The notes beneath the pieces are model-generated. The model saw nothing but the letters and a program-made list of their open reading frames with translations, did no database searches and had not been told where the DNA came from. Of a stretch of DNA of 42,544 nucleotides, positions 1 through 42,544 are shown in pieces; positions within the stretch are counted from its first letter, which is position 1; the number at the start of each line of letters is the position of its first letter. The translations under genes and the position numbers were made by a program. Source of the DNA: a virus (lineage: Duplodnaviria > Heunggongvirae > Uroviricota > Caudoviricetes); IMG/VR virus record IMGVR_UViG_2718218358_000001, positions 1 through 42,544 of that record; one strand, written 5' to 3'.

Positions 1-1248
1 ATGGCACTGAATATTCCATTCAGAAATGCGTACTATCGTTTTGCATCCAGTTACTCATTTCTCTTTTTTATTTCCTGGTCGCTGTGGTGGTCGTTATACG
101 CTATTTGGCTGAAAGGACATCTAGGGTTGACAGGGACGGAATTAGGTACACTTTATTCGGTCAACCAGTTTACCAGCATTCTATTTATGATGTTCTACGG
201 CATCGTTCAGGATAAACTCGGTCTGAAGAAACCGCTCATCTGGTGTATGAGTTTCATCCTGGTCTTGACCGGACCGTTTATGATTTACGTTTATGAACCG
301 TTACTGCAAAGCAATTTTTCTGTAGGTCTAATTCTGGGGGCGCTATTTTTTGGCTTGGGGTATCTGGCGGGATGCGGTTTGCTTGATAGCTTCACCGAAA
401 AAATGGCGCGAAATTTTCATTTCGAATATGGAACAGCGCGCGCCTGGGGATCTTTTGGCTATGCTATTGGCGCGTTCTTTGCCGGCATATTTTTTAGTAT
501 CAGTCCCCATATCAACTTCTGGTTGGTCTCGCTATTTGGCGCTGTATTTATGATGATCAACATGCGTTTTAAAGATAAGGATCACCAGTGCGTAGCGGCA
601 GATGCGGGAGGGGTAAAAAAAGAGGATTTTATCGCAGTTTTCAAGGATCGAAACTTCTGGGTTTTCGTCATATTTATTGTGGGGACGTGGTCTTTCTATA
701 ACATTTTTGATCAACAACTTTTTCCTGTCTTTTATGCAGGTTTATTCGAATCACACGATGTAGGAACGCGCCTGTATGGTTATCTCAACTCATTCCAGGT
801 GGTACTCGAAGCGCTGTGCATGGCGATTATTCCTTTCTTTGTGAATCGGGTAGGGCCAAAAAATGCATTACTTATCGGAGTTGTGATTATGGCGTTGCGT
901 ATCCTTTCCTGCGCGCTGTTCGTTAACCCCTGGATTATTTCATTAGTGAAGTTGTTACATGCCATTGAGGTTCCACTTTGTGTCATATCCGTCTTCAAAT
1001 ACAGCGTGGCAAACTTTGATAAGCGCCTGTCGTCGACGATCTTTCTGATTGGTTTTCAAATTGCCAGTTCGCTTGGGATTGTGCTGCTTTCAACGCCGAC
1101 TGGGATACTCTTTGACCACGCAGGCTACCAGACAGTTTTCTTCGCAATTTCGGGTATTGTCTGCCTGATGTTGCTATTTGGCATTTTCTTCTTGAGTAAA
1201 AAACGCGAGCAAATAGTTATGGAAACGCCTGTACCTTCAGCAATATAG
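1..1248 (+). CDS. cscB: sucrose:H+ symporter CscB (LacY / oligosaccharide:H+ symporter family, MFS)
   Basis: 415-aa ORF starting at window position 1 with about 12 hydrophobic segments; N-terminus MALNIPFRNAYYRF and overall LacY-family pattern; recognised from memory as the csc-locus permease that lies next to argW in sucrose-positive E. coli. Confidence 0.85.
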   Translation: MALNIPFRNAYYRFASSYSFLFFISWSLWWSLYAIWLKGHLGLTGTELGTLYSVNQFTSILFMMFYGIVQDKLGLKKPLIWCMSFILVLTGPFMIYVYEPLLQSNFSVGLILGALFFGLGYLAGCGLLDSFTEKMARNFHFEYGTARAWGSFGYAIGAFFAGIFFSISPHINFWLVSLFGAVFMMINMRFKDKDHQCVAADAGGVKKEDFIAVFKDRNFWVFVIFIVGTWSFYNIFDQQLFPVFYAGLFESHDVGTRLYGYLNSFQVVLEALCMAIIPFFVNRVGPKNALLIGVVIMALRILSCALFVNPWIISLVKLLHAIEVPLCVISVFKYSVANFDKRLSSTIFLIGFQIASSLGIVLLSTPTGILFDHAGYQTVFFAISGIVCLMLLFGIFFLSKKREQIVMETPVPSAI

Positions 1249-1689
1249 ACGTAAACTTTTTCCGGTTGTTGTCGATAGCTCTATATCCCTCAACCGGAAA
1301 ATAATAATAGTAAAATGCTTAGCCCTGCTAATAATCGCCTAATCCAAACGCCTCATTCATGTTCTGGTACAGTCGCTCAAATGTACTTCAGATGCGCGGT
1401 TCGCTGATTTCCAGGACATTGTCGTCATTCAGTGACCTGTCCCGTGTATCACGGTCCTGCGAATTCATCAAGGAATGCATTGCGGAGTGAAGTATCGAGT
1501 CACGCCATATTTCGCTATCAGGATTCTGTGTGATGGTTACATCGCCCGGCCCAGGGCTGTTTAGTCATCAGCGCTTTCTGACAGTGCTGAGATTTCAACC
1601 TGTTGCAGTAAAAATGAGTAGATATAAGGCAAGTGTGCTGCCAAACCCATCTTTTACGGGGTGAAGGTAGATTTCGTTTGAAGGGTATC

Positions 1690-1704
1690 TGGTGTCCCCT
1701 GCAG
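1690..1704. repeat. att core copy at the torI-proximal prophage junction (TGGTGTCCCCTGCAG)
   Basis: exact 15-bp direct repeat of 41462..41476, which is the 3' acceptor/CCA end of argW read on the plus strand. Confidence 0.7.
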
Positions 1705-1777
1705 ACATCTACTTGAAGCGGCAGGGGATTGATTGGAATGGTGTTTTTTAGATGTGATAAATATTTTACCCGCTATT

Positions 1778-1978
1778 TTACCCATTGGCGCGGCTTAAGA
1801 GCTTATTTTTGAATTCACAATGGTCACGATATAACCATCTTGCTCGTCCGTGGATAACTTTGGCTTTAGGCAGGTCTCCGGACTTAATCCGGTCATAGAT
1901 GAAGGTCTTACCAAAGCCAGTATCAGCCATGATGAATTTCAAATCAACCAGTGAATCAGGTTGTAGTTCGTGTTGCAT
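1778..1978 (-). CDS. torI: excisionase / recombination directionality factor, TorI type (AlpA/Xis-like winged helix)
   Basis: 66-aa ORF MQHELQPDSLVDLKFIMADTGFGKTFIYDRIKSGDLP... recognised as TorI of the E. coli argW prophage remnant; lies at the prophage end opposite the integrase. Confidence 0.85.
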   Translation of the reverse strand: MQHELQPDSLVDLKFIMADTGFGKTFIYDRIKSGDLPKAKVIHGRARWLYRDHCEFKNKLLSRANG

Positions 1979-1997
1979 GAGTGCTATCTCCGAATAG

Positions 1998-2013
1998 GGA
2001 ATCGAACCTGCAA
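1998..2013. repeat. second tRNA-derived 16-bp repeat (GGAATCGAACCTGCAA), identical to the argW T-arm segment at 41476..41491
   Basis: exact 16-bp match; sits 20 bp upstream of the torI start codon, whereas at the other end it directly abuts the 15-bp core. Confidence 0.5.
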
Positions 2014-2020
2014 ATCAGGC

Positions 2021-2043
2021 AATAAAAAACCGCCATCAGGCGG
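2021..2043 (-). terminator. rho-independent terminator (minus strand)
   Basis: hairpin CCGCC-TGAT-GGCGG followed by a T-run on the minus strand, just downstream of the last early-left ORF and upstream of torI. Confidence 0.5.
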
Positions 2044-2203
2044 CTTGGTGTTCTTTCAGTTCTTCAATTTGAATATTGGTTACTTCTGCATGTGCTATCT
2101 GCGCCCATATCATCCAGTGGTCGTAGCAGTCGTTGATGTTCTCCGATTCGATAACTCTGTTGAATGGCTCTCCATTCCATTCACCTGTGACTCGGAAGTG
2201 CAT
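2036..2203 (-). CDS. hypothetical small protein (55 aa)
   Basis: ORF-track ORF trimmed to the first ATG (track start is a TTG codon); weak SD; last ORF of the early-left operon. Confidence 0.35.
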   Translation of the reverse strand: MHFRVTGEWNGEPFNRVIESENINDCYDHWMIWAQIAHAEVTNIQIEELKEHQAA

Positions 2204-2238
2204 TTGTGATTTCCCCAAAAGATGCTTGAGTGCGCTTC

Positions 2239-2538
2239 TTATTCGATTCGCACACCTGGTATTTCGCCTTTTGAAATGGCTAAGTCATAAATTTGCGCAG
2301 CACTATACCCATCTCGCATCCATGAATCTAAGGCGCGAATAGCCTCGCTACGCTTTTTATCTTCTCTTTCATTTTTGATATCAACGAGGACATCAACGCA
2401 ATTAAGGCAAATGTGGATTTTGTCCTTACATTCGATCATGGCGGCTTTACCATGATTTCCGCCACACAGTGAGCATAAATCTTCAGGGTCTGGCTGGTAT
2501 TTCTGTAACGTTAGAGGGTTGAATGTTGAACAGACCAT
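2239..2538 (-). CDS. hypothetical Cys-rich protein (possible zinc ribbon; CSLCGG and CLNC motifs)
   Basis: ORF with GGAGA SD 5 nt upstream of the ATG at 2538; the longer track start at 2550 abuts a terminator hairpin and has no SD. Confidence 0.55.
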   Translation of the reverse strand: MVCSTFNPLTLQKYQPDPEDLCSLCGGNHGKAAMIECKDKIHICLNCVDVLVDIKNEREDKKRSEAIRALDSWMRDGYSAAQIYDLAISKGEIPGVRIE

Positions 2539-2550
2539 AATCATCTCCAT

Positions 2551-2575
2551 AAAACAAAACTCGCCGTAGCGAGTT
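2551..2575 (-). terminator. rho-independent terminator inside the early-left operon (minus strand)
   Basis: hairpin AACTCGC-TACG-GCGAGTT followed by TTTGTTTT on the minus strand. Confidence 0.45.
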
Positions 2576-2609
2576 CAGATAAAAGAAATTCCCGCGAGTG
2601 CGAGGATTG

Positions 2610-2894
2610 TTATTCATTGCCGATATTCACCTTTATCGCGTACACCTTTACCGGTTTATCGCCGAAGTGGGGATGTGTGATTGTCTTTATTTCATAGCCG
2701 TCATACGGAACATCAATTCTGCGGTTGGAATCGTCGCGCTTCGGATATCCCTTTGTGATAATCAGGCGGTCATACTTACGGTTAACGAGGCGCTTATTCC
2801 AGTAGTCATTAAACAGGCGATACTCTTCCGTTTTCTCTCCGCGAATCATGGCATCGAAGTATTCACCTTTAACGGCAAGTTGCAGGTTAGCCAC
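2610..2894 (-). CDS. hypothetical early protein
   Basis: 94-aa ORF; the track start is a GTG codon with GGAAG SD; an in-frame ATG 45 nt downstream is an alternative start. Confidence 0.5.
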   Translation of the reverse strand: MANLQLAVKGEYFDAMIRGEKTEEYRLFNDYWNKRLVNRKYDRLIITKGYPKRDDSNRRIDVPYDGYEIKTITHPHFGDKPVKVYAIKVNIGNE

Positions 2895-3456
2895 GGTTAA
2901 CTTCCTGCGGCGGTTCCGGTAGCGGCATCCAGTGGGTTACTCCATGCCATATACCAGTTAAGATTTCAAACCTTGGCTCTCTGCCTTTCTGTGTCTTGGC
3001 ATATTCATTTCTTGTATATACGCATTGTCTAACTGCATATCCATTCCATCCAATAACTGTTTGTCTGATTTCAGGCATTCGCTCACTACAGCTTATCCAA
3101 CCATCCGGAGTTACCGGAGCTGGTCCGTCGAATTCGGGCATGTCAGGACCTTTTCTGATAGCTTTAGCCAGCTCCAGCGGGTCATCGTAAAGCCAGTCGC
3201 CAGTTTGTGGGTGATTTGCTTCTGCAAGCTGCGCAGCCCATTCAAGACCATCTTTTTGACCTTGGAGATAATCAAGTGGCAACTCTTCATGATTACTTGC
3301 AGGTTCGGCATTATCAGCTTCGCGCCGCTTCTGTAGCTCTGCTGCCATTGCTCTCACGACTTCAACTGGTGCCCTTGCAGCAAACTCTATGTTGGTGATC
3401 AGCTCATTAAGATATTGCTCGCCTGGATACTGTTTCTTATCGGTTATAGTGGTCAT
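2887..3456 (-). CDS. hypothetical early protein with DUF551-like C-terminal region
   Basis: track ORF trimmed to the ATG at 3456 preceded by AGGAGA SD; C-terminal W/H-rich motif (WISCSERMPE...WHGVTHWMPLPEPP) resembles the phage DUF551 domain. Confidence 0.55.
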   Translation of the reverse strand: MTTITDKKQYPGEQYLNELITNIEFAARAPVEVVRAMAAELQKRREADNAEPASNHEELPLDYLQGQKDGLEWAAQLAEANHPQTGDWLYDDPLELAKAIRKGPDMPEFDGPAPVTPDGWISCSERMPEIRQTVIGWNGYAVRQCVYTRNEYAKTQKGREPRFEILTGIWHGVTHWMPLPEPPQEVNRG

Positions 3457-3457
3457 C

Positions 3458-3649
3458 TCACTCTCCTTTGATGCGGAAGTGGTTTTTCCAGCGGTTTTGT
3501 GCCGCGCTTCTGTTTCGCCAGACACCGTAAAAACGAATAGAGGACCACTCTCTAAAACCAAGATATCTATAGCGAACAACAAGCCGATTTGAGATACGGA
3601 TACGCTGCCCGGGCTTTGCTATCAGCATCTTTGCTTTACGGTTTTTCAT
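3458..3649 (-). CDS. hypothetical small basic protein (63 aa)
   Basis: ATG start with GGAGA SD; Arg/Lys-rich. Confidence 0.5.
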   Translation of the reverse strand: MKNRKAKMLIAKPGQRIRISNRLVVRYRYLGFREWSSIRFYGVWRNRSAAQNRWKNHFRIKGE

Positions 3650-3773
3650 CGTTTTGTTCTCCGATTAGTTCAGCCATTTTTATTACCGCCCTTTCGGGCG
3701 GCCTCCTGATGTTCTGAGGGTGCAGAAATCCCTCCGGTTAAGGATTAGATTTTATTTACAACACTAAATTTAA

Positions 3774-4466
3774 TTATTCAGGCGAGCGAATCTGTTCCGC
3801 CCATTCTTCAAGGGATTTCTCCGCATATTCACCAGACAGGCCATCAATCGGATGCGGTTCATTAGCCAACTCTTCTTTCGCTGACAAAATCATGCGTGTA
3901 ACGTCGAAAACTTCACGCAAAGACTTATTGATAAATCCGTGATTGAACGCAGCAGCAAGACGGCTTGCGGTATAGTTAATCCCCTCGTTGCGTGCTTCCG
4001 CACGAATTTTAGCCAGAAAAGCATCGGTGGCTTGGGTTTCGATATCGTTAATTTCAGGAAGAATCTCTTCCCATGTAGCGATATCGCCATTCAAATGCCA
4101 TCCGGCAATTCCACTGGAGTTATCCGCAACACTCCGAACGGCTTCAATAGTTTCATGCATTGCCGCATTCTCCGCCGCCAGCGCCACAAGATTAGCTTCC
4201 AGTTCTGCAATGCGCTTCTCTGCGGTTTCCAGCGTTCTGCCTAGCTCGCCATTCTTCTTCTCCAGCAATTCAATTCGGTCAGCCTGCTGGTTGATATGGT
4301 TGTCCTGTGCGGACCATGCTTTGTCTTTGGATTCCCGTTCATCCAGCAGTGCCAGCACAACCTGAGGTGTGACTTTCATACGAAATGCCAGCAATTTTTG
4401 TGGTGTGGCTGCTATTTTTATTGCTTCTGCCGCTTCACGCAGTGCCTGATAATCAATCTTGCTCAC
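3774..4466 (-). CDS. hypothetical early protein with coiled-coil region
   Basis: 230 aa from a GTG start with AGGAGG SD 6 nt upstream; the GTG overlaps the stop of the upstream small ORF (GTGA); the track ATG at 4487 is an alternative. Confidence 0.6.
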
Positions 4467-4630
4467 TGGTTGCCTCCTTTGCGCCACATCGCATTCAGAT
4501 ATTTGTTTTGATTCACTGATGGAAAAGAATTTCTCTTAAGCAATTCTTCTCTCGATGGCATTGGTTTTACGCGTTGGCGAATAATCATTTCTGCCGGAAG
4601 AATGCCGGGATTGTATGCAAGTCCTCTCAT
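4463..4630 (-). CDS. hypothetical small protein (55 aa)
   Basis: below the ORF-track threshold; ATG at 4630 overlaps the upstream stop (ATGA) and its own stop overlaps the next start, suggesting translational coupling. Confidence 0.35.
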
Positions 4631-4917
4631 GATTTACTCTCCACGAACTGGTCAATAGCCATGCTAAGTGACACACCTAAAGTCTCGATATGCTGCTGAA
4701 TATCCTGTAGCGTCTGCGCCTGAGATAACAGGATTTCACGGTTGCATAACTCTTTAACCAGATGCTCAAACTTGCTGTAATAACCGATACGACTTAGTGT
4801 TTCTTTCCCTGCATTCTCGCCTTCTTTGATAATTCCTCTTTCGCTAAGAATCAGATCGTGTTTGGTTCCGGTAATAACGTATTTTCCGAGGTCGATGTTT
4901 AGCTTCATTGTTTTCAT
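4627..4917 (-). CDS. hypothetical protein (97 aa)
   Basis: track ORF trimmed to the ATG at 4917 with GAGGA SD 7 nt upstream. Confidence 0.5.
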
Positions 4918-4927
4918 TGTTAATTCC

Positions 4928-5221
4928 TCAGTCATTACTGATAGCGCCATAGCGTGAGCGGTAATTACGCAGGCGCGGGTCAATTTCAGGGAAGTGGGTA
5001 TATGTGGCTTTGCGGAATGGTCTGATTGATGTCTGGTAAATTCGCTCGCGTTCTTCTTTCTCTGCAAGCCATATACAGTGGCGAAATTCCTTTTCCTCTT
5101 TCGTTTCCTGCGGTAGCGACATTATCCGGTCGTAGTTTTTCCTGAATTTATCCAGCACCTCCGATACGGAATTGCCGGAACAGCGGCGTGGGTCATCCGC
5201 ACCATACAGAGGCGCTGGCAT
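4928..5221 (-). CDS. hypothetical protein (97 aa)
   Basis: ATG start with AAGGA SD. Confidence 0.55.
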   Translation of the reverse strand: MPAPLYGADDPRRCSGNSVSEVLDKFRKNYDRIMSLPQETKEEKEFRHCIWLAEKEERERIYQTSIRPFRKATYTHFPEIDPRLRNYRSRYGAISND

Positions 5222-5244
5222 AATTAAATCCTTATTTTTCTAAA

Positions 5245-5628
5245 TCAGAATGGGATGGAATCGTCGTATACAGGAGTGTTCTGCTGGTTACTACTTTGCT
5301 GCTGCGGGCCATTTCCTGAAGCTGCAAATCCAATCTTTGCATTCAGTAATTCAAGAGTGATTGATTGACCATTTTGCCCCTGATAAACATCAACCCTGAT
5401 GTTTTCTCCGGTAATTTCCACAATGCCACCTTCAACAAGAACACTACGGTAGTAATCCGCTTGCGCTCCCGGCTTGGCAAATACAACGGCGCTGTAGTTT
5501 GTCCATTCTTTCTTTTTTGTCTGGCGATCGTAATACTGAACGCCAGCACGGATGTTGAATCCGATATTTTCCCCGGCCTGAAACTCTCTTGCGGGCTTGT
5601 TTAGTCTTACAGTAATCGAATGTGCCAT
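5245..5628 (-). CDS. single-strand DNA-binding-like protein (divergent OB-fold candidate with acidic DDSIPF C-terminus)
   Basis: C-terminal DDSIPF resembles the SSB DDDIPF tip; Gln/Asn-rich linker; start ATG overlaps the erf stop (TAATG); the N-terminal fold is not verified. Confidence 0.5.
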   Translation of the reverse strand: MAHSITVRLNKPAREFQAGENIGFNIRAGVQYYDRQTKKKEWTNYSAVVFAKPGAQADYYRSVLVEGGIVEITGENIRVDVYQGQNGQSITLELLNAKIGFAASGNGPQQQSSNQQNTPVYDDSIPF

Positions 5629-6233
5629 TAAGCAGCAGCTCCTTCTAATTCGTCTCGTCTGATGTTGTAAACGTCCTGCGCTTTGTGCTGCTCCGGTGTG
5701 CCTTCGAGCATCTTCCACGCTTTGGCGAACGCCTGTTTAAGCTCTTCTACGGTGTTTTTCTGCATTGCTGCGTCAGTGAATGCTTTTAGAACCTGTTCAG
5801 GTGTAGGTGATGGTTTTGATTGCTTTGCTGCTGCGTTCTGCTGATGTTTATGCTCGTCGGTATCTGCATCTTTCGCATCATCAATGCCGAACAAACCATT
5901 GAGGCAATACTTGCGTGCATAAGAGCTTGTGGCTCCCGTAACTTGTGCAGAATCCATTCCTTTCTTGCTTTCTTCCTCTCGTGCAAGAGCGGTTGCCGTA
6001 TGACTGTTTTCGCCATCGGTAATAGTTGCCGTGGCTTTCACGTAATACCGATCACCAATCAACACAACTTCATCGCTGATTGATAAAAACAGACCATTCA
6101 GTAACGGCTTAACGCCTTCAAGAATATCTTCGCAGCTTCTGTATTTATATTTACCGAATGAGTTGTACTGATTTTTTGGCGCGTTCAGATTCTCCTGAAT
6201 AGCTGCCAGTCTTGCGTAAAATTCTTTGCTCAT
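5628..6233 (-). CDS. erf: Erf-family single-strand annealing recombinase
   Basis: MSKEFYARLAAIQENLNAPKNQYNSFGKYKYRSCEDILEGVKPLL... matches remembered P22 Erf. Confidence 0.85.
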   Translation of the reverse strand: MSKEFYARLAAIQENLNAPKNQYNSFGKYKYRSCEDILEGVKPLLNGLFLSISDEVVLIGDRYYVKATATITDGENSHTATALAREEESKKGMDSAQVTGATSSYARKYCLNGLFGIDDAKDADTDEHKHQQNAAAKQSKPSPTPEQVLKAFTDAAMQKNTVEELKQAFAKAWKMLEGTPEQHKAQDVYNIRRDELEGAAA

Positions 6234-6322
6234 ATGTTTGTTCTCAGAATGGACATGGCCCAAGGAAATAACGCTGATTTAATACTTCAGTCTTTGCCGC
6301 ATTCAAAAATACGCGAACACCT

Positions 6323-6493
6323 TCACGATCTCCCTTCTGGCGATACATTAACGCCTGCTGCGTGTACATGCGTCTCTGTAACTTGCTCTCCTTCACTGTG
6401 GTTGCAAGTGACATGCATATCTCCTTCGTTACCGATTAAATCTTTCATCTGACGAATGAATTCTTCGTCTGACCAGTTATCTGTAAAACTCAT
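6323..6493 (-). CDS. hypothetical small protein (56 aa)
   Basis: ATG at 6493 with CAGGAA SD; overlaps the upstream stop (ATGA). Confidence 0.35.
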   Translation of the reverse strand: MSFTDNWSDEEFIRQMKDLIGNEGDMHVTCNHSEGEQVTETHVHAAGVNVSPEGRS

Positions 6494-6642
6494 TTCCTGC
6501 GATACCACGGAATGTTGATAGCTGATTTCATCGCTTTATTTGCTTCAAGCCACATTTTGGAATCACCAATAAATCTGGCTATTACTGCTTTGTTCTGTGC
6601 AGCACGAAGCATCTGGTGATTAATGGCTATTTCATTGCGCAT
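6490..6642 (-). CDS. hypothetical small protein (50 aa)
   Basis: below the track threshold; translationally coupled to neighbours. Confidence 0.3.
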   Translation of the reverse strand: MRNEIAINHQMLRAAQNKAVIARFIGDSKMWLEANKAMKSAINIPWYRRK

Positions 6643-6761
6643 AACGCCTCCAGTTGTTTCTTTGCTGCTCTGATTAATTGTTTAACTCGGCGTGATAATT
6701 CAGATTCGTGCGGGTAGAAAGCGGACATGACGCCGCTACCCGCGAGCTGAAAGTGCATCAT
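6627..6761 (-). CDS. hypothetical small protein (44 aa)
   Basis: ATG at 6761 preceded by AAGGAG SD at ideal spacing. Confidence 0.35.
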   Translation of the reverse strand: MMHFQLAGSGVMSAFYPHESELSRRVKQLIRAAKKQLEALCAMK

Positions 6762-6836
6762 GGGTAACTCCTTATATTTGATTGCATAACGAAAACGCCT
6801 CGAGTGAAGCGTTATTGGTATGCGGTAAAGCCGCAC

Positions 6837-7205
6837 TCAGGCGGCTTTGATAGTCATATCATCTGAATCAAATATTCCTGATGTATCGATATCGGTAATT
6901 CTTATTCCTTCGCTACCATCCATTGGAGGCCATCCTTCCTGACCATTTCCATCATTCCAGTCGAACTCACACACAACACCATATGCATTTAAGTCGCTTG
7001 AAATTGCTATAAGCAGAGCATGTTGCGCCAGCATGATTAATACAGCATTTAATACAGAGCCGTGTTTATTGAGTCGGTATTCAGAGTCTGACCAGAAATT
7101 ATTAATCTGGTGAAGTTTTTCCTCTGTCATTACGTCATGGTCGATTTCAATTTCTATTGATGCTTTCCAGTCGTAATCAATGATGTATTTTTTGATGTTT
7201 GACAT
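6837..7205 (-). CDS. hypothetical early protein (122 aa)
   Basis: ATG start with GAGGA SD; acidic protein. Confidence 0.55.
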   Translation of the reverse strand: MSNIKKYIIDYDWKASIEIEIDHDVMTEEKLHQINNFWSDSEYRLNKHGSVLNAVLIMLAQHALLIAISSDLNAYGVVCEFDWNDGNGQEGWPPMDGSEGIRITDIDTSGIFDSDDMTIKAA

Positions 7206-7346
7206 CTATTCATATCCTCATAGATAAAAAATCGCCCTCACACTGGAGGGCAAAGAAGATTTCCAATAATCAGAACAAGTCGGCTCCTGTTTAGTTACGA
7301 GCGACATTGCTCCGTGTATTCACTCGTTGGAATGAATACACAGTGC

Positions 7347-7535
7347 TTATTCGTCATGCATTTCAGGTAATTCTTCGTATTCGACTCCCCATACGTTTTT
7401 ACACCAACTAACTCGCTCATATCTTTTACAAAAATCAGACCACATAACTTGTGTTCCATCATGGTTTGTTATTACTTCTGTAATATCACCAACACTAACA
7501 AAACTGGTATTAGAAGCAGTTATTTTTACTTTCAT
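7347..7535 (-). CDS. hypothetical small protein (62 aa)
   Basis: ATG at 7535 with GGAGG SD; overlaps the upstream stop (TGATG). Confidence 0.45.
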   Translation of the reverse strand: MKVKITASNTSFVSVGDITEVITNHDGTQVMWSDFCKRYERVSWCKNVWGVEYEELPEMHDE

Positions 7536-7669
7536 CACTCACCTCCAAGAGCATTTGCAGCCTCTTTTGCTTTGTGAATCCATAGCATAGCCATGTAGTA
7601 CACAGCCTTTTCGTCGGCTCCTGTGATATCTTGCTCTGCCATCCATTTTGTAAATTCAACTGCGTTCAT
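7535..7669 (-). CDS. hypothetical small protein (44 aa)
   Basis: below the track threshold; GAGGTG SD. Confidence 0.3.
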   Translation of the reverse strand: MNAVEFTKWMAEQDITGADEKAVYYMAMLWIHKAKEAANALGGE

Positions 7670-7702
7670 ATTCACCTCTGTGGCTTGCTGCCAAAAGAAT
7701 CA

Positions 7703-7861
7703 TCAAAATCCTAACTGCCACAAAATACCTTTGATTGTGTACTCTCCGCTCCATCCTGAAACTGAGTAGCATCGACTGCCGTTTTTATAACTTTTTGTTG
7801 GTTTCATCTTTAATCCACGACTGGCAAGCAATGATTTTGTTAAAGATACATTCATGTTCAT
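7703..7861 (-). CDS. hypothetical small protein (52 aa), first ORF downstream of N
   Basis: below the track threshold; GAGGTG SD. Confidence 0.3.
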   Translation of the reverse strand: MNMNVSLTKSLLASRGLKMKPTKSYKNGSRCYSVSGWSGEYTIKGILWQLGF

Positions 7862-7869
7862 ATCTCACC

Positions 7870-8169
7870 TCAAATAAGTGGTTTGCTGCCTAATTTCATT
7901 TTCTGGCGACCAACACAAGTCACACCCATTTCACTGCGTGGCTTGCGGTAGTAAATACGATTCTGTTTACTCTCGACTTCTTCTGTCTTCTTGCAGCGAA
8001 GGCTTCCGAGTGATGCTGCTTTGTCTGCTCTGACGCAACCAGAGAGCTTTAGCGCAATTTTTCGCGCCAGTCGCTGCTCTTGCATTGCCTGTTCACGTTG
8101 AGTCTGTCTGCGTGCTCTGCGGCGATTTCTGGCGTTATCGTCAGCCAGATATGTAATGACTACTGTCAT
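7870..8169 (-). CDS. N: antitermination protein N (phage 21-like)
   Basis: track ORF trimmed to the ATG at 8169 with GGAGGT SD; N-terminal Arg-rich motif NARNRRRARRQ; C-terminus YYRKPRSEMGVTCVGRQKMKLGSKPLI resembles the N-protein C-terminus. Confidence 0.75.
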   Translation of the reverse strand: MTVVITYLADDNARNRRRARRQTQREQAMQEQRLARKIALKLSGCVRADKAASLGSLRCKKTEEVESKQNRIYYRKPRSEMGVTCVGRQKMKLGSKPLI

Positions 8170-8481
8170 GTTGACCTCCGATGAAACAACTTTGGAATTG
8201 ATAGTGATTGCAAAGTGGTTTCTGGCCCCTCGAATTGAGGGGCAGAAAGAGCATCTCGCCACCTAATAGGTCGATGCTCTGATCGAGAGATTTAATTAAC
8301 CTCGGTTTTGAAGTTATGCATTCACATAAATCCTCCTGTTGCATGTGCAGCATTGGCTGTGTTTGGCGGCTGCATTTCGCCTATGGAATTGACTTTGGCG
8401 GTGACGCGCCGGGTGCTTATCTTCCGGTTGCCGTCGTGCAGCTGCACTTCACGTCACCCCAAAGCCAACTACTCTTTGGTT

Positions 8482-8521
8482 CCCGCATTTCGGCGGGACA
8501 ATCCCATCAATGTTAAAGAGC
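8482..8521 (-). promoter_or_regulatory. nutL (boxA GCTCTTTAACA plus boxB hairpin CCCGCCGAAATGCGGG)
   Basis: boxA and boxB are identical to those in the rightward transcript at 9613..9654. Confidence 0.6.
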
Positions 8522-8568
8522 CTGCCAATCTGTTCCGTTTGGCTACCAGCGTCCTGCTGATGGCTTAA

Positions 8569-8586
8569 ATTTAAGATCTCTTTAAT
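8569..8586. promoter_or_regulatory. OL operator (ATTTAAGATCTCTTTAAT, P22 C2-type); pL expected in 8560..8660
   Basis: 18-bp site with the same ATTTAAG-N4-CTTTAAT pattern as the OR sites; further degenerate copies at about 8612..8651. Confidence 0.5.
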
Positions 8587-8663
8587 TAATGGTCAAGAGT
8601 ATTTTTGAAGAAAACTTAAATTTTCTTTCGTAACTTAAGTTTGGCTTTGATTTTTAAAGGAAA

Positions 8664-8687
8664 TAAAAAAAAAGGGGCGAATGCCCC
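8664..8687 (-). terminator. rho-independent terminator downstream of c2 (minus strand)
   Basis: hairpin GGGGC-ATTC-GCCCC followed by a T9 run on the minus strand, immediately after the c2 stop. Confidence 0.5.
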
Positions 8688-8688
8688 C

Positions 8689-9339
8689 TTATGGAAGGTT
8701 TGCTAGTTTTGCATCGACAACTACGCCGATGATTTTGCAGTTTCCGTTGATCTCGATCATCGGATATTGTGGGTTAAGTGGTTTTAGAAACTTCCTGCCT
8801 GCATCAATAACTAACTTCTTGAAAGTTGCCTCGTTTTCTCCTTCGAGCTTTGCAACTACCAGTTTCCCGTTACGCGGCTCTACTTCAGGATCGACGAGTA
8901 TTATCATTCCTTCAGGGATACTGAGACCGGCCGGAGCCGTCATTGAGTCTCCCTTCACGTCCAACCAAAACGAATCTTCTGAACAGTCTACGGTTGTATC
9001 GTACCAGTTATCTATTGCACGCTTATGATATGGTTCTACAGCTTCCATCCAGCATCCTGCGCTCACCCAGCTAATCAGAGGGTATGACCCTCTTGGATCA
9101 TGCCTACTGTGATAGGCAATGTTTGAAAGACTTTCCTCTCCTTTCATCAGATAGTCAGGGGAACACTTCAACGCATTAGCCAGGGCGAGAAGATTCTCTC
9201 CATTTGGCTCTGTCTCAGAGCGTTCCCACTGAGATATGGCAACATTAGACACGCCGACCATCTTTCCAAGTGCGGCCTGCCTGATCTTGAGTTCTTTTCT
9301 CCGAGCGCGAATGCGCTCTCCCATCAATTGAGTTTTCAT
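8689..9339 (-). CDS. c2: prophage repressor C2 (P22 c2 type; HTH plus LexA/S24-like cleavage domain)
   Basis: 216 aa; MKTQLMGERIRARRKELKIRQAALGKMVGVSNVAISQWERSETEPNGENLLAL... near-identical to remembered P22 C2. Confidence 0.9.
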   Translation of the reverse strand: MKTQLMGERIRARRKELKIRQAALGKMVGVSNVAISQWERSETEPNGENLLALANALKCSPDYLMKGEESLSNIAYHSRHDPRGSYPLISWVSAGCWMEAVEPYHKRAIDNWYDTTVDCSEDSFWLDVKGDSMTAPAGLSIPEGMIILVDPEVEPRNGKLVVAKLEGENEATFKKLVIDAGRKFLKPLNPQYPMIEINGNCKIIGVVVDAKLANLP

Positions 9340-9405
9340 AGTTAAGACATCTTAAATAAACTTGACTTAAGATTCCTTTAGTGGATAATTTAAGTGTTCT
9401 TTAAT
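9340..9405. promoter_or_regulatory. OR operators (three 18-bp sites at 9340..9357, 9365..9382, 9388..9405) with PRM/PR
   Basis: AGTTAAGACATCTTAAAT, ACTTAAGATTCCTTTAGT, ATTTAAGTGTTCTTTAAT between the divergent c2 and cro starts. Confidence 0.65.
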
Positions 9406-9419
9406 TTCGGAGCGAGTCT

Positions 9420-9605
9420 ATGTACAAGAAAGATGTTATCGACCACTTCGGAACCCAGCGTGCTGTAGCTAAAGCGTTAGGCATTAGCGACGCAGCAGTC
9501 TCTCAGTGGAAGGAAGTCATCCCAGAGAAAGACGCCTATCGACTGGAAGTCGTTACAGCTGGCGCCCTGAAGTATCAAGAAAGCGCTTACCGCAAAGCGG
9601 CATAA
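9420..9605 (+). CDS. cro: Cro repressor (P22 type)
   Basis: 61 aa; MYKKDVIDHFGTQRAVAKALGISDAAVSQWKEVIPEKDAYRLE... Confidence 0.9.
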   Translation: MYKKDVIDHFGTQRAVAKALGISDAAVSQWKEVIPEKDAYRLEVVTAGALKYQESAYRKAA

Positions 9606-9612
9606 GCAAATT

Positions 9613-9654
9613 GCTCTTTAACAGTCATGGTCCTCATTCCCGCCGAAATGCGGG
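9613..9654 (+). promoter_or_regulatory. nutR (boxA GCTCTTTAACA plus boxB CCCGCCGAAATGCGGG)
   Basis: same boxA/boxB as nutL; located between cro and cII. Confidence 0.6.
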
Positions 9655-9713
9655 AATACAACGCGCATAAGTTGATGCGCATAACTTCTTATTTGTTAAG
9701 GAAATACTTACAT

Positions 9714-10007
9714 ATGGTTCGTGCAAACAAACGCAACGAGGCTCTAAGAATCGAGAGTGCGTTGCTTAACAAAATCGCAATGCTTGGAACTGAGAAGACA
9801 GCGGAAGCTGTGGGAGTTGATAAGTCGCAGATCAGCAGGTGGAAGAGGGATTGGATTCCAAAGTTCTCAATGCTGCTTGCTGTTCTTGAATGGGGCGTCG
9901 TCGACGACGATATGGCTCGATTGGCACGACAAGTTGCTTCGATTCTCACCAATAAAAAACGCCCGGCGGCAACCGAGCGTTCTGAACAAATCCAGATGGA
10001 ATTCTGA
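9714..10007 (+). CDS. cII: CII-type transcriptional activator (lambda cII-like)
   Basis: 97 aa from the ATG at 9714 with AAGGA SD; MVRANKRNEALRIESALLNKIAMLGTEKTAEAVGVDKSQISRWKRDWIPKF... near-identical to remembered lambda CII. Confidence 0.85.
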   Translation: MVRANKRNEALRIESALLNKIAMLGTEKTAEAVGVDKSQISRWKRDWIPKFSMLLAVLEWGVVDDDMARLARQVASILTNKKRPAATERSEQIQMEF

Positions 10008-10039
10008 GGTCATTACTGGATCAATCCACAGGAGTCATT

Positions 10040-10201
10040 ATGACAAAACGTCGTAAGAAATACCAGGAAAAAGAAGATATTCGACACCCTGATTCACCTG
10101 AGGGATTAGTGGTAGCCGCAGCAAATAACAGGGCGTTCGCAGAGCGCCTTGTTGGTGTTTACAGACTAGCCAAAGCAGGAGTGAAACATGGGCGTCGTTA
10201 A
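10040..10201 (+). CDS. hypothetical small basic protein (53 aa)
   Basis: below the track threshold; ATG with CAGGAG SD, between cII and the replication initiator. Confidence 0.4.
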   Translation: MTKRRKKYQEKEDIRHPDSPEGLVVAAANNRAFAERLVGVYRLAKAGVKHGRR

Positions 10202-10250
10202 GTTAGCTGATTACAGGCATAACCCTGTACAACATCAGGAGGCATCCAGT

Positions 10251-11078
10251 ATGGGGTATGTCTCTATACACCGCCAGTTTATGGACAGCAGGCTCTATAA
10301 GGACTCTCAGGCAGTACATCTTTGGCTTCACTTAATCCTCAAGGCTAATCACGAATCTACTGTCGTCAATACGGATATCGGTCCGATAACTGTTGATCGC
10401 GGTCAGATGATAACTGGACGCCCGTCGCTGGTCAGAGAAACATTCATCCCAGACAACAAAGTTCGGAGCTTATTACGGACTTTTGAGTCGAAAGGGATGC
10501 TTAATATTTGCTCGATGGGGAAGAAATTTAGCCTGTTTACAATCGTTAAATATGACGATTTTCAGGCAAAAAATTGTCCAACGGTTGTCCAACCGTTGTC
10601 CAACGCAAACACCAGTAATGGCGCGGCTCTCAGCGGAGATTGTCCAACGGTTGTCCAACGGTTGTCCATAAACAATAATATAAATAATATCTCTAATACT
10701 GACGTATTAGAGAGTACCGCAGCAGACAAAAAGTCTGACAAGAAAAAACCTTCCGTTAGCTGTCAGGATGTTGTCGATGCTTACCACGAAATCCTTCCTG
10801 AAGCGCCAAAAATCCGCGCACTGAATGACAAGCGTAAAAACCAGATCCGAACGTTCTGGCGCAAAGCCGGAGTGATAACCCGCCAGCTTGACGGGCATGG
10901 GTTCACGATGCAGGACTGGAGAAATTATTTGAGCTACGTAGGCGAAAATTGCCGATGGATGTTCGAAGAGCGCCCAAACCATCAGCGCGGAACCGTCTGG
11001 CACAAAAAGGGATTTGATTTCCTGCTTAACGATAATACCTACCTGAAAGTTCGTGAGGGTGAACACGATGACCGATAA
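10251..11078 (+). CDS. replication initiation protein (lambda O / P22 gp18-like)
   Basis: track ORF trimmed to the ATG at 10251 with AGGAGG SD; contains the ori iterons in its coding sequence, as lambdoid O genes do. Confidence 0.75.
   Translation: MGYVSIHRQFMDSRLYKDSQAVHLWLHLILKANHESTVVNTDIGPITVDRGQMITGRPSLVRETFIPDNKVRSLLRTFESKGMLNICSMGKKFSLFTIVKYDDFQAKNCPTVVQPLSNANTSNGAALSGDCPTVVQRLSINNNINNISNTDVLESTAADKKSDKKKPSVSCQDVVDAYHEILPEAPKIRALNDKRKNQIRTFWRKAGVITRQLDGHGFTMQDWRNYLSYVGENCRWMFEERPNHQRGTVWHKKGFDFLLNDNTYLKVREGEHDDR
10574..10672. repeat. origin of replication: six TTGTCCAACGG-type iterons in two triplets, followed by an AT-rich tract
   Basis: iterons at 10574, 10585, 10596, 10640, 10651, 10662; AT-rich region 10670..10700. 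Confidence 0.7.
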
Positions 11079-12504
11079 TTTTTATGCGCCGCCCCATAGC
11101 ATCGAGGCAGAGCAGGCGGTGATTGGTGGATTGCTTCTGGATGATGACAGCAGTGAGCGCGTCCAGAAAGTTCTGGCGATGCTGAAGCCTGATTCATTTT
11201 ACAGCCGACCACACAAAATCCTTTTCGAAGAAATAACCAGAATGCACCGGGAGCAAAAGCCAGTAGATGGCCTGACGCTTTTCGATGAACTGGAGCGCAA
11301 ATCGTTAACGGCGTCTGTTGGCGGTTTTGCTTATATCGCTGAGATCGCAAAGAACACGCCAAGCGCAGCAAACATCGTTGCCTATGCAATGCAGGTTCGT
11401 GAAACCGCAATGGAACGCTACGCCATCAACCGCATGACTGAAGCGACGGAATTGCTCTATTCCCGCAACGGAATGACTGCAACGCAGAAGTACGAAGCTA
11501 TTCAGGCGATTTTCACGCAACTGACAGACCATGCAAAAACCGGATCGCGTCGCGGCCTTCGCTCATTTGGTGAGGTCATGGAAGACTGGGTTAGCGACCT
11601 TGAGAAGCGATTTGACCCGTCAGGCGAACAACGAGGAATGAGCACAGGGATCCCATCGCTGGACAGGATGCTGTCACCGAAAGGTCTGGTGAAAGGCTCT
11701 CTGTTTGTCATTGGCGCTCGCCCTAAGATGGGGAAAACGACGCTATACAGCCAGATGGCAATCAACTGCGCAGTGCATGAGAAAAAGCCCGCTCTGATGT
11801 TCAGCCTTGAAATGCCCGGTGATCAGATACTGGAAAAACTGGTAGGACAGAAGTCAGGTGTTAACCCGAATATTTTTTACCTTCCGGCGACAAATGACGC
11901 TGATGACGGCTATCAGGGTGATTACGATGGTGACTTCAACAGGGCGATCGAAACAGCTAATCGCTTGAGTGAAATCGACATGCTTTACATCGACGACACG
12001 CCGGGATTATCTCTGTCTCAAATCGTCAGCGAAAGCCGTCGAATCAAACGAGAAAAAGGATGCGTTGGCATGATTCTGGTCGATTACCTGACACTAATGA
12101 CCGCTGAGAAGGCCGATCGCAACGACCTTGCTTACGGCATGATCACCAAAGGACTGAAGAACCTTGCCAAAGAGCTTGATTGCGTTGTTGTGCTTCTGAC
12201 GCAGCTTAACCGCGCACTGGAAAGCCGAACCAATAAACGCCCATTACCAAGTGACTCACGAGATACAGGGCAGATTGAACAGGATTGCGATTATTGGGTT
12301 GGGATCCATCGTGAAGGCGCTTTTGATGACAGTGTTCCACCTGGTGAAACCGAACTAATCCTTCGTCTCAATCGTCATGGCAATACCGGCACGGTGTATT
12401 GCATTCAGGCAAATGGCGCTATTTATGACACAGACCAACAGTCTGCTGAAATGCGCCGACGTGAACGCGAGGAACCGCAGTCCAAGAAGAAAGGAGGATT
12501 CTGA
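11068..12504 (+). CDS. replicative DNA helicase (DnaB family, P22 gp12-like)
   Basis: Walker A GARPKMGKT; N-terminal DnaB motif EAEQAVIGGLLLD; 478 aa. Confidence 0.85.
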   Translation: MTDNFYAPPHSIEAEQAVIGGLLLDDDSSERVQKVLAMLKPDSFYSRPHKILFEEITRMHREQKPVDGLTLFDELERKSLTASVGGFAYIAEIAKNTPSAANIVAYAMQVRETAMERYAINRMTEATELLYSRNGMTATQKYEAIQAIFTQLTDHAKTGSRRGLRSFGEVMEDWVSDLEKRFDPSGEQRGMSTGIPSLDRMLSPKGLVKGSLFVIGARPKMGKTTLYSQMAINCAVHEKKPALMFSLEMPGDQILEKLVGQKSGVNPNIFYLPATNDADDGYQGDYDGDFNRAIETANRLSEIDMLYIDDTPGLSLSQIVSESRRIKREKGCVGMILVDYLTLMTAEKADRNDLAYGMITKGLKNLAKELDCVVVLLTQLNRALESRTNKRPLPSDSRDTGQIEQDCDYWVGIHREGAFDDSVPPGETELILRLNRHGNTGTVYCIQANGAIYDTDQQSAEMRRREREEPQSKKKGGF

Positions 12505-12532
12505 TGACCATCTACATCACTGAGCTAATAAC

Positions 12533-12564
12533 AGGCCTGCTGGTAATCGCAGGCCTTTTTATTT
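12533..12564 (+). terminator. rho-independent terminator (tR2-like) between the replication genes and the nin region
   Basis: stem AGGCCTGC/GCAGGCCT with an 8-nt loop, then TTTTTATTT. Confidence 0.55.
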
Positions 12565-12579
12565 GGGGGAGAGTAAATC

Positions 12580-12786
12580 GTGGCTGAGTTTATGCTCGTC
12601 GCACTCAAATGCGTTGGCGTTGGATGGATTCTTCTGACGTTTTTTATTGTTCTGCATAGCTACATTCGTCTTGTGAATGACGGCAAAGACCCATGGTATA
12701 CGTTGTTTGGCGCTGCATTTGTCTGGGTGATTATCGGTGTTATGCCTGTTGTCGTAGCAAAAATGGCGTGGCGTTTTGTGAGTTGA
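12580..12786 (+). CDS. hypothetical small membrane protein
   Basis: GTG start with GGGGGAGAG SD (in-frame ATG at 12592 is an alternative); two hydrophobic segments. Confidence 0.45.
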   Translation: MAEFMLVALKCVGVGWILLTFFIVLHSYIRLVNDGKDPWYTLFGAAFVWVIIGVMPVVVAKMAWRFVS

Positions 12787-12803
12787 ACTGAGGGTAAGTA
12801 TCG

Positions 12804-13115
12804 ATGGACGAATCAAGAAAGCAGTTTGAAGAATGGTTTGAAAATTACACCGGATGTGATCCTAAAAATAAAATATACGCCAATATGGTTGAGATGTATT
12901 GGCAAGCGTGGCAGGCATCGCGAGCAGCTATTGAACTGGATATCGACTGGCCAGAATCGAATGACGACTTTTGGAAAGATGGTGAAGAAGGTGCTTATGC
13001 GATGGGTTATGAGGATGGGAGTGACAAAACGGTAATTGCAGTAATGAAAGCTATCAGAGCCGCTGGAATTAAAGAGAAGAATTTCGATGAAGCAAACAAT
13101 CTTCCTCCGAACTAA
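12804..13115 (+). CDS. hypothetical nin-region protein (103 aa)
   Basis: ATG with GAGGG SD. Confidence 0.5.
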   Translation: MDESRKQFEEWFENYTGCDPKNKIYANMVEMYWQAWQASRAAIELDIDWPESNDDFWKDGEEGAYAMGYEDGSDKTVIAVMKAIRAAGIKEKNFDEANNLPPN

Positions 13116-13497
13116 GCAACAACAGCAAGCCGCAATCAACGCCATCCTCGCAACACCACTCGATAAAGACAAGCCAGTTACCATCCGCATTACTGACTAC
13201 AAGCGCAACCTTGACCAGAACGCAAAATTTCACGCTATGGTCGCAGATATCGCCAGGCAAGTTCAATGGTGCGGAAAATGGTTAAAACCGGAACAATGGA
13301 AGGTTTTGTTGATCAGCGGTCATGCAGTGGCAACAAAGCAGGAAGCTGATGTTTTGCCCGGCCTTGAAGGCGAATACGTCAACATTCGCGAAAGTAGCGC
13401 GCAGATGAGTGTGAAGCGTATGGCAAGTCTGATTGAGTACACGACAGCATGGGCTATTGGTCAGGGTGTCAGGTTCACTGACGGGAGGTACGATTGA
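13087..13497 (+). CDS. ninB: NinB recombination protein (Orf-like)
   Basis: 136 aa; resembles remembered lambda NinB (ITDYKRNLDQNAKFHAMVADIARQVQWCGKWL). Confidence 0.7.
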   Translation: MKQTIFLRTKQQQQAAINAILATPLDKDKPVTIRITDYKRNLDQNAKFHAMVADIARQVQWCGKWLKPEQWKVLLISGHAVATKQEADVLPGLEGEYVNIRESSAQMSVKRMASLIEYTTAWAIGQGVRFTDGRYD

Positions 13498-13694
13498 AGC
13501 TCACATGGTTTCACCATCACGACCTCACCAACGAAGAAGCAACTCAGTTAATCACCGCCTACCAATCCCGCAACGTAAAAACTCAACGAACGCTAAGCGC
13601 AGACCCTCGGTTATGGGTGGTTTCCGCGTTGCTTCCAGAATACGCCAGCGAGCCAAAGGGTAGGAGTAAGTATCAACAGAGGGTATGGGCATGA
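13494..13694 (+). CDS. hypothetical nin-region protein (66 aa)
   Basis: start overlaps the ninB stop (ATGA). Confidence 0.4.
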   Translation: MKLTWFHHHDLTNEEATQLITAYQSRNVKTQRTLSADPRLWVVSALLPEYASEPKGRSKYQQRVWA

Positions 13695-14527
13695 AGCACG
13701 TAGTTTTGTATAGCGGAGGCCACTCCTCGGCAATTGTCGCGATAGAGGTGGTCAGAAAATATGGAAGAGAAAATGTCATCCTGCTTAACCACGACATCAG
13801 TAGCACAGTAGAAGACGAGGACATCAAGAGATTTAAGGATGAGATATCAAGTTATTTAGGGATAGATGTTACGTATGCCAACCATGAAAGGTGGAAAGAC
13901 GCTACTCCAATATCTGTTTGCCTTGACGCGAGGGCATGGAAAGTTGGATCAGGTCAAATTCTATGCACCAACAGGCTTAAGACAGGACCGTTTGATCTGT
14001 GGCTGGAGCGTAATGATAGCCAAAAGGAAAATATCTACTACTACGGATTTGACAGAAATGAAATGCATCGAGTTCAGCGCCGCGTGGGTGTTATGGCTGA
14101 ACGAGGTTATAAAACTGACTATCCGATTGCCCTATGGCCGCAAAGAACAATCCACTCTACGGAAGAAATTGGCATTAACCGCCCAATGGCTTATTCGAGA
14201 TTTAAGCACGCAAATTGCATTGGCTGTTTAAAGGCAGGATGGCAACACTGGTACTGCGTTTATGTGCTTCGTAAAGACATCTGGAATGAGGCGAAAGCTG
14301 CGGAAGAGGAAATCGGATATGCAATTCACAAGGATGAAGCTGGCGCAGTTTATTTGGAGGAAAGGGAGGGGTTATTTGCCGAAATGGAAAGACTTGGAAT
14401 TCAGCCAAATGAACACGTCCCATCTGGAAAATTCTGGAGTATTGCTAAGCAAGCAGTTGCTGAGCGAGCTCTGCAAATAGACATGTTTGCCGATGACGAC
14501 GCATTACCTTGCGAATGTTCAACCTGA
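13691..14527 (+). CDS. PP-loop ATP pyrophosphatase of the PAPS-reductase superfamily
   Basis: N-terminal VVLYSGGHSS PP-loop motif; 279 aa; ATG at 13691. Confidence 0.65.
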   Translation: MKHVVLYSGGHSSAIVAIEVVRKYGRENVILLNHDISSTVEDEDIKRFKDEISSYLGIDVTYANHERWKDATPISVCLDARAWKVGSGQILCTNRLKTGPFDLWLERNDSQKENIYYYGFDRNEMHRVQRRVGVMAERGYKTDYPIALWPQRTIHSTEEIGINRPMAYSRFKHANCIGCLKAGWQHWYCVYVLRKDIWNEAKAAEEEIGYAIHKDEAGAVYLEEREGLFAEMERLGIQPNEHVPSGKFWSIAKQAVAERALQIDMFADDDALPCECST

Positions 14528-14537
14528 GGAAATAGCT

Positions 14538-14807
14538 ATGAGCGCAGAAGAAGACTACATCGAGCGTTTCTCTGACCTCATGGAAGATGCAGAAAGCGAA
14601 GGAGTCGACGGCATAAACATCATGATGAATTACCTTATGGCTTATGTGGAGGCAATGACAGGGGGCGAAGAAGAGCAGGGAATTATCTGGCAGTTAGGCG
14701 ACAAAGACCTGGTTATTTCCATTGAACCAGCAGAGCAAGCGGCGAGGTTTCACCGACATCATCTGCGAAAACTGCAAATACCTTCCAACGAAACGCTCCA
14801 GAAATAA
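14538..14807 (+). CDS. hypothetical acidic protein (89 aa)
   Basis: ATG with GAGGA SD; its 3' end overlaps the ninE start by 86 nt in another frame, so one of the two boundaries may be wrong. Confidence 0.4.
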
Positions 14808-14904
14808 ACGCAAGCCAATCCCAAAAGAATCTGACGTAAAAACCTTCAATTACACGGCTCACCTGTGGGATATCCGGTGGCTAAGACATCGTGCGAGGAA
14901 ATGA
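14722..14904 (+). CDS. ninE: NinE
   Basis: [44 protein letters not shown] matches remembered lambda NinE. Confidence 0.7.
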
Positions 14905-15308
14905 CAATGCTTTTAATTCAACCTGGATTTGGCCTTAGCATCAAAAAAGGGCACATGTTTGGCGAGAAAGAGTCTCAACGAAAAATGGTGTCTATCCAGT
15001 TGCCATTTATCAGTATTTTATGGCTAAACAGGGAGGCAACAAATTATTGGTATACATGCGCCAGAGCAGCATTTAACGACCCTGACTGGTTTGTGGAAAA
15101 CCACCACGCAGTTCGTCAGGCAAAGAGAAAGGCCAATACGACATACATGAAGGCGTATCGAAAAGCATGGAAAGAACACCGCGATCGATACCAACAAGAC
15201 ATGGAAAAACTTGAATCAGAAAACATGGAATTAAGACGAAAGCTTGGTGAAGCAAAACGAGACATTGATGCTTACAAGCGACTTTTTAATGGTGAAAGCC
15301 ATGCTTAG
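14901..15308 (+). CDS. hypothetical nin-region protein (135 aa)
   Basis: ATG overlaps the ninE stop (ATGA) with GAGGAA SD. Confidence 0.5.
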
Positions 15309-15477
15309 CCCATCCCAATCTCTTCAATACCAGAAAGAAAGCGTCGAGCGGGCTTTAACGTGCGCTAACTGCGGCCAGAAGCTGCATGTGCTGGAAGTTC
15401 ACGTGTGTGAGCACTGCTGCGCAGAACTGATGAGCGATCCGAATAGCTCAATGTACGAGGAAGAAGACGATGGCTAA
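15301..15477 (+). CDS. ninF: NinF
   Basis: 58 aa; [43 protein letters not shown] matches remembered lambda NinF. Confidence 0.7.
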
Positions 15478-16081
15478 ACCAGCGCGAAGACGATGTAAAA
15501 ACGATGAATGTCGGGAATGGTTTCACCCTGCATTCGCTAATCAGTGGTGGTGCTCTCCAGAGTGTGGAACCAAGATAGCACTCGAACGACGAAGTAAAGA
15601 ACGCGAAAAAGCGGAAAAAGCAGCAGAGAAGAAACGACGACGAGAGGATCAGAAACAGAAAGATAAACTTAAGATTCGAAAACTCTCCTTAAAGCCCCGC
15701 AGTTACTGGATTAAACAAGCCCAACAAGCCGTAAACGCCTTCATCAGAGAAAGAGACCGCGACTTACCATGTATCTCGTGCGGAACGCTCACGTCTGCTC
15801 AGTGGGATGCTGGACATTACCGGACAACTGCTGCAGCACCTCAACTCCGATTTGATGAACGCAATATTCACAAGCAATGCGTGGTGTGCAACCAGCACAA
15901 AAGCGGAAATCTCGTTCCGTATCGCGTCGAACTGATTAACCGCATCGGGCAGGAAGCAGTAGACGAAATCGAATCAAACCATAGCCGCCATCGCTGGACT
16001 ATCGAAGAGTGCAAGGCGATCAAGGCAGAGTACCAACAGAAACTCAAAGACCTGCGAAATAGCAGAAGTGAGGCCGCATGA
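15470..16081 (+). CDS. ninG: NinG (Rap-like recombination endonuclease)
   Basis: 203 aa; Cys-rich N-terminus plus basic region; typical nin position and size. Confidence 0.75.
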
Positions 16082-16284
16082 CGTTCTCAGTAAAAACCAT
16101 TCCAGACATGCTCGTTGAAGCATACGGAAACCAGACAGAAGTAGCACGCAGACTGAAATGTAGTCGCGGCACGGTAAGAAAATACGTTGATGATAAAGAC
16201 GGGAAAATGCACGCCATCGTCAACGACGTTCTCATGGTTCATCGCGGATGGAGTGAAAGAGATGCGCTATTACGAAAGAATTGA
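16078..16284 (+). CDS. ninH: NinH
   Basis: 68 aa; [37 protein letters not shown]. Confidence 0.75.
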
Positions 16285-16933
16285 TGGCAGCAAATACCGA
16301 AATGTTTGGGTAGTTGGCGATCTGCACGGATGCTACACGAACCTGATGAAAAAACTGGAGACGATAGGATTCGACACCAAAAAAGACCTGCTTATCTCGG
16401 TTGGCGATTTGGTCGATCGCGGTACAGAGAACGTTGAATGCCTGGAATTAATCACATTCCACTGGTTCAGAGCTGTACGTGGAAACCATGAGCAAATGAT
16501 GATTGATGGCTTATCAGAGCGCGGAAACGTCAATCACTGGCTGCTTAATGGCGGTGGCTGGTTCTTTAATCTCGATTACGACAAAGAAATTCTGGCTAAA
16601 GCTCTTGCCCATAAAGCAGATGAACTTCCGTTAATCATCGAACTGGTGAGTAAAGATAAAAAATATGTCATCTGCCACGCCGATTATCCTTGTGACGAAT
16701 ACGAGTTTGGAAAGCCAGTTGATCATCAGCAGGTAATCTGGAACCGCGAACGAATCAGCAACTCACAAGACGGGATCGTGAAAGAAATCAAAGGCGCGGA
16801 CACGTTCATCTTTGGTCATACGCCAGCAGTGAAACCACTCAAGTTTTCCAACCAGATGTATATCGATACCGGCGCAGTGTTCTGCGGAAACCTCACATTG
16901 ATTCAGGTACAGGGAGAAGGCGCGTGGGCATAA
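16262..16933 (+). CDS. serine/threonine protein phosphatase (lambda NinI-like, calcineurin-like metallophosphatase)
   Basis: GDLHG, GDLVDRG and GNHE metallophosphatase motifs; ATG at 16262. Confidence 0.85.
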
Positions 16934-17442
16934 GAGAACTAAACCTCACCAAAGAGCAGCACGAGTGGCTGAATGGCTGGCTTGAACTGTGGGGCGCATG
17001 GGTTTATTCAGGTCGTCTGGAAAAGCGCATGAGCAGCGTAATAGCGAAGTTCATGGAGAGCGTAGAGCCGGGAAGAGTTATGACAAGGCCAATGTGCAAT
17101 GATGATGATGGAATGTTGATTTCTCAGGTCGTCGATTCCGTCATGTACATTGACAAAAAAGCCTTTGGCATCCTCCTCAGCTACTACGCTCATGGTTCAT
17201 CTAAGCGAGCAATTGCATCCTACTATCACGCGACTGCAAAGCCACGCAAGATGTGTGGACGTGGTGGCGAGGGATGGAGAAAACCTTCACTGGCAACCTG
17301 TAGAAACGAAATTGACGACATCCTGAAAGCGTCATTATTTGTTTTGTACCAACCAATGCAAAATGCTTTCAAAATGCGTAAACGTGTTGAGAAAGTTAAG
17401 CATGTTGCTGTTAAAAACCTTGACATGCAATTAGCCATTTAG
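16924..17442 (+). CDS. Q: late antiterminator Q (21/933W-type family)
   Basis: GTG start; LELWGAWVY and [12 protein letters not shown] motifs resemble remembered 933W-type Q; sits before the lysis genes. Confidence 0.65.
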
Positions 17443-17449
17443 CCATAAT
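17420..17449 (+). promoter_or_regulatory. candidate late promoter pR' (-35 TTGACA, -10 CATAAT)
   Basis: TTGACA at 17420..17425 and CATAAT at 17444..17449 with an 18-nt spacer, overlapping the end of Q. Confidence 0.35.
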
Positions 17450-18038
17450 TAGAGGGTAAGCTGCCGTTAGTGACTCTTAAGTTGCAACGGTGGCTTTTTT
17501 GTTTGCACAACAGGTAAGAGCATTGAACCCGCAGACCTCGCGGAATTGGTGAAAGGTGCCGCGCAGTGCTCTTATCGTTGTGGTGAATACGCAGGCTGAT
17601 GCGTTAATCAGGTGAACGAGACACCCGCCGGTCCGTGATATGGCACACCGTGCCGGTCATATCTGCCGCGGTTAGGTTTACGAGGATTTCGTAAAGCTGG
17701 TCTAGGGTGAAGCCGTGAAAGCGGAGGAAGTAAAACGAGGCGTCGGTACACGCCTATCGTCATTAAGTCGGAGTTCAGCACCGACCGCCACAACCCAAAC
17801 TGGGCCGTAGCCACTGGCTATCCTGAATTCATCAGTGATAGTTATGCTGCGGCTTTCTACACATGACCTTCGTGAAAGTGGGTGGCAGGAGGTTGCGCTA
17901 ACAACCTCATGCCGTTTTGCCCGTGCATATCGGTCACGAACAAATCTGATTACTAAACACAGTAGCCTGGATTTGTTCTATCAGTAATCGACCTTATTCC
18001 TAATTAAATAGAGCAAATCCCCTTATTGGGGGTAAGAC

Positions 18039-18362
18039 ATGAAGATGCCAGAAAAACATGACCTGTTAGCCGCCATTCTCGCGGCAAAGGAACAAGGCAT
18101 CGGGGCAATCCTTGCGTTTGCAATGGCGTACCTTCGCGGCAGATATAATGGCGGTGCGTTTACAAAAACAGTAATCGACGCAACGATGTGCGCCATTATC
18201 GCCTGGTTCATTCGTGACCTTCTCGACTTCGCCGGACTAAGTAGCAATCTCGCTTATATAACGAGCGTGTTCATCGGCTACATCGGTACTGACTCGATTG
18301 GTTCGCTTATCAAACGCTTCGCTGCTAAAAAAGCCGGAGTAGAAGATGGTGGAAATCAATAA
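18039..18362 (+). CDS. S: holin (lambda S type, class I; dual-start MKM)
   Basis: 107 aa; [34 protein letters not shown]... essentially identical to remembered lambda S. Confidence 0.9.
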
Positions 18363-18822
18363 TCAACGTAAGGCGTTCCTCGATATGCTGGCGTGGTCAG
18401 AGGGAACTGATAACGGACGGCAGAAAACCAGAAATCATGGTTATGACGTCATTGTTGGCGGAGAGCTATTCACTGATTACTCCGATCACCCTCGCAAACT
18501 TGTCACGCTAAACCCCAAACTCAAATCAACAGCCGCCGGACGTTACCAGCTTCTTTCACGTTGGTGGGATGCATACCGTAAGCAGCTTGGCCTGAAAGAC
18601 TTCTCTCCGAAAAGCCAGGACGCTGTGGCATTGCAACAGATTAAAGAGCGTGGCGCTTTGCCGATGATTGATCGCGGTGATATCCGTCAGGCAATCGACC
18701 GTTGCAGCAATATCTGGGCTTCGTTGCCCGGGGCTGGTTATGGCCAGTTCGAGCATAAGGCTGACAGCCTGATTGCAAAATTCAAAGAAGCTGGCGGAAC
18801 GGTAAGAGAGATTGAGGTATGA
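18346..18822 (+). CDS. R: endolysin (lambda R type lytic transglycosylase)
   Basis: 158 aa; [39 protein letters not shown]... Confidence 0.9.
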
Positions 18823-19256
18823 GCAGAGTAACCGCGATTATCTCCGCTCTGGTTATCTGCATCATCGTCTGCCTGTCATGGGCTGTTAATCATTACCGTG
18901 ATAACGCAATCGCCTACAAAGAGCAGCGCGACAAAGCCACATCCATCATCGCTGACATGCAGAAGCGTCAACGTGACGTAGCAGAACTCGATGCCAGATA
19001 TACAAAGGAGCTTGCTGATGCTAACGCGACTATCGAAAGTCTCCGTGATGATGTTTCTGCTGGGCGTAAGCGGCTGCAAGTCGCCGCCTCCTGTGCAAAG
19101 TCAAAGACCGGAGCCAGCAGCATGGGCGATGGAGAAAGCCCAAGACTTACAGCAGATGCTGAACTCAATTATTACCGTCTCCGAAGTGGAATCGACAGGA
19201 TAACCGCGCAGGTTAACTACCTGCAGGAGTACATCAGGACGCAATGTCTGAAATAA
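18819..19256 (+). CDS. Rz: i-spanin Rz
   Basis: N-terminal TM segment then coiled coil; [30 protein letters not shown] resembles lambda Rz. Confidence 0.8.
19018..19203 (+). CDS. Rz1: o-spanin Rz1 (lipoprotein, embedded in Rz in the +1 frame)
   Basis: signal peptide with lipobox LGVSGC, Pro-rich mature part; start choice between 18991, 19018 and 19048 is uncertain. Confidence 0.55.
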
Positions 19257-19287
19257 TTTTTTTGCAAATCACAAAGTCCATTTAATG

Positions 19288-19347
19288 AGCCTCGCGATGC
19301 GGGGCTTTTTTGCAATAAATGCGTACCGCAACGCATGTTTTTTTTAC
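19288..19347 (+). terminator. two tandem rho-independent terminators after the lysis cassette
   Basis: hairpin plus T-run at about 19288..19311 and ATGCGT-ACCGCA-ACGCAT plus T9 at 19319..19347. Confidence 0.5.
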
Positions 19348-19460
19348 ACCGAACCTGCCCCTTTGGAATGGGCCTTTGAGGATACCAGTTAGTGCTGGCG
19401 AGCCTCGGTGGGCTGGTTTCCTGTGCGGCAAAGGTTCATTTCAAATGGTAGGTAAACGTT

Positions 19461-19982
19461 ATGAATATCGTGCCACTTAATTACAAAGGTGAAATTGTCA
19501 GTTTCAACACTGATGGTTGGATCAACGTCACAGGTGTTGCTGAGAGATTTGGGAAACGCATTGATAACTGGATGCGTTTGGCAGAAACGCTTGAATACGT
19601 TCGTGCTTTAGACGAAGCGTTGACTGGGAAAGAATCTCAAATTTTACATCCCTCACAATCGAGGTATGTAAAAACCAGCAAGGCACGAAAGGACAGGGGT
19701 GGTGGTACGTGGCTACATCCAAAACTTTCAGTTGCATTTGCCCGTTGGTGTGATGCTCGTTTTGCTGTGTGGTGCGACCTGCACATTGATAGTCTGCTTC
19801 GCGGTGAACTGACTGAGCAGCAGAAATATGAGCAAGCATGTCGCATTCGCGATGACCGGAAATCAAAAGCCAGCAATGGGGCAAGAGAGATGGCTCGCTG
19901 GCGATGGGATAAGCCGGTTATTGAAGCAAATGTTGAGTACTGGCGCGAGCAACTGCAGTTGACTCTCGATATCGCGTGCTGA
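19461..19982 (+). CDS. KilA-N domain DNA-binding protein (moron)
   Basis: N-terminal KilA-N/APSES-like pattern GWINVTGVAERFGKRIDNWMRLAETLEYVRAL. Confidence 0.6.
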   Translation: MNIVPLNYKGEIVSFNTDGWINVTGVAERFGKRIDNWMRLAETLEYVRALDEALTGKESQILHPSQSRYVKTSKARKDRGGGTWLHPKLSVAFARWCDARFAVWCDLHIDSLLRGELTEQQKYEQACRIRDDRKSKASNGAREMARWRWDKPVIEANVEYWREQLQLTLDIAC

Positions 19983-20144
19983 TGGCAAACGCAAAACTGC
20001 GTTATCGAAAAAATCAAAGCATTACTAGAACTGAGCAACGGCTATCCATTACAAAGCCCATCTACGGGTGGGCTTGATAATGGCTTATACCCTGCACGGG
20101 ATAACTTAACTGATATCCCTTTTAACGGATAAACGGAGCCAACA

Positions 20145-20387
20145 ATGGCAGAGATTATTCCCATGACTGAAGAACAGAAATTCCAGTTAGAGATTTACAA
20201 ACTGGTCATGAACCAGAACGCAGCCGCAGAAGAAGCATTTCAGTTCATTGGCACTGACGAGCTGAAGCTTGAGCTATTCAAAATTCACTTCCAGTCAGGC
20301 GGCGCTAATTCAGATATCACGACGCGCACTATCGAAGCGGTGCGTAAATCGAAGGAAGCGTTAGACCTGTTCACTACCGGAGCATGA
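20145..20387 (+). CDS. hypothetical protein upstream of the terminase genes (80 aa)
   Basis: ATG with SD; conserved position before the small terminase gene. Confidence 0.5.
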   Translation: MAEIIPMTEEQKFQLEIYKLVMNQNAAAEEAFQFIGTDELKLELFKIHFQSGGANSDITTRTIEAVRKSKEALDLFTTGA

Positions 20388-20422
20388 TGCTCAACCTGAA
20401 ATAACAACTAAGTGAGATGAAT

Positions 20423-20911
20423 ATGGCAGCACCAAAGGGCAACCGATTTTGGGAGGCCCGCAGTAGTCATGGGCGAAATCCTAAATTCGAATCGCCTGAG
20501 GCGCTGTGGGCTGCTTGTTGTGAATACTTCGAGTGGGTAGAAGCTAACCCGCTATGGGAGATGAAGGCGTTCTCGTATCAGGGTGAAGTGATACAAGAGC
20601 CTATCGCCAAGATGCGAGCGATGACTATTACAGGCCTCACTCTGTTCATTGATGTGACGCTTGAAACATGGCGCACATATCGCCTGCGAGAAGATTTATC
20701 TGAAGTCGTTACGCGAGCAGAACAGGTCATCTACGACCAGAAATTCTCTGGCGCAGCCGCTGACCTTCTCAACGCTAACATCATCGCCCGTGATTTGGGC
20801 CTCAAAGAGCAGTCGCAAGTTGAAGACGTGACACCTGATAAGGGAGATCGCGATAAGCGGCGCTCTCGTATCAAGGAGCTATTCAACCGTGGAACTGGAC
20901 GCGATTCTTGA
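20423..20911 (+). CDS. terminase small subunit (P22 gp3 type)
   Basis: [38 protein letters not shown] matches remembered P22 gp3; 162 aa from the second ATG. Confidence 0.8.
20690..20717 (+). other. candidate pac site inside the small terminase gene (GAAGATTTATCTGAAGTCGTTACGCGAG)
   Basis: matches the remembered P22 pac consensus region within gene 3. Confidence 0.5.
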
Positions 20912-22388
20912 TAACTTGAGCGACGAAGAGCAAATCGAATTGCTCGAGCTACTCGAAGAAGAAGAGAACTACCGTAACACACACCTGCTATATGAATTTA
21001 CGCCATACAGCAAACAGCGTGAGTTCATCGACGCCGGACATGACTATCCAGAGCGATGTTTTATGGCTGGTAACCAGCTTGGTAAGTCATTTACTGGTGC
21101 TGCTGAAGTCGCGTTTCACCTTACCGGGCGTTATCCGGGCACAAAAGGCTATCCTGTTGATGGTAAATATGGCGGTGAGTGGAAAGGTAAGCGTTTCTAT
21201 GAGCCTGTTGTCTTCTGGATTGGCGGCGAGACAAACGAGACTGTAACCAAAACGACTCAACGCATCCTGTGCGGTCGTATCGAAGAGAATGATGAGCCTG
21301 GCTACGGTTCCATACCGAAAGAAGACATCATTAGCTGGAAGAAGTCTCCTTTCTTTCCGAACCTTGTTGATCACCTTCTGGTTAAGCATCACACGGCTGA
21401 TGGCGTTGAAGATGGCATTTCAATCTGCTACTTCAAACCATACTCGCAAGGCCGTGCTCGCTGGCAGGGTGACACAATCCACGGCGTGTGGTTTGACGAA
21501 GAGCCACCATACAGCATTTATGGCGAAGGTCTTACCCGTACCAACAAATACGGGCAATTCTCAATTCTGACGTTTACCCCTCTGATGGGGATGTCTGACG
21601 TTGTTACCAAGTTCCTGAAGAATCCCAGCAAGTCGCAGAAAGTGGTCAACATGACCATCTATGACGCTGAGCACTACACCGACGAGCAGAAAGAGCAAAT
21701 CATCGCATCCTATCCTGAGCATGAGAGAGAGGCGCGTGCTCGCGGTATTCCTACGATGGGTAGCGGGCGAATCTTCCAGATACCGGAAGAGACGATTAAG
21801 TGTCAGCCGTTCGAGTGCCCTGATCACTTCTACGTAATTGGCGGGATGGATTTCGGATGGGATCACCCACAGGCGCAGGTTCAGCTTTGGTGGGATAAGG
21901 ACGCAGACACAATCTACGTTTCACGCGTGTGGAAGGCGAAAGAAAAAACAGCCGTTCAGGCATGGGGAGCCGTTAAATCATGGGCGCATAAAGTGCCAAC
22001 CGCATGGCCTCATGACGGAAACCAGCATGAGAAGGGCGGCGGTGAGCAGCTCAAAGGGCAGTATGCCGACGCTGGTTTTATGATGTTGCAGGAGCATGCG
22101 ACATGGCCTGATGGCGGTAACGCTGTGGAGCCTGGCATCACTGAATTGCGCGACATGATGCTCGATGGTCGCTTCAAAGTATTTAACACCTGTGAGCCAT
22201 TCTTTGAGGAGTTCCGCCTCTATCACCGTGATGAAAACGGGAAGATCGTCAAGCTTAACGACGACGTGCTATCCGCCGTTCGCTATGCATACATGATGCG
22301 CCGCTTCGCCAAAATGATGCGCGACATCAAAAAACCAAAAGAGAAAAAGATACCAGCCCCAATCAGGCCCATCGCACGGAGAACTTAA
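20889..22388 (+). CDS. terminase large subunit (P22 gp2 type)
   Basis: 499 aa; [37 protein letters not shown]; GTG start overlapping the 3' end of the small terminase gene. Confidence 0.9.
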
Positions 22389-24554
22389 ATGGCCGACGAA
22401 AACAGACTCAATTCCATTCTGTGTAAGTTTGACGCGGACTGGATGGCGAGCGATGAAGCCAGAACCGAGGCGACAAATGACCTGTATTTTAGCCGAGTGT
22501 CGCAATGGGATGACTGGCTATCAAACTACACTACCCTGCAATATCGCGGACAATTCGATGTTGTTCGCCCGGTGGTCAGGAAGCTGGTCGCAGAGATGCG
22601 CCGGAACCCTATCGACGTTCTCTTCCGACCCAAAGACGGCGCTAATCCTGATGCTGCCGATGTGCTGATGGGGATGTATCGTACTGATATGCGCCATAAC
22701 ACGGCAAAAATTGCCGTTAACGTTGGCGTTCGTGAGCAGATAGAGTCCGGCGTTGGTGCATGGCGTCTGGTCACGCAGTACGAAGACAACGATCCAACAA
22801 GCAACAATCAGGTAATTCGACGCCTGCCAATTCATGAAGCCTGCTCACACGTCATATGGGACGCCAACAGCAAGCAGATGGATAAGAGCGACGCTAAGCA
22901 CTGCACGGTGATTAACGCCTTGTCGCGCAATGGCTGGAAAGAGTTCGCAGAGGATTACGGTATTGATCCGGATACCTTGCCATCTTTCCAGAATCCGAAC
23001 GATACATGGCTGTTTCCGTGGGTATCGAATGATGTCGTCTACGTCGCTGAGTATTACGAGGTAGAAGAGAAGAAGGAGAAAGTCTTCATCTACCGCGACC
23101 CGCTGACAGGTGAGCCGGTCAGCTATTACCAGCAGGATATCAAAGACGTCATCGACGACCTGGCTAATCGTGGATTCATTAAGGTAGCAGAGCGCAAGGT
23201 GAAGCGTCGGCGCGTGTATAAGTCGATCATCACCTGCACGCAGATACTGAAAGACCGCGAGAAGATAGCTGGAGAGCATATCCCAATCGTTCCTGTGTAC
23301 GGCGAATGGTCATTCGCTGGTGACAAGGAGTGCTACGAGGGCGTGGTAAGGCTGACGAAAGACGGTCAACGCCTTCGTAACATGATCATGTCGTTCAACG
23401 CCGATATTGTTGCTCGTTCACCGAAGAAGAAACCGACCTTCTTCCCTGAGCAAATCGAAGGCTACGAATACATGTACGGTGGAAATGATGACTATCCGTA
23501 CTATCTGCAGAACAAGACCGATGAAAACGGTAACGACCTTCCGATTGGTCCAATCTCCTACATGGAAAACCCTGAAGTGCCGCAAGCCAACGCTTACATG
23601 CTTGAGGCAGCCACCAACGCAGTGAAAGAGGTGGCTAGTCTTGGCGTTGATGCGCAGGCGGCAAATGGTCAGGTCGCTTTCGATACCGTCAATCAACTGA
23701 ACATGCGGGCAGACCTTGAGACATACGTGTTTCAGGATAACCTGGCTACCGCAATGCGACGTGATGGCGAGATTTATGCCTCAATGGTCAACGATATTTA
23801 TGACGTTCCTCGTCATGTAACGCTGACACTTGAAGATGGTAGCGAGAAAGACGTTCAACTATACGCGCAAGTTGTAGATTACCAGTCCGGTAATGTGGTC
23901 ACACTCAACGACATTCGCGGTCGCTATGAGTGCTATACAGACGTTGGACCATCCTTCCAGAGTATGAAGGAACAGAACCGCGCAGAGATTCAGGAGTTGC
24001 TCACCAAGGTTCCGCAAGGTACTCCAGAGTTCCAGATGCTGATGCTGCAATACTTCACGCTGCTTGACGGTAAAGGCGTCGAGATGATGCGAGAGTACGC
24101 GAACAAGCAACTGGTGATGATGGGGCTGAAGAAACCAGAAACACCTGAAGAGATGGAGATGGTACAGCAGGCTCAACAGCAGCCGCAGCAGCCATCAGCA
24201 GAGCAAATTCAGGCGCAGGGTATCCTTCTGCAAGGTCAGGCTGAATTGCTCAAGGCAGAGAACCAACAGGCGCAGATTCAGGTTGAAGCTGCCAAGGTTG
24301 AAGCCCAAAACCAACTCAACGCCGCGAAGATTGCAGAAATCTTCAACAATATGGACCTCGACAAGCAGGCAGAACTGCGTGAGTACCTCAAGCTCGTAGG
24401 TCAATTCCAGCAACAGCGCAGCAAAGATGCTCGTGCTAACGCTGAGCTGCTTCTTAAAGATGCAGACCAGACTCATTCACAACGCATGGATTTCGCGAAT
24501 CTTATGCGTCAAGTTCAAATCCCCTCCGGCGGAGTAGCCGAGACACCTCAATAA
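22389..24554 (+). CDS. portal protein (P22 gp1 type)
   Basis: 721 aa; [43 protein letters not shown]; Gln-rich C-terminal barrel region. Confidence 0.9.
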
Positions 24555-24567
24555 GAGAGAGTTAATC

Positions 24568-25479
24568 ATGAACCCAACCACCGACATTCAGACTTCTGAA
24601 GAATTAACCCTGCCCGGCAATCATGCAGCGGCATCTGCTGATGGCTTAGTTGTCGATAATGCCAACGACAACGCAGGTCAGGAAGAAGGCTTCGAGATTG
24701 TCCTGAAAGACGATGAGAAACCAAAACAAGACCCGGCAACTAATGCTGAATTTGCCCGTCGCCGCATCGAACGCAAACGCCAGCGTGAGCTTGAGCAACA
24801 GATGGAAGCGGTTAAGCGTGGAGAGTTGCCGGAGCACCTGCGGGTGAACCCTGAGTTACCAAAACAACCAGACCCTAACGATTATCTTTCCGAAGATGCA
24901 CTGGCTAAGTACGACTATGACCAGAGCCGCGCACTGGCTGCCTTCCAGCAGGCAAACAGTGAATGGCAGATCAAGGCTATGGACGCACGAAGCCAGGCTG
25001 TCGCCGAGCAGGGTCGCAAAACTCAGGAGTTCACCCAGCAATCAGCGCAATACGTCGAGGCAGCCCGTAAGCACTACGACGCAGCGGAAAAGCTCAATAT
25101 CCCTGACTATCAGGAGAAAGAGGATGCATTCATGCAACTGGTGCCGCCAGCAGTCGGTGCCGACATCATGCGTCTCTTCCCGGAGAAATCCGCTGCTCTC
25201 ATGTATCACCTTGGTGCTAATCCTGAGAAGACACGCCAGTTGCTGGCGATGGACGGGCAATCCGCGCTGATTGAACTCACTCGACTGTCAGAACGTTTAA
25301 CTCTCAAGCCTCGAGCCAAGCCTGTTTCAGAAGCCCCGTTACCTGATGAACCCATTCAGGGACACGCTGTTGCTGCAAATATCTCTGCGATTGAAAAGCA
25401 GATGGAAGCGGCAGCAAACAAAGGGGATGTAGAGACGTACCGCAAGCTCAAGGCGCAACTGAATAAAGGAATTCGATAA
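24568..25479 (+). CDS. scaffolding protein (P22 gp8 type)
   Basis: 303 aa; helical, charged; position between portal and coat genes. Confidence 0.85.
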
Positions 25480-26001
25480 TTATTTCGATATCGTGATGTT
25501 GTTTTCCTCGTCAAACTTTCTGATTACTTCTTTCGCCTCTTCGAATGAAGAACATACTTTTTGCACTCTTGCATTAAGCAGTCGCTTATGAGCGATCCAT
25601 CTTTTCCGCGTGTTGCAAAAGTAAACTCCAGATATTCCGCTGGAGTTATTTTTAGATAGTTTGATTCTATTCCTTTGGTTTGCTGATTTTTTCACAAGAC
25701 GAAGATTTTCAATTCTGTTGTCGTGGCGAATCCCATTTATATGGTCAATTTCCATGCCTTCTGGAATATCTCCGTTAAACATTACCCATACGATGCGGTG
25801 TGCTAGCCACTTAATGCCGTTAATTCTTATGCGGATATATCCATTGCTTTCTAAAAGACCAGCAACTTTCCCAGCGTGTTTTGCATTCCAAACGTTGTGA
25901 TAGTTGCGATTCTTTTTGTTGTTGAAAAATTCAGAGCTTCTGGCTTTCCAAACCAAAGAACCATCGCGGTATTCGAAGTATTCATTCAGTTCCATGCTCA
26001 T
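25480..26001 (-). CDS. HNH homing endonuclease with AP2-type DNA-binding domain
   Basis: HNH motif EIDHINGIRHDNRIENLRLV...NQRN plus an AP2-like segment SGISGVYF...KRWIAHK; antisense to the late operon; visibly AT-rich. Confidence 0.75.
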   Translation of the reverse strand: MSMELNEYFEYRDGSLVWKARSSEFFNNKKNRNYHNVWNAKHAGKVAGLLESNGYIRIRINGIKWLAHRIVWVMFNGDIPEGMEIDHINGIRHDNRIENLRLVKKSANQRNRIKLSKNNSSGISGVYFCNTRKRWIAHKRLLNARVQKVCSSFEEAKEVIRKFDEENNITISK

Positions 26002-26068
26002 AACCCTAATGCGCTATATGTTGATATAACAATAGTATAGCACATAAAGAAAGTAAGGTATTCAATAT

Positions 26069-27364
26069 ATGACTCTCAAAGAAGGGCAGTTAGTTACTTA
26101 CGCTATCGATGAAATCATCGAAACCGTCCAGAACCTGACGCCAATGGCGTCTAAAGTGACAAAATACACCCCTCCGGCAGAATCCATGCAACGTTCAAGC
26201 AACACCGTGTGGATGCCTGTTGAGCAGGAAGCGCCAACTCAGACTGGCTGGGATTTAACTGGCAACGCTACCGGTATTCTGGAACTGTCCGTGAAATGCA
26301 ACATGGGCGATCCGGATAACGATTTCTTCGAGCTTCGTGCAGATGACCTGCGTGATGAGCGTTCTTACCGTCGCCGCATCCAGGCATCCGCTAAAAAACT
26401 GGCGAATAACATTGAGTCAGCAATTGCCAAACAGGCAACCGAAATGGGCTCACTTGTTGTTCACGATACCCGCGCAATTGGTCCATCTACTGGCCTGTCT
26501 GGCTGGGATTTTGTGTCTGATGCAGAGCGACTGATGTTCTCCCGCGAACTCAACCGAGACATGGGTATCAGTTACTTCCTGAACCCTGACGATTACCGCA
26601 AAGCAGGCCGCAATCTTGTAGATGGTGACATCTTCGGGCGCGTTCCTGAAGATGCGTATCACAACGGTACTATTCAGCGTCAGATTGCTGGCTTTGATGA
26701 AATTCTTCGCTCACCGAAACTTCCGGCAGTTACCAAGTCAACCGCTACTGGTGTAACTGTTTCTGGCGCGCAGAAGTTTAAGCCGCAGGCATACACCCTT
26801 GATACCGATGGTAACAAAGAGAACGTCGACAACCGTGTTGCAACGGTGACTGTATCCTCCACCACCGGATTTAAGCGCGGCGACAAAATCAGTTTCACTG
26901 GTGTGAAATTCCTGTCTCAGATGGCGAAGAACGTGCTGACTGATGATGCAACTTTCTCAATCACCCGTGTGATCGATAGTACTCACATCGAAATCACGCC
27001 GAAGCCGATTGCACTGGATGACGCGTCACTGACAAAAGAAGAGAAGGCTTACGCTAACGTAAACACCTCTCTTGCTGATACCACTCCGGTAAACGTTCTG
27101 AACGTGGCAACAACCACCGCTAACGTGTTCTGGGCTGATGACTCAATCCGTCTGCTGTCTCAGCCGATCCCGGTAACCCATGAGCTGTTTGCTGGCATGA
27201 AAACGTCTTCCTTCAGCATTCCTGGTATTGGTGTTAACGGCATCTTCGCAACGCAGGGTGATATCAACACTCTGTCTGGTAAGTGCCGTATTGCTGTGTG
27301 GTATTCAGCATGTGCTGTACGACCAGAGGCAATTGGTGTTGGTCTGCCTAACCAGACCGCGTGA
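26069..27364 (+). CDS. major coat protein (P22 gp5 type)
   Basis: 431 aa; [54 protein letters not shown] resembles remembered P22 coat protein. Confidence 0.9.
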
Positions 27365-27372
27365 TAACCAGA

Positions 27373-27394
27373 GGGAGCTTCGGCTCCCTTTTTT
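27373..27394 (+). terminator. rho-independent terminator immediately after the coat gene
   Basis: GGGAGC-TTCG-GCTCCC followed by TTTTTT. Confidence 0.6.
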
Positions 27395-27408
27395 ATCTGG
27401 AGACAAGC

Positions 27409-27645
27409 ATGACACACATGATCTTTCGTCATGGCGACATGAAGAAGTGGAAAGGCGTTGGCTACGACTTTGAAATCGTGAAAGCCGAAGAGCTTCAGGA
27501 ATATCTGGATGCTGGTTGGTTTTCACATCCTGATGACCTTTTGAAGGATGTTGCAGAGCCAGAGCCAGAGCCAGAAGAAAAACAGCGTAAAAAGCCTGGT
27601 CGAAAACCTAAGGCGGCAGCAGATGAACCTGACAACGAAGGGTGA
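27409..27645 (+). CDS. hypothetical protein between coat and gp4 (78 aa)
   Basis: ATG with GGAGA SD; C-terminal EPEPEPEE low-complexity tail. Confidence 0.45.
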
Positions 27646-28123
27646 TTTAGTTCTTGCGGCATTACGTAAGCTCGGTGTTGCATCAAATGCCACGTTAACC
27701 GATGTCGAACCGCAGTCTATGGAAGACGGGGTCAACGACCTTGAAATGATGATGGCTGAATGGCTTGGCGGTGATGTGTCACCTGGTATCAACGTTGGCT
27801 ACATTTTTGCTGATGCAGATGTCGCTCCAGATCCGGGCGATGAGCACGGCTTATCAAATAACGCTATAAATGCCGTCATTTTCAACCTTGCCTGCCGCAT
27901 TGCTCCAGATTATGCGCTGGAAGCGTCTGCAAAACTTATAACCACTGCCAGATACGGGAAAGAGCGACTCGTCAAACTGTCTGCAATGGACAGAGCAAAA
28001 GCTGCTAAATGTAAGTCCGGTTATCCAAACCGTATGCCTGTTGGTAGCGGTAATCAGTTGGCGAAGTGGAACGGTTGGAATTACTTCCACCGGAAGGAAC
28101 CTTGCGATAACGGGAGCGAATAA
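27623..28123 (+). CDS. head completion / portal-plug protein (P22 gp4 type)
   Basis: [43 protein letters not shown] resembles remembered P22 gp4; 166 aa from the ATG at 27623. Confidence 0.8.
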
Positions 28124-29542
28124 ATGCCGATTCAGCAACTTCCGCTTATGAAAGGTGTCGGCAAAGACTTTAGAAACGCTGACTATATCGACTATCTGCC
28201 AGTGAATATGCTGGCTACACCCAAAGAAATACTCAACAGCAGCGGATATCTTCGCTCATTCCCGGGCATTGCCAAACGCTCTGATGTAAACGGTGTATCG
28301 CGCGGAGTCGAGTACAACATGGCGCAGAATGCTGTTTATCGCGTGTGTGGTGGCAAGCTGTACAAAGGCGAAAGTGAAGTCGGTGATGTTGCCGGAAGTG
28401 GTCGCGTATCAATGGCGCATGGTCGGACATCACAGGCGGTAGGCGTTAATGGTCAACTGGTCGAGTATCGCTATGATGGTACGGTTAAAACCGTCTCAAA
28501 CTGGCCTACAGACAGCGGATTCACACAGTATGAGTTAGGTTCAGTTCGCGACATTACGCGCTTACGTGGCCGTTATGCGTGGTCAAAAGACGGCACCGAT
28601 TCATGGTTTATCACTGACCTTGAAGACGAATCGCACCCTGACCGTTACAGCGCACAATATCGTGCCGAGTCTCAGCCGGACGGTATCATCGGTATCGGAA
28701 CATGGCGAGACTTCATCGTCTGTTTTGGTTCATCGACGATTGAATATTTTTCCCTGACAGGTGCAACCACTGTTGGTGCCGCTTTGTATGTCGCACAGCC
28801 ATCACTGATGGTGCAGAAAGGCATTGCCGGGACTTACTGCAAAACGCCATTCGCTGATTCGTATGCGTTCATCAGCAATCCGGCAACAGGTGCGCCGTCT
28901 GTATACATCATCGGCTCCGGTCAGGTGTCACCAATCGCCAGCGCGAGCATTGAGAAAATCCTCCGCTCCTACACTGCTGATGAACTGGCTGATGGTGTGA
29001 TGGAATCGCTGCGATTTGATGCTCATGAGTTGCTGATTATCCACCTTCCGCGCCATGTTCTCGTGTACGACGCATCTTCAAGCGCCAATGGTCCGCAATG
29101 GTGTGTGCTGAAAACAGGTCTGTATGACGATGTGTACCGCGCTATCGACTTCATTTACGAAGGCAATCAGATAACGTGCGGCGATAAACTGGAGTCCGTG
29201 ACCGGGAAATTGCAATTCGACATCAGCAGCCAGTACGACAAGCAACAGGAACACCTGCTGTTTACTCCACTGTTCAAAGCGGATAACGCCAGATGCTTCG
29301 ATCTGGAGGTGGAATCATCCACTGGCGTAGCTCAGTACGCCGACCGCCTGTTCCTCTCTGCAACCACTGACGGCATAAATTACGGGCGTGAGCAGATGAT
29401 TGAACAGAATGAACCGTTCGTTTACGACAAGCGTGTTTTGTGGAAGCGAGTAGGGCGCATCAGGAAAAACATTGGTTTCAAATTGCGCGTTATCACGAAG
29501 TCACCTGTCACTCTGTCTGGCGCTCAGATAAGGATTGAGTAA
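28124..29542 (+). CDS. tail accessory protein (P22 gp10 type)
   Basis: 472 aa; position and size as in P22. Confidence 0.8.
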
Positions 29543-30390
29543 TGGCGGATTCGAATCTCAATGTGCCGGTAATCATTCAGGCTACACGGCTCGACACATC
29601 AGTCCTTCCACGCAATATCTTCTCGCAGTCGTATCTGCTTTACGTTATCGCACAGGGCACTGATGTTGGTAACGTGGCTAACAAGGCCAACGAGGCCGGA
29701 CAGGGCGCTTATGATGCACAGGCCAGGAACGATGAGCAGGATGTGATTCTCGCTGACCATGAGCAGCGAATTTCTGCTGCGGAAGCAACGCTTGTTAATC
29801 ATGAGGAGCGAATCAGCCAGGCAGAATCAACTCTTCAGGAACATGAAACACGAATAGCTCAGAATGAAAGCGATATTGCGTCGCTTGATACCAGAGTTCA
29901 GTCGCTCGAATCGCAGGTTTCAGACCATGAAACGCGCATCGATGCTCTGGAGTATGCCACTACTCGCAAGAAGTCAGAGGTTGTTTACTCTGGCGTATCT
30001 GTAACCATCCCGACAGCGCCGACCAACCTTGTTAGCCTGCTGAAAACGCTCACGCCGTCATCCGGCACGTTGGCACCATTCTTCGACACCGTTAACAACA
30101 AGATGGTTGTGTTCAACGAGAACAAAACCTTGTTCTTCAAGCTGTCGATCGTCGGGACGTGGCCCAGCGGAACCGCCAACAGGTCAATGCAGCTAACATT
30201 TTCCGGCTCTGTTCCTGACACACTGGTCAGCAGTCGTAATGCGGCGACAACAACCGACAACATCCTGTTAGCTACGTTCTTCAGCGTGGATAAAGACGGC
30301 TTTCTTGCCACAAATGGCAGTACGTTAACCATTCAGTCGAATGGTGCGGCGTTTACTGCCACAACCATCAAGATAATCGCGGAGCAGTGA
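29542..30390 (+). CDS. tail needle (P22 gp26 type N-terminus with a longer, different C-terminal domain)
   Basis: N-terminus [43 protein letters not shown] matches remembered gp26; heptad coiled coil; 282 aa rather than about 233. Confidence 0.8.
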
Positions 30391-30845
30391 TGATTACATT
30401 CAAACCAACGCGAAACATCGACCTGATCGAAGCAGTCGGAAATCACCCTGACATTATTGCCGGGAGCAACAACGGTGATGGATACGACTACAAACCTGAT
30501 TGCCGTTACTTTGAGGTGAACGTGCACGGGCAGTTCGGCGGCATTGTTTACTATCAGGAGATTCAGCCGCTGACATTCGATTGCCACGCCATGTACCTGC
30601 CAGAGATTCGCGGCTTCAGCAAAGAAATAGGGCTGGCGTTCTGGCGATACATTCTGACTAACACCACCGTTCAGTGCGTCACATCGTTCGCCGCACGCAA
30701 ATTCCGCCACGGGCAGATTTACTGCGCAATGATTGGCCTTAAGCGTGTCGGAACCATCAAGAAATACTTTAAAGGCGTGGATGACGTGACTTTTTACAGC
30801 GCCACGCGCGAAGAACTAATCGACTTCCTGAATCACGGGAGATAG
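30390..30845 (+). CDS. tail accessory protein (P22 gp14 position)
   Basis: synteny after the tail needle gene; ATG overlaps the needle stop. Confidence 0.6.
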   Translation: MITFKPTRNIDLIEAVGNHPDIIAGSNNGDGYDYKPDCRYFEVNVHGQFGGIVYYQEIQPLTFDCHAMYLPEIRGFSKEIGLAFWRYILTNTTVQCVTSFAARKFRHGQIYCAMIGLKRVGTIKKYFKGVDDVTFYSATREELIDFLNHGR

Positions 30846-30847
30846 CC

Positions 30848-31540
30848 ATGTTATATGCATTTAAGCTGGGCAGAAAACTGCGCGGCGAGGAACCTTATTG
30901 CCCTGAAAAAGGCGGGAAAGGTGGTAGCTCTGATAAAAGCGCAAAGTATGCAGCAGAAGCCCAGAAGTATGCTGCAGACCTGCAAAATCAGCAGTGGCAG
31001 ACGATCATGAAAAACCTTGCTCCGTTCACGCCGCTTGCGGAGCAGTATGTTAACCAGTTGCAGAATCTTTCCAGTTTAGAAGGTCAGGGGCAGGCACTTA
31101 ATCAGTATTACAACTCTCAGCAGTATAAAGACCTTGCAGGTCAGGCGCGTTACCAGAGTCTTGCTTCTGCGGAGGCGACGGGTGGACTTGGTTCGACAGC
31201 CACAAGCAATCAACTGGCTACGATCGCGCCTACACTCGGTCAGTCGTGGTTATCAAACCAGATGAGCAATTACAACAATCTGGCAAACGTTGGGCTTGGT
31301 GCGCTGCAAGGTCAGGCAAACGCTGGGCAGACATACGCCAACAACATGAGCAGCATTGCACAGCAAAGTGCAGCACTTGCCGCTGCTAATGCCAATAAAC
31401 CATCAAGTCTTCAGACTGCAATTAGCGGCGGCACGTCTGGTGCGATTGCCGGTGCAGGTCTTGCCAGTCTTTTGGGAACATCAACGCCTTGGGGCGCTGG
31501 CATTGGTGCTGGTATCGGATTGCTTGGCTCGTTGTTTTAA
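30848..31540 (+). CDS. ejection protein (P22 gp7 position)
   Basis: 230 aa; Gln/Ala/Gly-rich with hydrophobic Gly-rich C-terminus; synteny. Confidence 0.75.
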   Translation: MLYAFKLGRKLRGEEPYCPEKGGKGGSSDKSAKYAAEAQKYAADLQNQQWQTIMKNLAPFTPLAEQYVNQLQNLSSLEGQGQALNQYYNSQQYKDLAGQARYQSLASAEATGGLGSTATSNQLATIAPTLGQSWLSNQMSNYNNLANVGLGALQGQANAGQTYANNMSSIAQQSAALAAANANKPSSLQTAISGGTSGAIAGAGLASLLGTSTPWGAGIGAGIGLLGSLF

Positions 31541-31549
31541 GGGGTAATC

Positions 31550-32920
31550 ATGGCTACTTGGCAAGGAACAAACGGCGGATTGTTGGCTGGTATCGGCGGC
31601 GTCAACTCAAACGCTCCGAGCGTAAATGACATCGGCAATACGCTTCAGCTTATCAGGCAGAACAATGATATTGAGCGTTCAGGCGCTAACAATGTTGGGC
31701 TGACTGCTTTGCAAGGCCTTTCAGGTATTGCGGGGGTGTTTCAGCAGGAAAAGCAGGCTCAGCGGCAGAAAGAATTTCAGCAGGCATACGCTAATGCTTA
31801 TGCTTCTGGTGATCGCGGTGCTTTGCGTCAGTTGGCTACTCAATATCCAGACCAGATTGAATCCGTTCGTAAAGGCATGGGATTCATTGATGAAGACCAG
31901 CGTAATTCTATCGGTACATTAGCGGCTGGCGCACGTCTTGCGTCATCTTCTCCAGAAGCAATGCAATCATGGCTGCAAAACAACGCCAATGAGCTGGCGC
32001 GCGTCGGTGTTGACCCTAATAACGTTGCTCAGATGTATCAGCAGAACCCTTCAGGATTTGGTGAGTTTGTTGATCACCTTGGGATGGCTGCTCTTGGTCC
32101 GATTGATTACTTCAATGTTCAGGACAAGATGGCTGGTCGTGAGATTGACCGAGGCAGACTGGCAGAGACAATCCGCAGCAATCAGGCTGGCGAGGCGCTA
32201 ACAGCGCGTGGTCAGAATATCACGATGCGCGGTCAGGATTTATCGATGCAGAGAGCATCAATGAAAGGGGCGGTTGGGAATAATGAGCGTACAGTTCAGT
32301 TAGCAGATGGCAGAACTGTAACGGTAGGCGGGAAGCTTCACGGCGCTGGGGCTAATGCGTTCTACGAAGGCATCGACAACGAGGGGAATATGGTTCGCGT
32401 TCCTGCTGGCTCTATTGCCGCTCCGGCTACATCGGCAGCAAGTGCGCAGAATTACGCAATGAAGAAAGATCTTGATGCAATTTCTGGTGCATCAATTGAC
32501 GATCTTGGCTTCATGACTGGCATTACAGGCTCTTCAGGTTCTCCTGCTCTTGGTGCAGATATTCGTAGCCGTGCATCTGGTGGTGATCAGAGGAAACTAT
32601 ACAACGCTGCACAGCGAATCCAAGGAAAGATGCAGAATCAGGGCATTGCAGCAGCCAGAGACATGGGGGCATCCGGTATCAACACCGTTGCAGAAGCAAA
32701 GATGTATTTTCAAGGTATGCCACAGGTTGATTTCTCAAGCCCTGAAGCACTGCAACAATCAATGCGCGACATTCAGCAATATACCGACAATTACAACCAG
32801 CAATATAACGTTAATGTCGGTAATGGAGGGAAGAAATCATCAATGCAACAGCCGCCTACTCAGCAATCAGCAGGAGGTAGCTACACCTCAAAATCAGGCA
32901 TTCAATTTACGGTGGAATGA
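31550..32920 (+). CDS. ejection protein (P22 gp20 position)
   Basis: 456 aa; synteny and size. Confidence 0.75.
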
Positions 32921-34749
32921 TGAAAGTAACTGCAAACGGTAAGACATTTACCTTCCCTGATGGTACGAGCACCGAAGATATTGGCACCGCCATTGATGAG
33001 TATTTTGCTGGTCAGGCTGTTCAGCAACAAACAGTTAATCAGGCCAATAATGAACCAGCACGTGAAGAACCATCATTGATGCAACAAGCTGGCGATTGGC
33101 TCACAGGTGGTCAAAGTGCAGGGCAAATTGCAGAGCAGGCTGGTCGTGGTCTGGTAAACATACCATTTGACGTATTACAGGGCGGCGCAAGTCTGATTAA
33201 TGCAATCAGTCAGGGGCTTGGTGGCCCCAAGGTTTTGGATGACGTTTATCGTCCAGTAGACAGACCGACAGACCCCTACGCTCAAGCTGGAGAAACAATT
33301 GGCGGGTATTTAGTTCCAGGAGTTGGAACGGCAGGAAGCATGGCTATTGGATCACTGGCAGAGGCCGCAAATCAGAAAGGCGATTTCGCACAAAATGCAG
33401 CTAAAAATGCCGGAGTTAACCTTGCCGCTCAGGGGGTTCTTTCCGCAGCAGCAAAGGGAATAGGGCGTGGAATTACTGCTGTTCGTGGCGAAATATCACC
33501 AGCAGATCAGCAATTGCTCAAGCGTGCCGCTGCGGCAGATGTACCAGTTATGACATCGGATGTAGTTCCTCCAAAAACAAAACTTGGCAATCAACTGCAG
33601 GGTTACTCAGAAGGAGTCATAGCTGGGACTGGACCAATGAGAGCCGCACAGCAGGATGCTAGAACCAAGCTTGTTAATCGCTTCACCGAAAAATACGGCG
33701 ACTACGATCCATCTGTAGTCGTTGATAGTCTAAAGTCAGGCGTTGCAAGGGAAAAATCGTTAGCCAAGTCAAAACTAAACAACCTGTCAGGAAGAATGGT
33801 TGGAAAGCCAGTTGATACAAGTGGCGCCATAAGAGCTATCGACGGAGCAGTAAACGAACTTGGGAAACTTAAAGGTGTTTCTGACACCCAGACCATTTCT
33901 GCGCTTAATGATTATAAGAATGCCATTCAGGAGATAACAAATGGAGATGATGCCTTTGAGTTACTTGATAAGCTGAGAACTCAGTTCCGCATTGACGTAA
34001 AAGGCGATCGTACAGTTCTGCCATCAATGTCGCAAACAATGGTCGACAGGGTCTACAACTCGCTAACCAATAGCCTTAGTAAATCTATAGCGAAAGGACT
34101 TAGCCCAAAAGATGCTTCAGCATGGAGAGCGGGAAAAGCTGATTATGCAAAAATGGCAACACATGCAACTCAAACGCGCCTTAAAAACGTTCTAAACAAA
34201 GGAGATTTAACTCCCGAGGCTGTAAATACCATTGTGTATGGACAATATGGGTCAGATATAGCTCGATTGTACGGGAAACTCGATCAAAAAGGTAAAGACA
34301 TGCTAAGGGCGGCATATATCAGCAAAATAGCTGACAAGGTAGGTGACAGCCCTCAGAAAATGATGACCGAGCTTGGCAAGCTGCAAAAACAAGCAAATGG
34401 TCAGGTGTTTAAAACTGTATTTGGTGGGAAGAACGGAAAAGAGATAGAGGGGATGTTATCTATTCTCGATGCTACCAAAAGAGCATCTGAGGCTAATGTT
34501 GTGACGAAGACTGGCATGACACTCGCGCCTTTGGTAAGGGTTATTGGTAACCTAAAAACCGGAGGCGCGCTATTGGCAGGGGAAACAGGGATTGGCCTTA
34601 TGTCGAGGGTTTATGAAAGCCCTATGGCTAGGAATGCGCTCTTACGTCTGGCAAACACTAAAGCTGGAACGCCAGCTTATGAAAGAGCGTTAAGCAAAGC
34701 TGCAAATGCCATCAGACCGCTGCTTGCCACTGAGGCAACACAGCAGTGA
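32917..34749 (+). CDS. ejection protein (P22 gp16 position)
   Basis: 610 aa; synteny and size. Confidence 0.75.
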
Positions 34750-34766
34750 CTAAATGCCATGGATGG

Positions 34767-34955
34767 TTATTTCCCTAGCACATGAAACAATGTTTGCTTT
34801 AATTCCACCCATACAATTATGACCACTATAGACAGACAAAAGAAACTGAATGCATTGGCATCACGATCGAAACCTTCTCCGGCACTAAATCCGTAAAAGG
34901 TCATAAAAAATATAAAAATTGCGCACTTTGCAACGTTTACAAATTTTTTCTTCAC
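34767..34955 (-). CDS. small membrane protein (62 aa, two predicted TM segments)
   Basis: GTG start preceded by a perfect AAGGAGG SD at 5-nt spacing; AT-rich island; convergent with gp16. Confidence 0.5.
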   Translation of the reverse strand: MKKKFVNVAKCAIFIFFMTFYGFSAGEGFDRDANAFSFFCLSIVVIIVWVELKQTLFHVLGK

Positions 34956-35329
34956 ACCAACCTCCTTAGTTTTGCTCAGGATACCAGATGATACTTTATT
35001 AGTGGAGTGGTGTGTGAAAACGTGTCAACGACAAACCATCCACAACTTGGACGAATGATTTAGCAAAAAGTGCTATTTTTGGTGTTTGGTGTCATAGAAA
35101 AGTGAATAGCTCACTTTTCAACATTGCATGAAACTTGCAGGAAATGTGACATTACCTTATAGGTAACTTCGGCGAAAATGCAGTAAATGTGAAATGTAAT
35201 GATTTAAACGTGTCGAGAAAGTGGTTGTAAGTTAGCCTCTGAAGGATTGATGACAGCTTTGTTATGGTATTAAATGCAACTTGACACAGTTGTATACATA
35301 GCTGCGGCTATCAAGATGGAGGTATGTTT

Positions 35330-35773
35330 ATGCTCACTTGTTTTGATGTCGCCGACTACTTCTTGGCGCATTGCGATGAAGAAAGTGGCGACATTATCTC
35401 TAACCTAAAAATTCAGAAGTTGACGTATTATGCCCAAGGGTTTTCTCTGGTTCTTCTGGGTAAGCCGCTATTTAATGAGAAAATTGAAGCCTGGATGCAT
35501 GGGCCAGTAGTTCCTGAATTGTATCGTAAATATAGGGACTGTGGTAACGGAGCTTTACCTGCGCCAGAAAACTTTGACGCTAAAAAATTCAGTGAAGATG
35601 AAATTGAATTGCTGGATGAGGTGTATAAAGTTTATGGTCAGTTTTCTGCCTGGAAACTGCGCAATATGACTCACGAAGAGCAGCCATGGAAAGATGCTTA
35701 CATTGAGGGTGCGGTTAGCCAAGAAATCACACTTGATTCTATGAAAGGTTTTTTCAAAACGTTAATTAACTGA
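35330..35773 (+). CDS. Panacea / DUF4065-domain protein (GepA/SocA/PanA-like putative antitoxin)
   Basis: motif KIQKLTYYAQGFSLVLLGKPLFNEKIEAWMHGPVVPELY; SD GGAGG 7 nt before the second ATG. Confidence 0.65.
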   Translation: MLTCFDVADYFLAHCDEESGDIISNLKIQKLTYYAQGFSLVLLGKPLFNEKIEAWMHGPVVPELYRKYRDCGNGALPAPENFDAKKFSEDEIELLDEVYKVYGQFSAWKLRNMTHEEQPWKDAYIEGAVSQEITLDSMKGFFKTLIN

Positions 35774-35778
35774 CGTGT

Positions 35779-36201
35779 ATGCCTAGAGTTAAGGGAAGAA
35801 TAAAACAGAGGGATAAAGAGAGCTCTGCTACTGTTGGCCTCTCTATCCATCACGAATCTCATGATGTAGACAAAAGTCCGCCTGTATTTTCTCTTAGATA
35901 CCTACAAAAGGGGTATTGCCTAGATTGCTGCCAAAAGCATGAAAAGGCAGCATTTGCAGATAGGCTGTTCAGGTTAAGTCAGATGTCATGGGATGAGATA
36001 CGAAAATCTGATAAACACGGGCTTGGGACGGAAAAAATTGCCAGAAACGCGATAAAGGCTCCGATTCCTAAGCATGTTACTCAAGATGTGGATTTCATTG
36101 CGTTCAGATTTTGCTCTAAGGCACCTATGGTTGGTTATAAGATAGGAGCCACTTTTTATGTCTTATGGCTCGACAGGGAGTTCAAGCTATACAAGCACTA
36201 A
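35779..36201 (+). CDS. unassigned 140-aa partner protein (candidate toxin/effector)
   Basis: starts 6 nt after the upstream stop (operon); no family recognised; followed directly by a terminator. Confidence 0.5.
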   Translation: MPRVKGRIKQRDKESSATVGLSIHHESHDVDKSPPVFSLRYLQKGYCLDCCQKHEKAAFADRLFRLSQMSWDEIRKSDKHGLGTEKIARNAIKAPIPKHVTQDVDFIAFRFCSKAPMVGYKIGATFYVLWLDREFKLYKH

Positions 36202-36202
36202 T

Positions 36203-36228
36203 AAAACCCACCGTCAGGTGGGTTTTTT
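36203..36228. terminator. bidirectional rho-independent terminator between the accessory cassette and mnt
   Basis: A-run, CCCACC-GTCA-GGTGGG, T-run. Confidence 0.55.
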
Positions 36229-36468
36229 ATCTTCTCCGTACATGCTGCTGAGAGTCTTAAGAAGAGCCTCCCTAAATTTTTCAGATTCTTGTTGAGCAAA
36301 ACCTTCTATTGATCTTGGTGATTTTTCTTCATCAATCGCGGCTTGCAAAATCATGACGATCTCGGAGTTAACAGAGCGACCATTTTTTGATGCTCTGACA
36401 GCAAGAGCCTCGCGTAAAGATTCAGGGATTCTTACCGTAGTTGGAGAAATTGACACACCTTTTGCCAT
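36214..36468 (-). CDS. mnt: Mnt-like ribbon-helix-helix repressor
   Basis: 84 aa; RHH N-terminus with NGRSVNSEIVMILQAAI resembles remembered P22 Mnt (ANGRSMNSELLQIVQDAL). Confidence 0.7.
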   Translation of the reverse strand: MAKGVSISPTTVRIPESLREALAVRASKNGRSVNSEIVMILQAAIDEEKSPRSIEGFAQQESEKFREALLKTLSSMYGEDKKPT

Positions 36469-36582
36469 ATCACACCTTTGGTATTCAATTTGATATCAAA
36501 GTGTATGCAAAAAAATTTTGACTAGATATACTCACTTTGCTATCTTTTGTATTCGAAAAGAGTTGTTTGTGTGGAGGGTAAC

Positions 36583-36735
36583 ATGGAGAAAGAAATAAGT
36601 AAGATTTTGGTAAGGATGCCGCAGTCGTTAAAGGATGCTATCGGTAGCAGGGCAAAGGAAGAGTGCAGGTCGTTTAACTCAGAGGTTATCAAGCGCCTGA
36701 TAGACAGCCTGAAGAGAGAGGGGGTAACGGTGTGA
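36583..36735 (+). CDS. arc: Arc-like ribbon-helix-helix repressor
   Basis: 50 aa from the ATG at 36583 with GGAGGG SD; RMPQSLKDAIGSRAKEECRSFNSEVIKRLIDSLKREG resembles P22 Arc. Confidence 0.7.
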   Translation: MEKEISKILVRMPQSLKDAIGSRAKEECRSFNSEVIKRLIDSLKREGVTV

Positions 36736-36967
36736 TTCGCTTGGATGCAGTAGTCAAAGAGATTGCGATTACCATTTTAAGACCAAATTTTGTTCATGGC
36801 GAATCATTTGGCACGAACGAAAAATTGAGAAGAGAAAGAGTATTCAGTGGCAAGCGCACGTTTTCAGAAGTGATGCTTGATGCGGCAAAGAAATCAAAAC
36901 AGTGAAGCCCCAACTGCGGGAACAGTCAGGGCTTCGGTATCAACAAATCGGATTAGGAAATATTGAC

Positions 36968-37846
36968 ATGAAAAGTATAGCAAAGGCACAAAACGATTTC
37001 ACCATCTTCAAATTCGGCGACAGTGAAATCCGCGTCATCAACAAGTGCGGTGAGCCGTGGTTTGTAGCAAAAGATGTTTGTGATGCTTTAACCCTGACTA
37101 ACTCACGCAAGGCGCTTACTGCACTTGATGACGATGAAAAGGGAGTAACTTTAAGTTACACCCTTGGTGGTGAGCAGAATCTAAGCATTGTGAGCGAATC
37201 AGGTATGTATACATTGGTTCTGCGCTGCCGCTATGCAGTCAATAAAGGTTCGGTCCCGCACAAATTCCGCAAGTGGGTAACAGCAGAAGTTCTGCCTTCA
37301 ATTCGCAAACATGGCGAGTATGTAAAAGGAAAGAAAACCACTGTTGATGACAGGACTCCGCTTCGTGATGCTGTAAATATGCTAGTCAGCAAAAAGCATC
37401 TAATGTACCCAGAAGCTTATGCAATGATTCATCAGCGTTTCAATGTGGAAAGTATTGAAGAGCTTGATGCATCTCAGATACCGCAAGCCGTAGAGTACAT
37501 CCACAGGGTAGTGCTTGAAGGTGAATTTATCGGCAAACAAGAGAAGAAAACCGACGAGCTTTCTGCAAAAGAAGCAAACAGCCTTGTATGGTTATGGGAT
37601 TATGCCAACCGCTCACAGGCATTATTCCGCGAATTGTATCCGGCGCTAAAACAAATTCAATCGAACTATTCCGGCAGATGTCATGACTGCGGTTATGAGT
37701 TCTCCCGTATTATCGATATGGCGAGAGACGTTTTAATCAATCACACACGAGATGTTGATATCAATGAGCCAGACGGACCAACGAATCTTTCCGCATGGAT
37801 GAGACTTAAGAATAAAGAATTACCTCCTTCAGTACATAACTACTGA
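36968..37846 (+). CDS. ant: antirepressor Ant (BRO-N/AntA N-terminal domain)
   Basis: [45 protein letters not shown]; position after arc as in P22 immI. Confidence 0.7.
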
Positions 37847-37865
37847 CAGATAACCAACGCAACGA

Positions 37866-37888
37866 CCCAGCTTCGGCTGGGTTTTTTT
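37866..37888 (+). terminator. rho-independent terminator after ant
   Basis: CCCAGC-TTCG-GCTGGG followed by T7. Confidence 0.6.
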
Positions 37889-37946
37889 ATGCCCAAAATT
37901 CACCGTAGCCATGCTGCGGCGATTCCTTGTATCTGGAGCAAATTAA

Positions 37947-39968
37947 ATGACAGATTCAATAAATGCCAATGTTGTAGTGAGCATGCCATCGCAACTCTTC
38001 ACTATGGCTCGTTCTTTTAAAGCAGTTGCCAATGGCAAAATTTATATCGGTAAAATTGACACTGACCCGGTAAATCCTGAAAACCAGATTCAGGTTTATG
38101 TGGAGAACGAAGACGGTTCTCACGTTCCTGTTGCACAGCCAATCATCATTAACGCTGCTGGTTACCCTGTATATAATGGACAGATTTCCAAATTCGTAAC
38201 TGTGCAAGGCCATTCTATGGCTGTTTATGATGCGTACGGTGTGCAGCAGTTCAAATTCCCAAATGTGCTGAAGTATGACCCTGATCAATTAAGAGAGGAA
38301 TTATCTAGTAAAGGTGGTTTTAATTTAGTTGGTGAGTTGGGTGCTGTATCTGATTTTTATGGAATGGAATCTAATAATGGAGATAAGGTTTTACTAAAGT
38401 CATGGTATCGAGATGGAAGTGGTGGTGGTGGTATTTTTGAGTTTAATGACAGCATAATAAGGTCGAAGCATGACGGAGGGTGTATAATATCACCATCAGT
38501 TCCATATATTGGAGATGCATATGTATCAGACTATGTAAACGGAGTTGGAGATGAACATCCATCATCAAACGGTTGTTGGGTTAGAAGAGACATCAAAGAA
38601 ATCACAGGTGAAATGTATGGTATGCATGGAAATCCTGATGATAACTTGGACTTATCACCAAATCTAAGGAAGGCCATTTCAGCCGCCGGAGTTCTTGGGC
38701 TTGGGGTCGTTTTACCAGGCAATATTATAAATTTAAAATCACCAGTATCAATACCAATACACCAGAGAGAAGGTGGAAAAGTAGCTTATATAAGAGGTGT
38801 TGACGAAAAGTTATCAATAGTAAATATACTAGCTTCAGAAACTTCGCAGAATAATTTCGGTATTTATCTTGATGGCTCTCTTTCAGTATTTTCATCATTC
38901 CCCATAGAAAACCTCACCATCAGATCTGTAGATTCAAGTGGCAATAGATCTGACTGGTCAGGATGTGGATTAAATATAAACAAATGCATCAGGCTTTCAA
39001 TGAGGAATGTTCTGATAGATGGCTTTGAGATTGGGTGTAAACTGAAAGATTCATTATATCTTGAGTTTAACAATTGTAGATTTACTTATAACAAAACAGC
39101 AATACAAGGAAGACTTGGTGAAGTGTCAGGACCAAACTCAATAAGACTTTCACGCTGTGATTTTCAGTACAATGCTGAATTTTGTATAGAAAACCAACAC
39201 GCACACGCTTGGAAAATTGACACTTGTACGTTTGAAGCAAATGGAGGGAAATCATATTCCAACGGGACTCCAATTGCATTTAATTCGTGCGTACAGTTTG
39301 CGTTGATTGGTGGTGCAGGTCGTGTCGCAGCAACAATTGATAATTGCTATTTCGAATCAAATACTGGTTCTGATGTGAGTTTTTACATAAACAGAAACTT
39401 AAATCAAATTATTAACATAAATAATTCAATATTTAACTATAATTTAGATTCCGTTAGCGCATCTAGAGTTATAGTACAATCAAATCAATCAGATCTCAGT
39501 TCTGGTGTTCAATGTTATTTGAATATGATGGGAAATGGTTTTCTTAACACTGGTGCTTCTGCTGAATCTGCATTTAAAGAAGTGCAATTTGCCGTCCCTT
39601 CATCTTTTGGCGTTAGCCATCTTGTTTTTACAGACTTTGGCAACCAAAATTCAATGAAATCACCATATTCTGGATTGGAAAAAGTTCAGAGAAATAGCCA
39701 AGGGCTGGTATCGGCAAGAGCAAATATTTCATCTACAGGTGCTTATTCATTAGCTCAGAACATATCAAATGTATCTAGACTGTCACCAGGAACATATAAG
39801 ATAGATTTTACATTTAACGTTTCAACACTCGTTCCAAATATTACATTGTTTGGAGGATCTGGTAGATATTCAAGTTTCTCAAGGGATTCAGACTATTCAA
39901 TTACGGTTAAGACATTTAATAATACAGGTGCCAATGTTGATTTGGATTTTATTATTACAGTAATGTAA
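37947..39968 (+). CDS. tailspike protein (P22 gp9-type head-binding N-terminus; divergent beta-helix receptor-binding body)
   Basis: N-terminal 110 aa ([37 protein letters not shown]...[14 protein letters not shown]...NVLKYDPDQ) match the remembered P22 tailspike head-binding domain; remainder Asn/Ser/Gly-rich with beta-helix-like repeats and AT-rich. Confidence 0.85.
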
Positions 39969-40142
39969 AAACACACTCTTATAGCGCTAGTGTAATTTAT
40001 ATGCTTGGCAATAGAAGATCTCACCTTCTACCAAAGCATCAATTACAAATGTGTTGATGTCTTTATTAAGACAAAATTGAGACACACAAAGCTTTGTACT
40101 GGACTGCAAGGCTTTGTGCTATTCGATAGTTATTAATGTCGC

Positions 40143-41300
40143 TCACTCCGCCTTTTCATCAATCCAATCCGCCCACCACTGCATCATTTCTCTGCGCTTA
40201 TCGAGATACTGAGCATGGTTGTAAACCCCGCGCACAGATCCGCCATTGGCATGTGCCAGTTGCACTTCAATAGCGTCAGCAGGCCATTCGTGCTCGTTCA
40301 TAATCGTGCTGAATTCATGCCTGAATCCGTGACCGCTTTCCAGCCCCTCATAGCCGATTTGTTTGATCACAAGTAGCACCGCGTTCTCGCAGATTGGCTT
40401 CTTCTTATCGTTGCGTCCGGCAAAAACAAACTCTGATACCGGTTTAGTGATTGAGCTTAGCGTAGTGAGAAGTTCAATAACCTGGTCCGACATAGGAACC
40501 ACATGAATCTTGCGTCCTTTCATCACACTGGCGTCGATGGTGATAATCCTGTTTTCAAAATCGACGTTCTTCCATAGCATGGAACGAAGCTCTTTCGTTC
40601 TTATGGCTGTGTAGCGTAAAATTTTGGTCGCAATGAGCGATACGATACTTCCTGAAAATGTTGCCAGTGCTTTGTTGAATGCCGGGATCTGGTCTGCAGG
40701 AAGAAACGGGAAGTTCTTCTTGCGGTATCCCTTCATGGCGTCAGCAAGGTCAGGTGCCGGGTTATATTTAGCCCTTCCGGTGACAATAGCGTAACGGAAA
40801 ACCTCGCCGCATCTTCTGCGTGCTTTGTTGGCTCGTTCCATTGCACCGCGATCTTCAAACCTGCGGATTACTTCCAGCAGTTGCATCGGCTCAATATCCT
40901 GAATTTCAAGGCCGCCAATGATAGGTAAAATGTCGTCGTCAAACATTTTGGCAAGTTCAGTTGCATACCCTACTGACCATACTTGCTTCTTGTGCTCGTA
41001 CCATTCCTTGTAAATCGCACTAAATGAATTGTTGTTAGACGAAGCCTTTTTCGCCTTTACCGGATCGATGCCAACCGAGATGTCTTTCCTCGCAGTCCAT
41101 GCCTTATCCCTTGCTTCCTGCAAAGTCATAAGCGGATATTTTCCGACGGTCAGGATTTTCTCCTTACCGTCAATCTTGTAGCGAAGCTGCCATACCTTTT
41201 TCCCTGACACAGGGACATAAAGGTACAGGCCATTACCATCGAGAAGGCGGTATGGTTTTTCTTTCGGCTTTGCTGCTTCAATCTGCTTAACGGTGAGCAT
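40143..41300 (-). CDS. intS: tyrosine integrase, IntS type
   Basis: 385 aa from the ATG at 41300 (track start at 41336 is a GTG without SD); recognised as the argW-prophage integrase; C-terminal catalytic region with HGFRHEFST and Tyr. Confidence 0.9.
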   Translation of the reverse strand: MLTVKQIEAAKPKEKPYRLLDGNGLYLYVPVSGKKVWQLRYKIDGKEKILTVGKYPLMTLQEARDKAWTARKDISVGIDPVKAKKASSNNNSFSAIYKEWYEHKKQVWSVGYATELAKMFDDDILPIIGGLEIQDIEPMQLLEVIRRFEDRGAMERANKARRRCGEVFRYAIVTGRAKYNPAPDLADAMKGYRKKNFPFLPADQIPAFNKALATFSGSIVSLIATKILRYTAIRTKELRSMLWKNVDFENRIITIDASVMKGRKIHVVPMSDQVIELLTTLSSITKPVSEFVFAGRNDKKKPICENAVLLVIKQIGYEGLESGHGFRHEFSTIMNEHEWPADAIEVQLAHANGGSVRGVYNHAQYLDKRREMMQWWADWIDEKAE

Positions 41301-41461
41301 GGGTAAAAATCCGGTGGGTAAAATTATTTTATCCACTTTTTACCCGTCATGGAGTGCGGCTGTCAACGATCTGAAGCGAACCATGACGAACTGTGAATCT
41401 ACGGAAGGCTTGATATTCAGGGGATTTTGCGGACTGGTACGGATGGGAGCGAACTGATAAA

Positions 41462-41476
41462 TGGTGTCCCCTGCAG
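41462..41476. repeat. att core copy at the intS-proximal junction, inside the argW 3' end
   Basis: exact match to 1690..1704. Confidence 0.7.
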
Positions 41477-41536
41477 GAATCGAACCTGCAATTAGCCCTT
41501 AGGAGGGGCTCGTTATATCCATTTAACTAAGAGGAC
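41462..41536 (-). tRNA. argW: tRNA-Arg (anticodon CCU), argW
   Basis: minus strand reads GTCCTCTTAGTTAAATGGATATAACGAGCCCCTCCTAAGGGCTAATTGCAGGTTCGATTCCTGCAGGGGACACCA; cloverleaf with T-loop GGTTCGATTCC and terminal CCA. Confidence 0.85.
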
Positions 41537-41611
41537 AATGCGGCACGAGTATACCCGCTAATGGAGTGCGGGGTAAGTACGCTGCCGCTCGATTGCTTAA
41601 ACCCTCGCCAT

Positions 41612-42544
41612 TTATGCCGGGTTTTTATCATTTTTCTTAATGTTTTCCGCACGTTCTGCTTTTTGGCGTGCTTCTGCTTTACGCTTGTTGCTCATGTCGT
41701 TACGAATCTGTGCATGACTCATTAACGCGAAGATAAAGGTGCCGCCGCAGATGTTCCCCGCTAAAGTAGGTAGTGCGAAGGGCCAGATGAAATCGCTCCA
41801 GTGCAGCGTACCGTTAAACACCAGATAGAGGATTTCAACAGAACCGACAACGATGTGGGTGGTGTCACCCAGGGCAATAAGCCAGGTCATCAATATAATC
41901 ACCACAATCTTTGCCGCACCCGCTGCAGGAAACATCCATACCATAGTGGCGATCAGCCAGCCGGAAATGATCGCGTTGGCAAACATCTCGCTGGGGGTGT
42001 TTTTCATCACATCCATGCCGATTTTGACAAATGCATCGCGAGTTTCTTCATTGAAGATAGGCATATATTCAAATGCCCACGCAGCAATACCAGTCCCGAG
42101 AATATTACCCAGCAGCACGACTCCCCATAACCGCATAAGTAAGCCAACGTTGCTCATTGTCGGTTTTTGCATGACGGGTAGTACCGCAGTCACGGTGTTT
42201 TCGGTAAATAATTGCTGGCGGGCCATTATGACGATAATAAAACCAAAGGTATAACCGAGATTCTCCAGCAAGAAGCTGCCCGGCACGCCTTCCAGTTCGA
42301 CATGAAATATCCCTTTTGCCAGTAGCGAAGCGCCCATCGACAGACCCGCCGCAATGGCTGACCACAGTAGCGCCATTGCGTCGCGTTCCAGCTCTTTTTC
42401 ACCATCCTGGCGGATATGCTCATGAATTGCCATCGCCCGGGAGGGGAGTCGGTCTTCATCTATTTCTATTTTTTTGCCGCGCTCTTTTTCTTCGCTCTCA
42501 ACTTCAATTTCGTCGCTGTGTTGATCAATTTTGTCGTTGTCCAT
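41612..42544 (-). CDS. yfdC: inner-membrane protein YfdC (formate/nitrite transporter family)
   Basis: 310-aa ORF ending at the window edge; multiple TM segments; recognised as the gene adjacent to argW in E. coli. Confidence 0.85.
   Translation of the reverse strand: MDNDKIDQHSDEIEVESEEKERGKKIEIDEDRLPSRAMAIHEHIRQDGEKELERDAMALLWSAIAAGLSMGASLLAKGIFHVELEGVPGSFLLENLGYTFGFIIVIMARQQLFTENTVTAVLPVMQKPTMSNVGLLMRLWGVVLLGNILGTGIAAWAFEYMPIFNEETRDAFVKIGMDVMKNTPSEMFANAIISGWLIATMVWMFPAAGAAKIVVIILMTWLIALGDTTHIVVGSVEILYLVFNGTLHWSDFIWPFALPTLAGNICGGTFIFALMSHAQIRNDMSNKRKAEARQKAERAENIKKNDKNPA

Follow-up and report, generated by a model that had tools for sequence, protein, structure and literature searches.

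Recombination modules with uncoupled genes for the integrase and the recombination directionality factor (RDF) have as their reference systems the prophage KplE1 and the phages HK620 and Sf6. Previous work on this group showed that intS and torI are located at opposite ends of the prophage, that the att core of KplE1, HK620 and Sf6 comprises 16 nt (CTGCAGGGGACACCAT), that the arm-type sites have TAAA in common, and that the TorI sites carry the cores GTTCG, GATCG and GTCCG, with I1 and I2 spaced 12 nt apart and I3-I5 spaced 2 nt apart (PMC2951348). According to the same study, IntS and TorI act as transcriptional repressors at PintS from sites embedded in att, and excision was considered by its authors to be controlled mainly through the RDF gene (PMC2951348).

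Here, we analyzed a 42,544-nt stretch of viral DNA (hereafter the window, to which all positions refer), which contains a prophage of about 40 kb inserted in argW, with Kapi1, Sf6, HK620 and IME10 as its nearest relatives. The left flanking gene encodes a LacY-family permease, and the right flanking gene encodes a protein of the formate/nitrite-transporter family that carries the annotation yfdC in E. coli genomes, where it is found beside tRNA-Arg. The core, the att geometry, the position of attP and the module as a whole are already known, and nothing new is added to them by the present analysis. A copy of part of the argW T-arm is also present directly upstream of torI, and its T-loop portion, referred to below as the box, is most likely a selected cis-acting element of the torI leader, separate from the recombination site proper; while the crossover site itself is known, the box is probably a control element that had not been described.

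The argW recombination module and its crossover core

The integrase encoded in the window possesses the Pfam domains Arm-DNA-bind_3, Phage_int_M and Phage_integrase, representing the arm-binding, central and catalytic parts, respectively, and its gene, which adjoins argW and is transcribed away from the tRNA, shares 95-96% nucleotide identity with the int genes of HK620, Sf6 and CUS-3. No Pfam or NCBIfam match was obtained for TorI at the thresholds used, and its identity was assigned from the match to PDB 1Z4H (Tor inhibition protein) over the full length, together with 100% identity to HkaC/gp18/TorI of HK620, Sf6 and others. The TorI sites of the P' arm agree in number, cores and spacing with the published description of KplE1 attL, and the HK620 record annotates an attP repeat at the place of the GGGTAAA pair at 1765..1783. 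Moreover, an inverted repeat between the core and the P arm, with a stem of at least 7, is present in 41 of 55 distinct flanks and covaries with the core in loci L020 and L021. The module in the window is the known KplE1/HK620/Sf6 argW recombination module, and its features are collected in Table 1 together with those of the torI leader.

Table 1. Positions in the window of the recombination module, the att cores and the parts of the torI leader.
Feature	Position	Strand	Basis or remark
att core copy, torI end; CTGCAGGGGACACCA on the tRNA-sense strand	1690..1704	-	duplicate of 41462-41476
P-arm segment adjoining the core	1704..1727	-	C flank and inverted-repeat left arm
C flank AAGTAGATGTC, degenerate T-loop register	1704-1714	-	
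Inverted-repeat left arm CCCCTGC, pairs with core GCAGGGG	1721-1727	-	
Pair of GGGTAAA repeats (IntS arm type) that overlaps the stop codon of torI	1765-1771, 1777-1783	-	conserved in all relatives
torI, recombination directionality factor (RDF), 66 aa	1778..1978	-	ORF, identity and PDB 1Z4H
torI Shine-Dalgarno region CGGAGAT	1986..1992	-	read from the sequence; conserved in the leader alignment
T-loop box CAGGTTCGATTCCC, invariant core GTTCGATT (tRNA positions 53-60)	1997..2010	-	
16-mer TTGCAGGTTCGATTCC, identical to argW positions 46-61	1998..2013	-	
TTGCCTGATTTGC, HK620-annotated cII-binding site of the putative 'phage integration' promoter	2010..2022	-	
Intrinsic-terminator-like hairpin, 8-pair stem and T run, ending the upstream early-left gene	2024..2046	-	
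intS, P4-type tyrosine integrase, 385 aa	40143..41300	-	Pfam and nucleotide identity
P' arm	41301..41454	-	arm-type repeats, PintS -35 and five TorI-site cores
Arm-type repeats of the P' arm, GGGTAAA-type (n=3)	41301-07, 41316-22, 41339-45		
PintS -35, TTGACA	41361-66		
TorI-site cores	41367-71 GATCG; 41377-81 GTTCG; 41387-91 GTTCG; 41430-34 GTCCG; 41450-54 GTTCG		
argW, tRNA-Arg(CCT)	41462..41536	-	ARAGORN; repeated sequence derived from the T-arm, 41476-41491
att core copy, intS end (3' end of the restored argW)	41462..41476	-	exact repeat and ARAGORN

Two exact repeats of argW sequence are present at the torI end. The 15-mer TGGTGTCCCCTGCAG occurs at 1690-1704 and at 41462-41476, with host DNA to the left and phage DNA to the right of the torI-end copy, and the 16-mer GGAATCGAACCTGCAA occurs at 1998-2013 and at 41476-41491. 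At the left end the two are separated by 293 bp, and a sequence scan reproduced exactly both the coordinates of the repeats and the position of torI between them, as they had been given in a preliminary description of this DNA. No further copy of either repeat was found in the window with up to two mismatches allowed, and none of 100 shuffled sequences held two matches to the 15-mer or the 16-mer. By chance, about 1.2e-3 exact 16-mers would be expected to be common to the 75-nt tRNA gene and the remainder of the window. A chance match is ruled out by the mismatch scan, the shuffles and this expectation, which upholds the earlier view of the 16-mer as a real, phage-borne and tRNA-derived sequence.

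The boundaries of the prophage were located with the help of free phages and empty sites. In the Sf6 record, similarity to the intS end runs up to 18114 and similarity to the torI end sets in at 18100, so that the free phage has one 15-mer joining position 41476 to position 1690, and the same join, annotated by the depositors as the attP core, is found in HK620 and Kapi1. This in silico examination of the attP junction matches the prediction made before, in which the 15-mer was the crossover block and attP was placed between torI and intS; the latter arrangement had already been published (PMC2951348). A synthetic empty site, composed of the left flank, one 15-mer and argW, was matched without interruption (99.8% identity) by 1415 of 5426 complete E. 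coli genomes, in keeping with the contiguous site that the proposed comparison with the empty argW locus had foreseen. At the two junctions, the duplication extends over 15 nt of the published 16-nt core CTGCAGGGGACACCAT and is one nucleotide short because this strain has a different first base in the argW trailer. The 15-mer is the known KplE1/HK620/Sf6 crossover core, and its boundaries are confirmed by free-phage attP sequences and by empty sites.

A second tRNA-derived segment upstream of torI

The 16-mer was rejected as a crossover or identity block, since free phages have it about 300 bp from the junction, while the attP and empty-site junctions fall at the 15-mer. It also lies outside a working attR. 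Excision in vitro was reported to work with an attR of 135 bp (PMC3509656). The inner primer of this fragment maps to 1782-1801, about 200 bp short of the box, and the box is therefore not needed for excision in vitro, as the fragment ends at 1801.

The preliminary description had interpreted the two repeats at the torI end as one 30-mer interrupted by torI. The sequences flanking the core in related modules do not agree with this interpretation. The 14 nt next to the overlap were set against the tRNA in register for 40 distinct attP/attR flanks, and bases T54, T55, G57, A58 and T59 were found to match the tRNA in 75-97% of the flanks. TTCGAT is kept in them, and positions 60-61 are nearly always GT, as against TC in the tRNA. 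The consensus of these flanks is ATTCGATGTC abutting TGCAGGG, and the E. coli flank, AGTAGATGTC, represents a more decayed version of the T-loop. The real core in most relatives keeps its own degenerate in-register T-loop beside it, so the box upstream of torI is a second tRNA-derived copy, nothing has been split, and the notion of an interrupted 30-mer is given up. A longer contiguous tRNA block seemed to be present in Klebsiella phage Chronis, in which a BLAST match extended to 41488, and was found to be in reality the degenerate C flank and not an intact T-arm.

In sequence, the box coincides exactly with the left half-site of attB, and it has TTCGAT in common with the consensus attP C half-site; GTTCGATTCC corresponds to tRNA positions 53-62, located directly beside the core in attB. 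Lineages retain different ends of the T-arm, namely TTGC on the 5' side in E. coli and CCTG on the 3' side in Serratia (L015) and Pantoea (L018), and the retained ends together span tRNA positions 46-63, which supports the tRNA origin of the box. A derived C after TTCC is common to most lineages, pointing to a single origin followed by retention, not to repeated copying from the tRNA. As well, a phage-encoded tRNA or tRNA remnant upstream of torI was rejected, since argW is the sole ARAGORN call in the window and 22 related loci yielded no tRNA.

The 16-mer is unchanged in Sf6, HK620, Kapi1 and the KplE1-type E. coli loci, and the T-loop box CAGGTTCGATTCCC stands out, from the comparison of leaders, as its presumed functional heart. 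A further sequence, CAAGCTAA, is a designed replacement for the box core GTTCGATT and not a natural sequence. On the far side of the 16-mer, homology to H19J, Stx1a and 933W stops in the alignment at the terminator-like hairpin, which marks a mosaic boundary common to lambda-type and Stx phages.

Conservation of the box and readings of its role

The sampled TorI homologues came from 24 genomes at species level, some 170 viral contigs and several free phages, and every module recovered has an argW-type core. In 12 of the 23 genome-derived modules (the window included), 10-16 nt of the argW T-arm recur exactly, with their end 17-23 nt ahead of the RDF ATG, and over all loci examined the end of the box lies 15-23 nt from this ATG. 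The conserved core can be written as GTTCGATT(C/T)CC, and roughly one half of the sampled argW-type modules have it. Its carriers include Escherichia, Salmonella-type, Erwinia, Pantoea, Serratia, Citrobacter, Enterobacter and Edwardsiella modules, as well as most Emek-type modules, phiEt88 and Midgardsormr38, the last of which has two tandem copies 16 nt apart. The box is thereby retained across three RDF types, namely TorI, Emek-type (52% identical) and phiEt88 (39% identical). Pseudomonas F116, which has another gene layout, lacks a T-loop motif.

In 14 diverse leaders, GTTCGATT is invariant and forms the sole invariant non-coding block, while the spacer varies. The sequence 5' of the box is unalignable between lineages, and in E. 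coli alone the same leader is preceded by at least three unrelated upstream contexts. Among eight lineages, the pairwise difference amounts to 7% in the 13-nt box versus 50% at the 4-fold degenerate sites of torI. The preliminary description had treated the 16-mer as one unit, and this holds in part: GTTCGATT(C/T)CC is conserved, but the TTGC end is not, with TTCC, TCAT, TGAC, CAAG and CCTG occurring as variants. A coding constraint from an overlapping ORF was excluded, given that the box is crossed in one reading frame in the E. coli context and in another in the Emek-type context. Some leaders shared between modules, such as those of L014 and L175, may stem from recent module exchange and not from independent conservation.

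The box is most likely held by purifying selection, as judged from these differences between lineages. It could also be a functionless sequence, either a neutral scar, left when a 30-nt tRNA-derived attP segment was split by the insertion of torI, or a chance match. The clear derivation of the box from the tRNA, with lineages keeping different ends, would suit a scar, and so would the single-base variants seen in 5 of 80 E. coli prophage copies and the absence of the box from about half of the related modules (Chronis, EhrS_49, L017, L019, L020 and L024-L030), from which it follows that the box is dispensable. However, neutral sites have diverged far more than the box, which is the sole invariant island amid unalignable flanks in many genera; the derived C after TTCC speaks for one origin and retention; the real core has a T-loop remnant of its own in register, so that no split took place; and the chance expectation is only about 1e-3. 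We consider a functionless box very unlikely.

The depositors of HK620 and Sf6 annotated a putative cII-dependent integration promoter at this place, and the box would then belong to a lambda-like pI promoter activated by cII. The TTGC-N5-TTGC motif of TTGCCTGATTTGC does overlap the 16-mer, whose 5' end is the second TTGC, and in the lambda-type modules of H19J and Stx1a a genuine pI box, TTGCGTGTAATTGC, occupies the equivalent place, which explains the HK620 and Sf6 annotation by analogy. Lambda cII sites consist of TTGC repeats with N6 spacing. When the motif was set against this lambda-type criterion, its spacing was found to be N5, its first repeat was polymorphic (TTAC or TTTC in many E. 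coli prophages), and a scan between the terminator (2024-2046) and torI returned 0 sigma-70 consensus promoters, with neither a -35 nor a -10 consensus in the leader. Neither TTGC is kept in other genera, unlike the box. Furthermore, a promoter located upstream of the entire RDF gene would make RDF during lysogenisation, which is opposite to the logic of lambda pI. The attribution of the box to a pI promoter is thus hardly probable.

As the scan gave no promoter consensus in the stretch from the terminator to torI, this gene is probably expressed from transcripts that start upstream, and the box might act in these transcripts, whether as a mimic of the T-loop, as part of a Rho-utilisation site or through weak pairing with the Shine-Dalgarno region, and so control translation of torI or read-through into it. 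The distance of the box to the Shine-Dalgarno region and the ATG is fixed, the leaders of many lineages are C-rich and G-poor, a hairpin resembling the T-arm is possible in a few lineages (L015, L021-L023 and phiEt88), and AUU(C/U)CC could pair weakly with GGAGAU of the Shine-Dalgarno region. Control of torI expression by Rho was reportedly described by Menouni et al. in 2013 (PNAS). Nevertheless, RNAalifold gave 0 consensus pairs in the leaders, the partner of the T-stem is variable (CAAG, CCTG or TCAG), and the E. coli leader folds no better than its shuffles (z = -1.1), so that a conserved RNA hairpin and sequestration of the Shine-Dalgarno region were both rejected. Rho sites, for their part, need no invariant 11-mer. 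The search of Rfam returned for this region only sub-threshold matches to STnc130 and STnc420, which were driven by the terminator hairpin. A role of the box at the RNA level appears unlikely on this evidence, but is regarded as a serious alternative.

The preliminary description had also offered an RDF binding site as an explanation, in which case the box would be an operator for the RDF itself, with TorI binding GTTCG upstream of its own gene and autoregulating it. The core pentamer GTTCG of the TorI sites is indeed present inside the box, Emek-type modules likewise have GTTC(G/T) repeats in the P' arm, and TorI is a known repressor of PintS. On the other hand, conservation of the box reaches into ATT(C/T)CC, which is not found in TorI sites, and the usual 5' CA is missing. 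TorI binds phased arrays cooperatively (PMC3509656), whereas the leader has a single site, and the tandem boxes of Midgardsormr38 are spaced by 16 nt and not by 10. TorI-type and Emek-type genes have near-identical leaders although their proteins are only 52% identical. Moreover, phiEt88 keeps the box yet has RDF repeats of the CGATGTAACC and GCGTTACCC types, GGGCATA arm repeats and no GTTCG-type repeats in the P' arm, indicating that the box is independent of RDF and arm specificity. An RDF site is disfavoured for this reason, and autoregulation by TorI seems an unlikely function of the box. The case against TorI as the binder depends mainly on one lineage, phiEt88.

We infer from its sequence that the box mimics an integrase half-site of attB. 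Because the box occurs in phages with unrelated backbones, its binder should be either encoded by the module or a host-conserved factor, and since the arm-type and RDF sites differ but the argW attB is common to all modules, the core-binding and catalytic domains of the integrase are the most economical candidate. These domains would recognise in the box the same sequence as in the attB left half-site. Integrase bound to such a decoy half-site, in the DNA that encodes the torI leader, might hold expression of the RDF down, and strong early-left transcription might override this restraint; a brake of this kind on torI would be a complement to the repression that IntS and TorI are known to exert on PintS. 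The attP C half-sites vary far more (TTAGGT, TGTGAT and GTAGAT) than the box, and integrase binding by itself may therefore not explain why the box is nearly invariant. For heterobivalent integrases, isolated core-type half-sites are typically weak, as established for lambda Int.

Taken together, the reading that we put forward, tentatively and with a little less than even confidence, is that the box is a second tRNA-derived segment which serves as a selected element of the RDF leader and as a candidate decoy half-site for the integrase. The complete scheme, in which a fragment of the target tRNA, being an exact attB left half-site, has been turned into an operator in the RDF leader through which integrase gates the RDF, with att DNA closing a feedback loop, is possible but doubtful.

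Comparison with known systems

The T-loop box and its conservation across Enterobacterales are unmentioned in the accessible KplE1 papers and in the annotations of Sf6, HK620 and Kapi1, though an earlier mention is possible. A cis element controlling torI is likewise not described in the accessible KplE1 literature, and a literature search for torI transcription yielded nothing. The 11-14 nt box located directly before torI would provide a concrete handle on the control of torI expression, and it would represent a piece of the target tRNA that is kept by selection outside the functional att site. Provided that the principle holds more widely, further modules that target tRNA genes would be expected to have copies of the loop of their own target upstream of their RDF genes.

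[quoted passage not shown] Unlike these blocks, the box is a further copy that lies some 300 bp off, beyond the minimal att site, has no crossover segment, and shows stricter conservation than the half-site adjoining the real core.

Compared with lambda pI, the box occupies the same spot at the end of the early-left operon, and H19J and Stx1a have the terminator and the first TTGC in common with this phage. However, lambda pI lies inside the RDF gene and runs into xis, while the motif here is upstream of the whole gene, has N5 spacing and is not conserved; the conserved element is the T-loop box, which is situated downstream of the pI-like motif.

Finally, the proposed role follows the same logic as the repression of PintS by IntS and TorI, in that a recombination protein placed on an att-type sequence would control the partner gene of the module. 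The PintS operators are arm-type and RDF sites inside attL, whereas the candidate here is a core-type copy of an attB-like half-site located outside att.

Inverted repeat at the att core and the torI-side flank

In the P arm, one segment is complementary to the left portion of the att core, and together they make up the inverted repeat TCCCCTGC(A)...(12-26 nt)...(T)GCAGGGGA. The T-loop-like C flank lies in its loop, and among 55 distinct flanks the stem reaches 7 bp or more in 41. Its stem covaries with changes in the core, as in the related loci L020 (CCCCTACA/TGTAGGGG) and L021 (TCCCTGCATA/TATGCAGGGA). If present as RNA, this repeat would be like a minihelix of the acceptor/T-arm kind, closing torI transcripts at their 3' end. 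The duplicated core is 15 nt and not 16 because the first trailer base is different.

Coordinates of the features (L numbers denote related loci compared)
Feature	Position	Strand	Remark
att inverted repeat	window 1704-1727 with 1690-1703		also loci L009-L022, L113-L116, L124-L203
Small ORF spanning attP	window 1654-1785	-	annotated in free phages
Near-invariant torI stretch	window about 1915-1948		codons about 11-21; torI-region alignment A2
Mosaic junction	window 2010-2046		loci L006, L008
torI-side host flank	window 1-1689
attP of Erwinia phage phiEt88 (L116)	2407-2673		argW-type
attP of Salmonella phage Emek (L115)	2398-2667		argW-type

On the torI side, the host flank has a LacY-family permease where K-12 has the dsdC-side sequence, so the DNA adjoining argW varies between strains. 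The published attR-XbaI primer, which targets the K-12 dsdC-side sequence, has no match in the window.

Arm and RDF repeats around a constant core

The attP regions of phiEt88 and Emek retain the core and the T-loop-like flank, while their arm-type repeats (integrase sites) are GGGCATA rather than GGGTAAA. The presumptive repeats for the RDF (excision factor) also differ in phiEt88, being of the CGATGTAACC and GCGTTACCC types. In these regions the arm and RDF specificities have been naturally exchanged around a core that stays constant.

The small ORF across attP is named gene 17 in Sf6, hkaB in HK620, ORF36 in Midgardsormr38 and orf47 in Emek; it begins within the arm-type repeats (ATGGGTAAAATAGCGGGTAAAATA), and integration interrupts it. 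Rather than being a gene, it seems to be a side effect of att sequence conservation.

Sequence within and upstream of torI

Within torI, the stretch GTTGAT(T/C)T(G/C)AA(A/G)TTCATCATG is almost invariant in nucleotides, most synonymous positions included, and the genera sharing it differ by about 50% at other four-fold sites (A2). Such a pattern in the alignment might reflect a hidden embedded element, or strong codon or structural constraint.

Upstream, Erwinia phage Midgardsormr38 (L113) possesses two tandem T-loop boxes, CAGGTTCGATTCCC-GT-CAGGTTCGATTCCC, with a period of 16 nt, about 50 nt before the excisionase start at 2201. As well, box-bearing torI modules of enterobacterial type are present in L014 and L031, short contigs titled Actinomycetes MAG and Parachlamydiaceae MAG; their assignment to unrelated phyla is probably due to MAG contamination or mis-binning.

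The early-left operon meets the integration module at the terminator and the first TTGC; the stretch with this mosaic junction is labelled 'boundary sequence bsq2' by the Sf6 depositors. It was compared in L006 and L008 (Stx1a_11KH263 and H19J). Past this junction, lambda's own pI box and then xis follow in modules of the lambda type; in argW-type modules the T-loop box comes next, and then torI.

Follow-up and report, generated by a model that had tools for sequence, protein, structure and literature searches.

In phage lambda, N and Nus factors bound at nutL repress translation of N itself across a structured leader of about 200 nt, a repression that RNase III modulates (PMC5725501), and the lambda N leader is cut by RNase III (Wilson et al. 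2002, as cited in PMC5725501). The functional boxA consensus is GYTCTTTAANA (PMC5725501), and putative nutL and nutR sites have been annotated in HK620 (GenBank AF335538; Clark et al. 2001). Here we examine the early control region of a tailed phage of the Caudoviricetes (IMG/VR record IMGVR_UViG_2718218358_000001), whose whole 42,544-nt stretch of DNA we call the window and in which N is transcribed from the minus strand. A sequence-only reading of this region had proposed that an identical boxA-boxB pair in the two early transcripts forms nutL and nutR, and that a second boxA-like string abutting a different hairpin in the N leader could be a relic nut site, an RNase III site or an N-translation control element. 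We find that the shared pair corresponds base for base to the putative nut sites of HK620, whereas the second element is one part of a 204-nt cassette with a short upstream open reading frame (uORF) and tandem hairpins, and it is this cassette, not the single hairpin, that is the relevant unit.

Putative nut sites of the early operons

The leftward promoter pL was located by promoter scan at 8568-8596 (−), with a −35 element of TTGACC and a −10 element of TAAATT. Its transcript would start at about 8561 (CATCAGCAGGACGC...), a position set by homology to the leaders of lambda, HK620 and P22 and to that of phage 21, whose pL start is annotated. At the other end of the leader, open reading frame analysis and translation place the N gene with its Shine-Dalgarno (SD) sequence at 7870-8179 (−), with GGAGG at 8175-8179, the AUG at 8167-8169 and the stop codon at 7870-7872. 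The encoded protein shares 98% identity with the N of CUS-3, 85% with that of HK620 and 69% with that of phage 21; its match to the Pfam N_peptide family is weak and below the cut-off, and its arginine-rich motif is identical to those of HK620 and CUS-3.

The boxA, the boxB, the second boxA-like string and the second hairpin all stand where the sequence-only reading had placed them. As RNA the boxA reads GCUCUUUAACA (GCTCTTTAACA as DNA), and exact matches at 8511-8521 (−) and 9613-9623 (+), identical to the boxA of the annotated nutL and nutR of HK620, are the only sites in the window with at most one mismatch. Both agree with the functional consensus at every position. Taken alone, two such boxA sites are not significant (0.9 expected; two or more in 22% of shuffles). 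The 16-mer boxB CCCGCCGAAATGCGGG also has two exact copies, at 8482-8497 (−) and 9639-9654 (+), with 0 expected from 100 shuffles. The copy in nutL is predicted to fold into the hairpin UCCCGC-CGAAAU-GCGGGA at 8481-8498 (−), with a 6-bp stem and a hexaloop, and that in nutR into UUCCCGC-CGAAAU-GCGGGAA at 9637-9656 (+); flanking U and A residues lengthen the stem at both sites, giving predicted stems of 6-8 bp closed by the hexaloop CGAAAU. The spacer between boxA and boxB is 13 nt in nutL and 15 nt in nutR, the latter length being absent from the sequence-only reading. Both positions are canonical, nutL lying between pL and N and nutR between cro and cII/tR1, in the layout annotated for HK620, phage 21 and P22.

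A comparison of boxB sequences across phage families, which the sequence-only reading had suggested as a check, revealed that the boxB type changes with the arginine-rich motif of N: CCCGCCGAAAUGCGGG accompanies the HK620 motif, GCGCUGACAAAGCGC the P22 gp24-type N and UCUCAACCUAACCGUUGAGA the phage 21 N, and the HK620-type motif is found together with a CGAAAU boxB in the window, HK620, HK140, CUS-3 and L049. Identity to HK620, canonical positions, a consensus boxA and a boxB that co-varies with the N motif thus support the proposal that the shared pair serves this N, and we assign 8481-8521 (−) and 9613-9656 (+) as the putative nutL and nutR of an HK620-type N antitermination system. In such a system the arginine-rich motif (DNARNRRRARRQTQREQ) would bind the boxB with its CGAAAU loop, NusB/E would bind the consensus boxA, and RNA polymerase leaving pL and pR would turn termination-resistant. 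This half of the analysis brings nothing new, as it re-finds the HK620-type nutL and nutR, themselves a sequence-based assignment.

A 204-nt cassette in the N leader

The minimum free energy fold of the whole leader contains a long imperfect stem, GGCUUUGGGGUGACG...CGUCACCGCCAAAGUC, at 8391-8466 (−), the arms of which can be aligned to the leaders of lambda, phage 21 and HK620. This stem, predicted to offer the extended duplex of about 20 bp or more expected of an RNase III site, is kept in all relatives at a position homologous to the lambda RNase III site, and by analogy it is probably the counterpart of the RNase III hairpin of the lambda N leader, with cleavage expected as in lambda. The 204-nt cassette, at 8184-8387 (−), follows the long stem and precedes the N ribosome-binding site. 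Its boundaries were taken from alignments with leaders that lack it; against HK620, phage 21, lambda and P22, all four without the cassette, it appears as a clean indel.

Among 50,697 phage records, the cassette was found only in HK140 (99.5% identical) and CUS-3 (73%). Among E. coli genomes, 162 of 5426 carry the cassette, in 171 places, and in each of 65 IMG/VR prophage loci it is single-copy. A metagenome scan yielded 20 contigs with one copy each, all of the two common types, and a scan of a genome collection gave three enterobacterial matches only, all of a distant tandem plasmid form, with no new variant types. Of the HK620-type leaders in E. coli, about 20% have the cassette; because the other ~80% lack it, it must be dispensable for N function. 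The cassette accompanies four or more N/boxB types, in each case downstream of a canonical nutL proper to that type, and all the loci inspected have it in one place, after the long stem and before the N start, whatever the N type. A partial related copy on conjugative plasmids lies upstream of no N gene, which argues for a role more general than N control. That copy belongs to a unidirectional array at a distance of about 10 kb from mobI, and hok/sok, a CRISPR array and an orphan methyltransferase are found nearby; Pfam searches of the genes beside the plasmid copies were uninformative.

The Rfam 15 covariance models gave no match over the cassette (window positions 7000-11000 at E up to 10; CUS-3 and pTOK at E up to 1), and the only match in the CUS-3 and plasmid loci was sok, beside the plasmid copy. 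Promoter and terminator scans detected neither kind of signal inside the cassette on either strand, and a search of the window for an antisense partner returned only chance complementarity of at most 12 nt. We found no description of the cassette in the literature on HK620, nutL and boxB, on AgvB and prophage sRNAs, on CUS-3 boundary sequences, or on the N leader and RNase III. As to coding potential, the 41-aa open reading frame annotated in HK140 and a 70-aa frame at 8141-8353 were rejected as genes, neither being kept in CUS-3, and so was a frame from the AUG of AUGCUCUUU, which shifts with the length of an A-run and is missing in L055.

Anatomy and covariation of the cassette

From 5′ to 3′, the cassette consists of a small hairpin, a strong SD predicted to be exposed, an AUG-stop, a uORF of 8-9 codons, hairpin A, hairpin B and a weak hairpin C. 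The first of these, hairpin 0 (UGCAGC...GCUGCA, 8346-8374 (−), from RNAalifold), is tentative and weak: a small hairpin stands at the equivalent place in diverged variants with a stability no better than that of shuffles, and the 5′ part of the cassette as a whole holds no more structure than shuffles. The strong SD AGGAGG, followed after 4 nt by an AUG-UGA start-stop in an AUGUG motif (8322-8337, −), is invariant in 26 of 26 distinct sequences apart from a sole substitution of UGA by UAA in pTOK and L055 that preserves the stop, an invariance that is unbiased only for the BLAST-found HK140, CUS-3, L005-L009 and pTOK, the IMG/VR and metagenome members having been retrieved by a pattern that contains the SD-AUG block. 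The SD region is predicted to be unpaired. Directly downstream is the uORF AUG CAU AAC UUC AAA ACC GAG GUU AAU UAA (MHNFKTEVN; 8292-8321, −), and every variant has such a frame of 8-9 codons, ending 29-33 nt past the first AUG and starting either at the second AUG or, in the CUS-3 type, at the GUG of AUGUG. The 5′ UTR of N has the makings of a uORF leader, with an SD that is predicted to be accessible, at which ribosomes would load, and a short conserved frame upstream of a conserved RNA structure.

Hairpin A (AGAGCAUC...GAUGCUCU, 8248-8280, −) folds alike in four diverged variants, and its outer helix is 100% paired with compensatory changes at 3/5 pairs; GAGCAUC/GAUGCUC, for example, becomes GAACAUC/GAUGUUC. 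Hairpin B (UUUCU-GCCCCUC-AAUUC-GAGGGGC-CAGAAA, 8219-8248, −) includes the second hairpin of the sequence-only reading as its core (GCCCCTCAATTCGAGGGGC, 8225-8243, unique in the window). One of its pairs changes from G-C to U-A to A-U across variants, and its loop takes eight forms (AAUUC, AGUUC, AUGUC, UAAUU, UUAU, UAUAU, CAAU and GACAG). The two hairpins adjoin, with 0-1 nt between them in the variants and no spacer in the window, and the tandem fold is shared by four diverged variants with z scores of −3.4 to −5.7. Hairpin C (ACUUUG...CAAAGU, 8189-8216, −) is weak and not exceptional (z = +0.5); directly before the N SD, it brings back the CCAAAG with which the RNase III-type stem ends.

Over the 26 distinct sequences, 94.6% of the cells of the consensus structure are paired, compared with 40-51% in slid controls. 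Eight pairs show compensatory changes, and not one of the five measures was matched by any of 500 shuffles; the member sequences are related, so that the shuffle controls overstate significance and the slid controls are the fairer comparison. The G.U pairs are consistent only with the N-sense strand. In predicted folds, the N SD does not pair convincingly with the cassette.

The boxA-like string TGCTCTTTCT (8244-8253, −), which directly adjoins the second hairpin, is itself base-paired in this structure: its GAUGCUC makes up the 3′ side of the hairpin A helix, and its UUUCU goes into the lower stem of hairpin B. In other variants the string reads GCTCTTC, GTTCTTT or GGGCTTT, with the C-to-U change offset on the opposite arm of hairpin A. 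Compared with GYTCTTTAANA, GCTCTTTCTGC departs at positions 8, 9 and 11, and the match carries little weight alone because the window has 15 copies of the 7-mer GCTCTTT where 7.8 are expected. The second hairpin was also considered as an intrinsic terminator and rejected, as a G+C-rich hairpin without a U-tract; its tail is CAGAAACCAC, and the terminator scan reports none there. Judging from these alignments, the second element is under purifying selection on structure and is not decaying. A string and hairpin resembling boxA and boxB are here part of a conserved, covarying RNA structure, which is a caution against calling nut sites from motifs only.

Candidate functions of the cassette

We favor, with rather better than even confidence, a joint reading in which HK620-type nutL and nutR are combined with a cis-acting, post-transcriptional leader cassette that acts on the translation or stability of N mRNA. 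Of the three options offered by the sequence-only reading for the second element, N-translation control is the most plausible class. In the proposed mechanism, RNase III would first cut the leader; how stable the N message is and how well it is translated would then depend on ribosomes held at the start-stop and uORF and on the tandem hairpins, which are stable. Held ribosomes and hairpins could be obstacles to 5′-end-dependent decay and may alter the reach of N translational repression by nutL-bound N/Nus, and hairpin C would re-create the CCAAAG context ahead of the N SD.

Several other readings start from the second hairpin or from the hairpin pair. It could be a relic or a working second nut site of another N or Nun specificity, or a suhB-like boxA that represses N translation via Nus factors: TGCTCTTT agrees with the first 7-8 bases of boxA, the G+C-rich stem is like that of lambda boxB (GCCCU/AGGGC), lambdoid genomes are mosaic, and a boxA in a 5′ UTR can repress translation (PMC5725501). 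Yet the string fails the consensus at three positions, and in suhB single changes abolish boxA function (PMC5725501). The string and hairpin have no spacer between them, and the loop varies freely. No second copy was found in the pR operon or elsewhere, the covariance model finding one copy only, and the at least four N specificities that go with the cassette each have a canonical nutL. Upkeep of the paired 'boxA' by compensatory change is, moreover, the opposite of what a decaying relic would show, and a second nut site, whether the relic of the sequence-only reading, a working site or a suhB-like boxA, is highly improbable. Its second suggestion, that the hairpin is a processing site for RNase III or another nuclease, draws on the processing of the lambda N leader by RNase III (cited in PMC5725501). 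Coaxially stacked, hairpins A and B would near two helical turns. Hairpin B alone, however, is short for an RNase III substrate, with 7 + 3-4 bp, and it is another structure, the long stem at 8391-8466, that corresponds to the lambda RNase III hairpin, is kept by all relatives and aligns with the lambda and phage 21 stems. RNase III is thus better matched to that stem, and we regard nuclease processing at the second hairpin as very unlikely. A put-like antiterminator must also be weighed, as in HK022 the put RNA consists of two adjacent stem-loops that act directly on RNA polymerase without protein factors. Hairpins A and B are two stable stem-loops, abutting in an early leader, and a plasmid operon, long and unidirectional, carries the element too. 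Against this, the covariance model run with filters off finds nothing at HK022 putL or putR, and the sequences are unlike; put is present in both early operons, whereas the cassette element is single-copy, and every carrier phage examined has a complete N/nut system, so that a cis-acting put-like role, too, seems scarcely credible.

Two further readings take the cassette as a whole. In one, it gives rise to a trans-acting non-coding RNA, excised from the pL leader by RNase III upstream and another nuclease downstream, with a regulatory or anti-defence function such as that of a Racr-like CRISPR-repeat mimic titrating Cas6e-type proteins. The location in the phage's earliest and strongest transcript would fit, a copy in a plasmid leading region would suit early anti-defence expression, and the Racrs of phages and plasmids are repeat-like hairpins that stand alone in non-coding regions (PMC10651486). 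The CCCC...GGGG stem of hairpin B resembles type I-E and IV-A repeats, and the L055 variant agrees with the Klebsiella I-E* repeat at 19/22 positions, with 0 of ~12,000 background windows as high; this is, however, one match in 24 comparisons of low-complexity stems and so weak evidence. Hairpin B of the window is unlike the E. coli I-E, Klebsiella I-E*, T. thermophilus I-E, I-F and plasmid IV-A3-like repeats, ranking about 2000th of 17,000 windows, and the CUS-3, L052 and pTOK variants are at most marginal against CRISPR repeats. On that rank we rejected a CRISPR-repeat mimic for the window hairpin B, leaving a weak lead for the L055 variant only. Since the cassette also has no terminator or promoter of its own and no extended complementarity elsewhere in the window, and its strict placement before N points to a cis role, a trans-acting product is unlikely. 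A bolder version would make the cassette a class of early-leader RNA that is new and common to lambdoid phages and the leading regions of conjugative plasmids, released by RNase III as a trans-acting anti-defence decoy (for example, a repeat mimic binding Cas6e or Csf5, stabilized by the uORF and its ribosome) and not a regulator of N; we consider it quite unlikely.

The other reading, to which we give the same low credence as to a trans-acting product, is that the cassette is a selfish or neutral insertion, small and mobile or spread by recombination, which the N leader tolerates at this spot and which has no function for the phage. Its patchiness (~20% of HK620-type leaders; two distinct isolated phages among the 50,697 records) would be explained, as would the direct repeats at its flanks: in P22-type leaders 14 nt are duplicated (CAAAGCCATTTCAC), and the window has TCAATTCCA / CCAAAGT. 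Mosaicism within the cassette among variants (L005, L006) and the annotation of the region in CUS-3 as 'boundary sequence' point the same way. But compensatory changes keep the helices in variants just 73% identical, and the stop-preserving substitution and a uORF length maintained via alternative starts indicate selection at the RNA level. No terminal inverted repeats are shared by all variants, a 7-nt pair (GAAATGC/GCATTTC) being confined to the P22-type context. The cassette is single-copy at one site in every prophage locus inspected, and 171 places in 162 genomes is unlike the copy-number pattern of a MITE.

The cassette is modular, found in N leaders with unrelated N/nut specificities and as a related partial copy on plasmids. 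If it tunes the amount of N, it would act at the first decision point of lambdoid development and add a layer absent from lambda. HK140 and HK620 offer a natural pair of leaders with and without the cassette that makes the N-tuning idea directly testable. The cassette, apparently undescribed, is a candidate new cis-regulatory RNA family for Rfam.

Comparison with known systems

HK620 shares with the window the boxA, spacer and boxB of both sites, the arginine-rich motif of N, and the placement of the sites relative to pL, N, cro and cII. The two differ in the C-terminus of N, which is of phage 21/lambda type in the window and of P22/H-19B type in HK620, and in the immunity region, which is P22-c2-like in the window. 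The nut sites of HK620 are only 'putative', and its leader is 204 nt shorter; because of the cassette, boxA and the N SD are about 340 nt apart in the window and about 135 nt apart in HK620. With lambda, the window has in common the order pL, nutL, RNase III hairpin and N, the leader 5′ end CATCAGCAGGACGC and the long-stem arms GGCTTTGGGG...CCAAAG, whereas its boxB has a CGAAAU hexaloop in place of the GNRA-like pentaloop. The lambda leader is not known to contain a uORF or a tandem hairpin.

The HK022 put RNAs are likewise two adjacent stem-loops in an early-operon leader, but they have no similarity to the cassette in sequence or covariance model, and the window element is single-copy and coexists with N. 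RNA anti-CRISPRs and solitary repeat units (PMC10651486) are also solitary, G+C-rich, non-coding hairpins of phages and plasmids with early expression; the window hairpin is not repeat-like in sequence, whereas that of one distant variant (L055) is. As with the suhB boxA (PMC5725501), the boxA-like string lies in a 5′ UTR, about 75 nt before the start codon, but unlike the suhB boxA it is off-consensus, base-paired and unconserved as a boxA. The 5′ part of the cassette finds its parallel in E. coli start-stop and uORF leaders (bioRxiv 10.1101/520783), where, as in the window, a strong SD is followed by an AUG-stop in the 5′ leader; the coupling of such a signal to abutting tandem hairpins and an antiterminator gene is undescribed. 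In dual-frame initiation at AUGUG (PMC9841429), the AUG and GUG serve as starts in two frames, and the cassette variants are predicted to use either frame for the 9-codon uORF.

Nut sites and the early region of the phage

The phage is temperate and P22-like/lambdoid, and encodes near its nut sites a P22-c2-like repressor (8689-9339, minus strand), cro (9420-9605, plus strand) and a cII homologue. Leftward transcription starts at pL (8568-8596, minus strand) and reaches N, a gene of 99 aa (7870-8169, minus strand); by homology with the annotated phage 21 start, we placed the 5′ end of this transcript at ~8561, beginning CATCAGCAGGACGC, a leader start common to lambda, phage 21, HK620 and P22. 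Just upstream of the pL operators, AAGGGGGCATTCGCCCCTT and a T-run (8671-8690, minus strand) make up a strong intrinsic terminator that ends the repressor transcript, an arrangement also seen in phage 21 and HK620.

A sequence-only reading had taken an identical boxA-boxB pair in both early transcripts for nutL and nutR, and re-inspection located all described elements where that reading had placed them. BoxA, GCTCTTTAACA, lies at 8511-8521 (minus strand) in nutL and at 9613-9623 (plus strand) in nutR, and boxB, CCCGCCGAAATGCGGG, at 8482-8497 (minus strand) and 9639-9654 (plus strand), with none expected by chance; the spacer is 13 nt in nutL versus 15 nt in nutR. Folding shows boxB stems lengthened by flanking bases and a CGAAAU hexaloop. 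The boxA fits the functional consensus GYTCTTTAANA from Baniulyte et al. (PMC5725501) at all positions, and both sites of the window agree base for base with those that GenBank annotates as putative nutL and nutR for HK620. Among related leaders, boxB varies with N type, being CCCGCCGAAAUGCGGG with the HK620 N motif, GCGCUGACAAAGCGC with P22 gp24-type N and UCUCAACCUAACCGUUGAGA with phage 21 N. These comparisons support the pair as the putative nutL/nutR of this N, as already known from HK620, and bring no surprise for antitermination itself; we found no experimental test of HK620-type nut sites in the literature. Directly after nutR lies a hairpin, GCGCAUAAGUUGAUGCGC, with a U-rich tail (9662-9695, plus strand), identical to the HK620 region annotated with tR1.

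Over residues 1 to ~60, the arginine-rich motif among them, N is nearly identical to its HK620 counterpart; the C-terminus follows the phage 21/lambda type. Over its whole length, N shares 98% identity with CUS-3 N, 85% with HK620 N and 69% with that of phage 21. The protein (7870-8169, minus strand) is a mosaic whose RNA polymerase-binding C-terminal part reads RSEMGVTCVGRQKMKLGSKPLI, unlike HK620's own N, where this part is P22/H-19B-type.

A 204-nt cassette in the N leader

Alignment of pL-to-N leaders revealed 204 extra nt (8184-8387, minus strand) in the window and in both HK140 and CUS-3. In a set of 50,697 phage records, HK140 (99.5%) and CUS-3 (73%) are the sole carriers of this cassette; it is present in 162 of 5426 complete E. 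coli genomes, the HK620-type nutL leader being found in about 800. There is one copy per locus (65 IMG/VR prophage loci, 20 metagenome contigs). In the loci inspected, it always lies between the long leader stem and the start of N, and the prophages concerned carry four types of N: HK620-type, P22 gp24-type (with the P22 boxB), one that we take to resemble N of 933W/H-19B, and a fourth. Its presence does not depend on the specificity of N. A 14-nt direct duplication of native P22 sequence, CAAAGCCATTTCAC, brackets the insert in P22-type leaders, and TCAATTCCA and CCAAAGT are the repeats that flank it in the window. Copies in two E. coli prophages (L005, L006) join a CUS-3-type 5′ part to a window-type 3′ part or the reverse, which shows recombination within the 204 nt. 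In prophage L049 (~3150-3360, minus strand), an extra 66-aa ORF, MSSRISNEQKDRL..., separates cassette from N and uses the CATCGGAGG Shine-Dalgarno (SD) sequence normally serving N.

Read 5′ to 3′ on the minus strand, the first element of the cassette is a small hairpin, a weak one (8346-8374). Next come a strong, exposed SD (AGGAGG) with AUG-UGA behind it (8322-8337) and a 9-codon uORF, MHNFKTEVN (8292-8321). Hairpin A (8248-8280) is directly abutted by hairpin B (8219-8248, core 8225-8243), and the last element, hairpin C (8189-8216), is weak and duplicates the CCAAAG end of the long stem immediately ahead of the N SD. The SD/start-stop part is predicted to be open. Its block AGGAGGAUUUAUGU(G/A)AAU is invariant, also in members found only by BLAST (HK140, CUS-3, five E. 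coli prophages and a plasmid), and the sole substitution in the SD-AUG-stop block, UGA to UAA, retains the stop. All variants have an 8-9-codon ORF ending 29-33 nt past the first AUG. Its start codon in most of them is the AUG after the stop; in the CUS-3 type this second AUG is AUA, and the GUG within AUGUG opens a 9-codon ORF. Dual-frame initiation at AUGUG is reported for E. coli in PMC9841429, and start-stop sites are reported in bioRxiv 10.1101/520783.

Hairpins A and B are maintained in the pL transcript

Hairpin GCCCCTCAATTCGAGGGGC (8225-8243, minus strand), adjoined by TGCTCTTTCT, occurs once in the window, and together with its boxA-like string had been proposed as a possible relic nut site. 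The string departs from the boxA consensus at three positions and is base-paired, GAUGCUC forming the 3′ arm of hairpin A and UUUCU the 5′ side of the hairpin B lower stem. Across 26 distinct sequences, 94.6% of cells pair in the proposed structure versus 40-51% once partners are shifted by 1-3 columns; both sides have changed in eight pairs, and none of 500 shuffles matched any of five measures. GCUCUUU became GUUCUUU (C-to-U) in two lineages, offset by G-to-A in the opposite arm of hairpin A, and one hairpin B pair runs through G-C, U-A and A-U. Hairpins A and B fold alike in four diverged variants (z −3.4 to −5.7). Several of the conserved pairs are G.U and can form only on the N-sense strand, which assigns the structure to the pL transcript. 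The loop of hairpin B varies between members (AAUUC, AGUUC, AUGUC, UAAUU, UUAU, UAUAU, CAAU, GACAG), variation that does not fit a boxB recognised by a specific peptide, and neither the window nor any related locus contains a second copy of the element. Since a relic nut site would decay and this element is maintained, we reject that reading.

The second hairpin had also been offered as an RNase III site. The leader alignment places a long imperfect stem, GGCUUUGGGGUGACG...CGUCACCGCCAAAGUC, at 8391-8466 (minus strand), aligned with the arms of the hairpin in the lambda N leader, an RNase III substrate according to literature cited in PMC5725501; the long stem is therefore the likelier site. 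It has indel variants of its own, with ~100 extra nt inside it in some E. coli prophages (L008, L009). An intrinsic terminator was rejected as the U-tract is absent, and a put-like antiterminator is unsupported by covariance-model search and direct comparison. No Rfam family matches the cassette, and no published description was found in the literature. It is a conserved, structured, uORF-containing leader element of uncertain function, apparently undescribed so far.

Relatives on plasmids

A 120-nt homologue, present on 11 conjugative Klebsiella/E. coli plasmids, shares the SD-AUG-UAA, encodes the uORF MHKFKSESK and keeps hairpins A and B, with another loop sequence. On these plasmids it is part of a long array of genes in one orientation, ~10 kb from mobI, with hok/sok, an orphan methyltransferase and a CRISPR array as neighbours; in pECTOK-001_1 the CRISPR array (L172:16305-16705; repeat GTGTTTCCCCTGCGTGCGGGGGTTATCGG, 61-nt periodicity) is ~6 kb downstream in the same mobI-led block. 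The covariance model also picks out two weaker relatives in tandem, located in an intergenic region that lacks annotation, on about 100 large plasmids of Citrobacter/Klebsiella/Enterobacter (L146:5355-5613, minus strand; also L165 and L171), each with an SD, a mini-ORF (MLSLRSNS or MRTRNFKSESM) and a G+C-rich hairpin. The plasmid homologues argue that the module has a role not tied to N as such.

Possible functions of the cassette

Patchy distribution and flanking repeats would fit a neutral or selfish insertion; the compensatory changes and the conserved start-stop and uORF do not, making this unlikely. Early-expression contexts lend appeal to a trans-acting RNA, possibly an anti-defence decoy, and hairpin B of prophage L055 (6640-6680), CUUCCCCACC-CAAU-GGUGGGGAUAGA, agrees at 19 of 22 positions with what we take to be the Klebsiella type I-E* CRISPR repeat, a score that no background window equalled. 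However, the resemblance is confined to this one distant variant, and the window's hairpin B is not CRISPR-repeat-like, so we consider such a role improbable.

We favour a cis-acting effect on the N message after its processing. A ribosome retained at the start-stop/uORF, together with two very stable abutting hairpins, could form a barrier near the new 5′ end, altering mRNA decay and/or the reach of nutL-mediated repression. Against control of N stand the about 80% of HK620-type leaders without the cassette and the plasmid copies without N; folding predicts no pairing of the cassette with the N SD.

In lambda, according to PMC5725501 and papers cited there, N and Nus factors bound at nutL act across a structured leader of ~200 nt to repress N translation; RNase III lifts the repression. 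The cassette is placed precisely where it separates the presumed RNase III cut from the N ribosome-binding site, and it lengthens the boxA-to-SD distance from about 135 nt to about 340 nt. It is a testable candidate for a new regulatory RNA at a classic point of control. In the HK620, phage 21, lambda and P22 leaders, the long stem is followed directly by the N Shine-Dalgarno, without an insert.

Follow-up and report, generated by a model that had tools for sequence, protein, structure and literature searches.

A PP-loop protein of the nin region of a P22-like prophage: likeness to SspD and a possible role in sulfur transfer to nucleic acid

Genes labelled "PAPS reductase" are among the commonest unexplained genes of phages, and they are usually filed as auxiliaries of sulfur metabolism. 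One of them lies in the nin region of the virus IMGVR_UViG_2718218358_000001, of which 42,544 nucleotides were analysed (hereafter the window); the whole window is a P22-like (Lederbergvirus-type) lambdoid prophage. The locus raises the question of what such a protein does for a phage of this kind. A preliminary description, made from the sequence alone, had suggested that the protein may modify phage DNA or act against host restriction, rather than take part in sulfate assimilation.

The gene, its operon and its family

The gene and its surroundings comprise the following features.

13087..13497, + strand: ninB (Orf recombination mediator), left border of the slot; Pfam NinB, 4.1e-55
13494..13694, + strand: upstream 66-aa ORF, phrog_1212, no function ascribed; its stop and the start codon of the gene overlap
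~13498..14737, + strand: replaceable three-ORF cassette of 1.24 kb, from ninB to ninE, holding the gene
13678..13683, + strand: Shine-Dalgarno-like AGAGGG, read from the sequence, 7 nt ahead of the ATG at 13691
13691..14527, + strand: coding sequence of the PP-loop protein (SspD-like / PptA-like), 278 aa plus stop
14538..14807, + strand: downstream ORF of ~89 aa, phrog_38761, no function ascribed; begins 11 nt past the stop of the gene
14722..14904, + strand: ninE, right border of the slot; Pfam NinE, 8.5e-41
Flanking gene: ninF; Pfam NinF, 3e-12
15470..16081: ninG; Pfam NinG, 6.6e-91

The enclosing ORF (13685..14527, + strand) offers two candidate ATGs, at 13685 and 13691, and the latter is preferred because of the AGAGGG placed 7 nt before it. 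This ATG and the stop of the upstream ORF overlap in an ATGA; it coincides with the start annotated in phage Huey, and the N-terminus that it gives agrees with those of 52 homologues (MKHVV...). A start there yields a product of 278 aa; the 279 residues of the preliminary description are the correct number of codons with the stop included, and the SGGHSS PP-loop motif that it placed near the N-terminus is present at residues 8-13. The gene is real, not a chance reading frame, with at least 1,722 homologues at E ≤ 1e-3 in a collection of 5.8 billion proteins and a confident AlphaFold model.

The nin-region setting was also described correctly, since Pfam confirms NinB, NinE, NinF and NinG as neighbours; a NinI-type phosphatase and Q follow ninG, going by how the near-identical phage Huey is annotated. 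The gene lies close against the neighbour on either side, and no promoter-like site was found in 12500-15500, from which it follows that the gene is part of the delayed-early lytic operon and is transcribed with the nin region. No GC anomaly was found at the gene, and this normal GC, together with the lack of a promoter of its own, leaves no sign of a separately regulated moron. In the downstream ORF, the phrog_38761 match starts at residue 18 of the ORF as listed, and the ATG at 14538 is preceded, at a distance of 7 nt, by a GAGGA.

The gene is rare in E. coli, and its protein family is large and well conserved. Near-identical copies (99.8-100%) occur in phage Huey (99.8%, one phage record) and in 5 of 5,426 complete E. 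coli genomes, and Huey alone among 420 matching phage records covers the cassette stretch. In other lambdoid phages the cassette is absent: either ninB abuts ninE, or a Dam-type methyltransferase gene stands before ninE or after the helicase gene, as in mEp043, mEp506 and IME10, and lambdoid DNA homology starts again at ~14738. Because sister lambdoid phages carry a Dam-type methyltransferase in the same nin slot, there is circumstantial reason to regard the ninB-ninE slot as one in which DNA-modification functions are swapped.

Beyond E. coli, the family is about 50% identical across phyla, and its profile recovers 1,016 clusters at 50% identity. There are 237 confirmed loci in IMG/VR and a further set of 77 among 185,579 species genomes (40-64% identity); the hosts of the genomic loci are Gamma- and Betaproteobacteria, Clostridia, Paenibacillus and Bacteroidota, with more matches in MAGs of other phyla. 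None of the 120 homologues listed has a precomputed Pfam domain. The family is one without a Pfam model, and it is located in phage DNA-metabolism modules, as described below.

To describe the context, 155 loci from IMG/VR and GTDB genomes were sorted into 93 groups at 80% identity of the target protein, and their ORFs were called and clustered. Even the commonest neighbour family is present in at most 9% of the 93 groups, so that there is no dedicated, conserved partner gene; the phrog_1212 and phrog_38761 ORFs, too, are not kept as neighbours across the family in this set. The recurrent neighbours are DnaB helicase, family-A DNA polymerase (PolA), 5'-3' exonuclease, HNH nucleases and the resolvases NinG, RusA, endonuclease I and VRR-NUC. 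DNA methyltransferases occur in 12 of the 93 groups and comprise Dam, two C5 families and one unannotated family with an NPPY motif. In a Shewanella prophage, the next gene downstream of the family member is Dam.

Placement within the PP-loop superfamily

Membership of the PP-loop (PAPS-reductase) superfamily, as initially proposed, is upheld by the match to PHROG 424 (9e-28), by the fold, and by remote relatives that match PF01507 (PAPS_reduct). The AlphaFold (AF2) model, with a pLDDT of 88.6, has a strand at residues 3-6, then a loop, then a helix at residues 11-24, which is the arrangement of a Rossmann-like PP-loop, and its significant structural neighbours are all PP-loop enzymes. To this PP-loop alpha/beta fold is added a conserved C-terminal helical region specific to the family.

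Conservation was read from an alignment of 52 homologues with 53-86% identity (A1), a wider set with 25-33% identity, of whose 41 members 30 match PF01507 (A2), a profile of residues 70-200 only (A3), and a joint alignment with two operon-verified SspDs, PptA and lambda NinC (A4). The conserved motifs are as follows.

13712..13729, + strand: PP-loop SGGHSS, residues 8-13, an SGGxDS variant with Ser for Asp; S8, G9, G10 and S13 invariant in A1
13961..13993, + strand: LCTNRLKTGPF, residues 91-101, with C92 and K97; invariant in A1, A2 and A4
14213..14239, + strand: NCIGCLKAG, residues 175-183, with C176-x2-C179; invariant in A1, A2 and A4
14507..14518, + strand: C-terminal dyad PCEC, with C274 and C276; invariant in A1

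Besides these residues, R95 is among those invariant in A1. In A2, the invariant residues are S8, G10, S13, C92, K97, N175, C176 and C179, with C274 almost invariant, and in A4 the loop residues S8, G10 and S13 show no exception even when SspD, PptA and NinC are included, the loop of the SspDs being SGGKDS. The C-terminus reads ...DDALPCECST (family consensus PCEC/CLDC), and a C-x1-3-C tail dyad is present in 76 of the 93 family groups. The last 20 residues have a pLDDT of 48-57, and the tail carrying C274 and C276 is probably flexible, as judged from the model. It is uncertain whether the protein retains ATP pyrophosphatase activity, given that the Asp of the loop is Ser here and that the loop of PptA is degenerate (SCGAPS).

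The label "phosphoadenosine phosphosulfate reductase", given by PHROG 424 and by the annotation of Huey, names the superfamily, not the function. Taken literally, it would make the protein an auxiliary PAPS/APS reductase that boosts host sulfate assimilation, a reading with which the PF01507 matches of the remote relatives (30 of 41) and a fold resembling CysH and APS reductase agree. The protein itself, however, has no PF01507 match at E ≤ 10, and two further family members are also negative; on the same scale, two genuine SspDs pass (39-53 bits), lambda NinC passes (36 bits, 7e-9) and PptA is sub-threshold. In Pfam as a whole, the sole match at E ≤ 10 is one of 12 bits to a DUF.

The likeness to CysH consists of a PP-loop-type alpha/beta core and a C-terminal tail with a cysteine, whereas the TM-scores are just 0.3-0.4 and no sequence match extends beyond the PP-loop region. 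ECGLH is the C-terminal catalytic motif of CysH, and it is absent from the C-terminus of the phage protein. C92, C176 and C179 may resemble the CC...CxxC ligands of APS reductase; the A3 profile, built to look for such a correspondence, found no CysH, PAPS reductase or APS reductase in the PDB and matched PptA alone. Moreover, the gene stands in a delayed-early lytic operon, and its solved relative, PptA, was deposited with IscS, whereas the PAPS reductase complex retrieved by the fold search (2o8v) is one with thioredoxin. We therefore consider a PAPS/APS reductase highly improbable, and the rejection of sulfate assimilation in the preliminary description stands.

A second enzyme of the superfamily to be weighed is a QueC-like one acting in a 7-deazaguanine DNA-modification pathway. 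Apart from the shared superfamily, the sequence hints at it through a weak NCBIfam match to QatC that covers the PP-loop only (12.8 bits, 0.041, vs a cut-off of 280) and is one of the sub-threshold PP-loop matches to which NCBIfam is confined; phage QueC models also occur far down the BFVD list. These phage QueC structures, however, align poorly (E ≥ 2e-3, TM ~0.3), the Pfam QueC model is silent, and no DpdA, FolE, QueD or QueE-type gene is found among the annotated recurrent neighbours in the 93 locus groups. This reading is more improbable still, and the deazapurine option raised at the outset finds no support. Sulfate assimilation and deazapurine synthesis are both effectively excluded.

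DndC, the third subfamily considered in the preliminary description, belongs to the same superfamily, and together with BrxP and TdpC it would share the presumed chemistry of the phage protein. DndC has been described with a 4Fe-4S centre on three cysteines and a separate dyad thought to carry sulfur, and by analogy this parallels the 3+2 cysteine pattern seen here. However, DndC and BrxP are much larger (profiles of ~470-780 positions), no ATPase partner is linked to the phage gene, and the PADLOC models for DndC and BrxP do not match the protein at E ≤ 10. The comparison of subfamilies by profile and structure thus removes CysH-like, QueC-like and DndC proper, and the protein is resolved as SspD-like instead.

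By sequence comparison, the nearest named and characterised family is SspD, the PP-loop subunit of the SspABCD DNA-phosphorothioation system. SspD is the sole defence-system model of PADLOC that matches the protein (PDLC02782, 6.9e-8, 30.5 bits, residues 4-210 vs positions 1-202 of 277), although PADLOC gives no curated cut-off for this model, and the same model ranks first for PptA, for NinC and for six further relatives (1e-8 to 4e-20). As a reference, one genuine sspBCD operon each was taken from Trichormus variabilis and Acinetobacter baumannii, both of which encode a DUF4007 SspB, an ATPase of ~1,100 aa and an SspD of 268-280 aa. In a profile-to-sequence comparison by hhalign, A. baumannii SspD is matched with 96.6% probability (E 5.9e-10), over ~195 columns.

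The two proteins are of the same length class (268-280 aa) and have the PP-loop in the same position. They share the CTxxLK..PF motif (WCTRQLKLTPFKKW vs LCTNRLKTGPFDLW), with LCTNRLKTGPF aligned to WCTRQLKLTPF of A. baumannii, and a CxxC pair, with NCIGCLKAG aligned to SGC(F/T)FC of SspD. Both end with a cysteine dyad 3-6 residues from the C-terminus, PCECST here vs CFACHL/CLVCHK in SspD, and C276 aligns with the last Cys of these SspD tails. In A4, S8, G10, S13, C92, K97, C176 and C179 are invariant with the SspDs, and C276 is at least 90% conserved.

We note several differences between the phage protein and SspD. The identity is 19-20%, and the PP-loop is SGGHSS vs SGGKDS; the phage protein fails PF01507, whereas genuine SspDs pass. 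It has a conserved C-terminal helical region of its own, and it stands alone in the phage, with no SspB (DUF4007), SspC ATPase or DndD/E gene as a neighbour in the window or in the 93 locus groups.

PptA, IscS and lambda NinC

Only one solved relative is matched beyond the PP-loop, namely PptA (PDB 21fy, chain C), with 1e-13 by phmmer, 1.6e-19 with profile A1, 2.5e-56 with profile A2, and 26% identity over 231 columns by BLASTP. Because PptA scores so much better with A2 than with A1, the subfamily studied here is placed by these profiles as a sister to the PptA clade, not within it. The pptA gene was located by means of residues 30-249 of the deposited chain, rebuilt from the printed alignment. 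It is an ORF left without annotation in the T7-like Vibrio phage vB_VhaP_VH-5, where it immediately follows the gene for RNA polymerase. Like the protein of the window, PptA is phage-encoded, stand-alone and of similar length, with the same cysteine pattern. In contrast, it comes from a lytic T7-like phage, its PP-loop departs further from the consensus, and the cysteines of its tail form a CxxxC (CSLVC), which is comparable to PCEC but offset from the C276 column in the alignment.

The identical 404-aa E. coli IscS sequence is found in exactly two PDB entries, 1p3w and 21fy, and since 21fy holds both sequences, PptA was deposited together with IscS. No publication on PptA function was found in the full-text literature, where hits to the name are unrelated uses. 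By analogy, this co-deposition is the strongest available pointer to a sulfur relay, and it suggests that the phage protein probably draws its sulfur from host IscS.

The same entry can be read in another way. A protein that mimics SspD might act as an inhibitor or decoy, binding IscS or the host SspB/C or DndD/E and thereby disturbing phosphorothioation (PT) immunity or iron-sulfur and thiolation metabolism, with the phage DNA left unmodified. The sole experimental fact on a relative, namely the PDB entry that PptA shares with IscS, agrees with this reading, and PP-loops off the catalytic consensus (SGGHSS here, SCGAPS in PptA) and the absence of linked partner genes point the same way. However, S8, G9, G10, S13, K97 and five cysteines are invariant over 52 sequences, and most of them hold down to 25% identity; such strict invariance argues for an active-site pattern, not a binding surface alone. 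An inhibitor or decoy is therefore regarded as rather unlikely.

Lambda NinC, for which no assigned function was found in the literature, occupies the slot directly after ninB and also has a PP-loop, a C..LK motif, a CxxC and a C-terminal dyad (CSESC); its best defence-model match is likewise SspD. It differs in its low identity to the phage protein (22-24%, with a pairwise E of 5e-5 from a two-sequence comparison), in an insertion of ~25 residues and in passing PF01507, and a tblastn search of lambda with the protein gave no match at 1e-5. From these comparisons, lambda NinC appears as a remote relative in the same genomic slot. A CRISPRi study found lambda ninC to be nonessential once polar effects on Q were complemented; ninC is thus dispensable on laboratory hosts.

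Proposed function and its alternatives

In every PT system described so far, sulfur is inserted by a protein of the PAPS-reductase type (DndC, SspD, BrxP); SspABCD is the one that acts in single-strand DNA phosphorothioation, and IscS is able to stand in for DndA or SspA. Ssp, Dnd and BREX-4 require an ATPase and a DNA-recognition or nicking partner. For the Tdp system, in contrast, tdpC alone was reported to be sufficient, and the title of the TdpC study states that it acts via an adenylated intermediate. With TdpC there is thus an example of PT synthesis that needs one gene, likened to the phage protein by description only.

Phages, too, have been found with such domains. A two-gene cassette of a Vibrio crassostreae phage, consisting of 44E38.1 p0018, a PAPS-domain::Dam fusion, and p0019, a gene with no function ascribed, was shown by genetics to overcome Dnd restriction, which makes the anti-restriction idea reasonable. 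As in p0018, where a phage PAPS-reductase-type domain is tied to DNA methylation, the present family stands beside Dam or C5 methyltransferases in 12 of 93 groups. Unlike the protein of the window, p0018 is a fusion of 479 aa in which the contribution of the PAPS domain was not separated, and the likeness between the two is one of description only. In addition, a 2026 survey reported PAPS reductases in Aca-regulated anti-defence operons, as predicted DndC/SspD homologues. The anti-Dnd protein JSS1_004 was considered as a relative and rejected, being an unrelated kinase/shutoff protein.

The explanation that we favour, at just under even confidence, is that the protein is a sulfurtransferase which takes sulfur from IscS and adds it to nucleic acid, most probably to the DNA backbone, and so counters restriction. 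As suggested by the PptA/IscS entry, the protein would dock on the host cysteine desulfurase IscS and accept persulfide sulfur, for which the C274/C276 dyad on the flexible C-terminal tail is the likely acceptor. The PP-loop site would spend ATP to activate the target oxygen as an adenylate, in line with the chemistry of DndC, SspD and TdpC, and the C92/C176/C179 triad may coordinate a metal or an iron-sulfur cluster with a part in sulfur delivery. If the target is the DNA backbone, phosphorothioate marks would be set on replicating phage DNA, and DNA so marked could be taken for "self" by PT-dependent restriction (Dnd/Ssp) or could withstand nucleases. Since there is no SspB/SspC or DndD/E partner nearby, the protein would have to act alone, as reported for TdpC, or with host factors.

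Several findings count against this explanation. The PP-loop is altered, no ATPase or DNA-recognition partner of the kind needed by Ssp, Dnd and BREX-4 is linked to the gene, and the hhalign match to SspD spans just ~195 columns at 19-20% identity. As lambda ninC can be dispensed with on laboratory hosts, any role would moreover be a conditional one. The protein is also mildly acidic, with a pI of 5.8, which is listed on the same side and is of no help in deciding the substrate.

The same sulfur supply and adenylation chemistry could also serve an RNA or nucleotide thiolase, in which IscS sulfur and the PP-loop would be used to thiolate tRNA (as in ThiI, TtcA, TtuA and MnmA) or another base, possibly in order to tune translation or to shield tRNAs from anticodon nucleases. 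However, the nearest named family by sequence is SspD, not a tRNA thiolase, and the matches to MnmA, LarE and QueC are confined to the PP-loop, with E > 0.01. Neither Pfam nor NCBIfam detects a THUMP or other RNA-binding domain, and the neighbourhood is one of DNA replication, recombination and methylation. An RNA or nucleotide thiolase is accordingly given a small probability.

Returning to thiolation of the DNA backbone, a bolder form of the favoured explanation can be put forward, tentatively and with appreciably less confidence than the general one. The 278-aa protein may be a self-sufficient writer that passes persulfide from IscS to the replicating phage genome as PT (or, less likely, thiolates bases or tRNA), and may thereby provide a portable mimic of the PT "self" mark for temperate and lytic phages across phyla.

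The present analysis sets a well-conserved subfamily without a Pfam model beside SspD and beside a phage protein that was co-deposited with IscS. If these proteins do phosphorothioate phage DNA unaided, they would represent a compact means of counter-defence, directed at PT-based restriction and possibly at other kinds, and would offer biotechnology a minimal PT-writing enzyme. Corrections to many database annotations would then be due, and the lambda NinC class of genes would gain a function after some forty years.

Mosaic slot and signals of the nin region

The slot between ninB and ninE, in which the gene of the SspD-like/PptA-like PP-loop protein lies, is mosaic, as seen in a comparison of the window with the phages IME10, mEp043 and mEp506.

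window 13498–14737: mosaic slot between ninB and ninE
IME10 (L167) 1827–2372: region compared with this slot

The slot is either empty or occupied by ninD in most lambdoid phages, and in lambda it holds ninC. In several lambdoid phages, a Dam-type methyltransferase is found immediately 5′ of ninE or 3′ of the helicase gene. The three-ORF cassette which fills the slot in the window is shared, among the 420 matching phage records, with phage Huey only. Two further features flank this part of the operon.

12533–12556, plus strand: strong terminator-like hairpin (8 pairs, 6 of them G–C, followed by a T-run)
14865–15308, plus strand: ORF between ninE and ninF (phrog_1511, 3.5e-85)

The hairpin is located just 3′ of the DnaB-like helicase gene and 5′ of the nin genes, i.e., in a position like that of lambda tR2. 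The ORF has a listed GTG start which overlaps ninE; the PHROG match begins at residue 15, and the internal Met is thus probably the true start. In related phages, the gene 3′ of ninE is annotated as NinX or DUF2591.

Window ends and the anti-CRISPR annotation

1–1248, plus strand: 415-aa protein of unknown function (phrog_17800, 8e-182)
37947–39968: tailspike gene
40143–41336, minus strand: tyrosine-integrase gene (phrog_1, 3e-80)
41462–41536, minus strand: tRNA-Arg(CCT) gene
Huey (L001) 11759–12843: two genes annotated as anti-CRISPR proteins, 3′ of the lysis cassette

The integrase gene comes next after the tailspike gene and directly adjoins the tRNA gene; this arrangement looks like the attachment end of the prophage, located at a tRNA of the argU type. 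At the other end, position 1 is exactly the ATG of the phrog_17800 protein gene. The window counterpart of the Huey anti-CRISPR genes, ORF 19461–19982, matches Rha/transcriptional-regulator PHROGs instead, and the Huey annotation thus looks doubtful.

Relatives of the PP-loop protein

Vibrio phage VH-5 (L005) 5974–6726: PptA gene
Citrobacter prophage (L006) 3466–6376: homologue neighbourhood

The PP-loop of PptA, the only solved relative, reads SCGAPS, which is much more remote from SGGxDS than the SGGHSS of the target protein, raising the question of whether PptA can hydrolyse ATP.

The Citrobacter homologue has, on its upstream side, a 346-aa protein that weakly matches HTH_ParB and, downstream, a member of the dATP/dGTP pyrophosphohydrolase family (PF04447) together with a DUF551 protein; this is a further neighbourhood of nucleotide/DNA metabolism for the PP-loop protein family. 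Homologues from Clostridia, Paenibacillus, Bacteroidota and Proteobacteria (genome_contigs loci L090–L166) still exhibit 40–64% identity to the target, an E. coli prophage protein, which is unusually high for a phage accessory gene. This conservation suggests that the family has a universal partner or substrate.

Follow-up and report, generated by a model that had tools for sequence, protein, structure and literature searches.

The 42,544-nt stretch of DNA analysed here (the window) carries a 590-bp insert between its P22-type scaffolding and major coat protein genes. The antisense gene within the insert encodes an HNH-AP2 protein of 173 aa and, judging from sequence comparison, is probably an active or recently active free-standing homing endonuclease gene (probability about 0.78). 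The window as a whole is an integrated prophage: one end carries an integrase gene and tRNA-Arg(CCT), and transporter genes of the chromosome are found at both ends. The features of the locus, with coordinates in the window, are:

24568..25479, plus strand: P22-type scaffolding protein gene, the left flank, whose TAA is the left insertion boundary (Pfam Phage-scaffold, E = 6e-180)
25480..26001, minus strand: HNH-AP2 endonuclease ORF, 173 aa (HNH_3 and PHROG matches)
25504..25641, minus strand: AP2-like DNA-binding module, residues about 121–166, three strands and a helix (sub-threshold Pfam AP2 match, homologues, structure)
25672..25806, minus strand: HNH_3 catalytic (beta-beta-alpha-metal) domain, residues 66–110 (Pfam envelope)
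26002..26068, no strand assigned: AT-rich 67-nt spacer, part of the insert, with putative HNH promoter (minus strand) and replacement coat ribosome-binding site (plus strand); a spacer of 60–72 nt is found in all five lineages with a homing endonuclease gene (HEG)
26034..26042, minus strand: putative extended -10 element TGCTATACT for the HNH gene, a function suggested by a motif kept across lineages
26055..26058, plus strand: AAGG Shine-Dalgarno sequence, 10 nt before the coat ATG, as read from the sequence
26069..27364, plus strand: P22-type major coat protein gene, the right flank (Pfam P22_CoatProtein, E = 6.5e-163)
26072..26107, plus strand: HEG-linked variant tract, coat nt 4–39, predicted location of target and immunity (14 substitutions relative to insert-free relatives)

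A foreign insert at the scaffold/coat junction

The portal gene lies upstream of the scaffold gene, and the scaffold stop codon TAA (25477-25479) abuts the reverse-strand stop TTA of the HNH gene (25480-25482), the tail-to-tail arrangement reported in a preliminary description of this DNA. The same description had pointed to an AT-rich stretch of about 590 bp, which is borne out by the GC content of 0.389 for the HNH ORF and 0.284 for the 67-nt spacer, compared to 0.529 for the scaffold gene and 0.505 for the coat gene (flanks, about 0.52). The insert is compositionally foreign.

Over the scaffold-to-coat region, the window is 98.4–98.5% identical to phages Dewey and Louie, both of which carry the HNH gene. 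Phages IME10, APC_JM3.2, Bas106 and HZ41 align at ~97% identity in two pieces, and the intervening 590 bp are absent. The span first proposed, 25480-26068, corresponds exactly to the DNA that is extra relative to these four phages (589 or 590 bp, depending on the assignment of one ambiguous A). At the insert-free junction, the scaffold stop and coat start codons overlap as TAATG in all four phages and likewise in P22, in agreement with the earlier statement that the P22 scaffold and coat genes are directly adjacent. The overlap is present in all ~170 insert-free loci with a locatable junction within a set of 213 loci. Alignment of the junction among P22-like relatives, which had been proposed as a check, thereby confirmed the insertion and placed its site at the TAATG stop/start overlap.

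An Rfam scan of positions 25200-26400 for RNA elements and introns gave no family, the single match being a chance one to a snoRNA (E = 0.73). An intron-encoded endonuclease of the group I type was rejected, as the scaffold and coat ORFs on either side of the insert are both complete and the insert contains no Rfam intron. The right end of the spacer resembles the 3' end of the scaffold gene, with 14 of 17 positions matching between AAGGTATTCAATAT and AAGGAATTCGATA, each immediately preceding ATG; the former might be a duplicate of the latter, against which stands the spacer end at locus L017, unlike its own scaffold end. A terminator-like palindromic hairpin inside the HNH ORF (25624-25647) and a weak terminator-like hairpin on the minus strand at 25248-25234 were both judged uninformative.

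The encoded HNH-AP2 protein

The minus-strand ORF of 173 aa (25480..26001) contains the HNH motif originally noted in it, EIDHINGIRHDNRIENL...NQRN; RefSeq uses the alternative start Met3 (25995). A failure to find an HNH domain by HMM search had been named as evidence against this assignment. The search returned Pfam HNH_3 (PF13392) with 78 bits (cut-off 24.8, E = 3.9e-22), and PHROG 99 'HNH endonuclease' was matched with E = 1e-50. HNH_3 was also matched by all 72 aligned homologues, among which D86, H87, N99 and N108 are invariant; the pattern D86-H87...N99...N108 aligns with DH...NL...N of I-HmuI. The protein was modelled by AlphaFold2 with a pLDDT of 89.7, and the predicted HNH core consists of strands 83-87 and 100-104 and helix 105-111, a beta-beta-alpha fold. 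Foldseek placed I-HmuI (1u3e) first for the model, with a probability of 1.00. GenBank and RefSeq name the gene merely 'HNH endonuclease'. With regard to membership in a defence system, PADLOC matched the ORF to generic 'homing endonuclease' models alone, and NCBIfam gave no match. The 42,544-nt window contains no second copy of the gene, and its other large ORFs are not HNH genes.

The preliminary description had also proposed an AP2-like DNA-binding segment. The protein's own score falls short of the Pfam threshold: the C-terminal fragment matched AP2 (PF00847) with 17.4 bits, below the cut-off of 33.3 (E = 0.0055), and only over profile positions 1-20. The proposal is nevertheless favoured by the homologues, 31 of 72 of which match Pfam AP2 (best E = 1.4e-11), and by the predicted structure, in which the C-terminal module is composed of strands 126-129, 134-140 and 145-150 followed by helix 153-166. 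Foldseek matched this predicted module to AP2 domains in 3igm (probability 0.92), 6sy0 and 7wq5; 6sy0 superimposes with an rmsd of 2.1-2.2 Å over 48 columns. The first two of these are Plasmodium AP2 domains and the third is Arabidopsis WRI1. Given the AP2 matches of the homologues and the predicted fold, the 'HNH-AP2' description is sound, with a diverged AP2 module.

Distribution and selection

The junction was located in 216 of 5,426 complete E. coli genomes, and the insert is present in 19 of the 216 (99.0–99.7% identity) and absent from 197. Universal carriage at this position with matching GC content had been put forward as the observation that would argue against an invasion; carriage is limited to 19/216, and the GC content is foreign. 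IMG/VR yielded 11 further loci with a protein 99–100% identical, although these loci and those from the E. coli genomes may be partly redundant, having been de-duplicated by haplotype alone. The gene is intact in 29 of the 29 copies fetched, with three single-residue variants only.

The sole homologues of 50–99% identity (82, 74 and 59%) all come from metagenomic contigs, and in each case the gene lies antisense between P22-type scaffold and coat genes. The same slot at locus L158 is occupied, again antisense, by a 178-aa HNH protein of the same layout with 43% identity. The nearest homologues outside this slot lineage are endonucleases of T1-like and other enterobacterial phages with at most 49% identity, and no relative above 49% identity was found in GTDB species-representative genomes. 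The earlier suggestion that a free-standing endonuclease was inserted at this junction is thus supported by its sporadic occurrence, by P22 and relatives without the insert, and by the use of one slot by five diverged lineages. Loci L011 and L158 have near-identical scaffold genes (pS 0.11) and different HNH genes, which indicates that the occupant of the slot has been exchanged. Comparison of the window HNH gene with its 82%-identical homologue gave pN 0.10 and pS 0.69, or dN/dS of about 0.06, which indicates that its function has been maintained while the gene diverged to the same depth as the coat gene.

A spacer with candidate expression signals for both neighbours

On the HNH-sense strand, the motif TGnTA(T/A)A(A/C)T occurs 30–45 nt upstream of the start in the spacers of 5/5 lineages: as TGCTATACT in the window and L011, TGCTATAAT in L016, TGTATAAT in L017 and TGATAAAAT in L158. 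In L017, TTGCAT lies 17 nt upstream of TGTATAAT. The motif was first spotted by eye and then checked across the five lineages. A scan of the minus strand of the spacer for the canonical sigma-70 -35/-10 consensus returned no promoter for the HNH gene, a point against the homing explanation. Lying antisense to the late operon, the gene needs a promoter of its own, and the conserved extended -10 motif hints that it may have one recognized by the host RNA polymerase. Expression may take place in the lysogen or early in infection, or may be silenced by antisense late transcription, as the preliminary description had suggested for the first and last of these.

On the coat strand, sequences equivalent to the AAGG (AAGG, TAGG or AGGA) are present in the spacers of all five lineages. 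Empty sites have AAAGGA inside the 3' end of the scaffold gene as the Shine-Dalgarno sequence. The predicted ribosome-binding site AAGG in the spacer replaces the TAATG translational coupling that was broken by the insertion.

A variant tract at the start of the coat gene accompanies the insert

Relative to the four insert-free phages, the window has 14 differences within coat nt 4–39, with the next difference at nt 84. The background divergence is about 2.7%, and the scaffold side has no such cluster. Nine of the 14 changes fall in synonymous codons, and the other five result in A2T, N4K and L13I. In a set of 86 unique window-type haplotypes (15 with the insert and 71 without), the 14 positions in coat nt 4–39 are fixed or nearly fixed according to insert status, and neither the scaffold gene nor coat nt 60–1296 has any fixed difference. 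In the same set, the mean distance within the insert-bearing and insert-free classes equals that between them, and for every flanking segment, the haplotype closest to an insert-bearing one lacks the insert in 7–12 of 15 cases. Nucleotide diversity (pi) is 0.004 in the insert compared to 0.010 and 0.020 in the flanks, which is 2.5–5-fold lower. Fully admixed backbones together with a fixed or nearly fixed tract indicate that the insert plus 39 nt acts as one unit on many backbones.

The second lineage has a tract of its own. L158 and its empty relative L159 differ at 18 of 861 coat positions; seven of the differences are synonymous changes at nt 6, 9, 12, 18, 21, 27 and 30, and the next is at nt 207. 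All seven are also found in the window-type set. Codons 5–7 read GAA GG(G/A) CAG in 7/7 distinct HEG-bearing alleles and GAA GG(T/C) CAA in 23/25 distinct empty alleles. The remaining empty alleles are that of L309 (GAAGGTCAG) and the ECONIH6-type patch allele (GAAGGGCAG), the latter being the only one of the 25 with the HEG-type reading. The association of this reading with the insert has a Fisher p of 2e-6, uncorrected for phylogeny. Beyond codon 7, the sequence tracks each lineage's own protein, so the shared changes are not simply one common imported tract.

The coat start of the window, ATGACTCTCAAA (MTLK), is the one native to backbones of the L016/L192 type, and its presence here fits an import of flanking sequence from a donor. 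In eight E. coli genomes without the insert (e.g. ECONIH6), the insert-type sequence occupies coat nt 12-39 only; nt 4-9 are canonical, as is the sequence once more by nt 84. This patch would be the product of a conversion-like event without the gene, and alleles of this kind are predicted to be resistant. P22 and almost every empty allele contain the motif GAAGGTCAA. The differences in the tract (14 in nt 4–39 of the window type, seven in L158, and GG(G/A)CAG in place of GG(T/C)CAA) fit a function in immunity to self-cleavage, and we consider it somewhat better than an even chance that the endonuclease target lies within coat nt ~4–40.

The variant coat 5' end was also considered as a means of adapting the mRNA structure to the new ribosome-binding site, which is not supported: the predicted folding energies are -10.7 and -8.1 kcal/mol, and there is no significant structure. 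The occurrence of the nt 12-39 tract in empty, TAATG-coupled sites speaks against it as well.

Proposed homing and its alternatives

We propose that the insert is a homing cassette, comprising an I-HmuI-like HNH nuclease with an AP2-type module and a spacer with a likely host-type promoter and a portable Shine-Dalgarno sequence, the last of which would restore coat translation. Where insert-bearing and insert-free P22-like genomes share a cell, the enzyme would nick or cut the insert-free genome in the first ~30–40 bp of the coat gene, around the ...GAAGGTCAA... motif. Repair by recombination on the insert-bearing template would then copy the cassette together with coat nt 4–39. Insert-bearing genomes would be spared by the mostly synonymous substitutions in the tract and by the splitting of the junction through the insertion. 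This mechanism is drawn by analogy with intronless homing in T-even phages, and the L016/L192-type coat start, the patch allele in 8 genomes and the admixed backbones would be indirect population signatures of co-conversion. A target less than 40 bp from the gene speaks against homing in the form proposed, being atypical for the characterised free-standing T4 endonucleases, for which the distance is usually hundreds of bp (PMC2988022).

Several of these signatures could arise by other means. One ancient insertion followed by ordinary homologous recombination of the flanks with insert-free relatives would also yield flanks that are admixed and an insert of low diversity; crossovers would be suppressed by the 39% divergence of nt 4–39 itself, so that a heterologous tract would stay linked to the insert simply since crossovers cannot occur there; and with its 3 amino-acid changes and its likeness to another lineage's native allele, the tract may be hitch-hiking donor flank and not selected immunity. 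The gene would then be a passive passenger, which entered once by illegitimate recombination and has since been inherited vertically with ordinary recombination, with no site-specific homing today. We consider this unlikely, as a non-functional selfish nuclease should decay, yet dN/dS is about 0.06, the active site is invariant and every copy fetched is intact. Moreover, slot and orientation have been kept by five lineages down to 43% identity, and near-identical backbones carry different occupants. The seven purely synonymous changes at nt 6–30 in the second lineage, followed by none for 177 nt, are difficult to account for unless the DNA sequence itself is under selection.

The long-term purifying selection on the gene would also be expected of a weapon of competition or exclusion, expressed from the prophage, that damages superinfecting or co-resident insert-free P22-like phages to the benefit of the carrier phage or lysogen. 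The window is indeed an integrated prophage; the antisense orientation relative to the late operon and the candidate extended -10 element in all lineages make expression independent of late transcription plausible; and the presence of GAAGGTCAA in P22 and nearly all empty alleles implies that many competitors would be targets. Such a role is compatible with homing and not exclusive of it. As a reading in its own right it has in our view only a small chance of being correct, given that the gene is present in only about 9% of prophages, which is low for a strongly beneficial trait, and that the PADLOC matches are generic. The position inside the head-gene block could alternatively point to a domesticated protein that assists the terminase or the assembly of the head, comparable to the HNH proteins found beside terminases in HK97-like cos phages. 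This we regard as highly improbable: the gene is absent from about 90% of phages and prophages that are otherwise 97–99% identical, among them the viable isolates IME10 and Bas106, its orientation is opposite to that of the operon, and its HNH_3 and AP2 family is of the homing type. The terminase genes are at 20417-22388, about 3 kb upstream and not adjacent, and the small terminase belongs to the P22 gp3 family (GP3_package). Packaging by this type of terminase follows the headful mechanism. The gene does not correspond to a terminase-associated HNH of the HK97 gp74 type, which lies beside the terminase genes of a cos-packaging phage and is conserved in all relatives. Finally, a dead remnant of a former endonuclease might be suspected from one N-terminally truncated 102-aa form (P0005) in the protein database and from an AP2 module too diverged for the Pfam threshold, and we give this reading almost no weight, since the ORF is full length with all catalytic residues and a confident fold prediction, and is under strong purifying selection, with so few variants among 29 copies.

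Implications

A more speculative extension of the homing reading, to which we assign well below even odds, is that one ~30-bp target at the very beginning of the P22-type coat gene is contested by two or more HNH-AP2 lineages that are only distantly related (43% identical). They would be engaged in an arms race that can be seen in natural populations of prophages, with the gene having its own lysogen promoter and serving also as an exclusion weapon against insert-free relatives including P22. If so, the synonymous changes would represent 'immunised' coat alleles, and the insert-free patch alleles, predicted to be resistant, would be a further outcome of the race. The imported A2T, N4K and L13I would lie in the N-arm of the coat protein next to D14, the residue through which the P22 coat protein contacts the scaffolding protein.

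If homing is confirmed, the locus would allow intronless homing to be studied in a temperate phage, in a compact natural setting with a target narrowed to about 30 bp by comparison alone, natural resistant alleles on hand and two endonuclease lineages that share a site. Cultured partners are available on the same host, Dewey and Louie with the insert and Bas106 without it, and it is the clarity of the natural-population signature together with these partners that makes the system distinctive. The locus also illustrates how a selfish element can reside in a head-gene block at little apparent cost, by occupying an exact stop/start overlap and furnishing the essential gene downstream of it with a ribosome-binding site. 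In practical terms, the engineering of P22-like phages and the use of their capsids would have to take account of a site-specific nuclease and of a recombination hotspot.

Relation to known systems

By both sequence (E = 8e-4) and fold, the best solved relative of the HNH protein is I-HmuI of Bacillus phage SPO1 (PDB 1u3e). The two proteins are of similar length (174 and 173 aa), their D-H...N...N residues align, and in each an N-terminal beta-rich region precedes the HNH core; the identity is only about 23%. I-HmuI, a one-strand nicking enzyme with a C-terminal helix-turn-helix, is encoded by an intron in the gene for DNA polymerase. By contrast, the gene described here is free-standing between two others, and its product has a C-terminal AP2-like beta-beta-beta-alpha module.

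Intronless homing with co-conversion is established in T-even phages for SegF, SegG and MobE (PMC2988022; MobE, PMC2790892), of which MobE is likewise an HNH enzyme. Like the present gene, the T4 free-standing endonuclease genes lie between conserved genes and vary in presence and absence among relatives; co-conversion of flanking markers, which accompanies them, may have occurred here too. In T4, cleavage takes place hundreds to thousands of bp away from the endonuclease gene, whereas the linked tract here lies within 40 bp of the insertion, as for intron-encoded enzymes. The present host is a temperate P22-like prophage and not a virulent T-even phage, and the gene is antisense to the surrounding operon.

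Proteins combining HNH and AP2 are a recognised class of homing endonucleases whose genes cluster beside capsid and other essential genes, as described for the IPA-HNH of ICP1-like phages (PMC10448857), and HNN-AP2 genes are known from Xanthomonas oryzae phages (PMC2248197). They share with the present gene an N-terminal HNH and a C-terminal AP2 domain, a free-standing nature and enrichment beside essential or structural genes, often with several per genome. They were described in virulent phages and at other loci, and the AP2 domain here is sub-threshold by HMM. Within P22-like temperate phages, putative HNH homing genes have been reported in the epsilon34 gene 31 fusion, homologous to endonucleases of Gram-positive phages (PMC2629481), and between the terminase and portal genes of SEN22 (PMC5261728). 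These are sporadic insertions like the present one, but at different positions, and the epsilon34 gene is of a different family; in neither case was a target-site signature described (PMC2629481, PMC5261728). A search of open-access papers gave no description of an HNH gene at the P22-type scaffold/coat junction, and the genome announcement of Dewey and Louie does not mention the gene. What appears to be new is the junction-specific HNH lineage and its candidate target signature, while the HNH-AP2 class, intronless homing and homing genes elsewhere in P22-like genomes were already known.

The HNH proteins of T1-like and other enterobacterial siphophages (T1, Rtp, DTL and KLPN1 among them) have the same architecture as the present one, with 38–49% identity over 80–98% of the protein. 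Their genes occur in other contexts, e.g. beside head-morphogenesis or recombination genes, and identity to them at the DNA level is confined to short stretches of 70–84%.

Insert-free junction with an insert-type coat tract

An allele found in E. coli ECONIH6 and seven other genomes (locus L007, 1600-1640) combines an insert-free scaffold/coat junction with a coat gene that reads at nt 12-39 as in phages carrying the antisense HNH-AP2 endonuclease insert, while remaining canonical at coat nt 4-9 and nt 84. The left switch point of this patch falls within only 2 nt of shared sequence and therefore does not mark an ordinary homologous crossover.

Structure of the scaffold/coat junction

In L017, which carries the 59% identical endonuclease homologue, the scaffold stop codon lies within an inverted repeat (CAGGGGC-GGTAA-GCCCCTG), at approximately 1276-1304 in reverse-complement (scaffold-to-coat) coordinates, and the two stop codons, rather than abutting directly, lie 11 nt apart. 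Folding calculations for the empty junction of phage IME10 (L002, 2373-2453), with its canonical TAATG, gave an unusually unstable RNA: of 200 dinucleotide shuffles, 199 folded more stably (z = +2.1), as would suit a translation-coupling region free of structure. For the RNA of the insert-bearing junction, fold stability was average (z = -0.7). Inside the endonuclease ORF, where the AP2-like module begins, window positions 25624-25647 form a perfect palindrome with an 8-bp stem and a run of T after it, which resembles a terminator on either strand.

Related endonuclease genes

The same scaffold/coat slot is occupied by a second lineage of HNH-AP2-like endonuclease, 43% identical to that of the window:

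L158 (IMGVR_UViG_3300038809_000005) 2437-2973, antisense, endonuclease of 178 aa

The scaffold protein of this locus is 98% identical to that of L011, a carrier of the 74% homologue. Six HNH endonuclease genes are annotated in the whole genome of the cultured phage Dewey (L348, PQ850600.1), the scaffold/coat copy being the only one that runs antisense to the operon around it; in the window prophage, the scaffold/coat copy is the sole HNH endonuclease gene. A 102-aa E. coli protein (P0005), encoded on one or more chromosomes of that species, is the same endonuclease with an N-terminal truncation, and may be a degenerating copy.

Regions beyond the coat gene and at the prophage ends

Two features follow the coat gene:

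27361-27645, 94-aa ORF, after the coat gene and before gp4
27548-28123, gp4 (P22_Tail-4)

Searches of Pfam and NCBIfam returned no family for the 94-aa ORF. Colinearity of the window with Dewey and Louie, cultured phages with the same insert, ends at ~27576. The region directly 3' of the coat gene (27361-27645 and beyond ~27576) looks like a second variable slot.

The P22-like prophage has chromosomal genes on both flanks, and its integrase adjoins a tRNA gene:

1-1248, LacY-type symporter gene, chromosomal flank
40143-41336, minus strand, integrase, adjoining tRNA-Arg(CCT)
41462-41536, tRNA-Arg(CCT), beside the integrase
41612-42544, formate/nitrite-transporter family gene, chromosomal flank

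Follow-up and report, generated by a model that had tools for sequence, protein, structure and literature searches.

The gene at positions 37947..39968 (+ strand) of the window, i.e. of the whole 42,544-nucleotide stretch of DNA that was analysed, belongs to a P22/Sf6-like E. coli prophage and encodes its tailspike, and we consider it probable, with a likelihood of roughly 0.8, that its product joins an Sf6/P22-like docking domain to an exchanged glycan-binding, and probably glycan-cleaving, beta-helix module. The open reading frame exists as the original prediction described it, with an ATG start and 673 encoded residues followed by a stop. A Shine-Dalgarno sequence, GGAG, can be read 8 nt 5' of the ATG (37935..37938, +), and a consensus scan located a terminator-like hairpin with a T-run between the antirepressor and tailspike genes (37864..37893, +; 8-bp stem with five GC pairs, then TTTTTTT), the function of which is predicted. 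The motifs quoted in the prediction are present, NCRFTYN at aa 376-382, a further motif at aa 446-458 and NCYFESNTG at aa 466-474. The exact protein sequence was absent from the gene catalogue searched; the best PHROG matches of the protein are to tail spike families, of which there are many, every one via the N terminus only, and NCBIfam and PADLOC scans gave zero matches.

In the mechanism that we propose, residues 1-114 would attach the spike to the tail machine in the way known from P22 and Sf6, and residues 115-673 would form a different receptor module, in which a small subdomain shared with other tailspikes precedes a right-handed beta-helix, with a beta-sandwich at the C terminus. Judging from other beta-helix tailspikes, the trimer would bind a serotype-specific surface polysaccharide, most likely O-antigen; cleavage of the glycan would run along a groove of stacked xCxFxxN rungs, using E430, E470 and D476, and would open the way for the virion down to the outer membrane. 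It is the trimeric state, the cleavage chemistry, the catalytic residues and the identity of the glycan that we infer here from related systems.

The assignment of the docking domain (aa 1-114, with DPDQ at its end; 37947..38288, +), which is for virion attachment, is based on Pfam and PDB matches. Pfam Head_binding (PF09008) matches aa 4-114 with E=1.5e-63 and 212.5 bits, against a cut-off of 24, and the identity of this part is 89.5% to Sf6 gp14 and 74.5% to the P22 tailspike, consistent with the proposal that the first 110 residues are of the P22 tailspike head-binding type. In a sequence search of the PDB the only significant matches were Sf6 gp14 (7sg7, E=1.8e-61), several P22 tailspike entries, including 2vky and 1lkt, and WceF. 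The phmmer alignments to 8tvr, 2xc1, 5gai and 7sg7 end at query residues 119-125, and no homology to the P22 or Sf6 catalytic domain was found beyond about residue 125 by phmmer against the PDB; the PDB sequence matches thus cover only query residues ~1-125, in agreement with the earlier view that the body has no sequence similarity to the P22 endorhamnosidase.

In Sf6 gp14 (7sg7, 2vbk) and P22 gp9 the head-binding domain likewise terminates at DPDQ, the tailspike gene is likewise the last late gene after the ant moron, with the integrase gene adjoining, and the overall plan of an N-terminal adaptor plus a beta-helix body is shared. Unlike those of Sf6 and P22, the body here has an additional N-terminal subdomain and a different C-terminal beta-sandwich, and its likeness in fold to the Sf6 tailspike is only generic (Foldseek E=7e-8, TM about 0.36). 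Both the architecture and its evolutionary logic are already known, because P22-like phages were described in 2008 as combining a conserved head-binding domain (aa 1-115) with beta-helix receptor modules of unrelated kinds (PMC2629481); the locus follows this well-known pattern and is no new kind of system.

The AlphaFold2 model of residues 115-673, built from an alignment of 14 homologues, has a pLDDT of 83.8 and a pTM of 0.79. The body is predicted to begin with a linker and a small N-terminal subdomain (aa 115-213; 38289..38585, +), defined by hits that are confined to it and by PF27114 on relatives, and carrying HDGG at aa 175-178 and GCWVR at aa 209-213; in the model the small mixed subdomain spans full-length residues about 124-225. 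There follow a capping helix (aa 237-250) and a right-handed parallel beta-helix (aa about 254-565), together at 38655..39641 (+), and a C-terminal beta-sandwich (aa about 580-673; 39684..39965, +) delimited by DSSP strands 466-558 of the model. The beta-sandwich has a pLDDT of about 87-93, is kept in the family and can be aligned to the C termini of Sf11 gp13 and the Sf101 tailspike.

The fold neighbours of the body model include Geobacillus virus E2 ORF18, CBA120 TSP2, Acinetobacter Fri1 gp49, Klebsiella KP32gp38 and WceF, further the RbmB lyase, alginate epimerases and polygalacturonase, and likewise the beta-helix adhesins PfbA and Vag8; Foldseek gave the same fold picture with the PDB and the BFVD libraries. 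The body is hence predicted to be a pectate-lyase-fold right-handed beta-helix resembling tailspike depolymerases, so that the beta-helix claim of the original prediction, for which structure prediction of residues 115-673 and a Foldseek search had been suggested as a check, is borne out by the model. The tailspike protein itself gave no match above the Pfam threshold to Pectate_lyase_3 (PF12708) or Beta_helix (PF13229); PF13229 is matched by 11 of 22 relatives (E down to 6e-8), and these sequence matches support the fold class, not formal family membership. CBA120 TSP2 (5w6p/6w4q), Fri1 gp49 (6c72), KP32gp38, the K2-2 tailspike (9qrm, 8iqe) and E2 ORF18 (7chu) are 10-16% identical to the body and have unrelated specificities. 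The libraries searched held neither a solved body structure nor a catalytic-domain model for the body family.

The family is small: a search of 1.84 billion representatives gave 16 clusters below E=1e-30, and most of the 369 representative hits cover only body residues 1 to about 130. On sequence comparison, the N-terminal subdomain (aa 115-213) is common to many tailspikes with differing beta-helices. The Pfam family PF27114 ('Phage_tail_beta') has precomputed matches on 14/14 relatives, 'weak' on the 98%-identical protein P0001, and a literature search for PF27114 found nothing. In the relatives P0012-P0014, subdomain aa 124-213 is present at 44% identity, with a Pectate_lyase_3-type helix directly after GCWVR (38571-38585); because the type of helix switches right after this motif, the alignments indicate a second module boundary inside the body, after aa 209-213.

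The closest relative is P0001, an E. coli prophage protein that is 98% identical in the body, followed by metagenomic proteins P0002-P0010 (48-63%) and P0011 of Hafnia paralvei (48%); among phages, relatives were found in the tailspike of Hafnia phage Pocitis76 (33%) and in Providencia phage EPr2 (27%) and Cronobacter phage Peggy (26%). In all of these uncharacterised relatives the body is homologous over its full length, with the same order of subdomains as here; the N-terminal adaptors differ, and include PF18668, the T7 fibre N terminus and a Kagunavirus-type adaptor. Thus in P0006 it is fused to a different P22-type head-binding domain, in P0003 it follows a T7-fibre N terminus on a Kayfunavirus backbone, in P0002 it is on a Kagunavirus tail, and P0011 lies in a Hafnia prophage with baseplate genes; in each of these four loci the body is 4-9 GC points under its flanks. 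Judged from these comparisons, the same body module passes between coliphages that have four different tail adaptors, and older exchanges are visible.

The module is rare and its family is without a characterised member. The body was located in a few assemblies and in one IMG/VR contig, its carriers including GCA_043751695.1 and the Logan runs SRR13871197 and DRR589048; neither megablast nor sensitive blastn matched it in any of 5,426 complete E. coli genomes, a first scan of 185,579 GTDB species representatives did not find it, and a second GTDB scan with another alignment detected, in Bacteroidota and Paenibacillus, nothing beyond the shared N-terminal subdomain. Isolated phage records contain no body above 33% identity, and identity with phage Kapi1, which also uses argW, was rejected on these grounds. 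A literature search on Sf101 and the other relatives found no enzymology for the body family.

More distantly, the sequence comparisons suggest that the body is remotely homologous to the tailspike bodies of the Shigella flexneri phages Sf101, SfX and Sf11: a family profile matches Sf11 gp13 with a domain E=8e-17, and hhalign gave a probability of 93% for the Sf101 tailspike (E=3.5e-7, about 21% identity). The homology with Sf101, SfX (P22-like) and Sf11 gp13 (from a siphophage) takes in the latter half of the beta-helix together with the C-terminal domain and includes the motifs FE(A/G)NG and YFE(S/A)N; Sf101 has the same head-binding domain as the tailspike studied here, but is without the aa 124-213 subdomain of its body. 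No published enzymology or body structure was found for the Sf101, SfX and Sf11 tailspikes. Infection by Sf11 is O-antigen dependent (PMC12724387); PDB entry 9occ, which was considered as a structural template, was dropped, as it models only the N-terminal helices, residues 4-59, of Sf11 gp13 (PMC12724387).

Conservation and the DSSP register of the model point to a set of stacked xCxFxxN rungs (39072..39374, +) as the proposed substrate groove with its catalytic carboxylates. Five such rungs are stacked, at aa 376, 403, 426, 466 and 493, and the most conserved polar residues are R378, R403, D405, E430 (39234-39236), Y468, E470 (39354-39356) and D476 (39372-39374). In the strand register of the model R378, D405, E430, Y468 and E470 occupy outward positions of one sheet, and D476 lies on the strand that follows. 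E430 and E470 do not vary in the 19- and 22-sequence family alignments, and E430, E470, D476 and R403 are kept also in the Sf101 and Sf11 tailspikes. E430, E470 and D476, placed in the groove from the strand register alone, are probably glycoside-hydrolase machinery. The presence of two or three carboxylates on adjacent rungs is a hallmark of the endoglycosidase sites of P22, Sf6 and HK620, and because the conserved carboxylates resemble these sites, we favour, by analogy, a glycoside hydrolase acting on O-antigen. As a separate observation, the segment aa 433-457 (39243-39317) is among the most conserved in the family, yet is the only part of the monomer model with a pLDDT below 50; this loop may be ordered only in the trimer or may be part of an intersubunit site, such as Sf6 has.

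The genomic neighbourhoods of relatives bear on the target. O-acyltransferase genes adjoin both the Hafnia homologue, where Acyl_transf_3 and SGNH domains are present, and the Sf101 tailspike, where oacB occupies the position between tailspike and integrase; the prophage studied here has neither, and no O-antigen-modifying gene lies beside its tailspike gene, because only about 175 nt (39969-40142) separate the tailspike stop from the integrase stop. By analogy, the O-acyltransferase neighbours, along with the habit of P22-like tailspikes, which usually target O-antigen (PMC2629481), point to a surface glycan as the target.

The chemistry of the body may be other than hydrolysis, because its fold neighbours include lyases and epimerases alongside hydrolases, and a capsule target is possible because the backbones of relatives belong to genera, Kagunavirus and Kayfunavirus, that include capsule-specific phages. 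It may be that the body is a polysaccharide lyase, or a depolymerase of capsule or exopolysaccharide (K-antigen, colanic acid), rather than an O-antigen hydrolase; we consider this unlikely, though deserving of weight. Against it, two Glu and one Asp stand out as the polar residues with the widest conservation, a pattern that is typical of tailspike glycosidases, as in the active sites of P22, Sf6 and HK620, and not of lyase sites based on Lys, Arg or Ca2+. Further, the remote relatives Sf101, SfX and Sf11 act on non-capsulated Shigella flexneri, with Sf11 being dependent on O-antigen, and O-antigen is the target of most characterised P22-like tailspikes (PMC2629481).

Less probable still is that the body only binds its glycan, without catalysis, or is a glycan deacetylase or esterase, the latter having been raised in the original prediction as an alternative to a depolymerase. 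Beta-helix esterases do exist, e.g. the pectin methylesterases, the adhesins PfbA and Vag8 are among the fold neighbours, and the Pfam, NCBIfam and PHROGs scans matched no catalytic-domain family beyond the N terminus. The carboxylates, however, are invariant on adjacent rungs in relatives down to about 25% identity, and the nearest fold neighbours are mostly active depolymerases. The esterase proposal found no support: the SGNH/GDSL signature is absent, with neither this nor any other esterase family being matched, and an SGNH hydrolase domain of the kind present in the phage G7C gp63.1 esterases was not found in the Pfam, NCBIfam and PHROGs scans, the predicted fold being a beta-helix.

A broader and more tentative proposal, to which we give less than even odds, is that the body together with its ~16 cluster-level relatives represents an uncharacterised depolymerase family, with a Glu-Glu-Asp set on the FE(A/G)NGG and YFE(S/A)N rungs, perhaps a new glycoside-hydrolase family, and with a specificity that would be new among characterised coliphages. 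Were this so, the link to Sf101, SfX and Sf11 would provide a first mechanistic handle on those Shigella tailspikes.

A cassette of about 1.8 kb (38262..40096), comprising the tailspike body and most of the downstream spacer, was recently moved between diverged prophage backbones, because in the closest prophages the body differs by ~1% and the flanks by 5-11%. The closest body-carrying prophages compared came from other E. coli assemblies, in which P0001 is encoded at argW, and from one IMG/VR contig, and the mismatch map was drawn against two of these loci, L002 and L006. Mismatches amount to 11.4% in the head-binding part and drop 12-fold at the junction, to 0.94% in the body (Fisher p=1.4e-18 for head-binding part versus body); in the integrase gene they are again at about 5%. 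Synonymous divergence (pS) is 0.28-0.30 in the head-binding part as compared with 0.016-0.021 in the body. The cassette is thus about 99% identical between prophages with flanks that are 5-11% different. Mismatch density shifts on the left between 38261 and 38448 and on the right at about 40097; both breakpoints are mapped to within about 30-100 nt.

Comparisons with genomes that carry other bodies agree with this map. Nucleotide homology to phage Dewey is lost at 38287 (codon 114, the Q of DPDQ) and returns at 40153, inside the integrase gene, and 1,107 of the 5,426 complete E. coli genomes match the tailspike gene, only over nt 1 to about 357-383. The divergence values show directly that the body was exchanged horizontally, as originally proposed, and the positions at which the Dewey homology and the E. 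coli matches stop place the junction, as had also been anticipated, just after the head-binding domain. The module would have entered by homologous recombination, on the left at the conserved DPDQ/linker and on the right in the spacer before the integrase gene. Elsewhere on the mismatch map, one 150-nt bin in the antirepressor gene (37353-37502) has 52 mismatches to L002, versus 6-16 in adjacent bins, which suggests another small mosaic patch.

Base composition changes at the same place. The head-binding part has a GC content of 42.1% and the body one of 35.7%, compared with 46.7% in the window and about 50% in the late genes. No other 1.68-kb stretch of the window is as low in GC as the body, which falls in the 0.2% quantile of sliding windows. 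From the head-binding part to the body GC3 falls from 39.5% to 23.8%, i.e. by 16 points (Fisher p=0.001; body versus late-gene GC3, p=1e-34), while GC at codon positions 1+2 is nearly unchanged (43.4% and 41.8%); the AT shift is a codon-usage signal, not an amino-acid effect. The gene therefore does turn AT-rich after its head-binding part, almost entirely at third codon positions, the uniform GC content named in the original prediction as evidence against it was not seen, and the body is Asn/Ser/Gly-rich as claimed (Ser 12.7%, Gly 10.4%, Asn 9.5%). That there was no horizontal acquisition, the AT-richness stemming from an Asn/Ser/Ile-rich, fast-evolving domain or from a low-GC right arm, is very improbable: although total GC differs only modestly within the gene (p=0.03, head-binding part versus body) and the right arm from about 34.8 kb on is already under the window average at about 40% GC, the drop in GC3 occurs while positions 1+2 hold, divergence from sister prophages changes exactly at the junction, homology to other P22-like phages ends at codon 114, and the body is also found on unrelated phage backbones. 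An account of the AT shift by composition only was ruled out by pS, the mismatch map, the Fisher test and the comparison of GC3 with positions 1+2.

What is specific to this locus is the rare, uncharacterised body family (<=33% identity to isolated phage proteins) and the precision of the breakpoints. Tailspike receptor modules set phage host range and are a source of serotype-specific depolymerases for use in typing, in therapy and in the engineering of glycans. The general understanding of tailspikes is unchanged by our results, the value of which lies in a candidate enzyme and a clean case of recombination, i.e. a well-delimited natural example of module exchange in which both breakpoints are mapped.

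The surrounding DNA shows the tailspike gene to be part of a P22/Sf6-like prophage that is apparently complete and is integrated into an E. coli-type chromosome at argW. Its late region is 95-96% identical at the nucleotide level to the coliphages IME10, Dewey and Louie, and the tailspike gene is its last late gene, after the ant moron, as in P22-like genomes; upstream are genes for a gp20-type injection protein and a gp16-like protein, a small moron region, and genes for an Arc-like repressor and a Bro-N/P22_AR_C antirepressor. The gene of an IntS-like tyrosine integrase (40143..41336, - strand; Pfam Phage_integrase, Phage_int_M and Arm-DNA-bind_3; annotated as intS in genomes of E. coli) converges on the tailspike gene and is followed by the attachment site on the attR side, the tRNA-Arg(CCT) gene argW (41462..41536, - strand; ARAGORN), with yfdC beyond it; the order yfdC-argW-intS is seen in E. 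coli genomes. A 15-nt repeat of the 3' end of argW at 1690-1704 is the probable attL core, from which follows a prophage length of about 39.8 kb, and the adjoining chromosomal DNA shares 97.7% identity with E. coli K-12. In addition, 16 nt of the T-arm region of argW recur at 1998-2013, which may be a remnant of an earlier integration.

Several other features of the window merit brief mention. Two small ORFs (35324-36201, +) lie in the low-GC moron region that separates the gp16-like gene from the immI/ant region: the first encodes 149 aa with a SocA/Panacea antitoxin domain (PF13274, E=2e-24), and the second, which begins 5 nt later, encodes 140 aa with no Pfam match and a weak PADLOC match to NsnC (E=2e-7); from these matches the pair may be a toxin-antitoxin or defence moron. 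Just outside the prophage, positions 1-1248 (+) encode a 415-aa LacY-family sugar symporter (PF01306, E=1e-193), which, from its size and its position by argW, may be similar to CscB, the sucrose permease of csc-positive E. coli. An HNH endonuclease gene (25480-26001, -; PF13392, E=4e-22) is inserted on the opposite strand between those for the scaffold and coat proteins, a position that it also has in phage Dewey.
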